Shown here in pieces: positions 1 through 64,000 of a stretch of DNA of 64,000 bases; within the stretch, counting starts at the first letter, position 1, and every line of letters begins with the position of its first letter. This DNA comes from an uncultured archaeon (GTDB lineage: Archaea; Asgardarchaeota; Lokiarchaeia; Sigyniarchaeales; SOKP01), in contig CAZALK010000013.1 of assembly GCA_964486045.1 (NCBI GenBank), forward strand, positions 78,841 to 142,840. The letters run 5' to 3'. The translations under genes and the position numbers were made by a program. The notes below the pieces were generated by a model, which was not told the origin of the DNA, ran no database searches, and saw only the letters and a program-made list of their open reading frames with translations.

Positions 1-1
1 A

Positions 2-2959
2 ATCGTTGCAATGATTATTTATGTTGCTCCTGATCTTATTCCTTTTGGTTTTGGTGCACGATTTCAAACTATTCTTAATCCTTTATTTCGTGAAAACATA
101 AGCTTGGTCGCCTCTGTTGCAGAACAAATGCCGAGTCCGTGGGCTGTTTTCTACTATAATACACTAATTCCATTGATATTAACCCCTCTAGGAATTTATT
201 TCTGTTTTAAACTTTTAAATGCTCCGGAGATATTATTAATGGCGTTTGTGCTCTTAATGTTTTATTTTACAGGAAGTATGATCCGGATTATCTTAATATT
301 TTCCCCTGCAGTTTCTTTAATGGGCGCTTATGGATTAGTAAGTATACTTAACATTTTTGGGAGTTTTTTAGGAGAAAGAAGAGAGGGTGTTAGTAGAAAA
401 CGTAAAAGACAATTAAAAGGAACGGTGGGGAATTCTGAAGTACTTGCTTTATTTATGATTGTCGGTTTTTTAGGAGTTGCCCAAGTCGTTCATGCAACAA
501 ACATTTCAATAAATCAATTTTCCTTTACTCAGATTAATCCTGCGGGAGTTGTTCATGATTGGGAGGAAGTTCTGATATGGATGAGATCTAACTTACAAGG
601 TACTGATGTTGTAGTGTCTTGGTGGGATTATGGTTATTGGCTTACCCCAATTGGCAATGTGACGACAGTAAATGATAACGCTACAATGAATCATACCAGA
701 ATAGGTTTAACAGGTATGGCTCTAATGCAAACCGACGAGATATACAGTGCAAAAGCATTTAAAATGTTAGGTGCAGAATATGTTTTAGTCTATTTTGGTT
801 TAATGATTACCGGCTTAGGTGGAGATGAAGGAAAATGGCCTTGGATGGTAAGGATTTGTAACGATAATTATGCACAATACAAAAAGTTAGGTATGGAAGA
901 AGACAATTGGGAAGAAAATTCTGTATTTAAAGAAAGTGACTATCAAGATCTAACTACTGGAAGAATGGGTGAAAAATGGTTCCAGAGCCAATTAATTAGA
1001 TTGATGTTTTTTGGTGTACCAACAGATCCAAATGCCCTCGAACAAAACGATATTCGACTAACTTATGCTAATAAGATTAATAGCGACGTTACTCAAGGGG
1101 GTCAAGTATGGAAAGATTTTATTCCTAATAACGGTGCTTATGATTTCAATATATTTATACCAACCTACTTCTCTAATATGGGATTAGTTAAATTGTATAG
1201 AATAGATTATACTGTTTTAGAATCTAATTTCTTGATCCAAGATGCAAAAATATTTGATAATGGTTATGCAGTGTTCAACCTTCGAAATACAGGGACAAAG
1301 GACTTATTAATTAAAAATGTTAAGGTCAATGGAATAGATTACGATTTTAGTATGGGAGAGAGTGAAATAACGCATTTAGTAGAAGATGGTGATTCAGATA
1401 TGGTATGGGTTGATATGAAATCACAGGGAACACCTTTTCAAGAGGACGATGTTGTAGAAATTAGTGTTACCGCTGAATCCGAGGGATTAGGAGGAAAACC
1501 GTATGAATTTTCGAACAGCACAAGCAATTTCTTCGTTAAAAAAGCAGAACAAGGAGAGTTAAAAATTAATAAGAGAAATAGTAAAGTAATTCAAAAAAAT
1601 CCTACAGAGACTGAATTGTTTCTTGAAGTAGAAAATGTAGGGAATACAACTGAAATTCTTGATAGGTTTTACCTTAATGATGACATAGAAGAAAATAGAA
1701 TTGATCCAACAGATATTGAATATCTAATCGGATCATCTATATTAAATCCCGGAGATTTAGCTAGTATTCATATATCTAATGTGACTACTAACTTTTACCC
1801 AATTAGAACATACAATAAGGTTGGAGTAGCAACCCCAAATGAAATAAGAGATGAGATGTTATTTTCATCCACTAAGGAAAATTATTCTTTATCTGTCTTA
1901 AGTGATGAGAGAATTCTATCACCTGAGGTTTTAGCATCCATTGATAGTAACTACCGAAAACACATCCCCATTAACCTCAATATGACTCATGCCTATACTT
2001 ATGACAACGGAAGTACGATAATTAAAATTAATGTGAATAATACTGGTGATGTTATATTTGGGATAGATTCAATATACTTGACAGAATCCTTGATCGAAGT
2101 AGATTTTGCAGATTTTTACACTGAAAGCGGAAGTTTAATATTAGATCCAAATGAGGAAGATTTTATTGTCGTTGATGTAACTGATTATGCTGATTTCAGT
2201 GTAAATAATGAAATTCTAGTGAGTGTTACAGGTAGTTTTGGGACAACAACGACTTCAGATGCATTTTACGTGCATACAATAAAAGATCAAGTAGATATCC
2301 AATTAATTGAAAATATCGAGGGGACAACAACATCATACATTTATGCCAATGAAACTGGTAAATTACTAATTAAAAACACGGGAGATGAATTAATTACTAT
2401 TGATGAAATATATGTAAATTCTACGCTCACCAGTAACTTATCATATCTCTATGGAGGTCCTATTTTAGATCTACAAGAGGTTGCAATCGTATCTTTCGAT
2501 ATTGCGGGTTTAAAGATAAATCAATCAAACAATATGATAGTAAATGTTACAACCACCTCTACTGCGGAAGTAAGCGCAACATTAGATGCTTATGTCGATC
2601 ATGGATATTATGATTTAAGAATTGATGGCGCAGGTACTTCTATATTTGATATTGCAAACATGACTTTATTATTTACTAATTACGGACAACAAAATGTGAC
2701 TATTGACTCGGTTTATGTTAACAATACTTATTTACCCCTATCAAACCTATTCGTTAATTTTAAGAGCACTTGGATACCATTAACTAGTAGTAATTTAGAA
2801 GCTTTTGAATTAGGAATAGGTAATTCGATGGAATTAACCATTATTGTCGATGACCTCGAATCAATATTAGGATTCCCTATTGGTGTGAGTGACGAATTAG
2901 TAATAATTATACGATTTGAAGAAGGCGCTGAAATAAGCCATGTAGAAAGTGTTATATAA
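2..2959 (+). CDS. aglB: Oligosaccharyltransferase AglB/STT3 (5'-partial), with a long C-terminal extension of repeated beta-rich modules
   Basis: Multiple TM segments, then SWWDYG, DNAT and DEGKWPWM (DK-type) motifs. The frame is open to the window edge. About 5 repeats of N(T/V/Y)G-x5-(I/L)-x4-(V/L) follow in the C-terminal half. Confidence 0.93.
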   Translation: MVAMIIYVAPDLIPFGFGARFQTILNPLFRENISLVASVAEQMPSPWAVFYYNTLIPLILTPLGIYFCFKLLNAPEILLMAFVLLMFYFTGSMIRIILIFSPAVSLMGAYGLVSILNIFGSFLGERREGVSRKRKRQLKGTVGNSEVLALFMIVGFLGVAQVVHATNISINQFSFTQINPAGVVHDWEEVLIWMRSNLQGTDVVVSWWDYGYWLTPIGNVTTVNDNATMNHTRIGLTGMALMQTDEIYSAKAFKMLGAEYVLVYFGLMITGLGGDEGKWPWMVRICNDNYAQYKKLGMEEDNWEENSVFKESDYQDLTTGRMGEKWFQSQLIRLMFFGVPTDPNALEQNDIRLTYANKINSDVTQGGQVWKDFIPNNGAYDFNIFIPTYFSNMGLVKLYRIDYTVLESNFLIQDAKIFDNGYAVFNLRNTGTKDLLIKNVKVNGIDYDFSMGESEITHLVEDGDSDMVWVDMKSQGTPFQEDDVVEISVTAESEGLGGKPYEFSNSTSNFFVKKAEQGELKINKRNSKVIQKNPTETELFLEVENVGNTTEILDRFYLNDDIEENRIDPTDIEYLIGSSILNPGDLASIHISNVTTNFYPIRTYNKVGVATPNEIRDEMLFSSTKENYSLSVLSDERILSPEVLASIDSNYRKHIPINLNMTHAYTYDNGSTIIKINVNNTGDVIFGIDSIYLTESLIEVDFADFYTESGSLILDPNEEDFIVVDVTDYADFSVNNEILVSVTGSFGTTTTSDAFYVHTIKDQVDIQLIENIEGTTTSYIYANETGKLLIKNTGDELITIDEIYVNSTLTSNLSYLYGGPILDLQEVAIVSFDIAGLKINQSNNMIVNVTTTSTAEVSATLDAYVDHGYYDLRIDGAGTSIFDIANMTLLFTNYGQQNVTIDSVYVNNTYLPLSNLFVNFKSTWIPLTSSNLEAFELGIGNSMELTIIVDDLESILGFPIGVSDELVIIIRFEEGAEISHVESVI

Positions 2960-2982
2960 TATTCTTAAAAAAAAATCTAATA

Positions 2983-3005
2983 TATTTTTATTTCATTTTT
3001 TTTTC
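2983..3005 (+). terminator. Putative archaeal oligo-T terminator after aglB
   Basis: T-tracts (tattttatttcatttttttttc) shortly downstream of the aglB stop. Confidence 0.4.
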
Positions 3006-3109
3006 GAAAAAATCAAAATATACTATTCATTAGAATATTCATAGACTTATCTCCTATATATTGGACCTAGTCTTAAAATAAAATTAAAAAACAATATTTG
3101 AAACCAATC

Positions 3110-5116
3110 ATGAGCATAGGCTTTCAACTCCACACAAATTTTAAACCCTCAGGAGATCAACCTTTAGCAATTTCTAAACTAGCTAAGAATATCAGAGAGG
3201 GAAAATGCTTTCAAACTTTATTAGGTGCTACTGGTACTGGGAAAACTTTTACAATTGCCAATATTATTCAAGAGATCCAAAGACCCACATTAGTAATGGC
3301 ACCTAACAAAACATTGTCCGCACAGTTGTATAATGAGCTTAAGGAATTATTCCCAAACAATGCAATCCATTATTTTGTTTCTTATTATGATTATTATCAG
3401 CCAGAAGCGTACATGCCGGTTTCAGGTCTCTATATTGAAAAAGATTTCTCTGTAAATGAGGAGATAGAAAGGTTAAGGTTAGCATCTGCTCACGCAATAA
3501 GAACAAGAAAAGATGTTATAATTGTTGCTACGGTTTCATGTATTTATGGTGTTGGAGATCCAGAATACTGGGAATCTGTAACCCTTTATGTAGAAACTGG
3601 TCAGACAATTAAAAGATCAGAAATTCTTTCCAGTTTAATAAAGATAAATTATGAAAGAAAAAGCATAGAATTTAAACCAGGTTCAGTTAGAGTAAAAGGA
3701 GATATTATAGATATTTTCCCTGCGTACACTGAAATTGCGATACGAATTTCGATGTTTGGAGATGAAATAGAATCGATACAAGAAATACACCCGATATCTA
3801 ATAGAGTATTAAGAGAATTACCGAATTACAGAGTGTTTCCTGCCACACATTTTATGATCCCAGAGGAGAACAAAATTAAAGCTCTGCAATTAATTGAAAA
3901 AGAATTAGAAGAGAGAATAGAATTTTTTAAGAAACAAAAGCTATGGGCAGAGGCTCAGAGAATTGAAAGGAGGGTCAAATTTGATTTAGAGATGATACGG
4001 GAAATGGGGTGGTGTAAGGGTGTTGAAAATTATTCTAGACCGCTTTCTTTAAGGGCTCCTGGAACACCCCCAATGACATTGATTGATTATTTTCCTGAAG
4101 ATTTTTTAATTGTAGTAGATGAAAGTCATGTAACTATCCCCCAGATACATGGAATGATTGGAGGGGATCGCTCACGCAAAAAAAACCTTGTTGAATTCGG
4201 CTGGCGCTTACCAAGTGCAATTGATAATCGCCCTCTTACATTTGAAGAATGGGAAAGTAAAATCAAAAAAATCATCTTTATGAGCGCTACGCCTGGAAGT
4301 TATGAAATCAAGAAGAGTAATGGCATTTCTGCAGAACAAATTATCAGACCTACAGGATTAGTAGATCCTGAAGTAGAAATTCGACCTGCAAAAAATCAAA
4401 TCGATGATTTATTAGGTGAAATAAGAAAAGTTGTTGCAAATAATGGTAGAGTGCTCATTACGACTCTTACAAAGAGAATGTCAGAAGATATTGCAGAATA
4501 TTATACCAAATTAGGAGTAAAAATCGCCTACTTACATTCAGAAGTAGATACAGTAGAACGATTTGAAATTTTAAGGCATTTAAGAGACGGGACTCATGAT
4601 GTGATCGTAGGAATAAACCTTCTGAGAGAGGGATTAGATTTACCAGAAGTTAAATTAGTCGCGATATTAGATGCTGATAAACTTGGATTTTTACGCGATA
4701 AACGCTCTTTAATTCAAACAATAGGAAGAGCTTCAAGAAATGTAGAAGGGAGAGCAATATTATACGCTGACAAAGTATCTATTGCAATGAAAGCGGCTAT
4801 TGATGAAACAAATAGAAGAAGGGAAAAACAAACTAAATTTAATGAAACGCATGGAATAACCCCTCAAACTATAAAAAAAAATATATTACAATCTCTATCA
4901 GAGGAACATAAATATAATGAGAGAGAAGTTAAAAAATTAAAGCAAAAAGTAAAATCTAAGATTGATGAGTTAGAAAAAGAAGGAGATATGGAAGTAGTGA
5001 TCGAATATCTTGAAAATAAAATGTTTATGGCTGCTAAAGAACTTCGATTTGAAGATGCAGCTTATTTGCGTGATAGAATAAAGGATATAAAACAAACTTA
5101 TAAAATAACAACATGA
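3110..5116 (+). CDS. uvrB: Excinuclease ABC subunit B
   Basis: GATGTGKT Walker A, FVSYYDYYQPEAY beta-hairpin, DESH, GINLLREGLDLPEV and a C-terminal UVR coil. Confidence 0.98.
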   Translation: MSIGFQLHTNFKPSGDQPLAISKLAKNIREGKCFQTLLGATGTGKTFTIANIIQEIQRPTLVMAPNKTLSAQLYNELKELFPNNAIHYFVSYYDYYQPEAYMPVSGLYIEKDFSVNEEIERLRLASAHAIRTRKDVIIVATVSCIYGVGDPEYWESVTLYVETGQTIKRSEILSSLIKINYERKSIEFKPGSVRVKGDIIDIFPAYTEIAIRISMFGDEIESIQEIHPISNRVLRELPNYRVFPATHFMIPEENKIKALQLIEKELEERIEFFKKQKLWAEAQRIERRVKFDLEMIREMGWCKGVENYSRPLSLRAPGTPPMTLIDYFPEDFLIVVDESHVTIPQIHGMIGGDRSRKKNLVEFGWRLPSAIDNRPLTFEEWESKIKKIIFMSATPGSYEIKKSNGISAEQIIRPTGLVDPEVEIRPAKNQIDDLLGEIRKVVANNGRVLITTLTKRMSEDIAEYYTKLGVKIAYLHSEVDTVERFEILRHLRDGTHDVIVGINLLREGLDLPEVKLVAILDADKLGFLRDKRSLIQTIGRASRNVEGRAILYADKVSIAMKAAIDETNRRREKQTKFNETHGITPQTIKKNILQSLSEEHKYNEREVKKLKQKVKSKIDELEKEGDMEVVIEYLENKMFMAAKELRFEDAAYLRDRIKDIKQTYKITT

Positions 5117-5157
5117 AATTTATCCATCATTATTAATTGACAAAGTTAGGAAAAAAT

Positions 5158-8031
5158 ATGAACGAGAACGCTATCATTATTAAGGGAGCTAGACAAAATA
5201 ACCTTAAAAACATTGACGTTATCATTCCTCGAAATAAATTAATTGTAATGACAGGAATTAGTGGGAGTGGGAAGTCTAGTTTAGCAATGGACACTTTATA
5301 TGCAGAGGGACAAAGAAGATTCTTAGAATCATTGTCAAGTTATGCAAGACAATTCTTAGGTGAGATGGATAAACCTGATGTTGATTCAATTGAAGGATTG
5401 TCTCCTGCAATAGCAATTGAGCAAAAATCACTATCTAAAAATCCAAGGAGTACTGTAGGAACAGTCACTGAGATCTATGATTATTATAGACTATTATTTG
5501 CTAATATTGGAATACCTCATTGCCCTACTTGCGGAAAAGAAATAAGACCTCAAACCCCACAACAAATTATCCAAATTGTTTTAAATTCTATTAAGGCAAA
5601 TCAAAAGTTTCTGATAAAAGCTCCAGTTATCAGGGATCGAAAGGGAGAGTACAAAGAGCTCCTTCAGGATTTGAAAAAACAAGGCTATGTAAGAGTAGAA
5701 ATTGATGGAATTCAATATACATTAGATGAACAGATATCCATGGAAAAAAATATCAAACATAATATTAATGTAATTATTGATAGGTTAGTGATGGGTGGAG
5801 AAATTAAAACTAGGCTAGCTGATTCCATCGAAACTGCCTTAGAACTAACAGATGGCTTAGTTATTATTGAAGTTATTGACAAAGGAGTGCAAATTTATTC
5901 AGAACATCTTGCCTGCATTGATTGTAAAACATCATTTCCACCATTAGACCACAAAATGTTTTCATTCAATATTCCTCATGGGAGTTGCAAATATTGCAGC
6001 GGGTTAGGTACAGTTATGGAATTTGATCATAGTTTAATAATAGGAAACGATTTAACTGTTCCACTTAAAGAAACTCCAATCAGAAATATTCCCGGATTTG
6101 GATCTTTAGATGGATATTCTTGGCAATCCATTATTCAGGTAGCTAAACATTACGGATTTAATGCTAATAAATCTCCACTTCAAGATATTAAACCTGCTAA
6201 ACTCCAAAAAATATTGTTTGGTTCCAAAGATGAAGCAATTAAATTTCATTTTGAAAGTAACGGAAATGATTTTAAAAATCAGAATGGAGAACATAAATCA
6301 TCTTGGGACGTAGCTAGACCTTTTGAAGGTGTGATTCCTTTGTTACATAGAAGGTACATGGAAACTCACTCTGATTGGGCTCGTGATACGTATGAAAATT
6401 TTATGAATCGTATCGATTGTCCACAATGCAAAGGAAAAAGGTTAAGGCCAGAAAGCTTATCCGTAACTATTAATAAATTGAATATAGCACAATTAACTGA
6501 TATGGCTGTGAAAAAATCTGTCAAATTTTTTAACTCGTTACAGCTAAGTGAGACTGAGGTATCAATAGTAAAAGATATTATGAAAGAAATTTTTGATAGA
6601 TTGTCGTTTCTAGACAATGTAGGGTTGGATTATATTTCATTAAGTCGCCGTTCGGATACACTATCGGTTGGAGAAGCAGAAAGAATTAGATTAGCAACTC
6701 AATTAGGTTCGAGCTTGGTAGGTATATTATATGTTTTAGATGAACCAAGTGTTGGTTTACATCAAAGAGATATAAATCGTCTCATAAGTATGTTGAAAAA
6801 ATTAAGAGATTTGGGCAATACCGTCATTGTGGTCGAACATGATGAAGCAATAATGCAAAATGCGGATCACATTATTGATTTAGGGCCTTTAGCTGGTGCT
6901 CACGGTGGGGAAATAGTAGCTGAAGGGACATTGGAAGATATTGCAAAATCAGATACGCTAACGGGAAAATATCTTTCAGGTAGAGAAAAAATAAAAATCC
7001 CAAAAAATCGTCGTATATCAACTAATGAAAATCTTGAGATCTTAGGAGCACGAGAGAATAACCTCAAGAACATAGATGTAAAAATTCCTTTAGGGCTATT
7101 TACTTGTGTAACTGGTGTTTCAGGGGCGGGTAAAACTAGCCTAATTATAGAATGCTTATATAAAGGATTACATAATCTGATAAATACACGTAGTTCCAAA
7201 ATAAAAAAAGGAGATTTTGACACCATCAAAGGGTATGACAAAATAGATAAAATCATAAATATTGATCAATCTCCAATAGGAAGAACTCCAAGATCTGTAC
7301 CGGCGACATATACAAAAGCTTTAGATTACATTAGAGATCTTTTTGCTGGATTGATAGAATCTAGAGAAAGAGGGTATAAAAAAGGCAGATTTAGTTTTAA
7401 TACTAAAGCGGGGCATTGCAAAAAATGTAAAGGTACTGGATATATACTCAAAGAAATGTATTTCTTACCGGATGTATATCTTAAATGTGATTTATGTAAA
7501 GAAAAAAGATATAATGCAGAAACTTTGGAAATAAAGTATAAAGAGAAAACGATTTCAGATGTTTTAAAAATGACATTCAATCAAGCATTAGAATTTTTTG
7601 AAAATATTCCAAAGTTAAAAAGAACCTTAAAGACTGTAGTAGATGTAGGGTTGGGATATTTAGAACTAGGTCAATCATCAACTACATTGAGTGGGGGAGA
7701 ATCCCAAAGATTAAAAATTGCCCGAGAACTAAGAAAAACTAGTACAGGAAACACTTTATATATTTTAGATGAACCAACAACAGGTTTACATATGTATGAT
7801 ATTCAATTTTTAATTAATGTTTTACAAAAATTAGTAGATATAGGAAATACCGTTATTATTATTGAACATAACATGGATATTATAAAATCTGTTGATTACA
7901 TTATTGATCTTGGACTTGAAGGTGGAGAGAAAGGGGGGGATATTGTTACAATGGGCACTCCTGAAGAAATAATTAAAAATAACCATTCTTATACTGCCGA
8001 ATATTTAATTAGATATCTAAATAACAATTAA
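5158..8031 (+). CDS. uvrA: Excinuclease ABC subunit A
   Basis: GARQNNLKN, GISGSGKSSL, YAEGQRR, two ABC ATPase modules and CxxC zinc fingers. Confidence 0.98.
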   Translation: MNENAIIIKGARQNNLKNIDVIIPRNKLIVMTGISGSGKSSLAMDTLYAEGQRRFLESLSSYARQFLGEMDKPDVDSIEGLSPAIAIEQKSLSKNPRSTVGTVTEIYDYYRLLFANIGIPHCPTCGKEIRPQTPQQIIQIVLNSIKANQKFLIKAPVIRDRKGEYKELLQDLKKQGYVRVEIDGIQYTLDEQISMEKNIKHNINVIIDRLVMGGEIKTRLADSIETALELTDGLVIIEVIDKGVQIYSEHLACIDCKTSFPPLDHKMFSFNIPHGSCKYCSGLGTVMEFDHSLIIGNDLTVPLKETPIRNIPGFGSLDGYSWQSIIQVAKHYGFNANKSPLQDIKPAKLQKILFGSKDEAIKFHFESNGNDFKNQNGEHKSSWDVARPFEGVIPLLHRRYMETHSDWARDTYENFMNRIDCPQCKGKRLRPESLSVTINKLNIAQLTDMAVKKSVKFFNSLQLSETEVSIVKDIMKEIFDRLSFLDNVGLDYISLSRRSDTLSVGEAERIRLATQLGSSLVGILYVLDEPSVGLHQRDINRLISMLKKLRDLGNTVIVVEHDEAIMQNADHIIDLGPLAGAHGGEIVAEGTLEDIAKSDTLTGKYLSGREKIKIPKNRRISTNENLEILGARENNLKNIDVKIPLGLFTCVTGVSGAGKTSLIIECLYKGLHNLINTRSSKIKKGDFDTIKGYDKIDKIINIDQSPIGRTPRSVPATYTKALDYIRDLFAGLIESRERGYKKGRFSFNTKAGHCKKCKGTGYILKEMYFLPDVYLKCDLCKEKRYNAETLEIKYKEKTISDVLKMTFNQALEFFENIPKLKRTLKTVVDVGLGYLELGQSSTTLSGGESQRLKIARELRKTSTGNTLYILDEPTTGLHMYDIQFLINVLQKLVDIGNTVIIIEHNMDIIKSVDYIIDLGLEGGEKGGDIVTMGTPEEIIKNNHSYTAEYLIRYLNNN

Positions 8032-8116
8032 TTTTTAAAACTAAACTTAAACATAATTCAACATTTATGTAAATATTCATTAATATTTATTAATTAATTT
8101 AGATTCGTGATATCGT

Positions 8117-9922
8117 ATGGCAGAAGTTGAAGGGAAGATAATTAGAGCACCTATTACCTGCATATTGGGTCATATAGATCACGGTAAAACAACTATTCTT
8201 GATTATATTAGAGGAACCGTAGTCCAGCAAAGAGAAGCCGCTGGAATTACCCAACATATAGGTGCATCTTATTTTCCAACCGAAGATATTAAAATATTTT
8301 TAAGCAAATCTAAACAAGAATTCGCAGAAAAAGATATTAAACTCCCAGGAATATTAGTAATTGATACACCTGGACACGCAGCTTTTTTAAATCTTCGACG
8401 TCGTGGTGGAGCTGTAGCAGATATAGCAATATTAGTAATTGATGTAACTGCAGGGACTATGCCAATAACCTGGGAATCTGTAAGAATTTTAAAAGAGAGA
8501 AAAACACCTTTTATAATAGCAGCAAATAAAATAGACAGAATTTTTGGATGGAAGTCAAAAAAAGATGCAGATTTTTTAGATTCATACAATACTCAAGCAC
8601 CCCATGTTAAAGACTTCCTGGATGAAAAAATTCTTCAAATAATGGGAAATTTCTTAGAAGAGGGATATAAGGGGATAGAGAGATACGATAAAATAAAAGA
8701 TTTTACAAAACAAATCGCAATTGTGCCTACAAGTGGGAAAACTGGTGAGGGGATTTCTACTCTCTTGCTGGTTTTGATGGGATTAGTTCAGCAATTTTTA
8801 ACAAAAAATTTGAAGTTTTCTGAAGGACCAGCTAAAGGTGTGGTTTTGGAAGTTAAAAAGGAGAAAGGACAAGGAAAAACTATGGATGTATTGATCTACG
8901 ATGGTATTATTAATAAGGGCGACGAATTTATCGTAGGGGGATTAGAAAAACCAATAAAATCAAAAGTAAGAGCGTTGTTAATTCCAAAACCATTAGACGA
9001 GATAAGAGATCCTAGACAAAAATTTGATTCAGTTGATTTTGTAGCAGCAGCGGCAGGAATTAAAATTCTTTCACCAAATATCGATGATGTTGTAGCAGGA
9101 TCCCCTTTTAGGGGGATTGGAGATCCTTCTGAAGAATCTGTGATATATAAAGAAGTTGAATCTGAAGTAGAAAGCATTCGTATTAAAACTGACAAAGCTG
9201 GGGTTGTTTTAAAAGCAGATACTTTAGGATCTCTTGAAGCATTAGAAAATTATTTTTCTAAGAATGATATTAAAATCAGCATTGCCGATGTAGGACCAAT
9301 TAAAAAAGAAGATATAATCAATGCTAATATTGTAAAAGAATTTGACCCATACTCTGCGACCGTACTTGGATTTAATGTTCCGATACTTCCTGAAGCAAAT
9401 GAACAAGCACTTATTGATAACATCCGGATTTTTACTAATAATGTTATTTATCGATTATTAGAAGATTATATTGAATATGCTGATACAAGAAAAGCGGAAG
9501 ATACTGCTAAAGGACTAAGCGAATTAATACAACCTGCAAAACTAAAAATGATTCCAGATTTTATCTTTAGAAATTCAAATCCAGCTGTATTCGGTGTAAA
9601 AGTTGAATCTGGAACTTTGTATCCAAAGGTACCTCTGATCACTGGAGAGGGAAAAAGAATCAAAAGAATCCATCAAATTCAAGACAAAGGACAAACTGTA
9701 GAAAAAGCTTTGGTGGGAACGGAAGTTGCAATTTCTATTCGAGGTATCGAAATAGGAAGAGAAATTGGAAATGATGAAACTCTTTTTGTAAATGTCCCAG
9801 AATCCCATGTAAGGCAATTTATGGGAAAATTCAGTGACGAACTGACCACAAATCAAAAACAAGTTCTTAGAGAATTCGTCATTTTAATGCGAAAGACGAC
9901 GCATCCTTGGTGGGGTATGTGA
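8117..9922 (+). CDS. infB: Translation initiation factor aIF5B (archaeal IF2)
   Basis: IRAPI..LGHIDHGKTT, AGITQHIGA, DTPGH, NKID and KADTLGSLEAL; about 600 aa, the archaeal size. Confidence 0.97.
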   Translation: MAEVEGKIIRAPITCILGHIDHGKTTILDYIRGTVVQQREAAGITQHIGASYFPTEDIKIFLSKSKQEFAEKDIKLPGILVIDTPGHAAFLNLRRRGGAVADIAILVIDVTAGTMPITWESVRILKERKTPFIIAANKIDRIFGWKSKKDADFLDSYNTQAPHVKDFLDEKILQIMGNFLEEGYKGIERYDKIKDFTKQIAIVPTSGKTGEGISTLLLVLMGLVQQFLTKNLKFSEGPAKGVVLEVKKEKGQGKTMDVLIYDGIINKGDEFIVGGLEKPIKSKVRALLIPKPLDEIRDPRQKFDSVDFVAAAAGIKILSPNIDDVVAGSPFRGIGDPSEESVIYKEVESEVESIRIKTDKAGVVLKADTLGSLEALENYFSKNDIKISIADVGPIKKEDIINANIVKEFDPYSATVLGFNVPILPEANEQALIDNIRIFTNNVIYRLLEDYIEYADTRKAEDTAKGLSELIQPAKLKMIPDFIFRNSNPAVFGVKVESGTLYPKVPLITGEGKRIKRIHQIQDKGQTVEKALVGTEVAISIRGIEIGREIGNDETLFVNVPESHVRQFMGKFSDELTTNQKQVLREFVILMRKTTHPWWGM

Positions 9923-11367
9923 GAGAAATCTTTGCTGAAATTTTAGAGAAAATCACCCCAACTAATCAAGAAATCGCTCGAATTGAAGCTTTAACAGAAA
10001 AACTAATATATTTATTAGCTAAAAAGTCAAAAGAATTAGGTATTAGCTATACTAAGATTGAGCCACAAGGTTCAACAGGTATCAAACAAACACAACTAAA
10101 AAATGATTTTGATATTGATCTCTTTATTGGACTTGAATATCACGAGTTTAAATCAAGAAATGAAGATTTAAGTAAGAATAAATTAAAAAAAAAAACTAAA
10201 AAAGAATTTTTAGATTTATGTAATAAATGGATTATTCCAAGCTTAAGCTTGAAAGAATTTAAAAATCCTCGTCTTTTATATGCAGAACATCCCTACGTAA
10301 CTGTCGATTATCATTTTGAGGATATAGAGATAAAGATTGACATTGTTCTATATTTTGATTTGGAATTAGAATTAATAAAAGAAAATGGACCCATAACGGC
10401 TGTTGATAGATCACCCTGGCATGGTCGTTTCATAAGAGATAACTTATCTAATGATCAAAAAAATGATGTTCGTCTCCTAAAACAATTCTTTAAATCAAAC
10501 CATTGTTATGGGGATAAGAGCTCTTTAGGTAAAGTAGGTTTCATCGGATACAGCGCAGAATTACTCATTTACTATTTTAACGATATTCAAAATCTTTTTG
10601 AAAATTTTGATAAACTGACTTCTAATCCATTAGATTATTATAAGAGAAACATGAAAGATTTACAGAAAATTATTCATTTTCAAAAAGATTATTTGTTAAT
10701 TATAGATCCAGTTGATAAAAATAGAAATGTTGCCTCAGCAATATCAGAACGTGCTTACAAATACTGTAACTACCAAGTTAACAAATTTCTAAAAAAACCA
10801 AGTAAACATTTTTTTGATATAAAACCAATTCCTGAAATTGACTTAAAAAATTCAAAGGATCTAGCTATATCAAGAACTTTTATTGTTGAATTGAAAAATA
10901 TTGATAATAAAATTCATTATACCATAAATCGAGATAAACTACACTCTTTAGGAGAAAATATTAAAACAACTGGAGAAAAGGAGTTGTCTCGATCAGAAAA
11001 ATTCGGAACAATTATTTATGAAGTGTATTTTGAAGATAACCTCAATGAATATAACGTAGCTTTGTATTGTGAAAAGCCAAATATTCCAAAATCCTATACA
11101 CGTAAAGGACCTTCGGTTAAAAATGCTATTCACGCTATAAAATTTAAAAAAAAAAATCCAAATAGTTTTGCTAAAAACGGATATTTTTGGGTTGAAACCA
11201 AAAGATATTTTACCAATTTCCTTTTATTTTTACAGCAGATAATCAATACAAAAATCCCGGATAATTTCAAGGTCATCAATATCGAAAATTCCCTAAACAC
11301 TGTAACATCCTCAGGAAAGAAAGCGATAACGATTCTTACTCGAATGGTCTTACCTTTTTATCTATAG
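9919..11367 (+). CDS. cca: Archaeal (class I) CCA-adding enzyme
   Basis: GS..DFDIDLF nucleotidyltransferase motif, YAEHPYV, AVDRSPWH and DPVDKNRNVASA. The GTG start overlaps the infB stop (GTGA). Confidence 0.93.
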   Translation: MREIFAEILEKITPTNQEIARIEALTEKLIYLLAKKSKELGISYTKIEPQGSTGIKQTQLKNDFDIDLFIGLEYHEFKSRNEDLSKNKLKKKTKKEFLDLCNKWIIPSLSLKEFKNPRLLYAEHPYVTVDYHFEDIEIKIDIVLYFDLELELIKENGPITAVDRSPWHGRFIRDNLSNDQKNDVRLLKQFFKSNHCYGDKSSLGKVGFIGYSAELLIYYFNDIQNLFENFDKLTSNPLDYYKRNMKDLQKIIHFQKDYLLIIDPVDKNRNVASAISERAYKYCNYQVNKFLKKPSKHFFDIKPIPEIDLKNSKDLAISRTFIVELKNIDNKIHYTINRDKLHSLGENIKTTGEKELSRSEKFGTIIYEVYFEDNLNEYNVALYCEKPNIPKSYTRKGPSVKNAIHAIKFKKKNPNSFAKNGYFWVETKRYFTNFLLFLQQIINTKIPDNFKVINIENSLNTVTSSGKKAITILTRMVLPFYL

Positions 11368-12660
11368 AGTTCCAAAAATTTCAGGGATTAAGAGAATAAC
11401 ATTTGTGCCTTTTTCATGTTCTCCTTCAATTCGATCTTCAGCCCAGATAATTCCGTCAAAACTATTGATAACTTCTCTAACTAATAATAATCCTAAACCA
11501 ATTCTTTTATGGGTTTTAGGTTTTTCATTTATTTTATAAAAGATATTTTTTTTCATCTTGTCAGGCATCCCAATACCGTTATCTCTGAATTCCATCTTTA
11601 TATATTTTATATTTTCTTCCTGGTGTTTAGAAATTTTTATTGTTAATTCTACTTCCGGATTATCGTTATATCGAATTGAATTATTTAATAATATACGAAA
11701 AACATCGAATAATATCTTATTTGCATATACTACAGTAGGTTTTTCCCTGGAATTGATATTGACTAGAATTTTCTTTTCTAGAAATTTTGTCTTCACATAT
11801 TCTATAGCCTCCCCTAAGATCTCATCTATTTGTATTGAGGAGTTTTTGATTTTCCCTGATTCAAGATCTGAGAGTTTTCTTACATTTACTCCAAGTTCTG
11901 CACCTCGATTCACCTGAATTTTAGCTATTTTTACCAGTTTATTAATATTCTTTTCATTTTTATGTTTCACTGCTTCTTGAGCAATTATTTCTAATGAAAA
12001 TTCTAAATTTTGAAGAATATTGTTTATATCATGGACAAAAAGATCTTTATAAAATTCAGCTCTATTATAGGCTGAGCGATAATTATTTTCTGATTTTAAT
12101 ATTTTCTCTTCGATAACAGCGACAACTCCTGTAATAAGCATCATAGTAGCCATGACTATTCTAGAAAATTCTAAAAGATCCTCTGCTCCCGGAAATCCTT
12201 GATCACTAAAAATCCTCGTCGTTACTTGTAATAATCCAGAACTCATAATAAAACACATAAATGCATGGGTAGGTGTTCTTTTTCTCAAATAAATTCTTAC
12301 GATCAAGAAAAGTGTGAAGAACAACAAAATTGAAATGAAAATTAGTAACCCAAGAGATGAAATTTGTTGCTGCAAAAGTAATACAACCATAGGAACTGTA
12401 AGGGCCTTTATCTCTCTTGAAAAGGTTCGATAATACTCAAGAAACACAGCGAAAATGAATATTATAAGAGATAAAGCTGAAAATGACATAGAAATTATCT
12501 CAAAAGTATCATACAATTCTTGAGAAAATAACCTAAAAACTTCAGATATAGAAGCTGCAATATACGCATATAACCAAGGAATTAAATTCCTTCGTTTGAT
12601 GGACACACCTGCAAACAATAATGTGGCAAGGATTACAACAATGGAATTAGATAAATCCAT
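11362..12660 (-). CDS. Membrane-bound sensor histidine kinase
   Basis: About 6 N-terminal TM helices, H-box HDINNIL, N-box NNSIRY, DNGIG and GLGL boxes. Confidence 0.9.
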   Translation of the reverse strand: MDLSNSIVVILATLLFAGVSIKRRNLIPWLYAYIAASISEVFRLFSQELYDTFEIISMSFSALSLIIFIFAVFLEYYRTFSREIKALTVPMVVLLLQQQISSLGLLIFISILLFFTLFLIVRIYLRKRTPTHAFMCFIMSSGLLQVTTRIFSDQGFPGAEDLLEFSRIVMATMMLITGVVAVIEEKILKSENNYRSAYNRAEFYKDLFVHDINNILQNLEFSLEIIAQEAVKHKNEKNINKLVKIAKIQVNRGAELGVNVRKLSDLESGKIKNSSIQIDEILGEAIEYVKTKFLEKKILVNINSREKPTVVYANKILFDVFRILLNNSIRYNDNPEVELTIKISKHQEENIKYIKMEFRDNGIGMPDKMKKNIFYKINEKPKTHKRIGLGLLLVREVINSFDGIIWAEDRIEGEHEKGTNVILLIPEIFGTL

Positions 12661-13087
12661 AATAAAATAATCTGTCAATTTTCCACCCTTACTACATTTT
12701 AATTGAAGATTTAAAATAATAATAGAGGGAATCATTTTAAATTTACACTAAATAAAACAAATTCAGCTTAAAACTCAAATTTGTTGCTTAAATTCATAAA
12801 ATACTATTGATTTTTACCGATCACATATTAAATATTTATTGTAAACTCTTTAATTATTCCGCTGTTGGCTCTCTTTATTTGGCTTACCATACCGAAACCT
12901 TGTTATATCTCTATAAAATTAGAATAAATTAGCTTATATAAAATAAATAGTCTGTTTGAAAATGTCAATCAAATCAAAAAGCAAAGATCATAAAATTTTT
13001 TACTCTTGAGATATTTAAGAATTTAGAAAATAAAAATAATGATTAAAAATATTTAAAAAATAAAATTTTATGTGATGTGACTTATTT

Positions 13088-15370
13088 ATGGTTAAAGTAA
13101 AGAACCCAGATGAGATAGTAAAGCTCGTAACTTCCGGATCTTATGAGAGAAAGAGAATTTTCAGTATAACCGCGCATTTTTAATAAGGTTTCCTTATTAT
13201 AGCGTAAATTGATCACGGGAAAACAACTGCTACTGATTATCTTCTACGTAGAGCAGGGCTCATGCGGCCAGAAGATGCTGGTCAACTTCAAATGACTGAC
13301 AGCGACGAGGAAGAACAGGCACGTGGGATTACCATTTTTACAAGTGTAGTTTTACTTGCATTCAATGACTCTAGAAAACCAGATGACACTGAACCTTATG
13401 TTATTCAATTAAATGATACTCCAGGTCATATTAGTTTTACCGGGGAGGTATCACGAGCTCTAAGAGGAAGCGATGGTGCAATAATATTGGTCGATGCTCT
13501 TGAAGGAGTAATGACCCAGACAGAAACTAATATTCGTTTATCCGTTGGTGAAGAATTCTGTAAACCAGTTCTATTCATTAATAAAGTTGACCGACTTATT
13601 AGTGAGCTTAAGTTAAGTCCTCAAGATACTTTTGCTAAAATAGATAAAATTACACGCGAAATTAATGAACTTATAAGAAAAGTGAGACCTGAGGGTTCGG
13701 GTTGGACCATTGATTTTGCTAAAAATTCAGTTGCAGTTGGTTCAGCAAAACATGGATGGGGTTTTACATATGAGATTTTAGTTGAAAAAAAAATGAAACC
13801 TCAAGATGTTTTCGCAAAATATACTGAAGGTGACATTCAGTGGTTAAGAGATAATTTACCTTTAGATGAGCCTCTGTTAAGGATGATCGTAGACCATCTT
13901 CCAGATCCTATTAGTGCTGCTAAATATAGAATACCTCATATCTGGGGAGGAGACCTAAGTTCTGAACTTGGACAATCTCTCGTGAAGAGTGATCCAAATG
14001 GGCCTCTCTACGGAATGATAACTAAGATTTTCTTAGACCCAAAAAGGAATTATCAAGCTACTCTTATCGGTCGTGTTTTTTCGGGTACGTTCAACCAAAC
14101 AGATTCAATTTATCTAATTAATAGCGATTCAAGCAACCGTGTGAAGCGGCTTGGAGTTATGGAGATTACTGATCTCTTAGATATTCCCCGGATTCCGGCA
14201 GGAAATTTATTTGCATTATTTGGTTTTGTATGCCCGGCTGGTGAAACATTTATGTTGACAAGTGAGGTTCCTAAAGATAAAGAAGAGAGGAAAAAGCTTC
14301 ACCCCTTCGAGAAAATTAATTATGCGTGCGAGGCTGTGGTTTCGCGGAGTATTAAACCTAAGGACCATCATCTCATTGATAAATTAGATGATGTAGTCGG
14401 AAAATGGCTTAAAGCGAACCCTGAAGCTGAATATCGAAGAGATGAAGAATCTGGTGAATTTGTGCTCTCTGGAATAGACCCTCTCCAAATTGAAATCCTG
14501 ACAAAGAGAATCAACATCCAAGTACCAATTGACATTGGGGAACCAATTATTATTTATAGGGAAAAAATTACGAAAAAAAGTCCGGAATATCATACAAAAT
14601 CTGCGAACACTCACAATCGTATAGTGTTATACATTGAACCTTTAGACGAAACAACAGAAAAGCTAATCGAAACCGGTAAAATTAATGATTTACAAAATGA
14701 CAAGGATAGAGCTAAAATTCTTAGGGAAGACGCAGATTGGGATGCTAAGGAAGCAAGGCGAATTGTTGATGTATATCAAGGAAGTCTCCTTGTCAATGGT
14801 ACTTCGGGATTACAGAGATTTGATCGCGTGAAGTCCTATTTGAGTGCTGCTTTTAGAGATTGGCTTGGTAATTGTATAATAGCAAAAGAACCCGCTACAG
14901 GAGTAAAAGCTGTATTTACAGATTTAGTCATCCATGAAGACCCAAGACATACGCAATATGGCCAGATTGCGGGAATGTTTTTCTCAGCTTTATCACTTGC
15001 GATGTTGGAAGCAGATTCTCATCTCTTTGAGCCAGTCCAGAAAATTGATGTTAAAACACCTCAAGGAACAGAAGGAGGGGTAACAGCCATTATCTCTAAG
15101 CGTCGAGGGAGGATAACTAATGTTATTCCTGAAGGTGAATACGTTAGGATCAAAGGTCAGATTCCTGCTGCCGAGGTAATTGGCATTGCAGACGATATCC
15201 GAGGCTCAACGCAAGGGAGGGCTTTTTTTGGATACGAATTTAAAGGCTTCGAGAAGGTTCCTGCTTCTACTGAAGAAGATCTCATCATGGAAATCCGCAA
15301 ACGCAAAGGACTGCCCCTAGAAATGCCTAATAGAAGGAGTTGGGAGCGTTTTATTTATAAACGTTCTTGA
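13088..15370 (+). CDS. fusA: Elongation factor EF-2 family GTPase, two exons (13088-13177 + 13208-15370; 750 aa after removing the 30-nt insert)
   Basis: ATG 13088 reads MVKVKNPDEIVKLVTSGSYERKRIFSITAH. The same frame resumes at 13208 as IDHGKTTATDYLLRRAGLM and runs into ORF 13262-15370 (RGIT, DTPGH, NKVD, domain IV/V, STQGRA). Confidence 0.92.
13178..13207 (+). other. Candidate bulge-helix-bulge (BHB/BHL) mRNA intron, 30 nt
   Basis: TTTTAATAAGGTTTCCTTATTATAGCGTAA has 3 in-frame TAA codons. Central 4-bp helix GCGC(13172-75)/GCGT(13202-05), 3-nt bulges AT|T and AA|A, intronic stem TAATAAGG/CCTTATTA. Confidence 0.85.
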
Positions 15371-15780
15371 TGTTTCAAATTTATTGGAGTTTGGATAATT
15401 TGCTACAAGATGATTTTTCAGATATATTTTTACATCATATTCATGAAATTACTTGGAGTATGGAGGAAGAGGAACTTGGTGCAATTACGAGGGGATCTCA
15501 CTATGATTTATCCCATAGACGACGGATAGGTAGAATTGACTTATTCTCAGGGAGGAATAATTATAAACGCCACCAACGTTATTTTGAAGAGGTAAAAGCT
15601 TCACTAAATCCAGGTAGGCCTACAATACCCCCCGGTTGGACTCAAGATCAATTTGACACGTATTTAGATAGTCGTCAGTTTTATTATACCCATGGTGAGA
15701 GAAAGTGGTTTTTGGAATATTTCGGAGATTTCTACAGATTGTTTCAAAATAAAAAATTTTGGAATACTAAAAAATTATAA
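15370..15780 (+). CDS. Hypothetical protein, translationally coupled to EF-2
   Basis: 136-aa ORF whose ATG overlaps the EF-2 stop (TGATG); no recognised family. Confidence 0.65.
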   Translation: MFQIYWSLDNLLQDDFSDIFLHHIHEITWSMEEEELGAITRGSHYDLSHRRRIGRIDLFSGRNNYKRHQRYFEEVKASLNPGRPTIPPGWTQDQFDTYLDSRQFYYTHGERKWFLEYFGDFYRLFQNKKFWNTKKL

Positions 15781-15799
15781 TCGTTTAGGATATTTAGGT

Positions 15800-16684
15800 C
15801 TAAAATTGGTTTAATTGGGTTTGATTTTTATACCCACTAGAATAAATTTCTTTAATTTTATTTAGGACATCTACATCAAACATTTTTGGTTTATTTATTC
15901 TTAAGTTAATTTCTTTTAAGAATTGGTCTTTAATATGCTGCTCTCCCTTATGAACTTTTTTTATAAAAGGTATAACAAAATTAATTAAGATTGATTTATT
16001 TTTAAATAAAAAGTTTAGTTCATGTAGATTGTCAATAAAGCTAAAGAATCCCTCTACAGTTTCTTTACCAACTTTTTTGATTTTAATCCTATAAATTTTA
16101 GCGTAAAGTAACAATTCAATTTTTTTCAATTCACTTAACATATTAGATGCAATATATTTTTTTATACTATCAAAAGTCTGAGAATTGAGATTTGAGTTTT
16201 CTATTACTATCTTTAACTCTTCTGCATTTAAGATATCCAAGTAACCCTCATTTAACAAGAATTCCATAGTTTGAAAATGATTACTAGCAAATCTTTTGGC
16301 TATTTCTTCTTTAAGAATTCTTTTTGCTAAAGAATCTCCGATCCTCGTTAATTCATTTAATAGGGGAAAGGCTATAGTTCTATGTAATAATCGAGAGTTA
16401 TAGTTATTTTCATTCCATACTTGTAGATTTGAGCAATGCCCCCAAAATTCAATTTCTGGCGGAACATATCCCGTTTCTTCAATTCTTTGATTTTCCATTC
16501 TTTCTGATACTTCATCAACAGAATTAATTTCATTTACGCTTTTTGCTTCAATAATAGGGAAATTTAGCAATAAATATTTGCATTGTAAGAACTCCTTATT
16601 TCTAATATAGAGATTTGTTTTATTTTCTTCTAACTTGAGGGTTATATAATTATTAACCTTGAATTCTTTCGTTCTCTTCAACAA
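15800..16684 (-). CDS. Lokiarchaeal expanded-family protein (N-terminal domain of the type usually found before LRRs)
   Basis: EFKVNNYITLKLE..FLQCKYLLLN..EFWGHCSNLQVW..NYNSRLLH pattern, recognised from memory; no LRRs in this copy. Confidence 0.65.
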   Translation of the reverse strand: MLKRTKEFKVNNYITLKLEENKTNLYIRNKEFLQCKYLLLNFPIIEAKSVNEINSVDEVSERMENQRIEETGYVPPEIEFWGHCSNLQVWNENNYNSRLLHRTIAFPLLNELTRIGDSLAKRILKEEIAKRFASNHFQTMEFLLNEGYLDILNAEELKIVIENSNLNSQTFDSIKKYIASNMLSELKKIELLLYAKIYRIKIKKVGKETVEGFFSFIDNLHELNFLFKNKSILINFVIPFIKKVHKGEQHIKDQFLKEINLRINKPKMFDVDVLNKIKEIYSSGYKNQTQLNQF

Positions 16685-16855
16685 TTTTCACCCTTATATT
16701 TTAAAGATAGAAGATTTTACTATTTAAATGTCACCCGTTTTCAAGTTTTTAAGTAAAGAAGTTAATTCGCAACCTAAGGCACCAGACTCTTTATAAGAGG
16801 AATGATCCCTAAGAAATATAGACTTCGATTTAGACAAGTTTTAACAAACATAGCA

Positions 16856-16935
16856 GTTACCGCAATCATAGCAAAGCGTCGCTGGAAATGCCTAATAGAA
16901 GGAGTTGGGAGCGTTTTATTTATAAAAGATCATAA
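16856..16935 (+). pseudogene. Remnant second copy of the EF-2 3' end, internally deleted
   Basis: 16885-16926 is identical (42 nt) to 15320-15361 and ends KRS-stop with different codons. 16856-16882 encodes VTAIIAKRR versus EF-2 VTAIISKRR at 15080-15106. Confidence 0.88.
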
Positions 16936-17041
16936 AATTTTTTTAATTATTTTTATCAAACATTACAATAATAAGTATAATACATGTAAAACTAGTTATT
17001 ACTAAGATTTAAAAAACTAAATGATCCCTAAGAGAAACTAC

Positions 17042-17596
17042 TTACTTTGCGATCATATGTAATTTTTTAACAAGAGCTTTAAACGCGTCAGTCACTTTTT
17101 GGCCTGTTAGAGCACTTGTTTTATAATAACCTATAAATCTATTCTCTTTTGCTAATGTTTCTACATTATTATCTGATGTTAAAATATTCGGATTCGAACT
17201 TAACTCACCTTCATCTATTAAATCAACTTTATTCCCAAATAGAACAATGGGAATACCTCCACAATGTTTCTTGAGATCACTAAGCCATCTGGGTACATGT
17301 TCATAAGTTTGGGTTTGATCAGGAGCATGAGAAAACACGATTATAGCTCCACTACTTCCCGTGTAGAATCTTTGGCGTAGGGCTTGAAATGAATCTTGAC
17401 CAGCAATGTCCCATAGAAATAATTCAACTTTATCTCCATCAATTATTTCTTCATATTTAGAGAATTGAGTTCCCAAAGTTGATATATACTCTTCTCGAAA
17501 AGAACCTTGAGTGTATTTTTTAATTAATGAAGTCTTACCGACAGAACCGTCACCGATAACCGTAATCTTAAATCCATATCCAGTACTGTTACTCAT
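17042..17596 (-). CDS. Rab-like small GTPase (Ras superfamily)
   Basis: GDGSVGKTS, STLG, WDIAGQ, GNKVD, TSALTG; no C-terminal Cys prenylation motif. Confidence 0.93.
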   Translation of the reverse strand: MSNSTGYGFKITVIGDGSVGKTSLIKKYTQGSFREEYISTLGTQFSKYEEIIDGDKVELFLWDIAGQDSFQALRQRFYTGSSGAIIVFSHAPDQTQTYEHVPRWLSDLKKHCGGIPIVLFGNKVDLIDEGELSSNPNILTSDNNVETLAKENRFIGYYKTSALTGQKVTDAFKALVKKLHMIAK

Positions 17597-17887
17597 ATTT
17601 ACCAGCTCTATTAAGTTTCCATTACTTAAATAGTAAAAGTTAGATATTTTAAACTTTTTTTTTTCGAAGATATATTTCTAATTCTAGTAATTAAAGTAGT
17701 GTATCACCATCATAATTATTTAATTATAAACTCAATCAATATTATTTAGGCTTTGATTATAAGCCAAAAACCCTGACAATTTCATCAGTATTGTCAATTT
17801 GATAGAAAAAATCGAATAGCTAATATTAAAAGATGATCTTATCCTTGTACGTCAAAATAAGTACTAAAATTGATTAATAAAAGAAAA

Positions 17888-18436
17888 TTATATTGTAGCT
17901 CTTTGATGTAACTTAAATACTAATGCTTGAAAAGCTTCTTTTACTCCTTGACCTGTTAATGCACTTGTTTTGTAATATTCAATAATACCATGGTCTTGGG
18001 CAAATTTTTTTACGTGAACATCTGAAGTTGCATAATTTGGTGTAGCTAATGCATTTTGATCAACCTTATCAGCTTTATTTCCAAATAATATTACGGGAAT
18101 CCTTCCACATCCTTCTTTTATATTTGACAACCATTTATCAATATGTTCCCATGATTCTAGATCTTCAGGAGCGAGAGAAAAAACAACAATCGCACCACTG
18201 CTTCCCTTATAAAATCTGTCACGTAGACTACTGAAACTTTCTTGTCCAGCCAAATCCCATAATAATAATTCCACATTTTCCCCTTCAACAGGAACTACAT
18301 ATTTCGAAAATTGCATACCTAACGTAGCAATGTAATCTTTTTCAAATGAATCTGTAGTATATCTTTTGATTAGCGAAGTCTTACCTACAGCTCCATCACC
18401 GACTACAACAATCTTAAATTTGAAAGCATCACTCAT
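17888..18436 (-). CDS. Rab-like small GTPase, tandem paralog
   Basis: GDGAVGKTS, ATLG, WDLAGQ, GNKAD, TSALTG; colinear with 17042-17596. Confidence 0.93.
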   Translation of the reverse strand: MSDAFKFKIVVVGDGAVGKTSLIKRYTTDSFEKDYIATLGMQFSKYVVPVEGENVELLLWDLAGQESFSSLRDRFYKGSSGAIVVFSLAPEDLESWEHIDKWLSNIKEGCGRIPVILFGNKADKVDQNALATPNYATSDVHVKKFAQDHGIIEYYKTSALTGQGVKEAFQALVFKLHQRATI

Positions 18437-18604
18437 CTTTAAGTTTGAAAATATTTTTTATCTGTTTTCCTAATAGTACAAATAAGATTTTTTAAGCATT
18501 TCTACTCTATAAAAATCTAATAATTTTTCAACTATTTAAAAATCATTACAACTTATTCATTATACATCGAAGCTAGCTTGATTTATAGACTGAGTTTTGA
18601 AGAA

Positions 18605-19324
18605 TCAATTTTCAATACCAAATAGTTGTATCAATTCATTAGTATTGTTTACCAATTTATCAGGATTATGTTTTCGTAAAGTTTCTTTTTGGGCAAGACC
18701 TGACGCAACGCATATCATCATTACGTCAGCAGACTTTCCCGCTTCTACATCCGTTGTCATATCTCCTATGAAAATGGCTTCAGATGGTTTCATTTTCCAT
18801 TTATCGAGTATAATTTGGATTCCTTCTGGGCTTGGTTTTACTTCAGTTACCTCATTAAATCCTATAATTATATCAAAATACTTGGTGAGGTTAAATTTAT
18901 CTAGCACTTCCTCAGCATATTGACTTTTATTATTCGTCAATATAGCCAATTTAAATTTTTTATTAAAGAGTTTCGAAATCAACTCATCTATCCCTACATA
19001 AATCGTAGATTCAGCGTCTTTATATTTGTTGAATTGGTTAAATAAAAAGACCGCGATACGAAGTTTTTTGAAAAAACTGATTCCCTTTAGAAAATTCACT
19101 TTCAATAATTCGTACGAGTTAAGTAAAATTTTGGGTACAGGGTAATTTTGGATTTCTTCAATAAGATGAGCAATTTCTTCCATGACTTCATCTCGCTGAA
19201 TAGATAATTGATACTTTTCTATTCCATCATCAACAGCCTTCTTTAAAGCATCTGATATATTAAAAATTGTACCGTCTAAATCCCAAATCAAACCCTTATA
19301 ATTTTCCAATATAATTTTTTCCAT
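18605..19324 (-). CDS. HAD-superfamily phosphatase (phosphoglycolate phosphatase-like)
   Basis: WDLDGT, LTNN, KPSPEG and IGDMTTD motifs. Confidence 0.9.
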   Translation of the reverse strand: MEKIILENYKGLIWDLDGTIFNISDALKKAVDDGIEKYQLSIQRDEVMEEIAHLIEEIQNYPVPKILLNSYELLKVNFLKGISFFKKLRIAVFLFNQFNKYKDAESTIYVGIDELISKLFNKKFKLAILTNNKSQYAEEVLDKFNLTKYFDIIIGFNEVTEVKPSPEGIQIILDKWKMKPSEAIFIGDMTTDVEAGKSADVMMICVASGLAQKETLRKHNPDKLVNNTNELIQLFGIEN

Positions 19325-19409
19325 ACTAAAGTGAATAAATATTTAGAATAATTTTAATTATACGATATTAGAATAAAAAAAGTTTAATATAATTCATTTT
19401 AATCGGGTT

Positions 19410-20294
19410 ATGAGCGAAAAACAACAAGAAGGAAATGAAAAACTGACAAGTCAAGAAGGTGATGACTACGAAGACGATTTAAAGATTTATTTAGAAGAAA
19501 TGAAAGCTCTTGAGGCTGATTTTTCGGATTTAGAGGATTTAGATATGGAAGAACTTCAAGAAATCCAAGAGGCCATCGCGAAAGTTAAAGACGGTGAAAT
19601 ATTATCCGAAATTGAATTAGACAGTGACCGATTATCTGAAGAAGGACTTAATCTTGAATTAAGTGAAGAGAAAGAGATTAGGAAGGCAATGATTACGGAT
19701 TTTTCAGATATGGACAAAATTGATTTTGACGAATTAAAAGATATGCAAGATGCGATCTCAACTGTTAAACAAGAAGAAATGCAAGGGGTTCCCGATATAG
19801 ATAGTACGAGTAAACCGTATCAAGAAGTTTCAAAAGAATTAGAGGATAAAATTAAACAAGAGCTCTTAAAACGAAAGGAGGATAAAGAGGAGGGTATTAC
19901 ACCAGAGAAATTTCTGGATTATATAAAGAACAAGAGAGAAAAAATTTGGTATCACGCTCTCTATTATATAGCATTCAAAGTTGAAGACCATATTGCATCA
20001 AAAGCCTTATTATATGATGTTTTAAAAGAACTAACAAGCAAATCTCCAATAGATCCAATTCCAGAACACCAATTTTATTTTGGATTGGGATATATTTTGA
20101 GATTAAAATTGAATCAAAAAAAAGTTGTACGATTTTTAAAGGATGGAAAGTTCAAAATTAATGTCAATATTGATAATTTAAAAGAACTTTTAGAGGTAGC
20201 TGGTGAGCCTTTTAGTGTACGTCCAATCATAAAAGAGGCGGAACGGAGAAAAATGTTTAAAGATTTTCTTAATGAAGATTTTATGGATATTTAA
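19410..20294 (+). CDS. Hypothetical protein with a very acidic N-terminal half
   Basis: 294-aa ORF; D/E-rich repeated (DF.D...D.EL..Q.AI..VK) N-terminus and a globular C-terminus. Confidence 0.75.
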   Translation: MSEKQQEGNEKLTSQEGDDYEDDLKIYLEEMKALEADFSDLEDLDMEELQEIQEAIAKVKDGEILSEIELDSDRLSEEGLNLELSEEKEIRKAMITDFSDMDKIDFDELKDMQDAISTVKQEEMQGVPDIDSTSKPYQEVSKELEDKIKQELLKRKEDKEEGITPEKFLDYIKNKREKIWYHALYYIAFKVEDHIASKALLYDVLKELTSKSPIDPIPEHQFYFGLGYILRLKLNQKKVVRFLKDGKFKINVNIDNLKELLEVAGEPFSVRPIIKEAERRKMFKDFLNEDFMDI

Positions 20295-20325
20295 ATTAAA
20301 ATAATCCTTAATAATATAAGACTAA

Positions 20326-20952
20326 ATGAGCGAAAAACCCTCTCTATTAATTATCGGGAATTCTAATGTGGGGAAGAGTTCAGTTACAAGATTATTATTG
20401 CCAAACCCTAGGCAGTTTAAAGGTAAAATTGGTAAATCTCCAGGTAGTACTTTATTGGTAAAACCAATAGTTCAAAAGAATTTACATTATAATATAATAG
20501 ATCTTCCAGGTTTCGGGTATACAAGTCATTCTAGTCGGCGAAGGGGAGAACACTTAAAAAAACAAATTGTACGACATATTGAAAAACACTATAAAGATTA
20601 TTTTTTTGGCTTAGTTGTAATTAATATTTTAAGAATTGAAGATGAGCTTGAAAAGTATTTTGTAATCGATAAAAAAACTATCCCATTAAGTTTTGAATTA
20701 ATTCAATTTTTAAATGAGTTTAAAATCCCTCTCTTGGTGATCATAAACAAGATTGATAAATTCTCAATATATGATAAACAAAGGATTATTGAATTATTTA
20801 TAAAATCTGCCAAGGAATGTGGTCTTAACTTAGTAGATCTAAATAATTTTAGTTATAAGAATAAATTCGAAATTCCTTATTTAGAATTTTCAGCATTAAA
20901 AAAGAAGAATCTAAAGGAGTTAAAACAAATAATTCAATATTATCTAAAATAA
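20326..20952 (+). CDS. engB: EngB/YihA-family GTP-binding protein
   Basis: GNSNVGKSS, PGST, DLPGFGY, NKID and FSA motifs. Confidence 0.85.
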   Translation: MSEKPSLLIIGNSNVGKSSVTRLLLPNPRQFKGKIGKSPGSTLLVKPIVQKNLHYNIIDLPGFGYTSHSSRRRGEHLKKQIVRHIEKHYKDYFFGLVVINILRIEDELEKYFVIDKKTIPLSFELIQFLNEFKIPLLVIINKIDKFSIYDKQRIIELFIKSAKECGLNLVDLNNFSYKNKFEIPYLEFSALKKKNLKELKQIIQYYLK

Positions 20953-20960
20953 GACATTAA

Positions 20961-21569
20961 TTACTTAATTCCTAAATGATTTGATATATATTTTTTTAAT
21001 TCATCATATTTTGTACTTACTAAAAATTGTGGGAATTCTTCTTTTACATTATCAGGTGGTCTAAATAAGATTCCGTAATCGGCTTCACTAAGCATTCCAA
21101 TATCATTATATGAATCCCCAATAGCGATTACGTTGTAATTTAGATTTTTAAAATTGTTTACAGTTTTCTTTTTCATGTCTTTTAATCGTAAGTTATAATT
21201 AATAATAAAACCATCATTGTCAATTTCAAGATCATGGCAAAATATCATTGGAAAATTTAGCTTTTGAGCTAACGGTTTAATTAACTCAACAAAACTATCA
21301 GTGACGATTACTACTTGCGTATTAGATCGAAGCCAATCTAAAAATTCTGCAGCCCCTGATAGTATATCCATTGTCCCAATTGTTTTTTGAATATCAAACA
21401 ATGAAATTTTATTTTCTCTTAGAATTTTTAACCTTTGTTTCATGAGTACATCATAATCAGGAATATCTCTTGTTGTTAAGCTAAGTTTTTCAATCTTTGT
21501 ATCAATAGCTACAATCTGCCAAATTTCTGGAGTAAATATCCCTTCTAAATCCAAACAGACCACAAACAT
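20961..21569 (-). CDS. thrH: Phosphoserine phosphatase/homoserine phosphotransferase ThrH
   Basis: CLDLEG..PEIW, TTRDIPDYDVLMKQRL and GDSYND motifs. Confidence 0.93.
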   Translation of the reverse strand: MFVVCLDLEGIFTPEIWQIVAIDTKIEKLSLTTRDIPDYDVLMKQRLKILRENKISLFDIQKTIGTMDILSGAAEFLDWLRSNTQVVIVTDSFVELIKPLAQKLNFPMIFCHDLEIDNDGFIINYNLRLKDMKKKTVNNFKNLNYNVIAIGDSYNDIGMLSEADYGILFRPPDNVKEEFPQFLVSTKYDELKKYISNHLGIK

Positions 21570-21661
21570 TACACTTGGAAAAATAATGGGATCAATTTGA
21601 ATTTTGTGATTTTATGAGAGTGTATGATATTAAAATGAGTAATATTTTCCGTTTTTATTAC

Positions 21662-22954
21662 TTACAAATTAGTTAGTTTAGGATCTTTATCCTTATCCCA
21701 ATTTACCGCAAATAAAAAATCTCTACTTGCTTGATTTTTATAAATCAATGGAAAACCACTCATTTCTTGAAATTCAAGGGCGAGATCCTCTAGAAATTTG
21801 TAATCAGGAAAATAGTGTTGTAGCGGATTATCGCTTTTCAATCGTTCTTTTATTAACATGGCTTTAGCTTGTAAAGTAAAACCCTTTATCTCAAAAAAAT
21901 TAGGATTTGCTTTCTTAATTAAATTTAGATAATCATTTAGGTATTGCTCATGGATATTTATGTTTTTAATCGCTGTGAGTCTTATTAAAGTTCTACAAGA
22001 TAATGTATTAATTAGTTCTAAACTTTTATTAATTTTATTCCATCCATGCTTAATCATAGGTCGGCAAGCTTTCTTGTATATTTGTTCATTTGGAGCTGGT
22101 AAAGTAATATATAATTGACTTGGTAAAGGATTTAACTCCATAATTCTATCTGGTAGAGTCCCGTTTGTAACAATAAATGTTGACATCGACCGTTTTTTGA
22201 ACTCCTGGACAAGTTCAGACATTCTGGGGTATAGTAGTGGTTCTCCATCAAGGGAAATCGCCGCATGATTAGGAACCATAGCTTCACTGTGAGTTTGCAT
22301 AATTTCATCTGGAGTTGTTAATGCTCGATTTATTAAAACTTCTATTTCCTCCCTGGAATTAATGCAACATTGAACGTCATCATCCAATTCAAAGTCTTTA
22401 AACATATGATTTCTCAGTTTAATAAAATTTTGATTTTTTAGGAGATTAAGTGCCCTTTCAACTTTATTTTTTGAAACATGAACTCCTTTCATTATTGAAT
22501 TTATACTTTGAGGTTTATCCTTATTTAACAACATGTAGTAAAGGATGTCTATCATTATTTCATAGTTATCAAGATATCTTCTTAAGGGTAAATGATTTTT
22601 AACGATATCCTTATGGTGTCGCAGCATTTCACGCACTAAATCTTTAGGCTCATCTGGTTTCACATTAAACTCACTCCCAAGTGAACCAACTTCAATATCA
22701 CGCCAACAGAAAACGCATTGATGATTACAGAACGGTAATGAAGGAGTATTTTGTAAACACCTATGACTTTTTATTCCAAATACTCCTTTGTAACAATTAC
22801 GGTTATCCCTTCCTGTCAATAATCTCTGTTCTAACCAATGACATGGTTTGATTGAAGTGTGTTTATTTTCTCCAAAAATTCTATATGTAGTTTTTGTATA
22901 AGTTTCGACAAATTTAGCAGTGATTTTGTTATCGATTATAAACTCACTTTTCAT
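21662..22954 (-). CDS. taw1: Radical SAM 4-demethylwyosine synthase Taw1/TYW1, with an internal insertion
   Basis: KPCHW..CYK..FGIKSHRCLQ, CNHQCVFCWR, AAISLDGEP and VTNG motifs. Confidence 0.92.
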   Translation of the reverse strand: MKSEFIIDNKITAKFVETYTKTTYRIFGENKHTSIKPCHWLEQRLLTGRDNRNCYKGVFGIKSHRCLQNTPSLPFCNHQCVFCWRDIEVGSLGSEFNVKPDEPKDLVREMLRHHKDIVKNHLPLRRYLDNYEIMIDILYYMLLNKDKPQSINSIMKGVHVSKNKVERALNLLKNQNFIKLRNHMFKDFELDDDVQCCINSREEIEVLINRALTTPDEIMQTHSEAMVPNHAAISLDGEPLLYPRMSELVQEFKKRSMSTFIVTNGTLPDRIMELNPLPSQLYITLPAPNEQIYKKACRPMIKHGWNKINKSLELINTLSCRTLIRLTAIKNINIHEQYLNDYLNLIKKANPNFFEIKGFTLQAKAMLIKERLKSDNPLQHYFPDYKFLEDLALEFQEMSGFPLIYKNQASRDFLFAVNWDKDKDPKLTNL

Positions 22955-23097
22955 GAAAAGACCACGTTGAACTCTAAATTCTCAATGATTTATATAAATA
23001 AATGTATTTTATTAAGATATTAAATAATATTCTTAAAAATTATAAGTACAATCATAATTAGTAGAGAATTTTTAAAATATAATTAAAACGGTTTAAG

Positions 23098-23808
23098 ATG
23101 ATAAATAAAATCAAGAGCGAATTGTTAAATTTAGGTTTAAAATTTATTTCGGTTGATGAGAAAATAGTTAGAATGATTTTAGAAACGAGTCCTTCAAATA
23201 TAAACGAAATTGTAATACTTCCTGCAATAAAAACTGTAATGCAAAAAATACTCAAAAAATTGGAAAATAAAAGAATATACGGAAGAGTGTATAATGGAGT
23301 ATTAAATAATGTAAAGGTTAGTGTTATTCGCTCGTTAATTGGAGCCCCAAATTGTGCGATCGCGGTAGAATGTTTGAAAAGGTGTAAAGCAAGAATTGTT
23401 GTTCGTTTAGATATTTGCGGAGGAATAGAAAATGAAAATTTGAAAATAAATGTTGGAGACGTTTTAATTCCACAATTAGCTTGTTGTGATGATGGAACCA
23501 GCCCGCAATATATAAGAGAACATCCATCATTGGCAAATGATTTAGATTCTATATCAAATCCACTCTCAAAATTCCAGAATCTTTTAACTGGAAATCAAAC
23601 AATATTTATTTCAAAACCGAATATAACTTTAAAGGATCTCCTAATTGAGGAAGGAAATTCACTTTTTTCCGATAAAATAAAAGAAGTACAATTATGGAGC
23701 ACTGATGGATTGTTTTGCGAATCATTAGACTTAATTAGAGCATTACAATCTATCAATATACAAGCTATCGATATGGAATCCTCAATATTATTCTTAAAAC
23801 TTGAGTAA
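23098..23808 (+). CDS. Purine/uridine nucleoside phosphorylase family protein, probably C-terminally truncated
   Basis: IGAPN, VRLDICGG, DDGTSPQY, STDG and IDMES motifs; the ORF ends about 9 residues after the ME motif. Confidence 0.75.
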   Translation: MINKIKSELLNLGLKFISVDEKIVRMILETSPSNINEIVILPAIKTVMQKILKKLENKRIYGRVYNGVLNNVKVSVIRSLIGAPNCAIAVECLKRCKARIVVRLDICGGIENENLKINVGDVLIPQLACCDDGTSPQYIREHPSLANDLDSISNPLSKFQNLLTGNQTIFISKPNITLKDLLIEEGNSLFSDKIKEVQLWSTDGLFCESLDLIRALQSINIQAIDMESSILFLKLE

Positions 23809-25075
23809 AACTGCTTCATTCTTGTCTGAATAAAATATTGAATTTTTCTCACCGTAATTCCTGAGTCTTCGCTGATTTTTTTAATATCATCAAATTCTGG
23901 TTTAACATTTACTATTTCCCTACCATTTAGCGATTCTATATACGAGATCTTAAAATTTACTTCATAGTTCTTTCCATTAATTTCAATTGTTTGCTTTTCA
24001 ATAGTGCGATCAATGCAAACACGGTCCATTGTTTTATATCTTACTCCCAAAGTCCCTAATTCACGGATTATTTTCTCTATTATTTTAAATGTATATTTCG
24101 GATAACATAAGACTTTTACTATCTGGCTTGGTCGATTTTTTTTTGTTAAACTTGGAATAATTTGAATATCTAAGATTTCTTCACTTTTTAATTCATTGAC
24201 AAAATTCCCTAATAGTTCTCCTGATACATCATCAACATCAGTTTCTAATACTGATACTTGTTCAGTATATTTTTGCAATGGATAGATAGAATTAGGGAGA
24301 TTTTGGACATTATATTCTCCATAAAATAATCGCAAAATATTCAAAAAATCTTTAAATTCCTTTTGCCCTCTACTATAAATTGACTTTTTAATTATCATGT
24401 CAGGCATATATTCTAAAAAATTAGGAGTTAAATTTGTGAGTAACGCTACTCCTGTTGGGGTTACTAATTCAGATTCAATTGGACCTCCATGAGTTATTAA
24501 TCTTGACCTTTCTAAAATCTTTAAGGTGCGGGAGCAGGTATAGCTAACTCACCGTGAGCTGTTTTTATTTTCCCTCCTCCTAAAGGAAGTCTACTACAAT
24601 AAATTTTAAAGTTCTTATTGAAACCATTTATTTTATCTAAAGCACTAGTAACTCCTAAGATATCAATTAACGTATCAATTGAGCTAAATTCATGTAAGTG
24701 AATATCTTTTGCTAATTTACCATGTACTTCTTCTTCTGCGCGAATTAGTGAATTTAATACTTGAAAAGCGTAATTTTTAGCGGAATCAGAGAATACACAG
24801 TCGTTTAAATACGATTCTAAAGCTTTAAGTAGTGTTTCTGGAGACCTATGATCCCTTGATTCTTTAATTTCTAATTTTAATTGATTGAGTTGAATTCCTG
24901 ATCGGGGTATTGATTTAAAATCAATATTTAATTTTGAAACACCAGGTAAATAATTTTTTATTTCTATTAAGTTATTTATAAGGTTATCAGGTTCTGAGAC
25001 TAAACCTAAAAGAGAAGCGAAAAACATATCTCCCGAGATTCCAGAGTTATTCAAATCAATGTATAATATTCTCAT
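23595..25075 (-). pseudogene. larC: Nickel pincer cofactor biosynthesis protein LarC, frameshifted and with its natural stop lost
   Basis: GISGDM, EEEVHG, HLHE..DTLIDI and TAHGELAIPAPA in the first frame. After a 1-nt shift near 24526 it continues TLKILE..ELVTPTG..LETDVDD..KKNRP..GTLGVR..KPEFDD. Confidence 0.85.
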
Positions 25076-25107
25076 ATTAACTATTATCAAATTGTAGTAT
25101 GATACAC
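25071..25107 (+). repeat. Direct repeat, copy A (larC start codon and upstream region)
   Basis: CTCATATTAACTATTATCAAATTGTAGTATGATACAC; 34/37 identical to 34431-34467, with the last 24 nt identical. Confidence 0.85.
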
Positions 25108-25382
25108 TAACAATATTAATTTTTTTAATTATAGCTAATTTAATTTAGCTATTAAGAAGGGATTTTAATAAATTTTATTAGTTTTTTAAGGAAATAAAAA
25201 TATTTAATATTAATGCCAATTAATATTATTAATGGAAATATTGATATTAGTTGAAAAGCTGAAATATTAATACATTAAACATTAAAAAAGATTCATTTCT
25301 TCGTCATTTCAAGCTCATAAAAGAACTTGTCTATTATGATAATTATTTTTTGTAAAAAATTTTTTAAAAATCGAAATTATAA

Positions 25383-26375
25383 ATGAATAATATGAGTAAA
25401 ATAATAAAATGGGGAATTTTAGGTAGTGGAAGAATAGCACATACGTTTGCTGAGGGGTTAAAGGTACTTCCTGATGCGAAATTGGAAGCTGTTGCTTCTA
25501 AAACAGAGGGAAAAGCTGAAAGTCTTGGTAAAATGTTTGATGTGAAAAATATATATAATAATTATGAAGAATTAGTGAAAAATCCTTCTGTAAATGTTAT
25601 TTATATTGCGACCACTCATAATTTCCATTATGAAAATGTGTTACTCTGTTTAAATCACGGAAAACCAGTTCTCTGTGAAAAACCTTTTACATTGAATGCC
25701 ATACAAGCTGAAGGGTTAATTAACACTGCCCGTAACAATAATTTATTTTTAATGGAAGCAATGTGGACAAGATTTTTCCCTTGTATTGTAAAATTAAATG
25801 AATTGTTAGACCAGGGAATATTAGGAGAAATTCAACATGTTAAGGCTGACTTTGGAATTAAACAGGAATTAGATCCTAAAGGACGTTCATTTAATCTTGA
25901 TCTAGGAGGGGGTGCATTACTTGATCTAGGAGTTTATCCTATTTCATTTGCAAGAATGATTTATAAACAATCTCCTTTAAAAATAAAAAGTAGTGCATAC
26001 ATTGGAGAAACTGGAGTGGATGAAAAATCTAATTATTTATTTGAGTATGAAAATGGACAAACTGCTATGCTTTCTTCCTCAAATAGATTGATAATGCCGC
26101 ACAATGCTTCTATCTTTGGAACCAAAGGATTTCTGGAAATTCCTAATTTTTATCACCCATCAAAAATGATTTTAAAATTGGAGGGGAAAGAAAAGCAAAC
26201 AATTGAAATACCATTTAAATCAACAGGTTATAATTATGAAGCAAGGGAAGTAATGAGTTGTCTAAATGCTGGAAAAATTGAAAGTGAAATCATGCCATTA
26301 GATGAGACTTTAGAAATAATGAAAACTATGGATATTTTACGCTCTCAATGGAATTTTAAATATCCTGGAGAATAA
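25383..26375 (+). CDS. Gfo/Idh/MocA family oxidoreductase (sugar dehydrogenase-like)
   Basis: WGILGSGRIA, VLCEKP, MEAMWTRF and GGGALLDLGVY motifs. Confidence 0.93.
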   Translation: MNNMSKIIKWGILGSGRIAHTFAEGLKVLPDAKLEAVASKTEGKAESLGKMFDVKNIYNNYEELVKNPSVNVIYIATTHNFHYENVLLCLNHGKPVLCEKPFTLNAIQAEGLINTARNNNLFLMEAMWTRFFPCIVKLNELLDQGILGEIQHVKADFGIKQELDPKGRSFNLDLGGGALLDLGVYPISFARMIYKQSPLKIKSSAYIGETGVDEKSNYLFEYENGQTAMLSSSNRLIMPHNASIFGTKGFLEIPNFYHPSKMILKLEGKEKQTIEIPFKSTGYNYEAREVMSCLNAGKIESEIMPLDETLEIMKTMDILRSQWNFKYPGE

Positions 26376-26732
26376 AAATTTATTACATTGGAATTTTAAA
26401 AATAAATAGTAAATAAAAAAAGAAAGAAGATGTAGAAACCATAAATATTGAGCCTGGTCATTAACATCTATGAATAATTTTATCATTTTAAAATTAGAAG
26501 GGTACGAAAAAAACTAATTCACCTGGATTTATTATAGGAATTTTCTCCATGGTTTGCCAAAGAGTAAAAAACTTGATATTGCTAAATTACTGCGTAAATC
26601 AATTCGCTTCATAGAATTTAAACCCGCTATTGGTTGTCCTACAGTTTTTCCCATTTTATTAGATTTCTTGGTTTGAAAGAAATCATTTTTATAAAATATG
26701 TTTGAGATATTTATTTGATTTCCAATTCTGTT

Positions 26733-27704
26733 TTATGAATATTTTTTAATTATTTCTTCAATAATCATGTTATTACTTTCATCAACTATTTGCCATGAAG
26801 GATTATTTCTATAGAATTCGATAATCTCTTTTACTCCATTTTGAAATGATTCAGTACACTCGAATTCGGGAACAAATTTTTTAATTTTGGAGTTATCAAA
26901 AATCACCGAATATGACTTATCACCTAAAAGACCTGCACCAACCTCAGAGTCAATTTTCGCTATTTTTTCAGAAGTTACGTGAACAGCTCTGAGTGGAACC
27001 CCTAATTCATCCGCAAAAGTTTGGTATATTTTATTCCATGTTAACAATTCATCAGAAGTAATATGGAATCTTTCACCAATAGATTTTTTATTTCCTAAAA
27101 TTCCTAGAAAGCCTTTAGCAAAATCTTGATGATGAGTCATCACCCAAATACTAGTACCATCTCCATGAATAATAATTTTTTTTCTTTTTTTCATTCGGTC
27201 GATGGCAGTATAGCTCCAACGCAATGGAATTGAAGTTTTATCATATGTATGAGAAGGTCGAATAATCGTAATTGGAAATTGATTTTCTTTATACATTTCT
27301 TGGAAAAATTTTTCACATGCGATTTTATCCCTTGAATATTGCCAAAAAGGGTTTTTTATTGGAGTTTCTTCTGTAATCGGCAAATTTGGAATTGGTTTTT
27401 GATATATAGATGCAGAACTAATAAAAATGAATTGATTTGTTTTATTTTTAAAGAGATAATATGAATTTTTTGCATGCTCTATATTGAAGCAAATCCAATC
27501 AACAACAACATCAAATGAATAGTCCTTCAGCTCATTTTTTGCTTCAATAATATTTCGGATGTTTCCAATTATAGTTTTTACTCCATCAATATGTCGATGA
27601 CTCTTTCCTCTATTAAAGTGATAAAGATCAATTCCTTTTTCAATAGCTAACCGTGAACAAGCTGAACTGATAAGTCCGGTACCACCAATAAAAAGAACTC
27701 TCAT
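26733..27704 (-). CDS. NAD-dependent epimerase/dehydratase (extended SDR)
   Basis: IGGTGLIS, FISSASIY, YSRDK and IRPSHTY motifs. Confidence 0.9.
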   Translation of the reverse strand: MRVLFIGGTGLISSACSRLAIEKGIDLYHFNRGKSHRHIDGVKTIIGNIRNIIEAKNELKDYSFDVVVDWICFNIEHAKNSYYLFKNKTNQFIFISSASIYQKPIPNLPITEETPIKNPFWQYSRDKIACEKFFQEMYKENQFPITIIRPSHTYDKTSIPLRWSYTAIDRMKKRKKIIIHGDGTSIWVMTHHQDFAKGFLGILGNKKSIGERFHITSDELLTWNKIYQTFADELGVPLRAVHVTSEKIAKIDSEVGAGLLGDKSYSVIFDNSKIKKFVPEFECTESFQNGVKEIIEFYRNNPSWQIVDESNNMIIEEIIKKYS

Positions 27705-27912
27705 ATTATTAATTCTCTTTCGAAATATAAAAGATTATTGTTTCAACTGTTAATCAAATTTCTATAAAAATTTATAAAATATTATAAAAATCTAAAAAAT
27801 GTAAAGTTATAAATAATTAAAAAAAGTATCAACTAGAGATTTTTTTTCAAGTCAGATTTTTGATTTCATTTGATATAAAATAAAAAAAATTATGTATGAT
27901 AATGCTATTGAA

Positions 27913-28350
27913 TTATTTCACTATAAAACCCTTGTAAAATTCATCATCCTCTGAATATTTTGCTTTAGCATCCTTTTTCTTATAGTAATACCCAATTAGT
28001 AGTCCAACTATACTCCCAATAACAAGTCCAGTTATACTTAGTATAGCTATATAAATAAAATACCAATCAATAGACAACTGATATACTATACATATATAAA
28101 TAGTAGGTGCAATAGTAGATAAGAATCCTCCAATAATACCTACCATGATACCTATTTTTAAAGGAGATTGATCAGGTTTCCTATTTTTCAAAGCAAAAAT
28201 TACACCGATAATTGATCCAAGTAAGAAATCGATATCTCTAAATAATAACAATCCCCAAAAATTAAGGAAAAGTATAGAGATAAAGGTGATTAAAATAAAA
28301 ATAAGGAGGCTATAAATTATTATCGAGACTTTTACCATCTCGACCTTCAT
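27913..28350 (-). CDS. Small 4-TM membrane protein
   Basis: Hydrophobic segments with GxxxG motifs. Confidence 0.7.
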   Translation of the reverse strand: MKVEMVKVSIIIYSLLIFILITFISILFLNFWGLLLFRDIDFLLGSIIGVIFALKNRKPDQSPLKIGIMVGIIGGFLSTIAPTIYICIVYQLSIDWYFIYIAILSITGLVIGSIVGLLIGYYYKKKDAKAKYSEDDEFYKGFIVK

Positions 28351-28465
28351 CTCTTCTTTTCCTATTTCATTTGAGTTAGAAATTTAAACCACTAAATTTT
28401 ATTGTTCTTTCTGCGAATTATGATGTGTTGAGATAATAAAAAAACAATAATTTATGAAAGTTATA

Positions 28466-29569
28466 TTAATAGATTTTTTTCTGTGATATCTTATCGAAAA
28501 TATGAATCCTATTAGTATCGAATGAGATCCAAACCTTTTCTCCTACATTCAGATCTCTATTAGTACTAGATACTGCAACGAGCGATTTATCTTTAACTAT
28601 CAAATGAAAAATATTTTCCCTCCCTAATGGCTCAATGACTTCAACCTCTGCCTGGATTGCATAATCTTTGCTCGCTTTTGTAATGATAATATTCTCTGGT
28701 CGAATTCCTAACATAATTTCAGGTGTTTTTGTCTTCTCCATTATTTCAATCCCATTGGAAAGTTGATATGAAGAAAATCCAAATTCGACAATAATTTTTC
28801 CATTTCTCTCTATAAGAGTACCCTCAACTATATTTATAGGAGGGTTCCCAATAAAACCAGCGACAAATAAGTTTTTTGGATTTTCATATATCTCTTTTGG
28901 CGTACCTACTTGTTCTAAAACTCCATTGTTCAAGATAGCAATTCTATCACCCATTGACATTGCCTCCATTTGATCGTGGGTAACATACACGATGGTTGTA
29001 CCAAATTCATCATGCAATTTCTTCAATTCTGCCCTAGCATAGCACCTCAATTTGGCATCGAGGTTTGAGAGGGGCTCATCCATCAAGAAGATTTTAGGAT
29101 CTCTAACCATTGCCCTCGCTAACGCCACTCTCTGCCTTTGTCCGCCACTGAGCTGTTTTGGTTTTCTGTCCAGAAGTTTAGATATTCCTAAGCGTTGGCT
29201 CACATCCCTAACTTTTGATTCAATTTTACTTTTTTCCATTCTCCTAATCTTTAATGGGAAAGCAATATTATTAAATACTGTCATATGCGGATAGATTGCG
29301 TAATCTTGAAATACCATAGCCGCATCTCTATTTTGTGGTCTTGTAAATACGTCACTTTCTGAGGAACTAAGTGTTGTTTCTCCCATTCGTATTTCTCCCT
29401 TATTTGGTTTGAGTAATCCTGCGATACACAGAAGAGTAGTAGTCTTTCCACATCCAGAGGGACCAAGTAAGATAAAAAACTCTCCATCCTTTATCTCAAG
29501 GGATACATTCATAAGAGCTACAGTTTTTCCATATTTTTTCATCAAATCTTTTATAACAACGTTTACCAT
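28466..29569 (-). CDS. Carbohydrate ABC transporter ATPase (MalK-like)
   Basis: GPSGCGKTT, LSGGQRQ, DEPLSNLD, VTHDQ and a C-terminal TOBE region. Confidence 0.96.
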   Translation of the reverse strand: MVNVVIKDLMKKYGKTVALMNVSLEIKDGEFFILLGPSGCGKTTTLLCIAGLLKPNKGEIRMGETTLSSSESDVFTRPQNRDAAMVFQDYAIYPHMTVFNNIAFPLKIRRMEKSKIESKVRDVSQRLGISKLLDRKPKQLSGGQRQRVALARAMVRDPKIFLMDEPLSNLDAKLRCYARAELKKLHDEFGTTIVYVTHDQMEAMSMGDRIAILNNGVLEQVGTPKEIYENPKNLFVAGFIGNPPINIVEGTLIERNGKIIVEFGFSSYQLSNGIEIMEKTKTPEIMLGIRPENIIITKASKDYAIQAEVEVIEPLGRENIFHLIVKDKSLVAVSSTNRDLNVGEKVWISFDTNRIHIFDKISQKKIY

Positions 29570-29581
29570 TTCACATCACTT

Positions 29582-30463
29582 TTAACCTTTAATAGCTCCT
29601 GCCATGAAGCCTTTTATTAGATATTTTCCAAGTACTAAATATACAATTAATGATGGTATTGTGTACCATAAAGTTCCTGCCATTTGAACATTCCACGCAG
29701 TAACAAAACCTCCTTGTAAATTTAACAACGCTACCGAAGCTGGCTGTGAAACACCTGCCCCTGTTAAAACTAAACCAAAGAGTAAATCATTCCAAACTTG
29801 AGTAAATTGAAAAATTGCCGCGACCACGAATGGTGTAACGGAAAGTGGTAATATCACATGAAGATATGTTTTCCCTATTCCCGCTCCATCGATTTTTGCT
29901 GCATTTATAAGGCTATCGGGGATACTATCATAGAAACTCTTGAAAAGGAGGGTACATATGGGGACTCCGTATGCAGTATGTGTTAGGATGAGACCAGATA
30001 TCTCGCCATATAAACCAAGCTCAACTATAATCTGAACTAGGGGAATAAGTACTGCTTGATAGGGAATGAATATGCCAATGATAATTAAGAGAAATATAGT
30101 ATTGGCTCCCCTGAACTTGACTTTGGTCAATGCATAACCCGTCATGGAACCTAAAATACAGGATAGAAGCGTGGCAGGTATTGTAAACATAAGACTATTT
30201 AAGATAGGTCCTCTCAATTCATTAAAGGCCGTTCCAAACGCGTCTAAGGTCGGTTTTACAGGTAGTTCTACTGGATTTGAATAAATTAAAGCCTCCTGTG
30301 TTTTTAAAGCAGTCATTATGGCACTCCAAAGAGGAAGGAGAGTCATAAATACAAAAAATATAAGCAAAAAATAAAGGAATACTCGTTTAGGATTTGGTAA
30401 TCTCTTTTTTTTTGAACCAATTTTATTGGGCTTACTTAGATACTTTATCTCTTTCGTTTTCAT
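29582..30463 (-). CDS. Carbohydrate ABC transporter permease (MalG-type)
   Basis: 6 TM segments, EAA loop IPDSLINAAKIDGA, and FTQVWND. Confidence 0.95.
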   Translation of the reverse strand: MKTKEIKYLSKPNKIGSKKKRLPNPKRVFLYFLLIFFVFMTLLPLWSAIMTALKTQEALIYSNPVELPVKPTLDAFGTAFNELRGPILNSLMFTIPATLLSCILGSMTGYALTKVKFRGANTIFLLIIIGIFIPYQAVLIPLVQIIVELGLYGEISGLILTHTAYGVPICTLLFKSFYDSIPDSLINAAKIDGAGIGKTYLHVILPLSVTPFVVAAIFQFTQVWNDLLFGLVLTGAGVSQPASVALLNLQGGFVTAWNVQMAGTLWYTIPSLIVYLVLGKYLIKGFMAGAIKG

Positions 30464-31353
30464 TATTTTTCCCTCCTATAAGTCGTGTATAAATATGGTA
30501 TAACTACTACCATTATTAACAAGAATAGTATAGTGGCGATAGCGGACCCATAGGAAAAATGTTTCTTGCGAAAAACTTCCTTGTACATTGTTAGGGGTAA
30601 AATCTCTGTGGCGTATCCAGGACCTCCATTAGTTAAAATAAATATTAAATCAAATGCTTTAAGAGCAAATACAATGAGTAAAACAAATCCGGTAAAAATA
30701 GGAGCTTTTAATTGAGGGATTATAATACGATAATACATCTGAAATCCTGACGCACCATCCACTGCTGCAGCCATAGTGTGAGATTCGGGGATGGACCTTA
30801 TCCCGGCTAGAAAAATTAACATCATATACCCTGAATATTGCCAAATGAGGACCACACAAACCCAAAACATAGCCCAATCTGGATCTTGGATCCAGATATT
30901 TCTAAAAAATCCAAGCCCTATTGACTCCAACAGGGTGTTTAAAACTCCTCTGCTAACATTATACATCCACTTCCATAAAAATCCGGTAACCACGAAAGAA
31001 AGTGTAAAAGGTAGCAGGTAAATAAGTTTAAAAACATTTTCCTTCCTTACTTTTTGATCGAGCAGTATAGCTAAAAAAAGACCCATAATAAGGCTACCGG
31101 GCACAAAAATTAATATTAATACTACATTATTCCATAGGGAGGTTAAAAATATCTCGTTAGTAAATAAATCTTTATATTGGCCAAACCCTTTAAAATCATA
31201 GCTTGGCTTCAAGCCATCCCAATCAGAAAGAGATACAACCACATTCCAGATAATGGCTATATAGACAAAAATTACTACAAGCACTATAGGTATTATAAGA
31301 AATAATATTGTAGATATCTTGTCCCTCGTTATGATCTTTTTGATAGACTTCAT
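30463..31353 (-). CDS. Carbohydrate ABC transporter permease (MalF-type)
   Basis: WQYSGY..LAGIRSIP..AAAVDGA and TNGGPG motifs. Confidence 0.95.
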   Translation of the reverse strand: MKSIKKIITRDKISTILFLIIPIVLVVIFVYIAIIWNVVVSLSDWDGLKPSYDFKGFGQYKDLFTNEIFLTSLWNNVVLILIFVPGSLIMGLFLAILLDQKVRKENVFKLIYLLPFTLSFVVTGFLWKWMYNVSRGVLNTLLESIGLGFFRNIWIQDPDWAMFWVCVVLIWQYSGYMMLIFLAGIRSIPESHTMAAAVDGASGFQMYYRIIIPQLKAPIFTGFVLLIVFALKAFDLIFILTNGGPGYATEILPLTMYKEVFRKKHFSYGSAIATILFLLIMVVVIPYLYTTYRREK

Positions 31354-31566
31354 TTTTTTCAATGCTTCTAATTTTTTGGCATATTTTTTTTATACGATTG
31401 GCTAATTAAAAAACTACCTTTTTTTTATCCATTTGGAAGCCTAAATGGGAGATATATCTACAAACTGAGCAGATCTCGGTAGCCCAAATGAACTTTATTG
31501 ATATTTAAAGATACTAAAAAAAAAAAAAATTTAAATTTTATTAATTTTTTTAACTGAGGTTTACAT

Positions 31567-32886
31567 TCACATTAGCGCCCAAACTGTAGTATAATCAGCT
31601 GCGTTATCGGATGCAAGGTTAGCTATTGCAGTTGCAGTTGCAGATTTAGTTGCAGGATCAGTACAGAATCCATTTATTACAGAATTTAATTCTGATGAGA
31701 AAGATTGAGGTGCGCCACTTCCATGAACTACGCTTGGGAACATATATGTTACAGAAGTGAAGTCAGCACCAGTCCAAGCATGATACGGTCCATATAAAGC
31801 AAGGTTGGAATCATTACGCGCAGATATCGAACCTTTTAAGGGATTAAAGGCGTCTTGACCTGCTTTAGAAGCAACAACCTCTAACCATCTATCTGAATTT
31901 CTTGGATGAGCAACACTTGCTGGATGTTGAAACGCATCAACAACAAGACCATACATGTCATTGGTTCCAGGCACTGCAATTGTTCCATAATCGACGTCAT
32001 ACGTTGAGTTAGCAACTAAGAACTCTCCGTTGGCCCAATCACCCATAATATTAAATATGCTATCTCCCTGGATTAATAAATCGGTTGCTTGATCCCACCC
32101 TAAGGTATTAAAATCTGGGTTGGTAAAATTCATGAAAGTCTCCAAAGTATCTAAAGCGGCTAAAAGATCGGCGTTAGTTGCAGATATAATATCTCCATTT
32201 ATCCAAGCCTCATAAACATCGATTCCTTGGCCTGCCAGGATTTGCTCGAAAAGATGTGCTTGTGTCCAAGCTTCTCCTAATGCTATAGCATCTTTACCAG
32301 GATTTGCTAGTTCGAAGGCAACACATGCTGCAAAAAACTCTGCCCAAGTATCGATAAGTTTGGGATCAACAGCAATAGCTGTAAGTTCCGGTAAATTATA
32401 CCATACTACATTAGACCTATGGATATTCACAGGCACCATGTAATAGTCCCCACCGAACTGACTCATGCTTTGCACTACATCAGGGATGACAGCTTCAAGG
32501 TTATTATCGGCCCATATATCATTTATATTTTCTAAAAGATCGGCCTCATAATACGCGATACCCTCGTATCCAGCGTGCATCTGGAAAGCATCTGGGGCTT
32601 CCCCTGCAAGTACTAAAGCTGTAATAATTGGAATCATTGTTGTCCCAGATCCACCTGCTACTGCCGATTGTATAACTACAGTATCAGGATATAAAGCTTC
32701 AAAAACATCTACTAACGCCCCAATTGCAGCGGCTTCTCCACCTGATGTCCACCAGTGGTATATTTCAAGTGCATCTGCTTCTTTTTCTGAGGGAGCCATA
32801 ACAACAAAAGAAATGCCTGCTACTATTGCTGCAGTAGCTATTACAGCAATGATTACAAAAACAGCTGTTTGTTTTTTTGGATCCAT
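31567..32886 (-). CDS. Sugar ABC substrate-binding protein (glucose/mannose-binding type), N-terminal membrane anchor
   Basis: EIYHWWTSGGEAAA, PVNIHRSN, IMGDWANGE and FNPLKGSI motifs. Confidence 0.92.
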   Translation of the reverse strand: MDPKKQTAVFVIIAVIATAAIVAGISFVVMAPSEKEADALEIYHWWTSGGEAAAIGALVDVFEALYPDTVVIQSAVAGGSGTTMIPIITALVLAGEAPDAFQMHAGYEGIAYYEADLLENINDIWADNNLEAVIPDVVQSMSQFGGDYYMVPVNIHRSNVVWYNLPELTAIAVDPKLIDTWAEFFAACVAFELANPGKDAIALGEAWTQAHLFEQILAGQGIDVYEAWINGDIISATNADLLAALDTLETFMNFTNPDFNTLGWDQATDLLIQGDSIFNIMGDWANGEFLVANSTYDVDYGTIAVPGTNDMYGLVVDAFQHPASVAHPRNSDRWLEVVASKAGQDAFNPLKGSISARNDSNLALYGPYHAWTGADFTSVTYMFPSVVHGSGAPQSFSSELNSVINGFCTDPATKSATATAIANLASDNAADYTTVWALM

Positions 32887-32933
32887 TTTATTTACCTATT
32901 TTTTATATTTAATTTGTTTTTCTATTAGATTTT

Positions 32934-32996
32934 TCCAAAATTATTAAGGATTTATACCCTAAATTATTAAGGACTAAAATCCTAAATTATTATTGT
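32934..32996. promoter_or_regulatory. Three tandem near-palindromic putative operator sites (23-bp period) upstream of the sugar ABC operon
   Basis: TCCAAAATTATTAAGGA (32934), CCCTAAATTATTAAGGA (32957), TCCTAAATTATTATTGT (32980). A minus-strand BRE/TATA-like GTAAAAAGTCTTAAATA lies at about 33006-33022. Confidence 0.65.
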
Positions 32997-33087
32997 TTTC
33001 CAAACTATTTAAGACTTTTTACACAAAAGCACAACAAAAAAATTAGTTAACATCAATAGAAGACTTGTAATTTCAAATTTAATTGGG

Positions 33088-33779
33088 ATGTTAATAATAA
33101 CGATTATCATAATGAAAAATGTAAAAATTCTCTACATTTTGCCTTACACTATTTATAAAATCTCAGTAAGAGACCACAAGGGAAATCCTCTATATGATCA
33201 TGACTGGTCAGAGTCAAGTATAAGTGAGACTGTTTTTTCTGGATTTCTTAATGCAATTGAGATGATGAGTGAAGAAATAATGCATATGGGGGGATCCTTG
33301 AAATAAATCTAAATAAAGGAATTCTTTTTGTGAATAGATCTAAGCATATTACAATAGGATTAGTTGCATCTAAAGCATTTATAGTATTAAGAGATTGAGT
33401 GATTAATTTTGCAAATGATTTTGAAAATAAATTTGAAAGACTTCTTAAAAAATCCTGTATTGATATGAATGATTATAAGCCTGCTTATGAGTTAATAAAT
33501 AAATACTTCTCAAATATTCCTTATCGTATTATTAAGAGTAAAAACCAGGTTCTAACATTATCATATAAATATAATAACATCCCAAAACAAATTAAAAACA
33601 AATTTAAAGACATTTTTGATAAAGTGGATGAATATGAAAATGTATTAAATGAATTAATCATACCTCCTTATTCAGATCCTTCTGAATTTTTTGATCTATT
33701 TGAAGAATTAAAACTTGAAATTGATGAACTAGATTTAAAAGACTCAAAACAACAAGATAAAAAAATTTACTTAGAATAA
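33088..33779 (+). pseudogene. Disrupted gene with a longin/roadblock-like domain
   Basis: Adding one G in the G-run at 33288-33293 gives MGGILEINLNKGILFVNRSKHITIGLVASKAFIVLRD, then an in-frame TGA at 33396 and the 33399-33779 ORF. The fold assignment is inferred. Confidence 0.7.
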
Positions 33780-34022
33780 TCCAAAAAAATCACCATTTAT
33801 TAAAAAGATAGTTTCACACAGTTGTATCCTTTAATCCTTCCAGTAATTATTATATGGATAATTCTATCTTAGGTGTGTTTTATTCCATTAAATTTCCTTA
33901 TATTGGGAGCGTTAAAAAAACGAAAGATAAGTAAATATTGATTATTTTTAAATTCTGTCATACAAATTATTAAATTCTTTTATTTCACTTTTTAATTATT
34001 AAGATTGTTTTTAGAGATAATA

Positions 34023-34412
34023 ATGAAGATTGAACATATTGCCATTTGGACAAGAAATATAGAAGAACTTAAGTTATTTTATGAAAAATATTTTAAAGCA
34101 AAATCTACCCAAAAGTATATCAATAAAAACAAGCAATTTGAATCTTATTTTTTAAAATTTGATTCTGGGGCAAGACTTGAGTTGATGAGTATGACCTCAA
34201 TTCCAGAATCCAAAAATGACGTGTTTGTCCAGTTTACTGGTTTAATTCATATTGCCATCTCAACAAGCACGAAAGAAAGAGTTGATGCATTGACACGGCA
34301 ATTAAAAAATGATGGTTTTCAAATTTTGGATGCTCCCCGAAAAACTGGAGATGGTTATTATGAAAGTATCGTGTTAGATCCAGATGGAAATAGAATTGAA
34401 ATTACTATTTAA
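34023..34412 (+). CDS. VOC/glyoxalase family protein
   Basis: MKIEHIAIW, RLELM, HIAIS, and GDGYYES..DPDGNRIEI motifs. Confidence 0.92.
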   Translation: MKIEHIAIWTRNIEELKLFYEKYFKAKSTQKYINKNKQFESYFLKFDSGARLELMSMTSIPESKNDVFVQFTGLIHIAISTSTKERVDALTRQLKNDGFQILDAPRKTGDGYYESIVLDPDGNRIEITI

Positions 34413-34430
34413 AATTCTCCCTTCAATAAT

Positions 34431-34467
34431 CTCATTTTAACCTTTATCAAATTGTAGTATGATACAC
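34431..34467 (+). repeat. Direct repeat, copy B (orphan copy of the larC 5' end)
   Basis: CTCATTTTAACCTTTATCAAATTGTAGTATGATACAC, matches 25071-25107. Confidence 0.85.
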
Positions 34468-34574
34468 ATAAAAAAATAATATTAATAATAATCATTATTA
34501 TATTAAACTTATAATAATAAGAATTTTCAAAATTATATGAAATATTTCAAGTTTAGGATTACTTAAAAATAAAT

Positions 34575-34953
34575 TTGAGAAAAATATCAACCTCAATTAC
34601 TCCATTAATTAATGAGACAACAAATCCACCGATTCATACTTGGGACGAGATTGAATCGATTATATCTAACTGGTTTGAAAAAAACAACATTCATTTTGAG
34701 ATTAAGTACCAATTAAAAATTTTAGATGCACACAAATTTTACGATACATTGCCTCTATGGAATGATTTTAAAAAAAATGCTAAATATTCCTAATTTAAAA
34801 ATAAAATGTATTACGTTTAATCATGAGCAATCTTGGGAATTTTCACATTCAATCCTTAATACCTATGTTAAAGAGATAATTAAGAAGATACAAAAATTTA
34901 ATCCTAGTGTTAGGATGGAGTGGAATCAATATATAATAATTTTATTGACATAA
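34575..34953 (+). pseudogene. Probable gene fragment split by a frameshift
   Basis: Two overlapping short ORFs that can be joined at the A-run at about 34770-34777; no clear start and no recognised family. Confidence 0.45.
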
Positions 34954-35101
34954 GTATTAGGTTTTAAAATTTTACTTAATTTCTAATTCTTATTAATTAA
35001 CATCTATTCTCTTCTTATTTTTTATAAAAAATTAGTGATTAAACTCATTAAAAAAACTTCGAATAGCAAGAAATATTTCATTTTTACTATATTCTTTAAA
35101 A

Positions 35102-35992
35102 TCATAAACCCTCTAATAATTTTGAGAAATCTGGTTCTTTAAATATTTCGTTGTATTTTTTTATCAGCTCGATATTGACTAAGTGAATTTTTCCTGATTC
35201 TCTTTTTATTAATTTAACTAAATTAAGGTCTTTCATCTTTTTAATGTGATATTGAAGGGTTCCCGCATATATATCAAGGTTTTCTCCGATTTTTGAGATG
35301 GAAATGGATTCATCCTTAAAAATTTCTTCAATTATTTTCGGGATAAGCGAATTTATAAGAATTACTTTGACTTTATCTAAATCTTCTGGAACATCTCTGA
35401 GAAAGTAATGTAGTGTCTTGCCTATTTTTTTTGATCTTATGAGCTTAAACCGTTCTAATGTCATTATATGTTTTAAAAAAGGTGTTCGGGTTATCTTTAA
35501 TACCCTTTCAATTTTTTCGTCTCTCGCATGGATTCCCGGATTATTTTTAATAAAATCTAGGATAGAAACAAGCTTTTCATTAGTAAGTATTTCTAACTTC
35601 GTTCTTCTTTCTTGAGTCACTATATAAGATTTAGTCTCTAGACTTCGAATAGCGAGAAAAATTTCTTCTTTACTATATCCTTTTTTATAAGATAATTTTG
35701 CGATACATTTAGCATATAACTTCTCTATTATGGGGTATTTTTGAATTTGACCCTCAGATTCAATTTCAAATTCAGCATCATAACGCTTTAATTTTAGAAT
35801 ATTTTTAGCAATATCTAGAACATCTTTTTCTATTTCAGTTAGTTCCTCGATAATTTCCTCTTTTTTTAATTTTGTCCTTTCTAATTCCGTTGTTTCCTGC
35901 AAAGGACTAAAATCTAAACGTCTAAATGAACTTTCCTCTAACTTCTCCTTTTTATTTGGCTTCTTGACTTCTCTTCTTCTTTCGAGCGACAT
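35102..35992 (-). CDS. Winged-helix transcriptional regulator (tandem HTH)
   Basis: ILDFIKNNPGIH..HIMTLERFKLI..GKTLHYF and ISKIGENL..TLQYHIKKM patterns. Confidence 0.75.
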   Translation of the reverse strand: MSLERRREVKKPNKKEKLEESSFRRLDFSPLQETTELERTKLKKEEIIEELTEIEKDVLDIAKNILKLKRYDAEFEIESEGQIQKYPIIEKLYAKCIAKLSYKKGYSKEEIFLAIRSLETKSYIVTQERRTKLEILTNEKLVSILDFIKNNPGIHARDEKIERVLKITRTPFLKHIMTLERFKLIRSKKIGKTLHYFLRDVPEDLDKVKVILINSLIPKIIEEIFKDESISISKIGENLDIYAGTLQYHIKKMKDLNLVKLIKRESGKIHLVNIELIKKYNEIFKEPDFSKLLEGL

Positions 35993-35993
35993 T

Positions 35994-37589
35994 CTAAGCG
36001 TTTTCCTCTAAGAATTGAACAAATTTTAATTGTTCTTCAACATCCATTTGCCTTAATTGCTCTACAATTTTATCTATATGTTTGGTGCTAACGTTTGAAA
36101 GTTTTTTTATTCTCTCTATTAACTTTTTAGGTATTTCTTTATATAAATCGACTAATACTTCAATGTACTTTATTTGTTCTTCTTTTGTTAGGAATGCTAG
36201 CTCTTCTAATAACTCTCTCTTTTCTTTTTTGGAGATTTTTAAATTTTTAATTTGTTCTCTTAAATCTTTTGATAAGACTGCAAAGATTTTTGAAAAATAT
36301 TCTTTAACTAACTTCTTATCTTTTTCATCTTTTACAGGTAAAAGTGATTCATGGAGTCTTAAATCAATCTTCTCTCCATTCTTCTCCTCCTCTCGTTTTT
36401 CTAATATCTCTTCTAAAGATTCAATTTTTTCCAGCTTTTCTCCAAGTCTTTTCTCTTCTATAGGTGTTAAATCTTTTTCTTTAGGTGTGGTAACAGTAGG
36501 TGGGGGTCTCATGGGTGACTCATCTATTAATTTTTCTTTTTCCTCGCCTCCACTCTTTAATGTTTGTTCTATTAATTTATAAGTTTGAGGAGTATATTCG
36601 GTTTTTTGTTCTGATGGTATAAATTGGGGTTTTTCTGAGGATTTGCCAAGAAAAAGGAAAAATAATAGAACTCCTTTTAACAATATAAATATCCCTGCGG
36701 CATAGAAAAGTGAACCTATTACACCAATGATTACCACTCTTATTGAATCGCTAAGATCGAACTTTTGTTTGATCTCAATAAGCGATTTTGATCGTTTATC
36801 TATACTTAAGGCTACTAAAGAAATGATTAATAATATCGCATAAACTAGCAAAACTATAGGTAATTCGAAGTAACCGGGGAATGTAATTGGAATGGGAATG
36901 GATCCTGCTGCTGGAAGATAAACCCCCTCATCATATGCTCTAAAAATACCCATAAGGATGATTACAAACCCTGCTTTGCTAGAAAAATAACTAATCGAAT
37001 TTTTTGCTAATAGACCATAATCATAAGCTTTAAGATTTTTATCCTTTTGATTCTCATGATTAACTAATATATATATTATAATAAAAACACCTTTAATCAA
37101 TACAAGAACTCCAAGTCCATACAAAACACACCCCAAAATCCCCCAACATAAAGAATCTAAAAAGATTTCGTTATATTTTTTTTCCTTTATCTTTGGGGCA
37201 ATATATGCTCCATCATAGATTAAAAGAGAAAGTCCAATCAAACCTTGTAACAACCGGTTAAAAAGAATGAATCCCCAACTATCTAAATTAAATGCTATTT
37301 CAGCAATTAACCCAAATGAAATAACTGTGAAGAAAAATAAAGGGAGATATGAAATTTTATTTAAAAATTGAATCAGTTTATCTAGATTCGAAGAATCTTT
37401 TACAGATAAACCTAGGGTTCTATTAAATTTTCTCGTAATAGGAGTTGGTGCAGGCTTGAATTTTACACCCTCCAAATTAAATGGAGAACCACATCTTTCA
37501 CAAAATACTTGAACATTATTATCTATTAAACCTGAAAGTTCCCTAGGGAACTCATACTTACACTCTCTACAAACATAAGTCTTTGGCAT
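35994..37589 (-). CDS. Membrane protein with an N-terminal zinc ribbon and a charged helical C-terminus
   Basis: CREC..CERC, about 7 TM segments, and repeated EEQ.K..E.L helices. Confidence 0.75.
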   Translation of the reverse strand: MPKTYVCRECKYEFPRELSGLIDNNVQVFCERCGSPFNLEGVKFKPAPTPITRKFNRTLGLSVKDSSNLDKLIQFLNKISYLPLFFFTVISFGLIAEIAFNLDSWGFILFNRLLQGLIGLSLLIYDGAYIAPKIKEKKYNEIFLDSLCWGILGCVLYGLGVLVLIKGVFIIIYILVNHENQKDKNLKAYDYGLLAKNSISYFSSKAGFVIILMGIFRAYDEGVYLPAAGSIPIPITFPGYFELPIVLLVYAILLIISLVALSIDKRSKSLIEIKQKFDLSDSIRVVIIGVIGSLFYAAGIFILLKGVLLFFLFLGKSSEKPQFIPSEQKTEYTPQTYKLIEQTLKSGGEEKEKLIDESPMRPPPTVTTPKEKDLTPIEEKRLGEKLEKIESLEEILEKREEEKNGEKIDLRLHESLLPVKDEKDKKLVKEYFSKIFAVLSKDLREQIKNLKISKKEKRELLEELAFLTKEEQIKYIEVLVDLYKEIPKKLIERIKKLSNVSTKHIDKIVEQLRQMDVEEQLKFVQFLEENA

Positions 37590-37682
37590 GCTTCTAAATT
37601 ACACCTTAGTATTTATATTTTAATTTGATTCCTTTAATTTTTTTTTAAAATTTTTACTATTGGAAAAATGTTAAGAAAAATG

Positions 37683-38159
37683 TTAATGGTTTGAAACCAA
37701 AGGTGTTTGATATTCAACTACCTTTAAAGCTTTTCCACAGTAAACACAATAAACAATGCTATCTGAAAACATTTTATTTATCATCTTTTCTGATAATCTT
37801 TTACCACATTCACCACAATATAAAACTGTATTATTTACTTCGATATTTGTCTTAGGAATATTATTTTGTGGTTGATCTTTTGTCCATTTACCTCCTGAGA
37901 CTAAATTATATAGTCCTTCGCTTAATTTGAAAAACAAAAGACCGATTCCCTTGAGGAGATAATAAATACCCTTAAGTACATAATAAGTCAAGTACGCTAT
38001 ACCTTTTATAATATAAAATGCAATTGTTATTAATAAAGTTAGAAGCACAATAACTCCCACAATAATTAATACCTGCCCATAGATTGGTTGTACTAAATAC
38101 CAATCAAGGAACTCATTATACCATGTATCCAAATTATCTACAATATCTCTCCAATTCAT
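37683..38159 (-). CDS. Membrane-anchored protein with a C-terminal zinc ribbon
   Basis: Long hydrophobic segment followed by CGECG..CVYCG. Confidence 0.75.
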   Translation of the reverse strand: MNWRDIVDNLDTWYNEFLDWYLVQPIYGQVLIIVGVIVLLTLLITIAFYIIKGIAYLTYYVLKGIYYLLKGIGLLFFKLSEGLYNLVSGGKWTKDQPQNNIPKTNIEVNNTVLYCGECGKRLSEKMINKMFSDSIVYCVYCGKALKVVEYQTPLVSNH

Positions 38160-38262
38160 TTTTATAACCTTCTTTTATTTATTTTTAATTCTAAATTGTA
38201 AATATTTAAGGTTGATTTTAAAAAATTTGGAGTCCAATGTTTATGAATTTTGAGTCGAAATT

Positions 38263-38781
38263 CTACAATTTTTGAGGATTTAATATGAGTTCTTGCCAAT
38301 TTATTGATTTAACAGTACTTTTTAGTCTATGATCGTCATCAACTATTCTGTACTTTAAGTCATTAAAAAATATCTTTGCCCTTTCTCGAGCCATTTTATA
38401 TCGAACAACTTTATCATTTTTTCCATGGTAAACTATAACTGGAATATCAATAGGTTTATACAGATGTGGTTTAAGTTTACGAGATACCAAAAAAGGTGCT
38501 AAAAGAACTAATTGGCATACTCTATTAGGATTTTGCAATGCATACAATACGCTCATAAGCCCTCCAAAGCTAGATCCAATAATTACCCAATTTTTTTTTT
38601 TATTATTCAAAATAGAGTTCAATTCCGCCATCCTATATTCTAACAATTTATACATAGGAATATCTTCATTGGATTTCTTAAAATCAGGAGTGAGAATATT
38701 TGGGAAAACACTTTTTAGGAATTTACCTTTAAACCCATGACCTGAACTTTCAAATCCGTGAACAAAAATAATATTATGCAT
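38263..38781 (-). CDS. YqiA-like alpha/beta hydrolase
   Basis: VHGFES, GSSFGG nucleophile elbow, HGKND and DDDH motifs. Confidence 0.88.
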   Translation of the reverse strand: MHNIIFVHGFESSGHGFKGKFLKSVFPNILTPDFKKSNEDIPMYKLLEYRMAELNSILNNKKKNWVIIGSSFGGLMSVLYALQNPNRVCQLVLLAPFLVSRKLKPHLYKPIDIPVIVYHGKNDKVVRYKMARERAKIFFNDLKYRIVDDDHRLKSTVKSINWQELILNPQKL

Positions 38782-38823
38782 GAAATATGACTCTTAGGGA
38801 ATCTTTTTTGATTCAATTTTCAA

Positions 38824-39891
38824 TTATTCAACTTCATCCTTCAAATGATAACTATAATCTTCCTCCCTGTACAATTTCAGTGCTTTCTTCTGACCAAAAT
38901 AAACCAAGCCAAAAAACACTCCAAAGTATATAACAAGGATTAACATTGTGTAAAAATAATATTTATAAGTAAAACCCATAATGAAGAGAGCTGAACCAAG
39001 AACAAAACCAGTTAACAATCTGGTCGCAGTGGTGCTTTTTCTGAATAAGAGTCTTTGTGTACCCCAATCAATAATCCCAGGTATGGGTAGAATTATTATC
39101 AAAATAATTGCGACTTCTGGGCTAATCTCAGTCTTAAAGATTACCTCTATTAGATTAAAAACAAACATTGAGAATAAACCCCCAAGTACTACGCCTGAAC
39201 ATCTTGAACAAAAATATATCTTTGTTCTCCCAAATTTTAAGTAAAATGTGTGATCAGAATCGGAAGCTGGATGATGTGTCAAAAATATGTAATATAAATG
39301 CTTTTCACTGGCAGCAAAAGCTTTATCATATAACACTAACAGTAGTGGAATTATAAAGACAATTGATAAAAGAGCTTGGGAAAAAAATTTAAATCCATAA
39401 TTGATGACCAATATATCTAAAGCAAATTGACCCGGATAAAATAATGCTTGAAGACTGATTATAACACCTGTTATTATAAATGAACTAATAATTAAAACGA
39501 CAAATGTATAATATACTTTAATACTCTCAGAATATTTTGATGGCTTATACTTGTATAAGCCTGTTAAAAGTCCTATCAGTGCAACTATTAGGCACCATTC
39601 AATGTAAATTTGGTTATAAAAGGCTAACTGATAGAGAAATTCGGCAATGAAACCATTTATCAAACCATGAATTGGACCCGCCAAAACTGAGAAGAATGTA
39701 AAAATCAATAAGGTGACACCAAAGACAAGGGTAAATTCTTGACCGTTAATCACGAAAATTGAAGAAACCGAACCAAAGGTCTCAGCTGTATAGATATAGG
39801 AGATAATGATAAACATGCTAATTAGTAGATTCAAAAAAATTAAGCGTAAATAATTTTTTCTCTCTACATCTTGATTTGAAACTTCATTCAA
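38824..39891 (-). CDS. Membrane protein: ECF S-component-like region fused to a DUF2085-like region
   Basis: GPIHGLINGFIAE S-component-like helix; HH..HTF..FCSRCSG..IIDWGTQ..RLLTG in the C-terminal half. Confidence 0.6.
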   Translation of the reverse strand: MNEVSNQDVERKNYLRLIFLNLLISMFIIISYIYTAETFGSVSSIFVINGQEFTLVFGVTLLIFTFFSVLAGPIHGLINGFIAEFLYQLAFYNQIYIEWCLIVALIGLLTGLYKYKPSKYSESIKVYYTFVVLIISSFIITGVIISLQALFYPGQFALDILVINYGFKFFSQALLSIVFIIPLLLVLYDKAFAASEKHLYYIFLTHHPASDSDHTFYLKFGRTKIYFCSRCSGVVLGGLFSMFVFNLIEVIFKTEISPEVAIILIIILPIPGIIDWGTQRLLFRKSTTATRLLTGFVLGSALFIMGFTYKYYFYTMLILVIYFGVFFGLVYFGQKKALKLYREEDYSYHLKDEVE

Positions 39892-39940
39892 TGTAATTGA
39901 TTACACTCTTTATATTTTAAGCTTTCAACTTAAAGTCTTA

Positions 39941-40600
39941 TTAGTTAAAGGTATTATCAAGTTCTTCTATTAACTGTTTTTTAGTTAACTCAAAAGCTTT
40001 TCTGAGGACAGTTAAAATAATCTTTTTGGCAAATTTTGGCACTTTTAAAATAGTATCATCATTTTCCACCATTGAAATTCCCTCTTCATTATAATCCAAT
40101 TGACGCTTCAAAGCTTGATATGCCTTTTCTCTTGTTTTAAACGCTGCTCTTGATAATTCCGGATAATTTTTAATATCTTCATTAACTTTCAAAAATAATA
40201 CACTTTCTTCCACTTGTGTTATAAAACTTTGTTTTGTAACTTCCTTCAAAGCTTTATAATTATGATGATCCTTTTTACATTGACGATCGGTCTGATCATT
40301 TATCAAATATGTTGGAAAGTTTCTGTTAATAATATTATCGAATTGGTCTTTTGAGATCTCTCCATTTGTAATTAATTCTCTGGCAGAATTGAGAGTCACT
40401 CGTATTTGTTCTAGTGTTCCTACACGGGCATCTTTATCAGACCAATATTTATAAAAAGATTTAACAATCGGCTTGACAACAAAATTTAAAGGTCCATCTA
40501 GTTCTGAATCAAGTATATCCCTTCCAAAATTAAGGGAAATATCCATTTGCTCAATCATTCTTCCTTCTAAGATCTTATAATTTCTCTCGATGCCTTCCAT
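39941..40600 (-). CDS. Hypothetical protein, tandem paralog 1
   Basis: Colinear similarity with 40665-41330 (IERNY..GRMI.QM, KPI, DAR.GTL.QI, DQT.RQC). Confidence 0.8.
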   Translation of the reverse strand: MEGIERNYKILEGRMIEQMDISLNFGRDILDSELDGPLNFVVKPIVKSFYKYWSDKDARVGTLEQIRVTLNSARELITNGEISKDQFDNIINRNFPTYLINDQTDRQCKKDHHNYKALKEVTKQSFITQVEESVLFLKVNEDIKNYPELSRAAFKTREKAYQALKRQLDYNEEGISMVENDDTILKVPKFAKKIILTVLRKAFELTKKQLIEELDNTFN

Positions 40601-40664
40601 GTTAGTTTCTCCAAAAAACAATTTGAGATTAAATAAATGAGTTCTTCATGAGTTTAATTTTTTA

Positions 40665-41330
40665 TTATTTTTGATTGTATGTTTCATTAAGTGCATTAAT
40701 GAATTCTGTTTTAGTTTGTTCGAAGCCTTTTCTTAGAGCTTTTACAATTATCTTCTTCCCAATTGGGGGGCGTCTAAGAATGGAAATATCTTTTTCGACA
40801 ATTTTAATACCCCTATCCGTAAAATTTAACTGATTCATTAAATTTTGGAATGCTTCTTCTTTTGATTTGAAAGCTATTCTGCTTAAGTCGCCGTAATTGT
40901 CAACATCTTCCTTTACTCCTAAAAGTTTAACAACTTCTTCAAGATAGTTTATAAAGGTTTCTTTTGCTATTTGTTTTAACTCCTCATAATTTTTATGATG
41001 TTTATTACATTGTCGACATGTTTGATCTGCTTCAAGGAATTTAGGAAAATTTTCTTGAACTAATTTATCGAAAAATTCAGCTGAATCACCATCATGTAAT
41101 AATTTTTTTCCTGATTCTAATGAAATATTGATTTGTATTAGGGTACCCTCCCTAGCATCATTTTGAGACCAGTGATCATAGAATATTTTGATGATCGGTT
41201 TAATAATTAAGGATAAGAGACCCAAATCTAATTCTTCGTCAATAAGATTTCTCCCCATTTTGATTGAATTTTCCATCTGTTGAATCATTCTGCCTTTTAC
41301 TAGATGGTAATTTCTCTCGATGTAATCCAA
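40665..41330 (-). CDS. Hypothetical protein, tandem paralog 2
   Basis: Paralog of 39941-40600. Confidence 0.8.
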   Translation of the reverse strand: MDYIERNYHLVKGRMIQQMENSIKMGRNLIDEELDLGLLSLIIKPIIKIFYDHWSQNDAREGTLIQINISLESGKKLLHDGDSAEFFDKLVQENFPKFLEADQTCRQCNKHHKNYEELKQIAKETFINYLEEVVKLLGVKEDVDNYGDLSRIAFKSKEEAFQNLMNQLNFTDRGIKIVEKDISILRRPPIGKKIIVKALRKGFEQTKTEFINALNETYNQK

Positions 41331-41516
41331 CGTGAAATCCCCAACTGAGTCAAAACAAAAATATAAATTCTTAAACTCAATTAATTATTATTAAAAGATT
41401 TCTATTCTTTTAAAATAATTTCATAAGTGTTATACTATTAATTTTATGTGTTTAAAATTAAAAATGAGAAAAAACTAATAACAACAAAAGAAACTGAAAA
41501 AAGATTTTAAAAAAAT

Positions 41517-44500
41517 ATGCATTATCACTTAAAAGTGTTGATCCTAGGTGATCCTGACACTATTCATTTCTATGCTTCCAGAGCTTTTGGGGAACCTGGA
41601 GAAGATAACGACACTTATTTTGAATGGTATAGAGAATTAAAAGTTTTAGAAGATACTTGTTCTTTAGAAATAGATGCAATTACAAGTATATCCGCAGATT
41701 TAGATGGGATACTGGAGATAGTTGATGGTATCGTCTATTTTTTAAATCCTTTAAATAGAGATGAATCTGAATTATTTGAGATGGTTCTTCCTGATATTTT
41801 TGCTGTAAAACGGGAGATTCCCACTGTTGTTAATTTTTATGATCAAAATGGAATTCTCCCCATCTCAATAAACGAGTTATTAACAAATGTTTGGGTCAGT
41901 TTTCCAAGTCTCGAGGCTTTTGTGAATCTTAAACCTAAAGAATTCCATCAAGCGCTCCAATCTCTCTGTTTAGCAATTATTAATGGTGATACACCTCTCA
42001 ATATTGAAAATGCATGGATGAGATTTCCAATCTTTATTCAAATGGCTAATGTGTATTTTGATAATAATAATTACTATTATGCCGCCCAAGCTGTAAAAAA
42101 GGCTGCGTTAATTGCTGAAATTTACAATAAAAAAGAATATTATATTCTTTTAGACCAAGCAGCTTATCTATTTTCAAAAATTAATTTATATCAAGAAGCT
42201 AGTAACATTTTAGAAAAATTCGATAAAAAAAAATCGAGAAATTTTAAGACCTTGTACGCTGATGCCATGATTAGGGAGGGTAATATATTTTTCAATAAAC
42301 ATGAATTTGAAATCGCGGCTAGTAAATATGAAAGAGCTGGGCAATGGTCAAGTATCGAGATGCTAGATCATGATTTGGTTGGGGAAGCATTTAGATTAGC
42401 TATTAACTCTTGGATTTCTGCCTGTCAAGTTGAAAAAGCATTTAGAATTCTTGAAAATTTACCTCATCAAGAAGGTCTAAACATATTGAAAAGCCTTTCA
42501 GAAAAGATTGGTGAAGCAGCCGAATTTCTTGTAAATGCCAATAAGTTTGAGTTGGCAAGAGAACAATTATACATAGCAATAAAAAAATATCAAAAAAAAT
42601 CTCTTTCCGATGATTTAAAATACCTTACATATAAATTAACTGGAATTTTAATCCATATTTTTAAGATCCAAGCCTATGCTGGTGAAATATATGCTGCAAA
42701 ATATACTTATGATGAAATTGAGAATATGTGGGATTCTTATACTGTAGAAAAAAAGGATTTAGACTCCATTTTAAAACTACTGATAAATTCTTTTTTAGAA
42801 AAAAATAACTTTGGAATTGCGGCCACATTAATAAATAAGTTATCATCTTTGATGATGAGACAAGATTTAAGTAGGGTAAGTGCAGAATTAGAAGAAGAAT
42901 ACAAGACTTTAGTAAAAAAAGGAATCGAAGAATACATAAAGAGAGGTGAGGCAATTCTCAGTGAGTTTGTTAAAGCTGAATTAGATATAATTATTGAAAT
43001 GAATAATAATGAAATACAAAAGGCTAAAGAGTTTATTAAGAGTGGAAAGTTCCTTAAAGCAGGATTTCATCTATTTGATCACGCAAATCACCTCAAAAAA
43101 ATTGGAAAAGAGGAAATAAGTGATCAAATCCTCACAAAATCTTTAGACTTTTTTTTAAAAGGTGAGATTTTTTCAGAATTTTTTATCACTTTTAATAATT
43201 TGTCAAAAGAAATGAAAAAAAAATATTTATTCCGGATTTTTCCAAATTTTCTTGATAAGCTAAAGGGCGTTGATAAGCTTGATGATTATGAAAAAATCGA
43301 AAAAATTTTAGAAGAATCATTGAGGATTTATCGCACCCATTTATTATTTGATGAATCAAAAGAAATCACATTAATTTTCATAGATAATATCAAAAAAGAA
43401 GCTTTACAAATTCTCATTGATGAAAAAAACACTTTAGGGATTAGCAAGGCTAATAAGATCGTAAAAAAAGCAGCTCACATGTCATCAGCTTATTTAGATA
43501 AGCAAGAGCGTATTAAAATAAACTTTGATAATATATATAAAAAAATTTCAGAAATTTATATTGAATTAGACGATTTACCATCTGCGAATACATATATTGA
43601 TAGAATTGAGAATAAAGCCTATAATTCAGAAATTCATAAGATAATCGCTGAACTTGAGGCTGAAAAAAGTGCGAAGAGGACAAAGAAAGCAGATGAGTCC
43701 AGAGAAGAAGAGGTTCTGAAAGAACAACTTTCAATGATTGAAAATTTAGCAAGAGAAGCTAATTTAGACAGAGATAACGGATTAAGAGAAAGAAAAGGTT
43801 ATAAAAGAGCTTACTTCCAAGGAGCATTAGATCACCTTACAAACCAAGAATTTGAAGAATCAATAATTTTGTACCAAAAGAGTATAACCCAATTAAATGA
43901 TATAAAGAAATATAATCTAGCTGGTGTTTCGTTAGCATTTGTAAGTTTGTTGCTGATAAAAGAAAATAGATTTAAAGAAATTAAAAAAATATTAGAAAAG
44001 ATAAAAGAGGAATTATCTGGTGGATTAGGAGAGTCCTTTTCCAAAATTTTTCCAGTTACTCTAACAGAATACATAATTCAGTTGAGAAAATTTCATGATG
44101 AGAATAAGGTTAGAGGTGCATTAACATTTCTAGAAAAACTCCCATTATTTGAAGAAGAATTGAAATTATTAAAAGATTTTTTAGGAGAAACGGTTGCAGA
44201 AGAAGAAACAGAAGAAAAGCTTTCAAGAAAAGAAAAAGGGGAACTAAAAAAAATTGAAGTTGATTTAGATCAAAGACTTGACAAAATTCAATCTATGATG
44301 CGAGATGTAAAACATGAGAATGACAATTTTTTCAATAAGCGAAAAGCTATGAGAAGACGATATTACATTGAGATATTAGACATGTTTAAAACACCCAAAT
44401 TTAAAGAAATTGCTTCTAAGTACTACGATTTAGCAATCATGCTAATAAAAAGAAAAGATCTAAGGACTGCTTCTCTTCTTATACTTTTGCAGGGACTATG

Positions 44501-44729
44501 TTTATTGAAAGAAGGAAAATCATATATACTTAACAAAAAAAATATCGATGAATTCTTAAATAGTTTAGGTATCAATAAGAAGTTAGTAAAAGATACCTTT
44601 TATATTATGCTTATCCTGCTTATTATGGATGTTAAAATATACTCTTTGGATAAATATATGCCAAAAATTAAAGGGATGTTAGAAATATTACCGTTATTTG
44701 AGGAAGAAAAACACCTCATTGACATTTAA
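41517..44729 (+). CDS. Large alpha-solenoid/TPR-like protein with a degenerate N-terminal Ras-like domain
   Basis: N-terminal LKVLILGD..VDGIVYF..IPTVV topology lacking GKT/S, followed by about 900 aa of helical repeats. Confidence 0.7.
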   Translation: MHYHLKVLILGDPDTIHFYASRAFGEPGEDNDTYFEWYRELKVLEDTCSLEIDAITSISADLDGILEIVDGIVYFLNPLNRDESELFEMVLPDIFAVKREIPTVVNFYDQNGILPISINELLTNVWVSFPSLEAFVNLKPKEFHQALQSLCLAIINGDTPLNIENAWMRFPIFIQMANVYFDNNNYYYAAQAVKKAALIAEIYNKKEYYILLDQAAYLFSKINLYQEASNILEKFDKKKSRNFKTLYADAMIREGNIFFNKHEFEIAASKYERAGQWSSIEMLDHDLVGEAFRLAINSWISACQVEKAFRILENLPHQEGLNILKSLSEKIGEAAEFLVNANKFELAREQLYIAIKKYQKKSLSDDLKYLTYKLTGILIHIFKIQAYAGEIYAAKYTYDEIENMWDSYTVEKKDLDSILKLLINSFLEKNNFGIAATLINKLSSLMMRQDLSRVSAELEEEYKTLVKKGIEEYIKRGEAILSEFVKAELDIIIEMNNNEIQKAKEFIKSGKFLKAGFHLFDHANHLKKIGKEEISDQILTKSLDFFLKGEIFSEFFITFNNLSKEMKKKYLFRIFPNFLDKLKGVDKLDDYEKIEKILEESLRIYRTHLLFDESKEITLIFIDNIKKEALQILIDEKNTLGISKANKIVKKAAHMSSAYLDKQERIKINFDNIYKKISEIYIELDDLPSANTYIDRIENKAYNSEIHKIIAELEAEKSAKRTKKADESREEEVLKEQLSMIENLAREANLDRDNGLRERKGYKRAYFQGALDHLTNQEFEESIILYQKSITQLNDIKKYNLAGVSLAFVSLLLIKENRFKEIKKILEKIKEELSGGLGESFSKIFPVTLTEYIIQLRKFHDENKVRGALTFLEKLPLFEEELKLLKDFLGETVAEEETEEKLSRKEKGELKKIEVDLDQRLDKIQSMMRDVKHENDNFFNKRKAMRRRYYIEILDMFKTPKFKEIASKYYDLAIMLIKRKDLRTASLLILLQGLCLLKEGKSYILNKKNIDEFLNSLGINKKLVKDTFYIMLILLIMDVKIYSLDKYMPKIKGMLEILPLFEEEKHLIDI

Positions 44730-44763
44730 TAAAACAGGAATTTTAAACAGTTCTTTTTAATAA

Positions 44764-45687
44764 CTAATCAACAATATTTGCGTACTTTTGTAGATCTTTT
44801 ACCCTCATTCGTAGAGTTACCTCAGTTACGCGTGCCAGCTTTGAGATCTCCTTTTGAGTTCGGTTCTCATTGCTTATTTTTGACCCTATGTAGATGGCAG
44901 CTGCGGCGATTCCTTTCGGGTCCTTACCTGCGCTGTTGAAGCCACTTTCTTTAGCGTTACCAATCAGTTTTACTGCTATGTTCCTACACTGCATTGAAAG
45001 TTTTAGTTCCTCATTGAATTTATCAACATAGCGATCTGCTGAGAAGTGTTGCACTTTCATCCCCAATTTAGGAAGGATCTCCATAAGTATTAGGCGATAG
45101 CTTTTTATAACTTTCTTTTTAGGAATTTGCGCAACTTTGGATATTTCTTCAGCTGTTCTAGGGATTCCATGAACTCTTAAAGACGCAAATATAGATGCTG
45201 ACAATAGCGTGTCAATGCTTCTTCCCATTGTTAATTTCTTTTTTACTGTTTGGGTATAAATTCTAAGAGCATCCTCTGCAACAGCATCTGGAATCCCTAA
45301 TCTTTTTTGTAAACGCTGTAAATTTGGTAATGCAATCCACAAATTTCTTTCATAGCTAGTTGTTAATGATCTATGGATTTTAGCTAACCGGTTAAATTTA
45401 GATTTGTATTTAGGACTTAAAAGAGTACCTCTAGCGTCTCTAGACCCTCTGATAATTGTTCGAGGGCCAATTGGGCTATAAACTCTTTCACTGCTCTTTC
45501 TTTTCTGAATTTCTTCTTGGGTAAAAGCTCTTCGAGGACTATCATCAAGAATTCTAGAAAATACAGAACCGCAGTTTAAACAGACGGAAAACCCATCTTC
45601 TTCACTAATTTTTGCGCTATCACAACAGGATGGTCCTTCTTCTCCCGTATCTTTAAAGAAGTCATCATCTTCAGAGTGAGACGGCAT
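44764..45687 (-). CDS. tfb: Transcription initiation factor IIB (TFB)
   Basis: Zn ribbon (CLNCG), RAFT B-reader, ERNL..A, GRSI, GKDPKGIAAAAIY and VTEVTLR motifs. Confidence 0.95.
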   Translation of the reverse strand: MPSHSEDDDFFKDTGEEGPSCCDSAKISEEDGFSVCLNCGSVFSRILDDSPRRAFTQEEIQKRKSSERVYSPIGPRTIIRGSRDARGTLLSPKYKSKFNRLAKIHRSLTTSYERNLWIALPNLQRLQKRLGIPDAVAEDALRIYTQTVKKKLTMGRSIDTLLSASIFASLRVHGIPRTAEEISKVAQIPKKKVIKSYRLILMEILPKLGMKVQHFSADRYVDKFNEELKLSMQCRNIAVKLIGNAKESGFNSAGKDPKGIAAAAIYIGSKISNENRTQKEISKLARVTEVTLRMRVKDLQKYANIVD

Positions 45688-45891
45688 AATTACTAGTTTT
45701 GATAAAGGATGAATATGGAATTTTCTATTTTTAGTATTAAATACATGATCAATTAAATATATATGTTTGATCTCTAAAAAAAATAAAGTTGTGAAAATTT
45801 AAATCAAAACCTATTTAACTAGTATCATTAAAGTATAAAAAAAAATCAAAATTAACATAATCTAATAATCCGCGAAAAGTCATTATTTACT

Positions 45892-47139
45892 ATGTCTACT
45901 GAAAATTCTGATTTTATAAAGGTATTTTCAAAGTTTATAGATCCAAAATCCGCGAAATTAAATAAATTACATTCTCTTGATGATATCTTAAAATTGTCTA
46001 TTCAATCCTACAAGTTTGTAGATAAAGAAGAAGCAACAATGATGAAGCAACTTCTAGAAATCTCAAGTATTGCTGATGCCTCTAAGCTGAACAAGGAAAA
46101 CCCGTTTGAAAGCCTGATGAAAATAGAAAAATCAGAAGAATCTATAGAACTGACTGAAAACTTAAAGAAAAAAATAGAAGAACTAAAAATTAAATACCCG
46201 ACTTTAGAAAGAACACTAAAAAAAACAGTTACGATTAGTTCACTTATAGCAAGTGTTACTAAAGAAGAAGGAATAGAAGTAAAGGGGGTGACTTCTTCAC
46301 AAAAAGTACTTGTTGCAGGACTCGATGATGCTGGGAAAACTGCTACACTTTCAAAATTCGGTGGTCGCCTAGGTATTAGTGATACTATTGCGACACATCC
46401 TACTAGAGGTGTCGTTCGGATGAAATTTGGGAGTTCCAACTTGAATTTATTTATTTGGGATTTGGGGGGTCAGGAAGAGTATCGTCAAAGGTATTTAAGC
46501 AATCCAGAGCAATATTTTATTCAATTAGATTTACTTCTCTATGTTATTGATGTGCAAAACCCAGAGAGATTCGATGAGTCCCTTGAATATTTAGACAAAA
46601 TTCTTAATTCGATAACAATGTTGGAAGAAAAACCTTATGTTTTAATTTTTATCCATAAGTTTGATCCGGATATAAAAAGTGATCCAAAGATTCAACTTAA
46701 TGTTGAACTTTTAAAGGATAATTTAAATGAACTAATTAAAAATAAGGAATATGATTTTGATACTGAGATATATTTAACGTCTATATATTCGATGATTTCC
46801 CGTGAACCACAATTTGCAAAATATATTAAGAACCTCATGAGCTCACATTATTCACTTACAGATCCAACTGTTAAGAAAGTAGAAGGGCTTGGGAAGACAT
46901 TAGAAGAAACACTGAATGCTGTTATTCGGTTATCAGAAAGTATTTCGACACAACTAAATGATTTCGATAGTCGAATTAGTGCCTTAGAGGCAGGAGCATT
47001 TCAAGCTGCTCAAAGTGGCGTACCCCTAGAAATATCCAATCCCTCCCAAAACACTGCTAGACAAGGGGAAAATGCAAGATTAAATGTTCTCAATGAGTTA
47101 AAAGATTTATTTAGTAAAAGAAAAAGATTAAATTTATAG
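45892..47139 (+). CDS. Arf/Rag-like small GTPase with N-terminal helical extension and C-terminal coiled coil
   Basis: GLDDAGKT, PTRG, WDLGGQ, IHKFD and LTSIY motifs. Confidence 0.88.
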   Translation: MSTENSDFIKVFSKFIDPKSAKLNKLHSLDDILKLSIQSYKFVDKEEATMMKQLLEISSIADASKLNKENPFESLMKIEKSEESIELTENLKKKIEELKIKYPTLERTLKKTVTISSLIASVTKEEGIEVKGVTSSQKVLVAGLDDAGKTATLSKFGGRLGISDTIATHPTRGVVRMKFGSSNLNLFIWDLGGQEEYRQRYLSNPEQYFIQLDLLLYVIDVQNPERFDESLEYLDKILNSITMLEEKPYVLIFIHKFDPDIKSDPKIQLNVELLKDNLNELIKNKEYDFDTEIYLTSIYSMISREPQFAKYIKNLMSSHYSLTDPTVKKVEGLGKTLEETLNAVIRLSESISTQLNDFDSRISALEAGAFQAAQSGVPLEISNPSQNTARQGENARLNVLNELKDLFSKRKRLNL

Positions 47140-47141
47140 AT

Positions 47142-47867
47142 TTAACTCTTATGCCTTTTAAAATGGTCTATAATTCTTTTGTAAGTAGCAGATAAAAAGA
47201 TCATTAAATAAATAATTATACAAAAAATAATATACCAAACCTGCTCACTTAACATTGAATTTATTCTTTGATAATCAATCTCATATATGATAAATTGCTC
47301 GACATAACTTAAGATTATTTGTAGTAGAGGGATGATAAAATAAATTGACAAAAGAAATCCTATTATTCCAAAAAGGCTACCGATAATTACATCGGAAGGA
47401 TAATGAACTCCCAATTGAATCCTTGAGAACGATACTAAAACCGCTAACAAAAACATTAACAATGTCAATAACGGTGATTTTAAAAAATAACTTCCTAATA
47501 ATAATCCATACGCCATAATATTATAGGAGTGCCAAGAGGGGAAACTGCGCGAACTTGGTTTTCTTTCAAGAATTATAATCTTACCTTCCTCGAACCTTTC
47601 AAATGGTCTTAATCTATTGAAAATTCTTTTTGTTCCTGCAATTAATAACAAACCAGTTAAAAATATAGCAGATATGCCTGTAATTAAGAATGGATCATAC
47701 CAAATAAGCAAGAAAAATGCGATTAAGGAAAGCCAAAGTGTTTCTCTCCCAAAGAAAGATATAAACTTTAAAATTGTAGTGACTGGTTTCCCTCCCAAAC
47801 CGTTATACTTAATTATTATTTTTTGGTCCCATTCGTCAACTTTATTAATAGAATCCGTAAATTTCAT
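47142..47867 (-). CDS. PAP2-family membrane phosphatase
   Basis: K..RLRP, SFPSWH and SRIQLGVHYPSDV motifs. Confidence 0.92.
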   Translation of the reverse strand: MKFTDSINKVDEWDQKIIIKYNGLGGKPVTTILKFISFFGRETLWLSLIAFFLLIWYDPFLITGISAIFLTGLLLIAGTKRIFNRLRPFERFEEGKIIILERKPSSRSFPSWHSYNIMAYGLLLGSYFLKSPLLTLLMFLLAVLVSFSRIQLGVHYPSDVIIGSLFGIIGFLLSIYFIIPLLQIILSYVEQFIIYEIDYQRINSMLSEQVWYIIFCIIIYLMIFLSATYKRIIDHFKRHKS

Positions 47868-47872
47868 ATCAA

Positions 47873-48685
47873 TTAGCTTAATCGCTGAAATTTAATTGAA
47901 TTTAAATACATATATGCATCTTTTACTTTTGTAATCTGGTTCTCAAAATAGTCCAATGAATGTGAATCAGAACCTACAAAAAAATTACCCCCTTCTTTTA
48001 CTAATTGAGAAATTACTGATTTTGAAGGAAATGGTCGACCAATAGGAAATCTTTCACCAGAAATATTGTATTCTATCTTAATTTTATTAGCTATGCACAT
48101 CCGGCCTAATTTCAACACGCGTTCCTCTGATGTATTACAATCTTTGGTAGGTTTTATATCATTTTCATTAATATAACGGAAAATCGTATCGATATGACAA
48201 AAATTTTTAAATATTTTTGAATTCACCATCATCTCACAAATCTCAAAATATTCATCAATAACGGTTTTTATCTTCTTTTTCTCCAACAATTTTACTAGCT
48301 TCTTCCTTGTTGTGACAGGATAACCATGAATCCATTCATGGATTGTACCACCAATGAAATCTAATTCTCTGTTATAGTCATCCATGAACTCTAAGAGTTC
48401 GATTTCTCTATCTCTGTAGTATTCAACTTCAAGCCCACTATAAATGAAATCATAAGTTTCTTTCAGTTCATCAATTTCTTCAAGGTAATTATCGATATTT
48501 CCTTCATAGAATGGATTTGTCTTATCTTTTTCAATCGAATAAAGCTCAAAATGGTTAAGAAAACAGACGTTTATCTCATGAATTTCTGCTATTTTTATAT
48601 AGTCTTCGAATTCGGGTCCGTCTTTAGGAACATCCATACTCCATTTTGCAGTATGTACATGGTAGTCAGTGAATTTAAACTTCAT
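47873..48685 (-). CDS. PHP-domain phosphoesterase (HisJ-type histidinol phosphatase-like)
   Basis: DYHVHT, NH, GLEVEY, HID and GSDSH motifs. Confidence 0.88.
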   Translation of the reverse strand: MKFKFTDYHVHTAKWSMDVPKDGPEFEDYIKIAEIHEINVCFLNHFELYSIEKDKTNPFYEGNIDNYLEEIDELKETYDFIYSGLEVEYYRDREIELLEFMDDYNRELDFIGGTIHEWIHGYPVTTRKKLVKLLEKKKIKTVIDEYFEICEMMVNSKIFKNFCHIDTIFRYINENDIKPTKDCNTSEERVLKLGRMCIANKIKIEYNISGERFPIGRPFPSKSVISQLVKEGGNFFVGSDSHSLDYFENQITKVKDAYMYLNSIKFQRLS

Positions 48686-48734
48686 GGTCTATCAAGGTTA
48701 ATAATTAAGAAAGAAAAATAAAAATAATGATTAA

Positions 48735-50642
48735 CTAATCATTGGAATCCTCTTGGTCAAAAAATACTTCATAAAAAAGATCCTTTTCTCCTTGTTCCGG
48801 AGGGGTTATTTTAGTATTTCCTCCCTGCTGTATAATATGAACAGTGCTTTTATTCTGAATATGTATCGTCCCATAGAACCCTTTAATTCCTTTTTCCTTT
48901 GCAATGATAATTAAATGTTGGTAAAGAAAGGTTCCGATTCCATCTCCTCTCCATTTTTCAGATACGATAAAACTATATTCAGCCATGTTTAAAGAAGGAT
49001 TTAAACTATAAGTTGCGTTTCCAATCATTTTTTCTCTCCCAACTTCCCCTATAAAAGCCCCTATAGAGAAAATTTTATCATAATCAATATTTACCTCACC
49101 TTGGGTTTTAGAATGTGTAAATTCTTTCCTTACTTCAAAGAATCGCAAATATCTGTCTGTCTCATTCAAAGTATAATATAAGTCTTTAAGTAATGCTTCA
49201 TCTGTAGTTTTAACAGGTCTTATTCTAATTTTTTTATCATTTCTGGCAGTGTAGATTGTCTCATATTCAGAAGGATATAAACATATGCGTCCATGTTCAT
49301 CACAAGAAAGTAATTGGTCTGAATAAACATAATTTTGCTTCTTTGCTTCATCCAATAATGATTGTCTGAAGTCTGGATGAGCTATACATATCAATTCAAG
49401 CACTCTTTCTCTTATCGTTTTACCGTGAAGGTATGCTACCCCCCACTCAGTCACAACATAATGTACATCCCCTCGAGACAGCATTATTCCTGCACCCTCA
49501 TCTAAATGTGGAACTATACGTGATTTCTTGCCATCTCTAGAGGTTGAAGGTATAATTATAATAGGTTTACCTCCCTTCGAAAATGCTGCTCCTCTCATGA
49601 AATCAATTGTTTCTCCTAATCCTGAATAAAATTGATAACCTTCTGTTGCGGCATTCACCTGACCTGTTAGGTCAATTTGCCGAGCAGAATTAATTGAAAC
49701 CATCTTTTTATTCTTACCAATGTTTCTTGGGTTACATACATAATCAGATGGATGAAATTCGATGAAAGGATTATTGTTTACAAAATCATATAATTTTTTA
49801 GTTCCTAAAGCAAAGCTAGTTATTACCTTTTCTGGATGGAAATTTTTTTTTCTACACGTTAAAATACCATTTTCTACGAGTGGAATTATGTTATCTGTTA
49901 TGTAATGTGAATGCATTCCTAAATTTTTTTTCTCAGTTAAATATTTTAAAGCAGCATTCGGTAGATCTCCAAATCCCACATGAATTGTGGATTTATTTTC
50001 CACTAAATTTGCTAAATTTCTTCCAATTCTCTCAGCAATTTCATCAGGTTCATCAAAATGAAATTCTAATAGAGGAGTGTTATTATAAACAAAATAGTCA
50101 ATTTCTTTCATATGAATAAAACTGTTTCCTAAGGTACGGGGCATTTGAGGATTGATTTCAGCTATCGTTATATATGCTGATTGAGCTAAAGGTTTGGCGA
50201 TATCTACATTGATCCCCAAAGAACAAAAACCATAAGGATCTGGAACAGTTACTTGGATAAAAGCAACATCTATATGTTTCCGACCAGTTAAAAATAAGGA
50301 AGGTATTTCACTAGCAAATATAGGGGTATAATCTGCTTGTCCTTTATTAATCTCCTCACGAAGAGTCCTCCCGATGAAAAAGGCATTGTGTCGGAATAAA
50401 TCTTCTGCTTTATTGATAAAATATTTTTCAGAACCAATCGTTAAAAAATGAAGAATTTCAGTATCAATTAGCTTTTCTGACTGCTTTATCAATTCTGAAA
50501 TTAATAATTTTGGTTCAGAGCAACCAGAGCCAATAAAAACTCTATTACCTGTAATTATCTTGTTTATTGCATCTTCTGCCTTAAGCTCTTTATCCTTCCA
50601 TTTTGATCTCCATGTCTCATCTAACAAATTAGGGTTTTTCAT
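48735..50642 (-). CDS. Acetyl-CoA hydrolase/CoA-transferase fused to a C-terminal GNAT acetyltransferase
   Basis: AEINPQMPRT, SINSA..DLTGQV, DFMRGA..SKGGK and VVTEWG; C-terminal IRIRPV..AEYSFIV..WRGDGIGT. Confidence 0.9.
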   Translation of the reverse strand: MKNPNLLDETWRSKWKDKELKAEDAINKIITGNRVFIGSGCSEPKLLISELIKQSEKLIDTEILHFLTIGSEKYFINKAEDLFRHNAFFIGRTLREEINKGQADYTPIFASEIPSLFLTGRKHIDVAFIQVTVPDPYGFCSLGINVDIAKPLAQSAYITIAEINPQMPRTLGNSFIHMKEIDYFVYNNTPLLEFHFDEPDEIAERIGRNLANLVENKSTIHVGFGDLPNAALKYLTEKKNLGMHSHYITDNIIPLVENGILTCRKKNFHPEKVITSFALGTKKLYDFVNNNPFIEFHPSDYVCNPRNIGKNKKMVSINSARQIDLTGQVNAATEGYQFYSGLGETIDFMRGAAFSKGGKPIIIIPSTSRDGKKSRIVPHLDEGAGIMLSRGDVHYVVTEWGVAYLHGKTIRERVLELICIAHPDFRQSLLDEAKKQNYVYSDQLLSCDEHGRICLYPSEYETIYTARNDKKIRIRPVKTTDEALLKDLYYTLNETDRYLRFFEVRKEFTHSKTQGEVNIDYDKIFSIGAFIGEVGREKMIGNATYSLNPSLNMAEYSFIVSEKWRGDGIGTFLYQHLIIIAKEKGIKGFYGTIHIQNKSTVHIIQQGGNTKITPPEQGEKDLFYEVFFDQEDSND

Positions 50643-50853
50643 TAAGGTTTTTTAAGTTTTATTTTCCATTTTTTAATATATAAAAATTAACTCCAGTTTT
50701 TTTATTAATTGTATTCTCATCAATATAATGTTTTTGAAATTATAAATAAAATGTTTAAATCCATTCAGTTCTTAATTGATTTAGAAATATCCTTATAATA
50801 TAAAAAAAATAATATATTGAATTATAATCTAGGATTCAAAAGTGCTAAAAATA

Positions 50854-52833
50854 ATGGCTAAAGAAGAAAGAATGAAGAGTATTCTTACTGAAAATCGAAT
50901 TTTTAATCCAATTGATCTTAATCCTGAATATGCTAAAACTGGAATGTCAATGGAAGAATATAAAAAACTTTACAATTATTCTATCGAAGATATGGAAGGA
51001 TTTTGGGGTGAACAAGCAAATTCTCTTGATTGGTACAAACCCTATGATAAAGTTTGGGAAAAAACAGATTTGTTCCCAGGAAAATGGTTTGTTGGAGGAA
51101 AACTCAATGTTGCCTATAACTGCCTAGATAGACATGTGAAAGCCGGGAAGGGTGATCATATTGCTATTATTTGGGAGGCGGACGAACCTGGTCAAGTTAG
51201 AAAATATACATATGATGAATTGTTAAAGGAAGTATCTAAAGTTGCTAATGGAATGAAAAAGCTCGGATTGCAAAAAGGAGACAGAGTTACTATTTGGTTA
51301 CCGATGATCCCTGAGCTCGCAATAATCATGTTAGCGTGCGCTAGAATAGGTGTTATACATTCAATTGTGTTCGGTGGGTTTTCAAAAGAAGCTGTGAAAG
51401 ATAGAATTGAAGATTCAGATTCTCGTCTTTTGTTTACAAGCGATGAAACTGTCAGAGCTGGTAAATTTTATCCTAAATTAGCTGATGTGGTTAAAATTAT
51501 AGATAAGGTTCCAACTATAGAACATGTTATTGTTGTAAAACGTTCTGGAAGAGAAGTCACTCATACTAATAAAGATATCTGGTATCGCGAGTTTATTGAA
51601 GGTATGAGTGAAGAAAGTGAACCTGAAGAAATGGACTCTGAAGATACTTTATTCATTTTATATACAAGTGGAACAACTGGGAAACCAAAAGGAGTAAAAC
51701 ACACTACTGCAGGATACATTTTATACACTTCATATAGTCACAGAACCGTTTTTAATATCCATGAAGGCGATATATGGTATTGTACTGCGGATATTGGATG
51801 GATTACTGGGCATTCCTATATAGTCTATGGACCTCTCGCAAATGGTGCTACAAGCCTAATGTTTGAAGGGGTTCCTACTTATCCTGATGTTGATCGTTTT
51901 TGGGATATAGTAGAACATCATAAAGTTACCCATTTTTACACAGCTCCTACGGCAATTAGAGCATTAATGAGATATGGGGATGAACCAGTAAAGAAACACG
52001 ATATAAGTTCGTTGAAGCTTTTAGGAACTGTTGGAGAACCTATAAATCCCGAAGCATGGACATGGTATCATAGAATAGTTGGAAAAAGTAAATGTCCTAT
52101 AGTTGACACATACTGGCAAACTGAAACTGGGGGAATTATAATGACACCTATAGCAACTGCGACACCGACAAAACCAGGATCTTGCTGTATGCCTTTTATG
52201 GGTATAAAACCAATAATTTTTGACCTTGAAGGAGAGGAAGTTACCGAACCAGATGAAGGAGGATATTTCGCGATGGGACAACCTTGGCCAGGTATGTTGA
52301 GGGATGTATGGAGAAATACTGAAAGATTTAAATCTACCTATCTTGAAAAATACCCGGGATATTATTACACAGATGATGGCGCCCGGCGAGATGAGGATGG
52401 ATATTATTGGATATTGGGCCGTTTAGACGATGTTATTAAAGTATCTGGTCATAGAATTGGAACTATGGAAGTTGAATCTGCTATTGTAAGTCATCCAAGC
52501 GTTGCAGAAGCTGCTGTTGCTCCCTTTCCCCATAAAATTAAAGGACAAGCAATTTATGCTTATGTAACTTTAATGCAAGGTGTTGAGAAATCAGCGAAGT
52601 TATCCAAAGAAATTAGAATGCATGTTAGACAAGAAATTGGTCCAGTATTTCAACCAGATGTCATACAATTTGCCGATGCTCTTCCAAAGACGAGAAGTGG
52701 TAAGATCATGCGAAGAATATTAAGAGCTATTGCCGCTGGCACTGATATCGGAAATGTAACAACACTAGCAGATCCATCAGTAGTAGATACCTTACTTGAA
52801 GAACGAAAGAAAATGGATATTGAAATAGGTTAA
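50854..52833 (+). CDS. acs: AMP-forming acetyl-CoA synthetase
   Basis: LNVAYNCLDRH, YTSGTTGKPKG, DTYWQTETG, SGHRIGT and [12 protein letters not shown] motifs. Confidence 0.97.
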   Translation: MAKEERMKSILTENRIFNPIDLNPEYAKTGMSMEEYKKLYNYSIEDMEGFWGEQANSLDWYKPYDKVWEKTDLFPGKWFVGGKLNVAYNCLDRHVKAGKGDHIAIIWEADEPGQVRKYTYDELLKEVSKVANGMKKLGLQKGDRVTIWLPMIPELAIIMLACARIGVIHSIVFGGFSKEAVKDRIEDSDSRLLFTSDETVRAGKFYPKLADVVKIIDKVPTIEHVIVVKRSGREVTHTNKDIWYREFIEGMSEESEPEEMDSEDTLFILYTSGTTGKPKGVKHTTAGYILYTSYSHRTVFNIHEGDIWYCTADIGWITGHSYIVYGPLANGATSLMFEGVPTYPDVDRFWDIVEHHKVTHFYTAPTAIRALMRYGDEPVKKHDISSLKLLGTVGEPINPEAWTWYHRIVGKSKCPIVDTYWQTETGGIIMTPIATATPTKPGSCCMPFMGIKPIIFDLEGEEVTEPDEGGYFAMGQPWPGMLRDVWRNTERFKSTYLEKYPGYYYTDDGARRDEDGYYWILGRLDDVIKVSGHRIGTMEVESAIVSHPSVAEAAVAPFPHKIKGQAIYAYVTLMQGVEKSAKLSKEIRMHVRQEIGPVFQPDVIQFADALPKTRSGKIMRRILRAIAAGTDIGNVTTLADPSVVDTLLEERKKMDIEIG

Positions 52834-52949
52834 ATTATCGTTCATTTTTTACTCTTTTTCCTTATTTTTGTATTTTTTAGAATTTGTTATAACATTCATT
52901 CAAATCTGATATGTCACAATCAATATAATTAATAAATGATTTTTGTTGA

Positions 52950-53678
52950 TTATCTTAACAATGACTGACAGACAGAGCAGGTTTCGTGAGTTCCATCATT
53001 AAGTTCCCCACACATAGGGCAAATTATCCTAATCCCTTTTTTCATTTTCATTTCAGCTTTTCTTTGAGTCTGAAATTTAGCTAGTTTTTCTACTGTGATT
53101 TTTTCCTCCTTTTCCTTAGCTTCTCTCTCTGCTCTCTCTTTTGCTTCTTGTCGCGCTCTTAGTTTTGCTTCCCTTTCAGCTCTCTCTTTAATTTCTCTAT
53201 CAGCTCTTTCCCTTGCTTCTCTTTCTCTCGCTTCTCTTTCTGCTTTTGCTTTTGCTTCTTGGTTTGCTTCTTCTATTGCTTCTTGTCTCGCTCTTTCTCT
53301 TGCTTCCCTCTCTTTTACTTCTCTTTCGGCTTTAGCTTTTGCCTCTTGTTTTGCTTTTTCTATTGCTTCTTGTTCCGCTCTTTGTCTTGCTTCACTTTCA
53401 GCCTTCTCTTTCAATTCTAGTTTTACTTTTTCTCGGGTTTCTTTTTCGATTTTTTCTATAGTTTTTCTTTCTTTTCTATCATCTAGTTTAGACTTTATAT
53501 TATCTTTAGTGGACCCTAACTTTAGTTTTATAGTATCTTTACTATCTCCTAGTTTTTCTTTAAAACCACCTAATTTACCCTTTATCTTCTTTGATAAATC
53601 GCTAATTTTGCTCTTTGTTGAATCATCAATTTCATCATCAATATAATCTTTATAGTTTTCCTCTTCACGATCATTCAT
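52950..53678 (-). CDS. Charged coiled-coil/single-alpha-helix repeat protein with C-terminal zinc ribbon
   Basis: E/R/K/A repeats (e.g. QEAIEKAKQEAKAKAERE, twice) and CPMC..CSVC. Confidence 0.8.
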   Translation of the reverse strand: MNDREEENYKDYIDDEIDDSTKSKISDLSKKIKGKLGGFKEKLGDSKDTIKLKLGSTKDNIKSKLDDRKERKTIEKIEKETREKVKLELKEKAESEARQRAEQEAIEKAKQEAKAKAEREVKEREARERARQEAIEEANQEAKAKAEREAREREARERADREIKERAEREAKLRARQEAKERAEREAKEKEEKITVEKLAKFQTQRKAEMKMKKGIRIICPMCGELNDGTHETCSVCQSLLR

Positions 53679-53889
53679 TTATAAAACCTCCTAAGTCATT
53701 ATGGAATCATTGTCTTTCGTAATTATTAGTTATAATATAATTAATATTAATTAATTTACATTTTTAAAATCATTTCATATTGCTTTGTATAGGACTTAAA
53801 TTGAAAGTATTTAGAACTATTATTTTAGAAGAGCATCCCCCCTCGAAGAACTACTCACTGAAAGTTTTATTTCTCCTCATCTTCTTGAA

Positions 53890-54126
53890 TCATACGAGTA
53901 GAAAATCTTTTGTAATACGATTCAAATACGAATGACTTTTTATAGATAAAAAAGAGAATTGATATGTAATACAATTGAAAGCAAGAGATAAATGAAAAAC
54001 AAAGATTTGTAGAGCAATCTGGATATATTCTTCTTTATTAATATAATAGCTTATAAGGAGATGCGAAGATGAAGCTATACGGGACATTAATCTCGCAAAA
54101 CTCTCTTTATCATCCACCTTGGAATA
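53890..54126 (-). pseudogene. Short remnant of a paralog of the 54352-58185 TPR-nitrilase gene
   Basis: [28 protein letters not shown] versus NESFARLLGRKASASHILMSYNINQEEY; TAATCTCGCAAAACTCTC and CCTTGGAATA are shared with about 57742-57780. Confidence 0.8.
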
Positions 54127-54319
54127 TCCAGTTTTTCAACCAGATGTTATACGATTTGCCGATGCTCTACCAAAGACGAGAAGTGGTAAGATCATGCGAA
54201 GAATATTAAGAGCTATTGCCGCTGGCACTGATATCGGAAATGTAACAACACTAGCAGATCCATCAGTAGTAGATACCTTACTTGAAGAACGAAAGAAAAT
54301 GGATGTAGAAATAGGTTAA
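54127..54319 (+). repeat. Duplicated acs 3' end (193 bp, direct repeat of 52641-52833)
   Basis: 187/193 identical by manual alignment, includes the stop codon, followed by a T-tract. Confidence 0.95.
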
Positions 54320-54351
54320 TTTTTTTTTATTTTTATACTTTTAATTTAAAT

Positions 54352-57300
54352 CTATCTTGTACTTTGTATAAATAGTGTCTCTTTCTCTTGTTCCTTTTCC
54401 CATTTTTTACGCTCTGAACGTAATTTGAAGAGATCTATATCTTTATATATCAAACCTTCCTCTTTTGCAGGTATCATTCGCTTAGACCTGTCTTTTTCTG
54501 GAGTATAAATAAGAGATTCTCCATATTCTCCAATATTCGCAAAAAATGAATAAGCATAAATGGATCTACGGGCATCAAAATGGGCAGCTTTAAAATCAGC
54601 TGTAACAGGTGTAAATGCGGGATTCAGAATTATATCAATAGGAGGCTCAAAATTTTTCAGTTCTACTCTGAGATCCATATCAAGGAAGTCCCGACAAATA
54701 ACGATTACGATTCTACCATATTCTGTATTGCAAATGATAGTTCTCCGAGGTAATCTGCTAACTTCTATTCCTTCTTTAATACGGTTTCCTTCTCCAGTAC
54801 TAATTACTGCGGGGATATGCTTCTCTTGTTCCCAGAGAATTCCTTCCGGTCCAAAAACCATACTAATATTTCGTTTTGTTTTTTGGTCATGAAAAGATCC
54901 AGGAACGATATACATGTTATATAATTTAGCCAAGTCTGATATTTCTTCAAAGAATACATTATAATTAAGGTCAATAGACATTTCAGGAAAGAGTAAAATA
55001 TTGATTTCCTCACTATTCGCTTTCTCAATCATGATTTTAACATTAGTTCTCAATTCCTTAACAATATTTTCTTTTAAACTAAGAAGACCTGATGAATCCA
55101 TCTTGAATAACTCTTTCATGATGTTTCCAGTCTCAGATATACCTATTTGAGCAATACCAACTCTGCATTCTTTTTTTTGAACTTTAGGATATGCTTTTAG
55201 CAAATCCGTATAGACCAATTCATACTTCTTCCTATCTATTTTCTCTATCGAAATCCGCCTTTCTTCAACATTAAACTGACGGGCTTCACTTAATCGTGGA
55301 GATTGGCTGCTTTCAATAGGACAAGAAGGAGCAACTATACCCATTGTACTACGGAAAATAGAAGGTTCTTTTATAGTACTTAAAGCTGAAAAAAGAATTG
55401 ACTCTTCTTTCTCTACCCTAATTAATCGATCTTGAACTTCCTTCTTCTTATTTTCATAACCTGCTTTGCCAAACAGTTCTAAAGCAGATTTTAAATATTG
55501 TCCTCCTATTCCTAAAAGTTTTCCTTTTTCCTGAAGATCTGATTCTTCATCGGCTTTGATTAAGTGCCATGCTGCATCAAAATAAATAGAAGTTGCTTGA
55601 GCCCAATCAGCCCCACTTTCAAAACCTCCCTTTTCATACGAAGTAGCTGCTTTACTAAGCGTTACTTTAACTTTTGGGTATAAATCTGTTTTATCTTTCA
55701 TTTCAATAGATTCATCAAATTTACAGCCATATTCAAGGGCTTGGCAAAAAGTTGAATTTCCAGTAGCTAATAACTTTAAATTTGTATCAGTGAAAAGATC
55801 ACTGGCTTTTGCAAACAACACTGCTGCTTCAGAAAACCTATAAGGGTCTTCATATTTTTCAGCAAGTTCCATATTTTCCCAAGCTCTACACAGATAATAA
55901 ACTGCTTCTAATTCCTCTCGTTCCCGTTTAATTTTAAATAAAATACATATATCTCTGAATTGAGAAGATGCAAGAGCGAATTTTTCTGCAGCTGCAATGT
56001 GCTCACCCTGTTTTCCTAAAATCCTTGCTTCTTCAAGGTTTACTCTAGCGATACAATGATTCACCCTTACTTGGGCTATTTTTTCAAATTTATTCATTCT
56101 CTCTTTCTCAAATTTTTCTCTTGAATGCGCATGTGATTTTTTCAATGCTTCAATTGCTTTTTCAAAGATTTTTGCTGTCTTTTTAAAACTTTCTATGGCT
56201 TCTTCGTGCTTTTCTTGTTTACTTAGTTGCTCTGCTTCTTCCAATGATATCCAACCAGAATAATAAGATGCTTCATAACGGTAACTTCGCAATTCTATTA
56301 AAATATCATAAGCTTTTTTATAAAATTCCTTAGCTTGAATATGATTTTCTCGTATATGAAACGATTTAGCTTCTTCAATAAAATTCCAAGCCTTTACATA
56401 TTTAAATTTCTCATTGATTCTATTTTTTAAAAGTTTATATTTTATCATTTGCTGTGACTTATTATAGGCTTCCTGAGCTTTCTTGTAATTTTCAGCAGAA
56501 AGCATAAAATTACCCAAGCGATCTTCTATACGAGCTATATATTGATAACTAGCAGCCTCATAAGAAAAATATCTTCTATCAACACTCTCTTTTATTGTGT
56601 GGAGAAATATTTCCCGCGCTTGATTTAAATCAGTAGTTTCTCTCGTTATAATTCCTAATTCCTCATATAATAACCCAAGTCTCATTTGTTCTGAAAGAGC
56701 GCCAGTACGAGATAATATAGCATAATTGATTGATTTTTTTTGGGCGTTTATTGCCTTTTTGAGGTTGGTAATTCTGTCTTCTTTCTTTTTTGTGATTTCT
56801 GCAAGAGTTTTATGAGCCTTATAAAGACTTGTATAACCACCAGCCTGAGGAAATCCTCCTTCATACTTTAAACCGAATTCTTCTGCCTGTTTTGCGTGTT
56901 GAAGCATAATCTGGGCATATTCTCCTTGTTCTGTTTTTGATTCCTCGAGAATAGTAAGTTGAGAATAAGCTAATATTAAACCTTGGTATAACCATGCTAT
57001 AATACTAGGGAAATTAGGTGCACTCATCGCTTCCTTTGCATATTGGATCCCTTTTTCAGCGTAGGTTTTGCGTTGTTCCGCAGTAAAAAAACCCCTTTGT
57101 GAAGAGTTTGTATAATAAAGTGCAGGTATTACTTTTGCCAGGGAAAAAAACATATTATAAGAATGTGCATAGATCTTCCCTAATTCCAAACAGTCTTTGA
57201 TGTCATTAAGAATTCTCTTCTGGAGATAACCGACTCTACCACTAAAAAGTGCAAAATAGTCTATGAAAAACATACACCATAGTATATTATTTTTACTCTT

Positions 57301-58185
57301 CGTTTTACGGGCAAAATTTAAAGCTTTCTCTAGTAATTCTATTCCCTTATCAAGATATTCCTCTTGTTCTCTTTCATCTTCGATGAATTGATACCCAAAC
57401 ATGCAATAACAAACCCCTGTTGCTGAGTAAACTAGATTAAGAGCATATGGATCATTTAAGTTTTCAATAACCGGAATACTATTATTACATTCTATCAAGA
57501 GCTTCTTGGTCCCTTCCTCCATATTTTCATCATTTTTAAAGTCTTGGACTGTTAATCCATTGAAACTAATCAAAAGTTGCATATTCAACGACTCAGACAA
57601 AATCTGAATATTTCTAATCTCTTTTGAAATCTCCCAAGCTTTTTTAGCAGATTCAATTCCATGTAGAACAACCCGGTTATATTCTTCTTGATTAATATTA
57701 TAAGACATGAGGATATGTGAAGCTGACGCTTTACGGCCCAATAATCTCGCAAAACTCTCATTAACGCCCTCCTTGGAATAAATTTCACTTGATTCACTAA
57801 AAAGTTTAATAGCCTGATAATATGCCTTCTGACCTTCTGCATCAGAAGTTGTGAGAAGTCCACTCGTAAAAAACATTTCTGCTTCGCACTCAAGCTCCAT
57901 AGATCTATTTCCAAGCTGTTGAAAGAGAATCATTGCCTCTTTATAGGCCTCAACAGCACATTTGATTTGGTTAATATATTCTTCAACTGTATCAACAGTA
58001 TCAGCAGCTCTACTGTGAGCATACCCAAGATTTTTATAATTTTCAGCAGCTCTCTCAACTAATTTTTTATCCAAATAAAGGCTGATAACTCGTTTATATA
58101 AATTAGCTGCTTCTATCCAATTATAAATTCTTTCTTCTTCCTGTGCCTTCTCTAATAATCTCTCTTCACTTTCTTCTAAAGTCAT
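54352..58185 (-). CDS. Large TPR-repeat protein with a C-terminal carbon-nitrogen hydrolase (nitrilase-fold) domain
   Basis: About 950 aa of TPR-like helices, then VGIAQ, LFPEM (E), QEKHIP (K), VICRDF (C) and FFAN. Confidence 0.85.
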   Translation of the reverse strand: MTLEESEERLLEKAQEEERIYNWIEAANLYKRVISLYLDKKLVERAAENYKNLGYAHSRAADTVDTVEEYINQIKCAVEAYKEAMILFQQLGNRSMELECEAEMFFTSGLLTTSDAEGQKAYYQAIKLFSESSEIYSKEGVNESFARLLGRKASASHILMSYNINQEEYNRVVLHGIESAKKAWEISKEIRNIQILSESLNMQLLISFNGLTVQDFKNDENMEEGTKKLLIECNNSIPVIENLNDPYALNLVYSATGVCYCMFGYQFIEDEREQEEYLDKGIELLEKALNFARKTKSKNNILWCMFFIDYFALFSGRVGYLQKRILNDIKDCLELGKIYAHSYNMFFSLAKVIPALYYTNSSQRGFFTAEQRKTYAEKGIQYAKEAMSAPNFPSIIAWLYQGLILAYSQLTILEESKTEQGEYAQIMLQHAKQAEEFGLKYEGGFPQAGGYTSLYKAHKTLAEITKKKEDRITNLKKAINAQKKSINYAILSRTGALSEQMRLGLLYEELGIITRETTDLNQAREIFLHTIKESVDRRYFSYEAASYQYIARIEDRLGNFMLSAENYKKAQEAYNKSQQMIKYKLLKNRINEKFKYVKAWNFIEEAKSFHIRENHIQAKEFYKKAYDILIELRSYRYEASYYSGWISLEEAEQLSKQEKHEEAIESFKKTAKIFEKAIEALKKSHAHSREKFEKERMNKFEKIAQVRVNHCIARVNLEEARILGKQGEHIAAAEKFALASSQFRDICILFKIKREREELEAVYYLCRAWENMELAEKYEDPYRFSEAAVLFAKASDLFTDTNLKLLATGNSTFCQALEYGCKFDESIEMKDKTDLYPKVKVTLSKAATSYEKGGFESGADWAQATSIYFDAAWHLIKADEESDLQEKGKLLGIGGQYLKSALELFGKAGYENKKKEVQDRLIRVEKEESILFSALSTIKEPSIFRSTMGIVAPSCPIESSQSPRLSEARQFNVEERRISIEKIDRKKYELVYTDLLKAYPKVQKKECRVGIAQIGISETGNIMKELFKMDSSGLLSLKENIVKELRTNVKIMIEKANSEEINILLFPEMSIDLNYNVFFEEISDLAKLYNMYIVPGSFHDQKTKRNISMVFGPEGILWEQEKHIPAVISTGEGNRIKEGIEVSRLPRRTIICNTEYGRIVIVICRDFLDMDLRVELKNFEPPIDIILNPAFTPVTADFKAAHFDARRSIYAYSFFANIGEYGESLIYTPEKDRSKRMIPAKEEGLIYKDIDLFKLRSERKKWEKEQEKETLFIQSTR

Positions 58186-58331
58186 TCAGAATCAATTATT
58201 GAGTAGATTTTGTTTAATTTCGACCTTAACTGTCTAATATTTATTACTTTGAATTATTAATAAACATTCAGTTCAATTTAAAATGTTTTACTTTTTACTG
58301 GAAAAAATAATTGGTAATTTAATAATGAATC

Positions 58332-58742
58332 TTGAATATTATTAAACAATATTATAAAGAGAATTGTTTGTTAAGAGAAGGTGATGATAAAATCTCAGAA
58401 GTATTTCCTAAACCAATAACAAGTCTTCCTGAAGCCGATATTCCATTAGAGGGTGTAAAAGCATATTTATCTCAAAGCGACAACCATCAGATTATATTTA
58501 TGGAGTTCGAAAAGGATGTTTCAGTTCCAGAACATTCTCATGAAGCTCAGTGGGGAATTATTCTTGAAGGGAAAATTGATTTAATTGTAGAGGGTAAACT
58601 TAACACTTATTCCAAAGGTGATAGATACTTTATTTCTAAAGGAGTAAAACATTCGGCTGTGATATATGCTGGTTATCGCGATCTCACATTTTTCAATCAA
58701 AAGGATAGATATATGCCTAAATCTCTAGAAAGTATTAAATAA
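58332..58742 (+). CDS. Cupin domain protein (start uncertain)
   Basis: VPEHSHEAQWG..EG and GD..ISKGVKHSA cupin motifs. Confidence 0.85.
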   Translation: MNIIKQYYKENCLLREGDDKISEVFPKPITSLPEADIPLEGVKAYLSQSDNHQIIFMEFEKDVSVPEHSHEAQWGIILEGKIDLIVEGKLNTYSKGDRYFISKGVKHSAVIYAGYRDLTFFNQKDRYMPKSLESIK

Positions 58743-58827
58743 TTAAAAGCAATACTTTTGCCAAAATATTCAATTTTATCCAAGTTTTGATGAAAAATCA
58801 TTTAATAAACTACAAGTAGTAAAGGAT

Positions 58828-59322
58828 ATGAAAGATTTTAAATTTTAAATTTCATTATTTTCAGGAGTTTTGGGGATTATTTCAATTTTTACTCCAGCAA
58901 CTTTTCATGTTAATCCAAATTATGTTTACCATTTTTGGTTATGGGGATTAGCAGTATTTTTTGGTTTAAATTCAAGTGAAATAGGCTCTTATTATGTAAC
59001 AGAAGCAGGAATTTTAATTCCAGGGTGGATTTCTATAATTTTAATCCTAATAGGGTCTGTTTTAATCCTGTATGTTACTTTAAAAGGTAAAAAAACGGAA
59101 CAATTAAAATTAAAATTTTGTGTCATTGGAGGTATTATGATGATTACATCTCCTCTCTTTTTCATTATATCCAATCAAATTATCTCCATTTTTGTAATAG
59201 CTCATCCAACATTTGGGAGTGGAGACTCCTTTTGGCCAAATATTACGATTTTTTTCCAATTTATTGCAGGAACAATTGTTTTAATTTCCACTATTTTATC
59301 AAGTAAAACAAGAAAGATTTAA
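58828..59322 (+). CDS. Membrane protein, possibly disrupted (in-frame TAA at 58846 after ATG 58828)
   Basis: Hydrophobic ORF 58870-59322; the in-frame ATG at 58828 follows AAGGA but is cut off by a stop at codon 7. Confidence 0.55.
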
Positions 59323-59469
59323 GTTCATTGAACTTATGAGATACCTTTTTTTTAATTAAGTTATGTTTTACAAAGTGTAGAAAAACTTTGAATTATTATA
59401 ACACTAAACTAATGCTTTGTTAAGAAAAGATTCGGAATTATCAAGGCTAACGCATTTTCATTTATTATT

Positions 59470-61254
59470 ATGAGTAGGAATAAGGAAAAGAGTAAAGGAT
59501 ATCGGAAGTGGCTTTTTAAACATTTATATAAACAATTGTATTTAGTAGTACTAGTACTTCTAGGAATTTTTTTTGTTAGTCTGACCCTTACTTTAATTCC
59601 TATTATAATCGGTGACATAATTGACAATGTTCTTCTTGTCCGTGATTTAGCAAATTTATTGTTTATGCTAGCAATTGGGCTTATTGTGTCTCTTCTTTAC
59701 GCAGTATCAGATTATGGTGTTATGATGTTGGGACACTTTCTTGGTTTAAAGGTTGAGAAAAATATGAGGCAAGAATTTTTCGATACCATTCAATTAAAGT
59801 CGTTAAGTTATCATGATAATGTAAGAACAGGTGATTTGCTAGCTTTAGCAACTAATGATGTTCGAGTAATTAACACAATGCTAGCTCATGGGAGTTTTTT
59901 TATTTATCCCTTTATGCAAATTTTCATAACAATATATCTGTTGATTGAGTTCTTAGATTATCGCTTAGCTTTAATTTGCATTCCATTTATATTTTCTTAC
60001 ATTCACTTTGTATTTGATTATCGCAAAAGACTTTCTCCTTATGTGACTAACCAAATGACTCAGTATTCAAATCTAGCGGTTGTTTTGCAAGACAGTATTA
60101 GTGGTGCTAGTGTTGTTAGAGCATTTAACGCTGAGAAGTTAGAACGAAAAAAGTTTACCCTCGCCGTACGTTCTTTTAAGAATATTTTTGTCGGAAAATA
60201 TAGAGTTCAAGCCAAATATTATCCTCTCCTAGCTATTAACCTTGTAATCGGGAGTACTTTTTTTATTGGATCTATCTTTGCTTTTCAAGGAACTCTAGAA
60301 GTAGGAGATTTAGTTGCTACAAATTTACTATTAATAGCACTTTTAGAGCCTACCAGAATGATCCATTGGTCAACCAACGACATGATGAGTGGATTTGCTG
60401 CTTGTTCCCGTTTGTATAGTTCTCTAATTGAAGGAGAAAATGAAGATAGACAAAATGAATATGAGGAATGGCCAAAGGAATTCAAAGGAAAAATTGAATT
60501 TAATAATGTTACTTTTATTCATCAAAATGAAAATAAAAATCTACGCCCTACTCTCAACAATTTGAACTTTGTTATTGAACCATTTCAGAGAGTTGCACTT
60601 GTAGGTCCTACAGGGTGTGGAAAATCCACCCTTGCAAAGTTAATCTTATCCCTTTATAGCCCACAAAAAGGTTCAATTCTATTGGATGGAATAGACATTC
60701 AGAATTATCCTCTCCAAACTTTAAGAAAAAATATTGGTTACATTGAGCAAGAAATTTATCTTTATCCTAGGTCAATAAAAGAAAACATAACTTTTGGCAA
60801 ACCAGAAGCATCAGAGGAAGAAATGCTGGATGCCGCTAAGTTAGCTCAAGTACATGAGTTTGTGAGAAATTTTCCTAAAGGGTATGAAACTATTGTTGGA
60901 GAAAGAGGAACAAGGCTTTCTGGGGGAGAAAAACAGCGAGTAGCAATCGCTCGAGCCTTTTTAACCGATCCTGCGATTCTCATACTTGATGATTCTGTAT
61001 CCGCTGTTGATAGTGAAACAGAAGAGAGAATAGGACGTGCTATGGAAAATATTTTAAAAAATAGGACAACAATAATCATAACACACAGACTGCATACAAT
61101 AAGAACCTCTGATAAAATAATCGTACTCAAACATGGAGAAATAGTAGCGGAGGGTAATCATAAGGAATTACTACAAAGTTCGGAGGATTATCGACGAATT
61201 TTCGGTAAAAAATTAACTTTAACAGAATCTAAAATTAAGGTGAAAAGAGGATAA
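59470..61254 (+). CDS. ABC exporter, fused TMD-NBD, subunit A of a heterodimer
   Basis: 6 TM segments, GPTGCGKS, LSGGEKQ and degenerate Walker B ILDDS. Confidence 0.95.
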   Translation: MSRNKEKSKGYRKWLFKHLYKQLYLVVLVLLGIFFVSLTLTLIPIIIGDIIDNVLLVRDLANLLFMLAIGLIVSLLYAVSDYGVMMLGHFLGLKVEKNMRQEFFDTIQLKSLSYHDNVRTGDLLALATNDVRVINTMLAHGSFFIYPFMQIFITIYLLIEFLDYRLALICIPFIFSYIHFVFDYRKRLSPYVTNQMTQYSNLAVVLQDSISGASVVRAFNAEKLERKKFTLAVRSFKNIFVGKYRVQAKYYPLLAINLVIGSTFFIGSIFAFQGTLEVGDLVATNLLLIALLEPTRMIHWSTNDMMSGFAACSRLYSSLIEGENEDRQNEYEEWPKEFKGKIEFNNVTFIHQNENKNLRPTLNNLNFVIEPFQRVALVGPTGCGKSTLAKLILSLYSPQKGSILLDGIDIQNYPLQTLRKNIGYIEQEIYLYPRSIKENITFGKPEASEEEMLDAAKLAQVHEFVRNFPKGYETIVGERGTRLSGGEKQRVAIARAFLTDPAILILDDSVSAVDSETEERIGRAMENILKNRTTIIITHRLHTIRTSDKIIVLKHGEIVAEGNHKELLQSSEDYRRIFGKKLTLTESKIKVKRG

Positions 61255-61260
61255 ATTAAA

Positions 61261-63054
61261 TTGGGACTCTATGCAGGATTATTGGCAGAAGAACATAAAA
61301 GAAGATATTCAGATCGTGAACTATTTATTAGATATATTAAAAGAATTGCTCCCTTTAAAAAAAGTGTTATTCGTATTGCACTCTTTATTGTAATTTCAGC
61401 ACTAGCGGATATTTTTAGCCCTCTATTATTGGGATTTGGTGTTGATGAATTAGCAAAAACAAATCCGAATATTTTCTTAGTGATTAGTGCTACCATTGTA
61501 TATATTTTGTTATATGTTATTATATGGGTCATGTTCTTCATGCAATACAGGGAAATGGCGAAATTTGTTCCCTCATTTTCACAAAAGCTCCGCGAAGATA
61601 TTTTTGATAAATTGCAAGAACAAGATATGAGTTTTTTTGACAAAGAACAGACTGGTGGATTAAATACAAGAGTTACTAATGACGTCGGGGATTTTGGGAA
61701 TATAACTTTCTTAATAGTAGAGACTATTGGCAATCTTATTCTTAGTGGTTTAACATTTGCAATATTGTTGTTGCTAAACTTATCTCTTGCACTAATTGCC
61801 TTAGCTAGCGTACCCTTAATTTTAGTGATTATGTTCTCTCTTAGAAAGCTAGCTAGAGTTGTAAGCAGAGCATATAGAGAATCTCTTGATAATGTCAATA
61901 TTGCAATGGTTGAATTAGTAGAGGGAATACATGTTTGTAAAAGCTATAGTCAGGAGGTTATAGTTTCTGAACGCTTTAACGAAATTAATAAAAAGTATTT
62001 TAAAAATGGATTTAAATTAACCGCTGTAACCCATTTGTGGAGGAGGCTTCTTGGAATTTTATCAACAATTACGTTTTTAATCATTATGTATGTGGGTGGA
62101 CAACTTGTTTTCAGTTATACAATAACTCCTGGAAGAGTTTTTATCTTTTACCTCTACTTACCAAGATTTTTCCGCCCAATAATGGTGTTAGCTACGTTTT
62201 TTCCTCAATTTAGTACAGGTATGGCTGCATACGAGCGAATTCTTGGTGTTCTTGATTCAAAACCATTTGTTACTCAATATCCTACTGCCTTTGAGGTTGG
62301 TGAATTAGAAGGAGAGATTGAATTCGAAAATGTAGATTTTAGCTACAATAATGATGAATGGGTTTTTAAGGGGTTGAATCTTAAAATTGTAAAGGGAGAG
62401 AAACTTGCCATAGTTGGGCATACTGGTTCAGGAAAAACATCCTTAATTTCACTTCTTGCACGATATTATGAATTTCAAGGGGGTTCAATTAAGATTGATG
62501 GAATAGATATTAGAAATATGAAATTGGAATCATACAGAAAAAATATTGGCATAGTTCAGCAAGATGTTTTTCTTTTTTCAGGAACAATAGAAGAAAACAT
62601 CCGGTATGGAAGACGAGATGCTTCCGAAGAAGACTTATGGAAAGCAGTCAGGACAGTCCATGCGGAAGAACTGATTGAATATTTACCGGAAGGATTTCAA
62701 ACTCAGGTAGGGGAAAGAGGAAAAGGAGTTTCAGTTGGCCAAAGACAACTTATCAGTTTTGCTCGAGCATTACTTACTAATCCGAAAATTCTCATTCTTG
62801 ATGAAGCTACTTCAAGCGTAGATGCTTATACTGAAGCAATCATTCAGGAGGCTCTTGAAGTACTTTTATCAGATCGAACTTCAATTATCATCGCACATAG
62901 GCTCTCTACTATTGTCAATGCTGACCGAATCATTGTAATGGATCATGGTAAAATTGTAGAACAAGGAACTCATGAATCCTTACTTTCGCAGGGAGGTAAT
63001 TATGCTCAATTATATAAGAAATACTTTGAACATCAAAAATTAGATTTAACTTAA
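61261..63054 (+). CDS. ABC exporter, fused TMD-NBD, subunit B of a heterodimer
   Basis: GHTGSGKT, degenerate signature VSVGQ, ILDEATS and IAHRLST. Confidence 0.95.
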   Translation: MGLYAGLLAEEHKRRYSDRELFIRYIKRIAPFKKSVIRIALFIVISALADIFSPLLLGFGVDELAKTNPNIFLVISATIVYILLYVIIWVMFFMQYREMAKFVPSFSQKLREDIFDKLQEQDMSFFDKEQTGGLNTRVTNDVGDFGNITFLIVETIGNLILSGLTFAILLLLNLSLALIALASVPLILVIMFSLRKLARVVSRAYRESLDNVNIAMVELVEGIHVCKSYSQEVIVSERFNEINKKYFKNGFKLTAVTHLWRRLLGILSTITFLIIMYVGGQLVFSYTITPGRVFIFYLYLPRFFRPIMVLATFFPQFSTGMAAYERILGVLDSKPFVTQYPTAFEVGELEGEIEFENVDFSYNNDEWVFKGLNLKIVKGEKLAIVGHTGSGKTSLISLLARYYEFQGGSIKIDGIDIRNMKLESYRKNIGIVQQDVFLFSGTIEENIRYGRRDASEEDLWKAVRTVHAEELIEYLPEGFQTQVGERGKGVSVGQRQLISFARALLTNPKILILDEATSSVDAYTEAIIQEALEVLLSDRTSIIIAHRLSTIVNADRIIVMDHGKIVEQGTHESLLSQGGNYAQLYKKYFEHQKLDLT

Positions 63055-63186
63055 TCCTTTTCTAAGTTTAAATCAGATCTTGTGATTATTAAATAAATAA
63101 AAATAAATAAATCTAATTCTATGAATATTTCAAGGATTTTATTTTCTAAATGATAATTAATTATCACTAACTAAAGGTAATTCAAC

Positions 63187-64000
63187 TTGAGCAGTAATGA
63201 AAAGCAATTGTTCGAAAAAATAGATACAATGGATCAAGAAAAAGCGGTAGAATCTCTTCTCTCTATCTTAACAACCTCCAAGAATTTAGAGAATAAAGTA
63301 AAATCGGTTGAAATTTTAGCAAACTTTGAAGATAGTAAGAATTCACGATTGCAGGACATAAAAGATACATTTTTAAATGACAGGCATCCTCAATTACGTA
63401 TAAAATTAATTGATCTGTTCGGCACGATTTATGGGAATGAGGGTATTAAATTTTTAAAAGAACAGTATAAAAACTGTAATGATGGTACCGTAAGGAAAAC
63501 CCTTATTAACGAGATTGGAAATTTAGATCTTAATGGTTCAATACCTTTCTTCATCGAATTTTTAGGTGATCCAAATATTGAGGTAAGAGAGTTATCAATT
63601 ACCCTTTTGGGAAAATCTGGTAGCAAAGAAGCTTTGGTACCGTTAATTGAGCGACTGCACTTTAGAAGTGCTGAAATATATGATCCACTAATTAAATCAA
63701 TTGTTAAAATCGGAAAAAAAGGAAACCAACAGGTAATATATGATTATATAGACACAGATGATGTAAATATTAAAAGGGAAATTCCTGTTATCTTAGGAAA
63801 AATGGGAAATAAGGAGAGTGAAACCGTTCTAATTAATTTTCTCAGAGACGAAAACCCACTTATTAGAAAAAATTCTCTAAAAGCCTTAGAAAATATAATT
63901 GAACTTAAAAATATAAAAAATATTTTAGTAACACTTAATGATCAAGACATAGATGTGAGAAAGGAATCTATTCGAGTTCTAGGAACTATTGGAAGTAAAA
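63187..64000 (+). CDS. HEAT-repeat (PBS lyase-like) protein, 3'-partial; absent from the ORF track
   Basis: TTG start after AAAGGTAA; the frame stays open to the window end with GDPNIEVRELSITLLGKSG..ALVPLI, RDENPLIRKNS and NDQDIDVRKE repeats. Confidence 0.85.
   Translation, partial: MSSNEKQLFEKIDTMDQEKAVESLLSILTTSKNLENKVKSVEILANFEDSKNSRLQDIKDTFLNDRHPQLRIKLIDLFGTIYGNEGIKFLKEQYKNCNDGTVRKTLINEIGNLDLNGSIPFFIEFLGDPNIEVRELSITLLGKSGSKEALVPLIERLHFRSAEIYDPLIKSIVKIGKKGNQQVIYDYIDTDDVNIKREIPVILGKMGNKESETVLINFLRDENPLIRKNSLKALENIIELKNIKNILVTLNDQDIDVRKESIRVLGTIGSK

What the first reader, a model, noticed from the sequence alone, without database searches (positions are those of the whole stretch)
13088..13261. 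Candidate tRNA-type (bulge-helix-bulge) intron inside the P-loop of the EF-2 mRNA
Seen: ORF 13262-15370 lacks the G1 motif, but its frame extends back to ATG 13088 as ...FSITAH [30 nt with three TAA] IDHGKTT. Removing 13178-13207 restores AHIDHGKTT, comparable to the intact GHIDHGKTT of aIF5B at 8168-8194, and gives a 750-aa EF-2. The RNA folds as: 4-bp helix GCGC(13172-75):GCGU(13202-05); 3-nt bulge AU|U (13176-78); intron stem 13179-88:13192-201 (9/10 pairs, UUU loop); 3-nt bulge AA|A (13206-08). Established: archaeal splicing endonuclease EndA cuts after the 2nd nt of each BHB bulge and RtcB ligates; the well-known archaeal mRNA example is crenarchaeal cbf5. Here both predicted cuts coincide with the junctions that protein homology demands independently. 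The exon-exon outer helix is imperfect (relaxed BHL/HBh' type). Inference: synthesis of this EF-2 depends on the tRNA splicing machinery. That could couple elongation-factor supply to tRNA processing, conceptually like non-spliceosomal HAC1/XBP1 splicing in eukaryotes. I do not know of such an intron being described in Asgard EF-2, but I cannot search the literature here.
Basis: partly seen in the sequence, partly recalled or inferred. Interest (0 to 1): 0.96.

Follow-up and report, generated by a model that had tools for sequence, protein, structure and literature searches.

The report
tRNA-type mini-intron splits EF-2 gene
A 30-base intron of the kind normally cut out of archaeal tRNAs interrupts the GTP-binding loop of the only true elongation factor 2 gene of an Asgard (Promethearchaeota) archaeon, and it is one of many such mini-introns in this lineage's protein-coding genes, something previously known essentially for one crenarchaeal gene (cbf5).

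Summary
Window 13088-15370 (+) encodes aEF-2, interrupted at 13178-13207 by 30 nt carrying three TAA. Removing them restores AHIDHGKTT and a 750-codon gene.

The RNA fits a relaxed bulge-helix-bulge (HBh') motif. Both predicted cuts fall exactly where protein homology requires; only about 6 in 100,000 shuffles do this.

The insert is real DNA: an independent assembly from a second sample also has it.

This is the genome's only bona fide aEF-2. dN/dS is 0.03-0.05. The genome encodes an (alpha-beta)-type EndA with the broad-specificity loop, and RtcB.

Across 161 genomes of the class, 26 carry such inserts in aEF-2. All 26 belong to this one family. They occupy five positions within the first 65 codons and share one architecture (1+9+5+9+4+2 nt). 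Presence is patchy even between sister species.

Same-type inserts also interrupt RpoA', a thiolase, a BcrAD/BadFG ATPase, an SDR and a flavoprotein in this genome. Other first-stage notes of this scan reported more on other pieces of the same genome.

No RNA data were available, so splicing is inferred, not shown. The HAC1-like regulatory idea is not supported. I found no paper describing mRNA BHB introns in Asgard archaea.

The parts
13088..13177 (+). Exon 1 of aEF-2 (30 codons, MVKVK...FSITAH); ends with the first two bulge nucleotides A13176 U13177
   Evidence: orthologues begin with the same 30 codons
13172..13175 (+). 5' strand of the central 4-bp helix H (GCGC, from codons GCG CAT)
   Evidence: Invariant in 6/6 intron-A alleles. 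The codon pair GCG CAT occurs in 6/6 intron-A alleles but only 5/88 intron-less alleles
13176..13178 (+). 5' three-nucleotide bulge A U|U; predicted EndA cut between 13177 and 13178
   Evidence: sequence reading; cleavage rule from PMC2738675
13178..13207 (+). 30-nt intron (1 bulge nt + 9-10 bp hairpin with 3-5 nt loop + 4 nt helix strand + 2 bulge nt); three in-frame TAA
   Evidence: Present unchanged in Logan contigs of two samples, and in a relative from another study
13179..13201 (+). Intron hairpin h' (13179-88 pairs with 13192-201, one U/U mismatch at 13180/13200, loop 13189-91)
   Evidence: A13183:U13197 is G:C in metagenome allele L147, a compensatory change
13202..13205 (+). 3' strand of central helix H (GCGU)
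   Evidence: invariant
13206..13208 (+). 3' bulge A A|A; predicted cut between 13207 and 13208. No adjoining outer helix, so the motif is the relaxed HBh' form
   Evidence: C13171/U13209, C13170/U13210 do not pair
13208..15370 (+). Exon 2 of aEF-2 (IDHGKTT... to stop). G2-G5 motifs and domains II-V are intact. The diphthamide-loop variant HEDPRH-T-Q is typical of Lokiarchaeial bona fide aEF-2
   Evidence: PMC6143161

Best explanation
Window 13178-13207 is a genuine archaeal bulge-helix-bulge intron of the relaxed HBh' form, lying inside the coding sequence of the organism's only bona fide elongation factor 2.

Proposed mechanism (inferred, not shown):
- The gene is transcribed with the 30 nt included.
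- In the pre-mRNA, the last exon-1 bases GCGC pair with GCGU near the intron's 3' end, and the intron folds into a 9-10 bp hairpin.
- This presents two 3-nt bulges, four base pairs apart, to the heterotetrameric (alpha-beta)2 splicing endonuclease EndA.
- EndA cuts after the second nucleotide of each bulge.
- RtcB joins the exons, and probably circularises the intron.
- The spliced mRNA encodes a 750-aa aEF-2 with an intact P-loop AHIDHGKTT.
- Unspliced mRNA can yield only a 31-aa peptide or a G1-less fragment.

The intron belongs to a stereotyped class of about 30-nt mini-introns. These have colonised several positions of this gene and many other protein-coding genes in one Promethearchaeota (Lokiarchaeial) family. 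They are gained and lost precisely between closely related species.
For: Shown here:
(1) Exact geometry and register. The cleavage rule is taken from PMC2738675.
(2) The insert is real DNA. A 22-kb Logan contig from a second sample has it with no change. Contigs of an about 87%-identical relative from another study keep it, with a single loop change amid many synonymous exon changes.
(3) After removal of the inserts, all orthologues are exactly 750 codons. dN/dS is 0.025-0.049 for intron-bearing versus intron-less pairs, the same as between intron-less pairs.
(4) The genome has only two EF-2 family genes. The window copy carries HxDxxH-T-Q, the Lokiarchaeial bona fide aEF-2 signature. The C10 copy lacks the domain IV loop and is therefore aEF-2p.
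(5) Seventeen of 53 species of the genus, and 26 of about 128 genomes of the family, carry about 30-nt stop-containing inserts in aEF-2. None of 24 genomes in other families of the class do.
(6) There are five insertion positions: AH|ID, ID|HG, HG|KT, TD|SD and SD|DE. All have the same 1+9+5+9+4+2 architecture and a 4/4 or 3/4 central helix formed with whatever exon sequence precedes the site.
(7) Pairing is kept in 96-97% of cells, against 23-50% when the partner is slid. G:C<->A:U compensatory changes occur. The loops vary.
(8) Intron B identity among bearers is 0.86, while third-codon identity of distal exon sequence is 0.52.
(9) Distribution on the gene tree is patchy. G000 (site A only) is sister to G013 (site B only), and G016 (B) is sister to intron-less G014.
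(10) Machinery: an EndA catalytic subunit most like the crenarchaeal heterotetramer alpha subunits, with K/R of the specificity loop aligned; a second EndA paralogue without the catalytic His; and RtcB. The literature states that Asgard EndA is (alpha-beta)2 with the broad-specificity L1 loop (PMC5829648).
(11) Single Pfam domain alignments run straight across same-type inserts in RpoA', a thiolase, BcrAD_BadFG, an SDR and a Pyr_redox protein of the same genome.
Against: There is no direct RNA evidence. No RNA run holds this locus, so excision, ligation and the exact junction are inferred.

The motif is not the strict hBHBh' form: no outer exon-exon helix closes the 3' bulge.

Covariation is modest, with one compensatory pair per intron family. 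It is not significant against column shuffles for intron A (116 of 500 shuffles as high), because most columns are invariant.

The TIGR00490 score of the read-through protein (597) is below the curated cut-off (738). This fits the known divergence of Lokiarchaeial aEF-2 but is worth noting.

My homology-free genome-wide scans did not show a statistical excess of the geometry over controls. The number of such introns per genome is therefore tens, not hundreds.
Confidence: 0.86

Rival explanations
1. Programmed translational bypassing: the insert stays in the mRNA and ribosomes hop over it, as in phage T4 gene 60 or the 'byp' elements of Magnusiomyces mitochondria.
For: Short (27-55 nt) stop-containing hairpin inserts in essential coding genes are also the hallmark of byp elements (my own knowledge). 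A stop codon lies near the 5' junction (TAA at 13181, one codon after it) and there is a hairpin.
Against: Bypassing needs matching take-off and landing codons. Here the take-off codon would be CAU and the last triplet of the gap is UAA. For intron B the pair is GAU versus AAA. So there is no match. One insert is 31 nt long (G149), which a hop could tolerate. However, a helix between exon 1 and the 3' end of the insert, in exact EndA register at five different sites, is predicted by splicing and not by hopping.
Confidence: 0.04
2. The gene is a pseudogene or a decaying copy, and the insert is a disabling insertion.
For: Three in-frame stops lie inside the P-loop codons. The TIGR00490 score is below the cut-off.
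Against: It is the only bona fide aEF-2 in a 99%-complete genome. There is no other lesion in 750 codons. dN/dS is 0.03-0.05 at saturated dS. The same or similar inserts are kept in 26 species, always with an otherwise intact gene. RpoA' is interrupted in the same way.
Confidence: 0.02
3. Assembly or sequencing artefact.
For: The genome is a metagenome-assembled genome.
Against: An independent Logan assembly of a second sample has the identical insert. A diverged relative from another study, two further metagenome contigs and three other species genomes carry homologous inserts at the same base.
Confidence: 0.01
4. The insert is spliced as proposed, but splicing is a regulated, EF-2-specific switch. 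This is the reader's HAC1/XBP1 analogy: EF-2 output is tuned by EndA/RtcB activity or by tRNA-precursor load.
For: Any EndA/RtcB-dependent mRNA is in principle sensitive to competition with the many intron-bearing pre-tRNAs of these archaea (preprint 10.64898/2026.10.13.758758). All aEF-2 inserts lie in the first 65 codons and carry stops, so unspliced mRNA is cheaply aborted.
Against: Most sister species lack any EF-2 intron, and the position differs between sister species. The same inserts sit in unrelated genes. The intron keeps nothing beyond what the cleavage motif requires, and its loops vary freely.
Confidence: 0.07

Closest known systems
BHB intron of the cbf5 (pseudouridine synthase) pre-mRNA in Crenarchaeota (Watanabe 2002; Yoshinari 2006; Yokobori 2009, PMC2738675)
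   Same: A short (16-44 nt) intron inside a protein-coding gene. It has a relaxed BHB motif, predicted cuts between the 2nd and 3rd bulge residues, a hetero-oligomeric EndA with relaxed specificity, and gain and loss among related species.
   Different: Different phylum (Promethearchaeota/Asgard) and a different host gene, the essential translocase, hit in its P-loop. There are five positions in one gene, a uniform 30-nt 1+9+5+9+4+2 architecture, and many other genes of the same genome are hit. cbf5 splicing is shown by cDNA; here it is not.
Non-canonical tRNA introns of Thermoproteales and of Asgard archaea (Fujishima 2010; preprint 10.64898/2026.10.13.758758)
   Same: Same predicted enzyme and motif. 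Many recent lineage-specific gains, patchy distribution, and an unknown route of arrival.
   Different: The hosts here are mRNAs, so the reading frame and translation are at stake. The preprint does not mention mRNA at all.
BHB-flanked intron in the 5' UTR of HVO_1309 mRNA in Haloferax volcanii (PMC7714728)
   Same: An EndA substrate in an mRNA, confirmed in vitro.
   Different: It lies in the UTR, not in the coding sequence, and is a single case in a euryarchaeon with a strict alpha'2 EndA.
HAC1/XBP1 unconventional mRNA splicing in eukaryotes
   Same: Non-spliceosomal endonuclease cuts followed by RtcB-type ligation of an mRNA (in metazoa).
   Different: The endonuclease is Ire1, which recognises two 7-nt stem-loops, not a BHB. 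That splicing is a regulated stress switch. Neither regulation nor Ire1-type motifs are seen here.
Translational bypass elements (T4 gene 60; mitochondrial byps)
   Same: Short stop-containing hairpin inserts in coding sequence.
   Different: They need matching take-off and landing codons, which are absent here. They are not removed from the RNA.

Membership tests
Archaeal BHB intron (EndA/RtcB-spliced) | Central 4-bp helix with a 3-nt bulge following it on each strand | tested here: met
   GCGC 13172-75 pairs with GCGU 13202-05. The bulges are AUU 13176-78 and AAA 13206-08. The same is seen at four other sites in relatives.
Archaeal BHB intron (EndA/RtcB-spliced) | Strict hBHBh' form: an outer exon-exon helix closing the 3' bulge | tested here: not met
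   C13171/U13209 and the next positions do not pair. The motif is the relaxed HBh' form, which (alpha-beta)2 and epsilon2 EndAs are reported to cleave (PMC5829648).
Archaeal BHB intron (EndA/RtcB-spliced) | Cuts between the 2nd and 3rd bulge residues give the functional junction | tested here: met
   The predicted cuts at 13177/78 and 13207/08 equal the only junction that restores AHIDHGKTT. Only register 0 of -8..+8 passes. The rule is from PMC2738675.
Archaeal BHB intron (EndA/RtcB-spliced) | Helices kept among homologous introns, with compensatory change | tested here: met
   96-97% of cells are paired, against 23-50% when slid. G:C<->A:U changes occur at one pair in each family. Covariation is modest.
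Archaeal BHB intron (EndA/RtcB-spliced) | Host encodes a splicing endonuclease able to cut relaxed motifs, and an RtcB ligase | tested here: met
   There are two PF01974 genes. One is alpha-like with Y/H/K and the loop K/R aligned to A. pernix K44/R46. The other lacks the catalytic His. RtcB scores 557 bits.
Archaeal BHB intron (EndA/RtcB-spliced) | Excision and exon ligation observed in RNA | not testable with these tools
   No RNA run is listed for this locus.
Bona fide archaeal EF-2 (aEF-2) | Five-domain EF-2 architecture with G1-G5 and the domain IV diphthamide loop | tested here: met
   Pfam finds GTP_EFTU, EF-G_D2, EFG_III, EFG_IV and EFG_C. After splicing the protein reads AHIDHGKTT, DTPGH and NKVD. 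HEDPRH-T-Q equals the Lokiarchaeial aEF-2 variant. TIGR00490 scores 597 bits, below the cut-off of 738.
Translational bypass element | Matching take-off and landing codons at the ends of the coding gap | tested here: not met
   CAU versus UAA for site A; GAU versus AAA for site B.
HAC1/XBP1-type regulated splicing | Ire1 endonuclease and twin 7-nt-loop stem-loops at the splice sites | not tested
   The geometry seen is BHB, not twin stem-loops. Ire1 was not searched for.

The most novel reading that the evidence does not exclude
One family of Promethearchaeota (Asgard archaea, the closest prokaryotic relatives of eukaryotes) has been invaded by a mobile class of stereotyped 30-nt endonuclease-spliced mini-introns. 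These insert into, and are precisely lost from, conserved motifs of essential protein-coding genes (aEF-2 P-loop, RpoA' clamp, and others). They spread between species by a homing-like or recombinational route that co-converts flanking exon sequence. On this reading, protein-coding genes in pieces, removed by a protein enzyme rather than a spliceosome or ribozyme, are a routine feature of gene expression in this lineage.
Probability: 0.45. Interest if true: 0.95.

Novelty: new variant of a known kind. Interest (0 to 1): 0.86.

Why it matters
Endonuclease-spliced introns in archaeal mRNAs have been treated as a curiosity: cbf5 in Crenarchaeota and one haloarchaeal 5' UTR, as summarised in 2020 (PMC7714728).

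Here the only functional translocase gene of an Asgard archaeon, and its RNA polymerase A' gene, cannot be expressed without the tRNA splicing enzymes. Sister species differ in which codon is interrupted.

If confirmed in RNA, several things follow:
- Routine, multi-gene mRNA splicing by EndA/RtcB would exist in the prokaryotic lineage closest to eukaryotes.
- Closely related genomes differing by single introns would give a tractable system for studying how introns arrive and are lost.
- There is a practical consequence for annotation. Gene callers split or truncate these genes; here they would give a 702-aa G1-less 'EF-2'. That distorts marker-gene phylogenies, completeness estimates and pseudogene counts for Asgard MAGs.
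- It raises the question of how ribosomes are kept from wasting effort on unspliced transcripts. The introns lie near the 5' end and carry stop codons.

Tried and rejected
1. RNA evidence. The look-up of sequencing runs listed no RNA holder, so expression and splicing could not be examined.

2. A search of metagenome contigs for the G000-specific spliced junction (28 nt) found nothing. This says nothing either way.

3. Homology-free genome-wide counts gave no clear excess over controls. I tried four scans: ORF-joining plus loose BHB geometry; in-frame stop clusters (112 versus 76-93 in controls); a codon-usage filter; and a bulge-size control for the 9-bp-stem architecture. AT-rich hairpins and spurious ORFs swamp the signal. 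I therefore relied on case-by-case Pfam continuity and give no genome-wide number.

4. Of ten scan candidates sent to Pfam, five have a domain alignment crossing the insert. The other five are left undecided: Rab-like GTPase, AIRS-like, a glycosyl transferase family 3 (Glycos_transf_3) gene, an acyltransferase and an LOR/zinc-ribbon gene. In these the insert lies at or outside a domain edge.

5. A possible long-range exon-exon helix for intron B (GCUCC ... GGAGC) was considered. Two bearers break it without compensation, so I do not claim it.

6. ARAGORN finds only 31 tRNAs, 20 of them 'with intron', some spurious. It was used only as context.

7. A 177-nt 'insert' in G061 is a run of N. The about 300-nt 'inserts' at the 3' end are flanks. 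Both were discarded.

8. Marck & Grosjean 2003 (PMC1370505) is not held. The cleavage rule was taken from PMC2738675 instead.
Full report
**The observation**

Window 13088-15370 (+) is one reading frame broken only at 13178-13207.
- Upstream of the break it reads MVKVKNPDEIVKLVTSGSYERKRIFSITAH.
- The next 30 nt carry TAA at 13181, 13184 and 13205.
- Downstream it continues IDHGKTTATDYL... to the stop at 15370.
- Deleting exactly 13178-13207 gives AHIDHGKTT and a 750-codon gene. A shift of one base either way gives a different residue at the junction.
- Pfam finds the five EF-2/EF-G domains, and NCBIfam's best model is aEF-2.
- The aIF5B comparison is correct: GHIDHGKTT at 8168-8194.

**The fold**

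RNAfold of 13166-13214 returns GCGC 13172-75 paired with GCGU 13202-05, together with the intron hairpin (z = -2.5).
- With U13179:A13201 added, the 5' side has the 3-nt bulge AUU, and the helix strand GCGU is followed by AAA.
- The published rule for archaeal BHB substrates, including the cbf5 pre-mRNA, places the cuts between the second and third bulge residues (PMC2738675).
- That rule predicts cuts at 13177/78 and 13207/08, which is the junction protein homology requires.
- In 400,000 shuffles of the 60-nt region, 26 met the geometry in that register. In the real sequence no other register within +-8 passes.
- There is no adjoining outer helix, so this is the relaxed HBh' form.

**Is it real DNA?**

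- Logan contigs of the probable source run cover the site with no difference.
- A 22-kb contig from a second sample of the same study also covers it, with two substitutions elsewhere and none in the insert.
- Two short contigs from a different study belong to an about 87%-identical relative. They keep the insert with a single change in the hairpin loop (13189 T>C), while the flanking exon shows many synonymous changes.
- Two further metagenome contigs carry homologous inserts at the same base.
- An artefact is excluded.

**Is the gene alive, and does it matter?**

- The genome (99% complete) has two EF-2 family genes.
- Narrowe et al. (PMC6143161) showed that dph-lacking Asgard archaea have one bona fide aEF-2. 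In it the diphthamide-loop Arg is replaced by Thr, and in Lokiarchaeota the next Gly by Ser or Gln. They also have a paralogue, aEF-2p, without the domain IV loops.
- The window protein reads HEDPRH-T-Q.
- The C10 copy has no such loop.
- The interrupted gene is therefore the only predicted translocase.
- After in-silico splicing, ten orthologues are all exactly 750 codons.
- dN/dS between intron-bearing and intron-less genes is 0.025-0.049 at saturated dS, the same as between intron-less genes.
- A pseudogene is excluded.

**Relatives**

The relatives are MAGs labelled Promethearchaeota/Promethearchaeia (for example Loki_b31, Loki_b32, ABR01-06).

| Set searched | Genomes with a match | With about 30-nt stop-containing insert in aEF-2 |
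|---|---|---|
| Own genus (first 140 codons) | 53 | 17 |
| Own family | about 128 | 26 |
| Other families of the class | 24 | 0 |

The class survey covered 161 genomes in total.

Reading the sequences shows five positions:

| Site | Junction | Carriers |
|---|---|---|
| A | AH\|IDHGKTT | G000, G018, G041, G042 and two metagenome contigs |
| A2 | AHID\|HGKTT | G101 (30 nt), G149 (31 nt) |
| A3 | HG\|KTT | G094 |
| B | SD\|DEEQ | 14 species of the genus, plus G103, G117, G120, G149, G153 |
| C | TD\|SDDEEQ | G100, G105 |

- G018, G149 and one metagenome contig carry two introns.
- No insert was found anywhere else in the 2,250-nt gene in 80 loci.
- Every insert has the same plan: 1 bulge nt, a 9-bp stem, a loop of about 5 nt, the 4-nt helix strand and 2 bulge nt.
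- In every case the 4-nt strand is complementary to the four exon bases that end two bases before the junction: GCGC, AUUG, AUGG, UCAG and ACAG (AUAG in G149, 3 of 4 pairs).
- The site C intron is clearly related to the site B intron. Its helix strand reads CUGU instead of CUGA, matching ACAG instead of UCAG six bases upstream.

This is what an EndA substrate model predicts. A DNA-insertion, bypass or decay model does not predict it.

**Structure conservation**

- For intron B (12 distinct sequences), 97.4% of cells pair, against 25-47% with the partner slid. One pair switches G:C<->A:U in three sequences, and two pairs toggle U:A/U:G.
- For intron A (6 sequences), 96.2% pair. One G:C<->A:U switch is seen, including between G000 and its close relative L147. 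One pair runs G:C/G:U/A:U.
- The loops vary freely.
- Covariation is limited because most columns are invariant. I rate it as consistent rather than decisive.
- The exon codons forming the helix and bulge of site A are GCG CAT in 6 of 6 intron-A alleles and in 5 of 88 intron-less alleles. These alleles are kin, so this is not an independent count.

**Evolution**

- On a maximum-likelihood tree of the spliced gene, the introns are scattered. G000 (A) is sister to G013 (B). G016 (B) is sister to intron-less G014. G001 (B) is sister to intron-less G003. G023 (B) is sister to two intron-less species.
- Among B-bearers the intron is 86% identical on average, while distal third-codon positions are 52% identical (saturated).
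- Third positions within about 36 nt of the site are 64% identical among bearers, but 46% between bearers and non-bearers.
- G001 and G043 share a 30/30 identical intron with 42% distal third-position identity.
- Two readings fit. Either the intron and nearby exon are under strong structural constraint, or the intron moves between species with co-conversion of flanking exon. I cannot decide between them. Both imply that the cell treats the sequence as an intron.

**Machinery**

- There are two PF01974 genes.
- One is most similar to the catalytic alpha subunits of the crenarchaeal heterotetramers (A. pernix 3P1Z_B, E = 1.4e-33). It keeps Tyr/His/Lys, and it keeps the Lys and Arg of the specificity loop, which align to A. 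pernix K44 and R46 (role of these residues from PMC12397907).
- The other has Ser in place of the catalytic His, as expected of a structural beta subunit.
- RtcB is present.
- This agrees with the published statement that Asgard archaea have (alpha-beta)2 EndA with the broad-specificity L1 loop (PMC5829648).

**Not only EF-2**

- After my own first analysis, the scan's notebook listed first-reader notes of similar 28-32 nt inserts in other pieces of this genome.
- I tested the idea independently. A scan for in-frame stop-containing inserts with this geometry returned, among much noise, cases where a single Pfam domain alignment runs across the insert:
  - RNA polymerase A' (GHFGH|IELARP)
  - a thiolase (NYCASGM|DAFRNAC)
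  - a BcrAD/BadFG ATPase
  - a short-chain dehydrogenase
  - a Pyr_redox flavoprotein
- Statistical, homology-free counts showed no clear excess over controls. I therefore claim only 'at least six genes here, probably tens'.

**What this does to the interpretation**

- That EF-2 synthesis depends on EndA and RtcB follows directly, if the intron is spliced.
- A dedicated HAC1-like regulatory coupling is not supported. Most sister species have no EF-2 intron, the position differs between sisters, and unrelated genes carry the same inserts.
- Translational bypassing was considered and rejected because take-off and landing codons do not match.

**Novelty**

- Full-text searches found no paper joining BHB introns, mRNA and Asgard/Lokiarchaeial names.
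- A 2020 paper states that cbf5 is the only BHB intron reported in an archaeal mRNA besides its own 5'-UTR case (PMC7714728).
- A preprint of October 2026 describes heavily interrupted Asgard tRNA genes with repeated gains. It never mentions mRNA.
- The library is incomplete, so prior description elsewhere cannot be excluded.
- The mechanism is of a known kind. The host lineage, the essential targets, the uniform 30-nt architecture, the multiplicity of sites and the between-species turnover make it a new variant.

**Limits**

There is no RNA, no enzymology and no proteomics. All evidence for excision is comparative.

Noticed in passing
window 15317-15361 and 16882-16926: A 45-nt near-perfect direct repeat of the last 15 codons and stop region of aEF-2 brackets a 1,565-nt segment holding two ORFs without Pfam hits (15367-15780 +, 15800-16684 -). 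Both copies encode ...LEMPNRRSWERFIYKRS*. This looks like an element integrated into the 3' end of the EF-2 gene that carries a replacement gene end.
   Followed up: partly
G000:C13:44101-44130 (34.7 kb before the window start; locus L047): A 30-nt insert of the same architecture (GGAC at|t ... GUCU aa|a) splits GHFGH|IELARP of RNA polymerase subunit A'. Pfam Rpb1 domain 1 aligns across it in one stretch.
   Followed up: yes
G000 C3:186175, C7:54809, C1:224960, C7:192059 (loci L048, L049, L054, L053): Same-type 27-30 nt stop-containing inserts lie inside the Thiolase_N, BcrAD_BadFG, adh_short and Pyr_redox_2 domain alignments. Five further candidates are undecided: Rab-like GTPase at C17:96924, AIRS-like at C5:195271, and C7:186752, C6:11641, C18:43581.
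   Followed up: partly
G007 (C100 and C192), G019 C102, G021 C62 (loci L028, L027, L024): In three MAGs the aEF-2 contig ends or begins at residues 63-74 or 35, right next to intron sites B and A. Strain-level intron presence/absence may be breaking these assemblies.
   Followed up: no
whole genome G000: ARAGORN finds only 31 tRNA genes in a 99%-complete 5.2-Mb genome, 20 of them called with introns. Many tRNA genes are probably too interrupted to be detected, as the Oct 2026 preprint reports for Asgard archaea.
   Followed up: no
G000:C10:60386-62506 (locus L002): The second EF-2 family gene (34% identical) has an intact uninterrupted P-loop GHIDHGKTT but lacks the domain IV diphthamide loop. 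It is the aEF-2p paralogue of Narrowe et al..
   Followed up: partly
relatives, first 195 nt of aEF-2: All five aEF-2 intron positions lie within the first 65 codons, three of them inside the nine P-loop codons. None lies in the remaining 685 codons of 80 loci. Possible reasons are homing into conserved sequence, 3'-biased loss, or cheap abortion of unspliced translation. None of these was tested.
   Followed up: no
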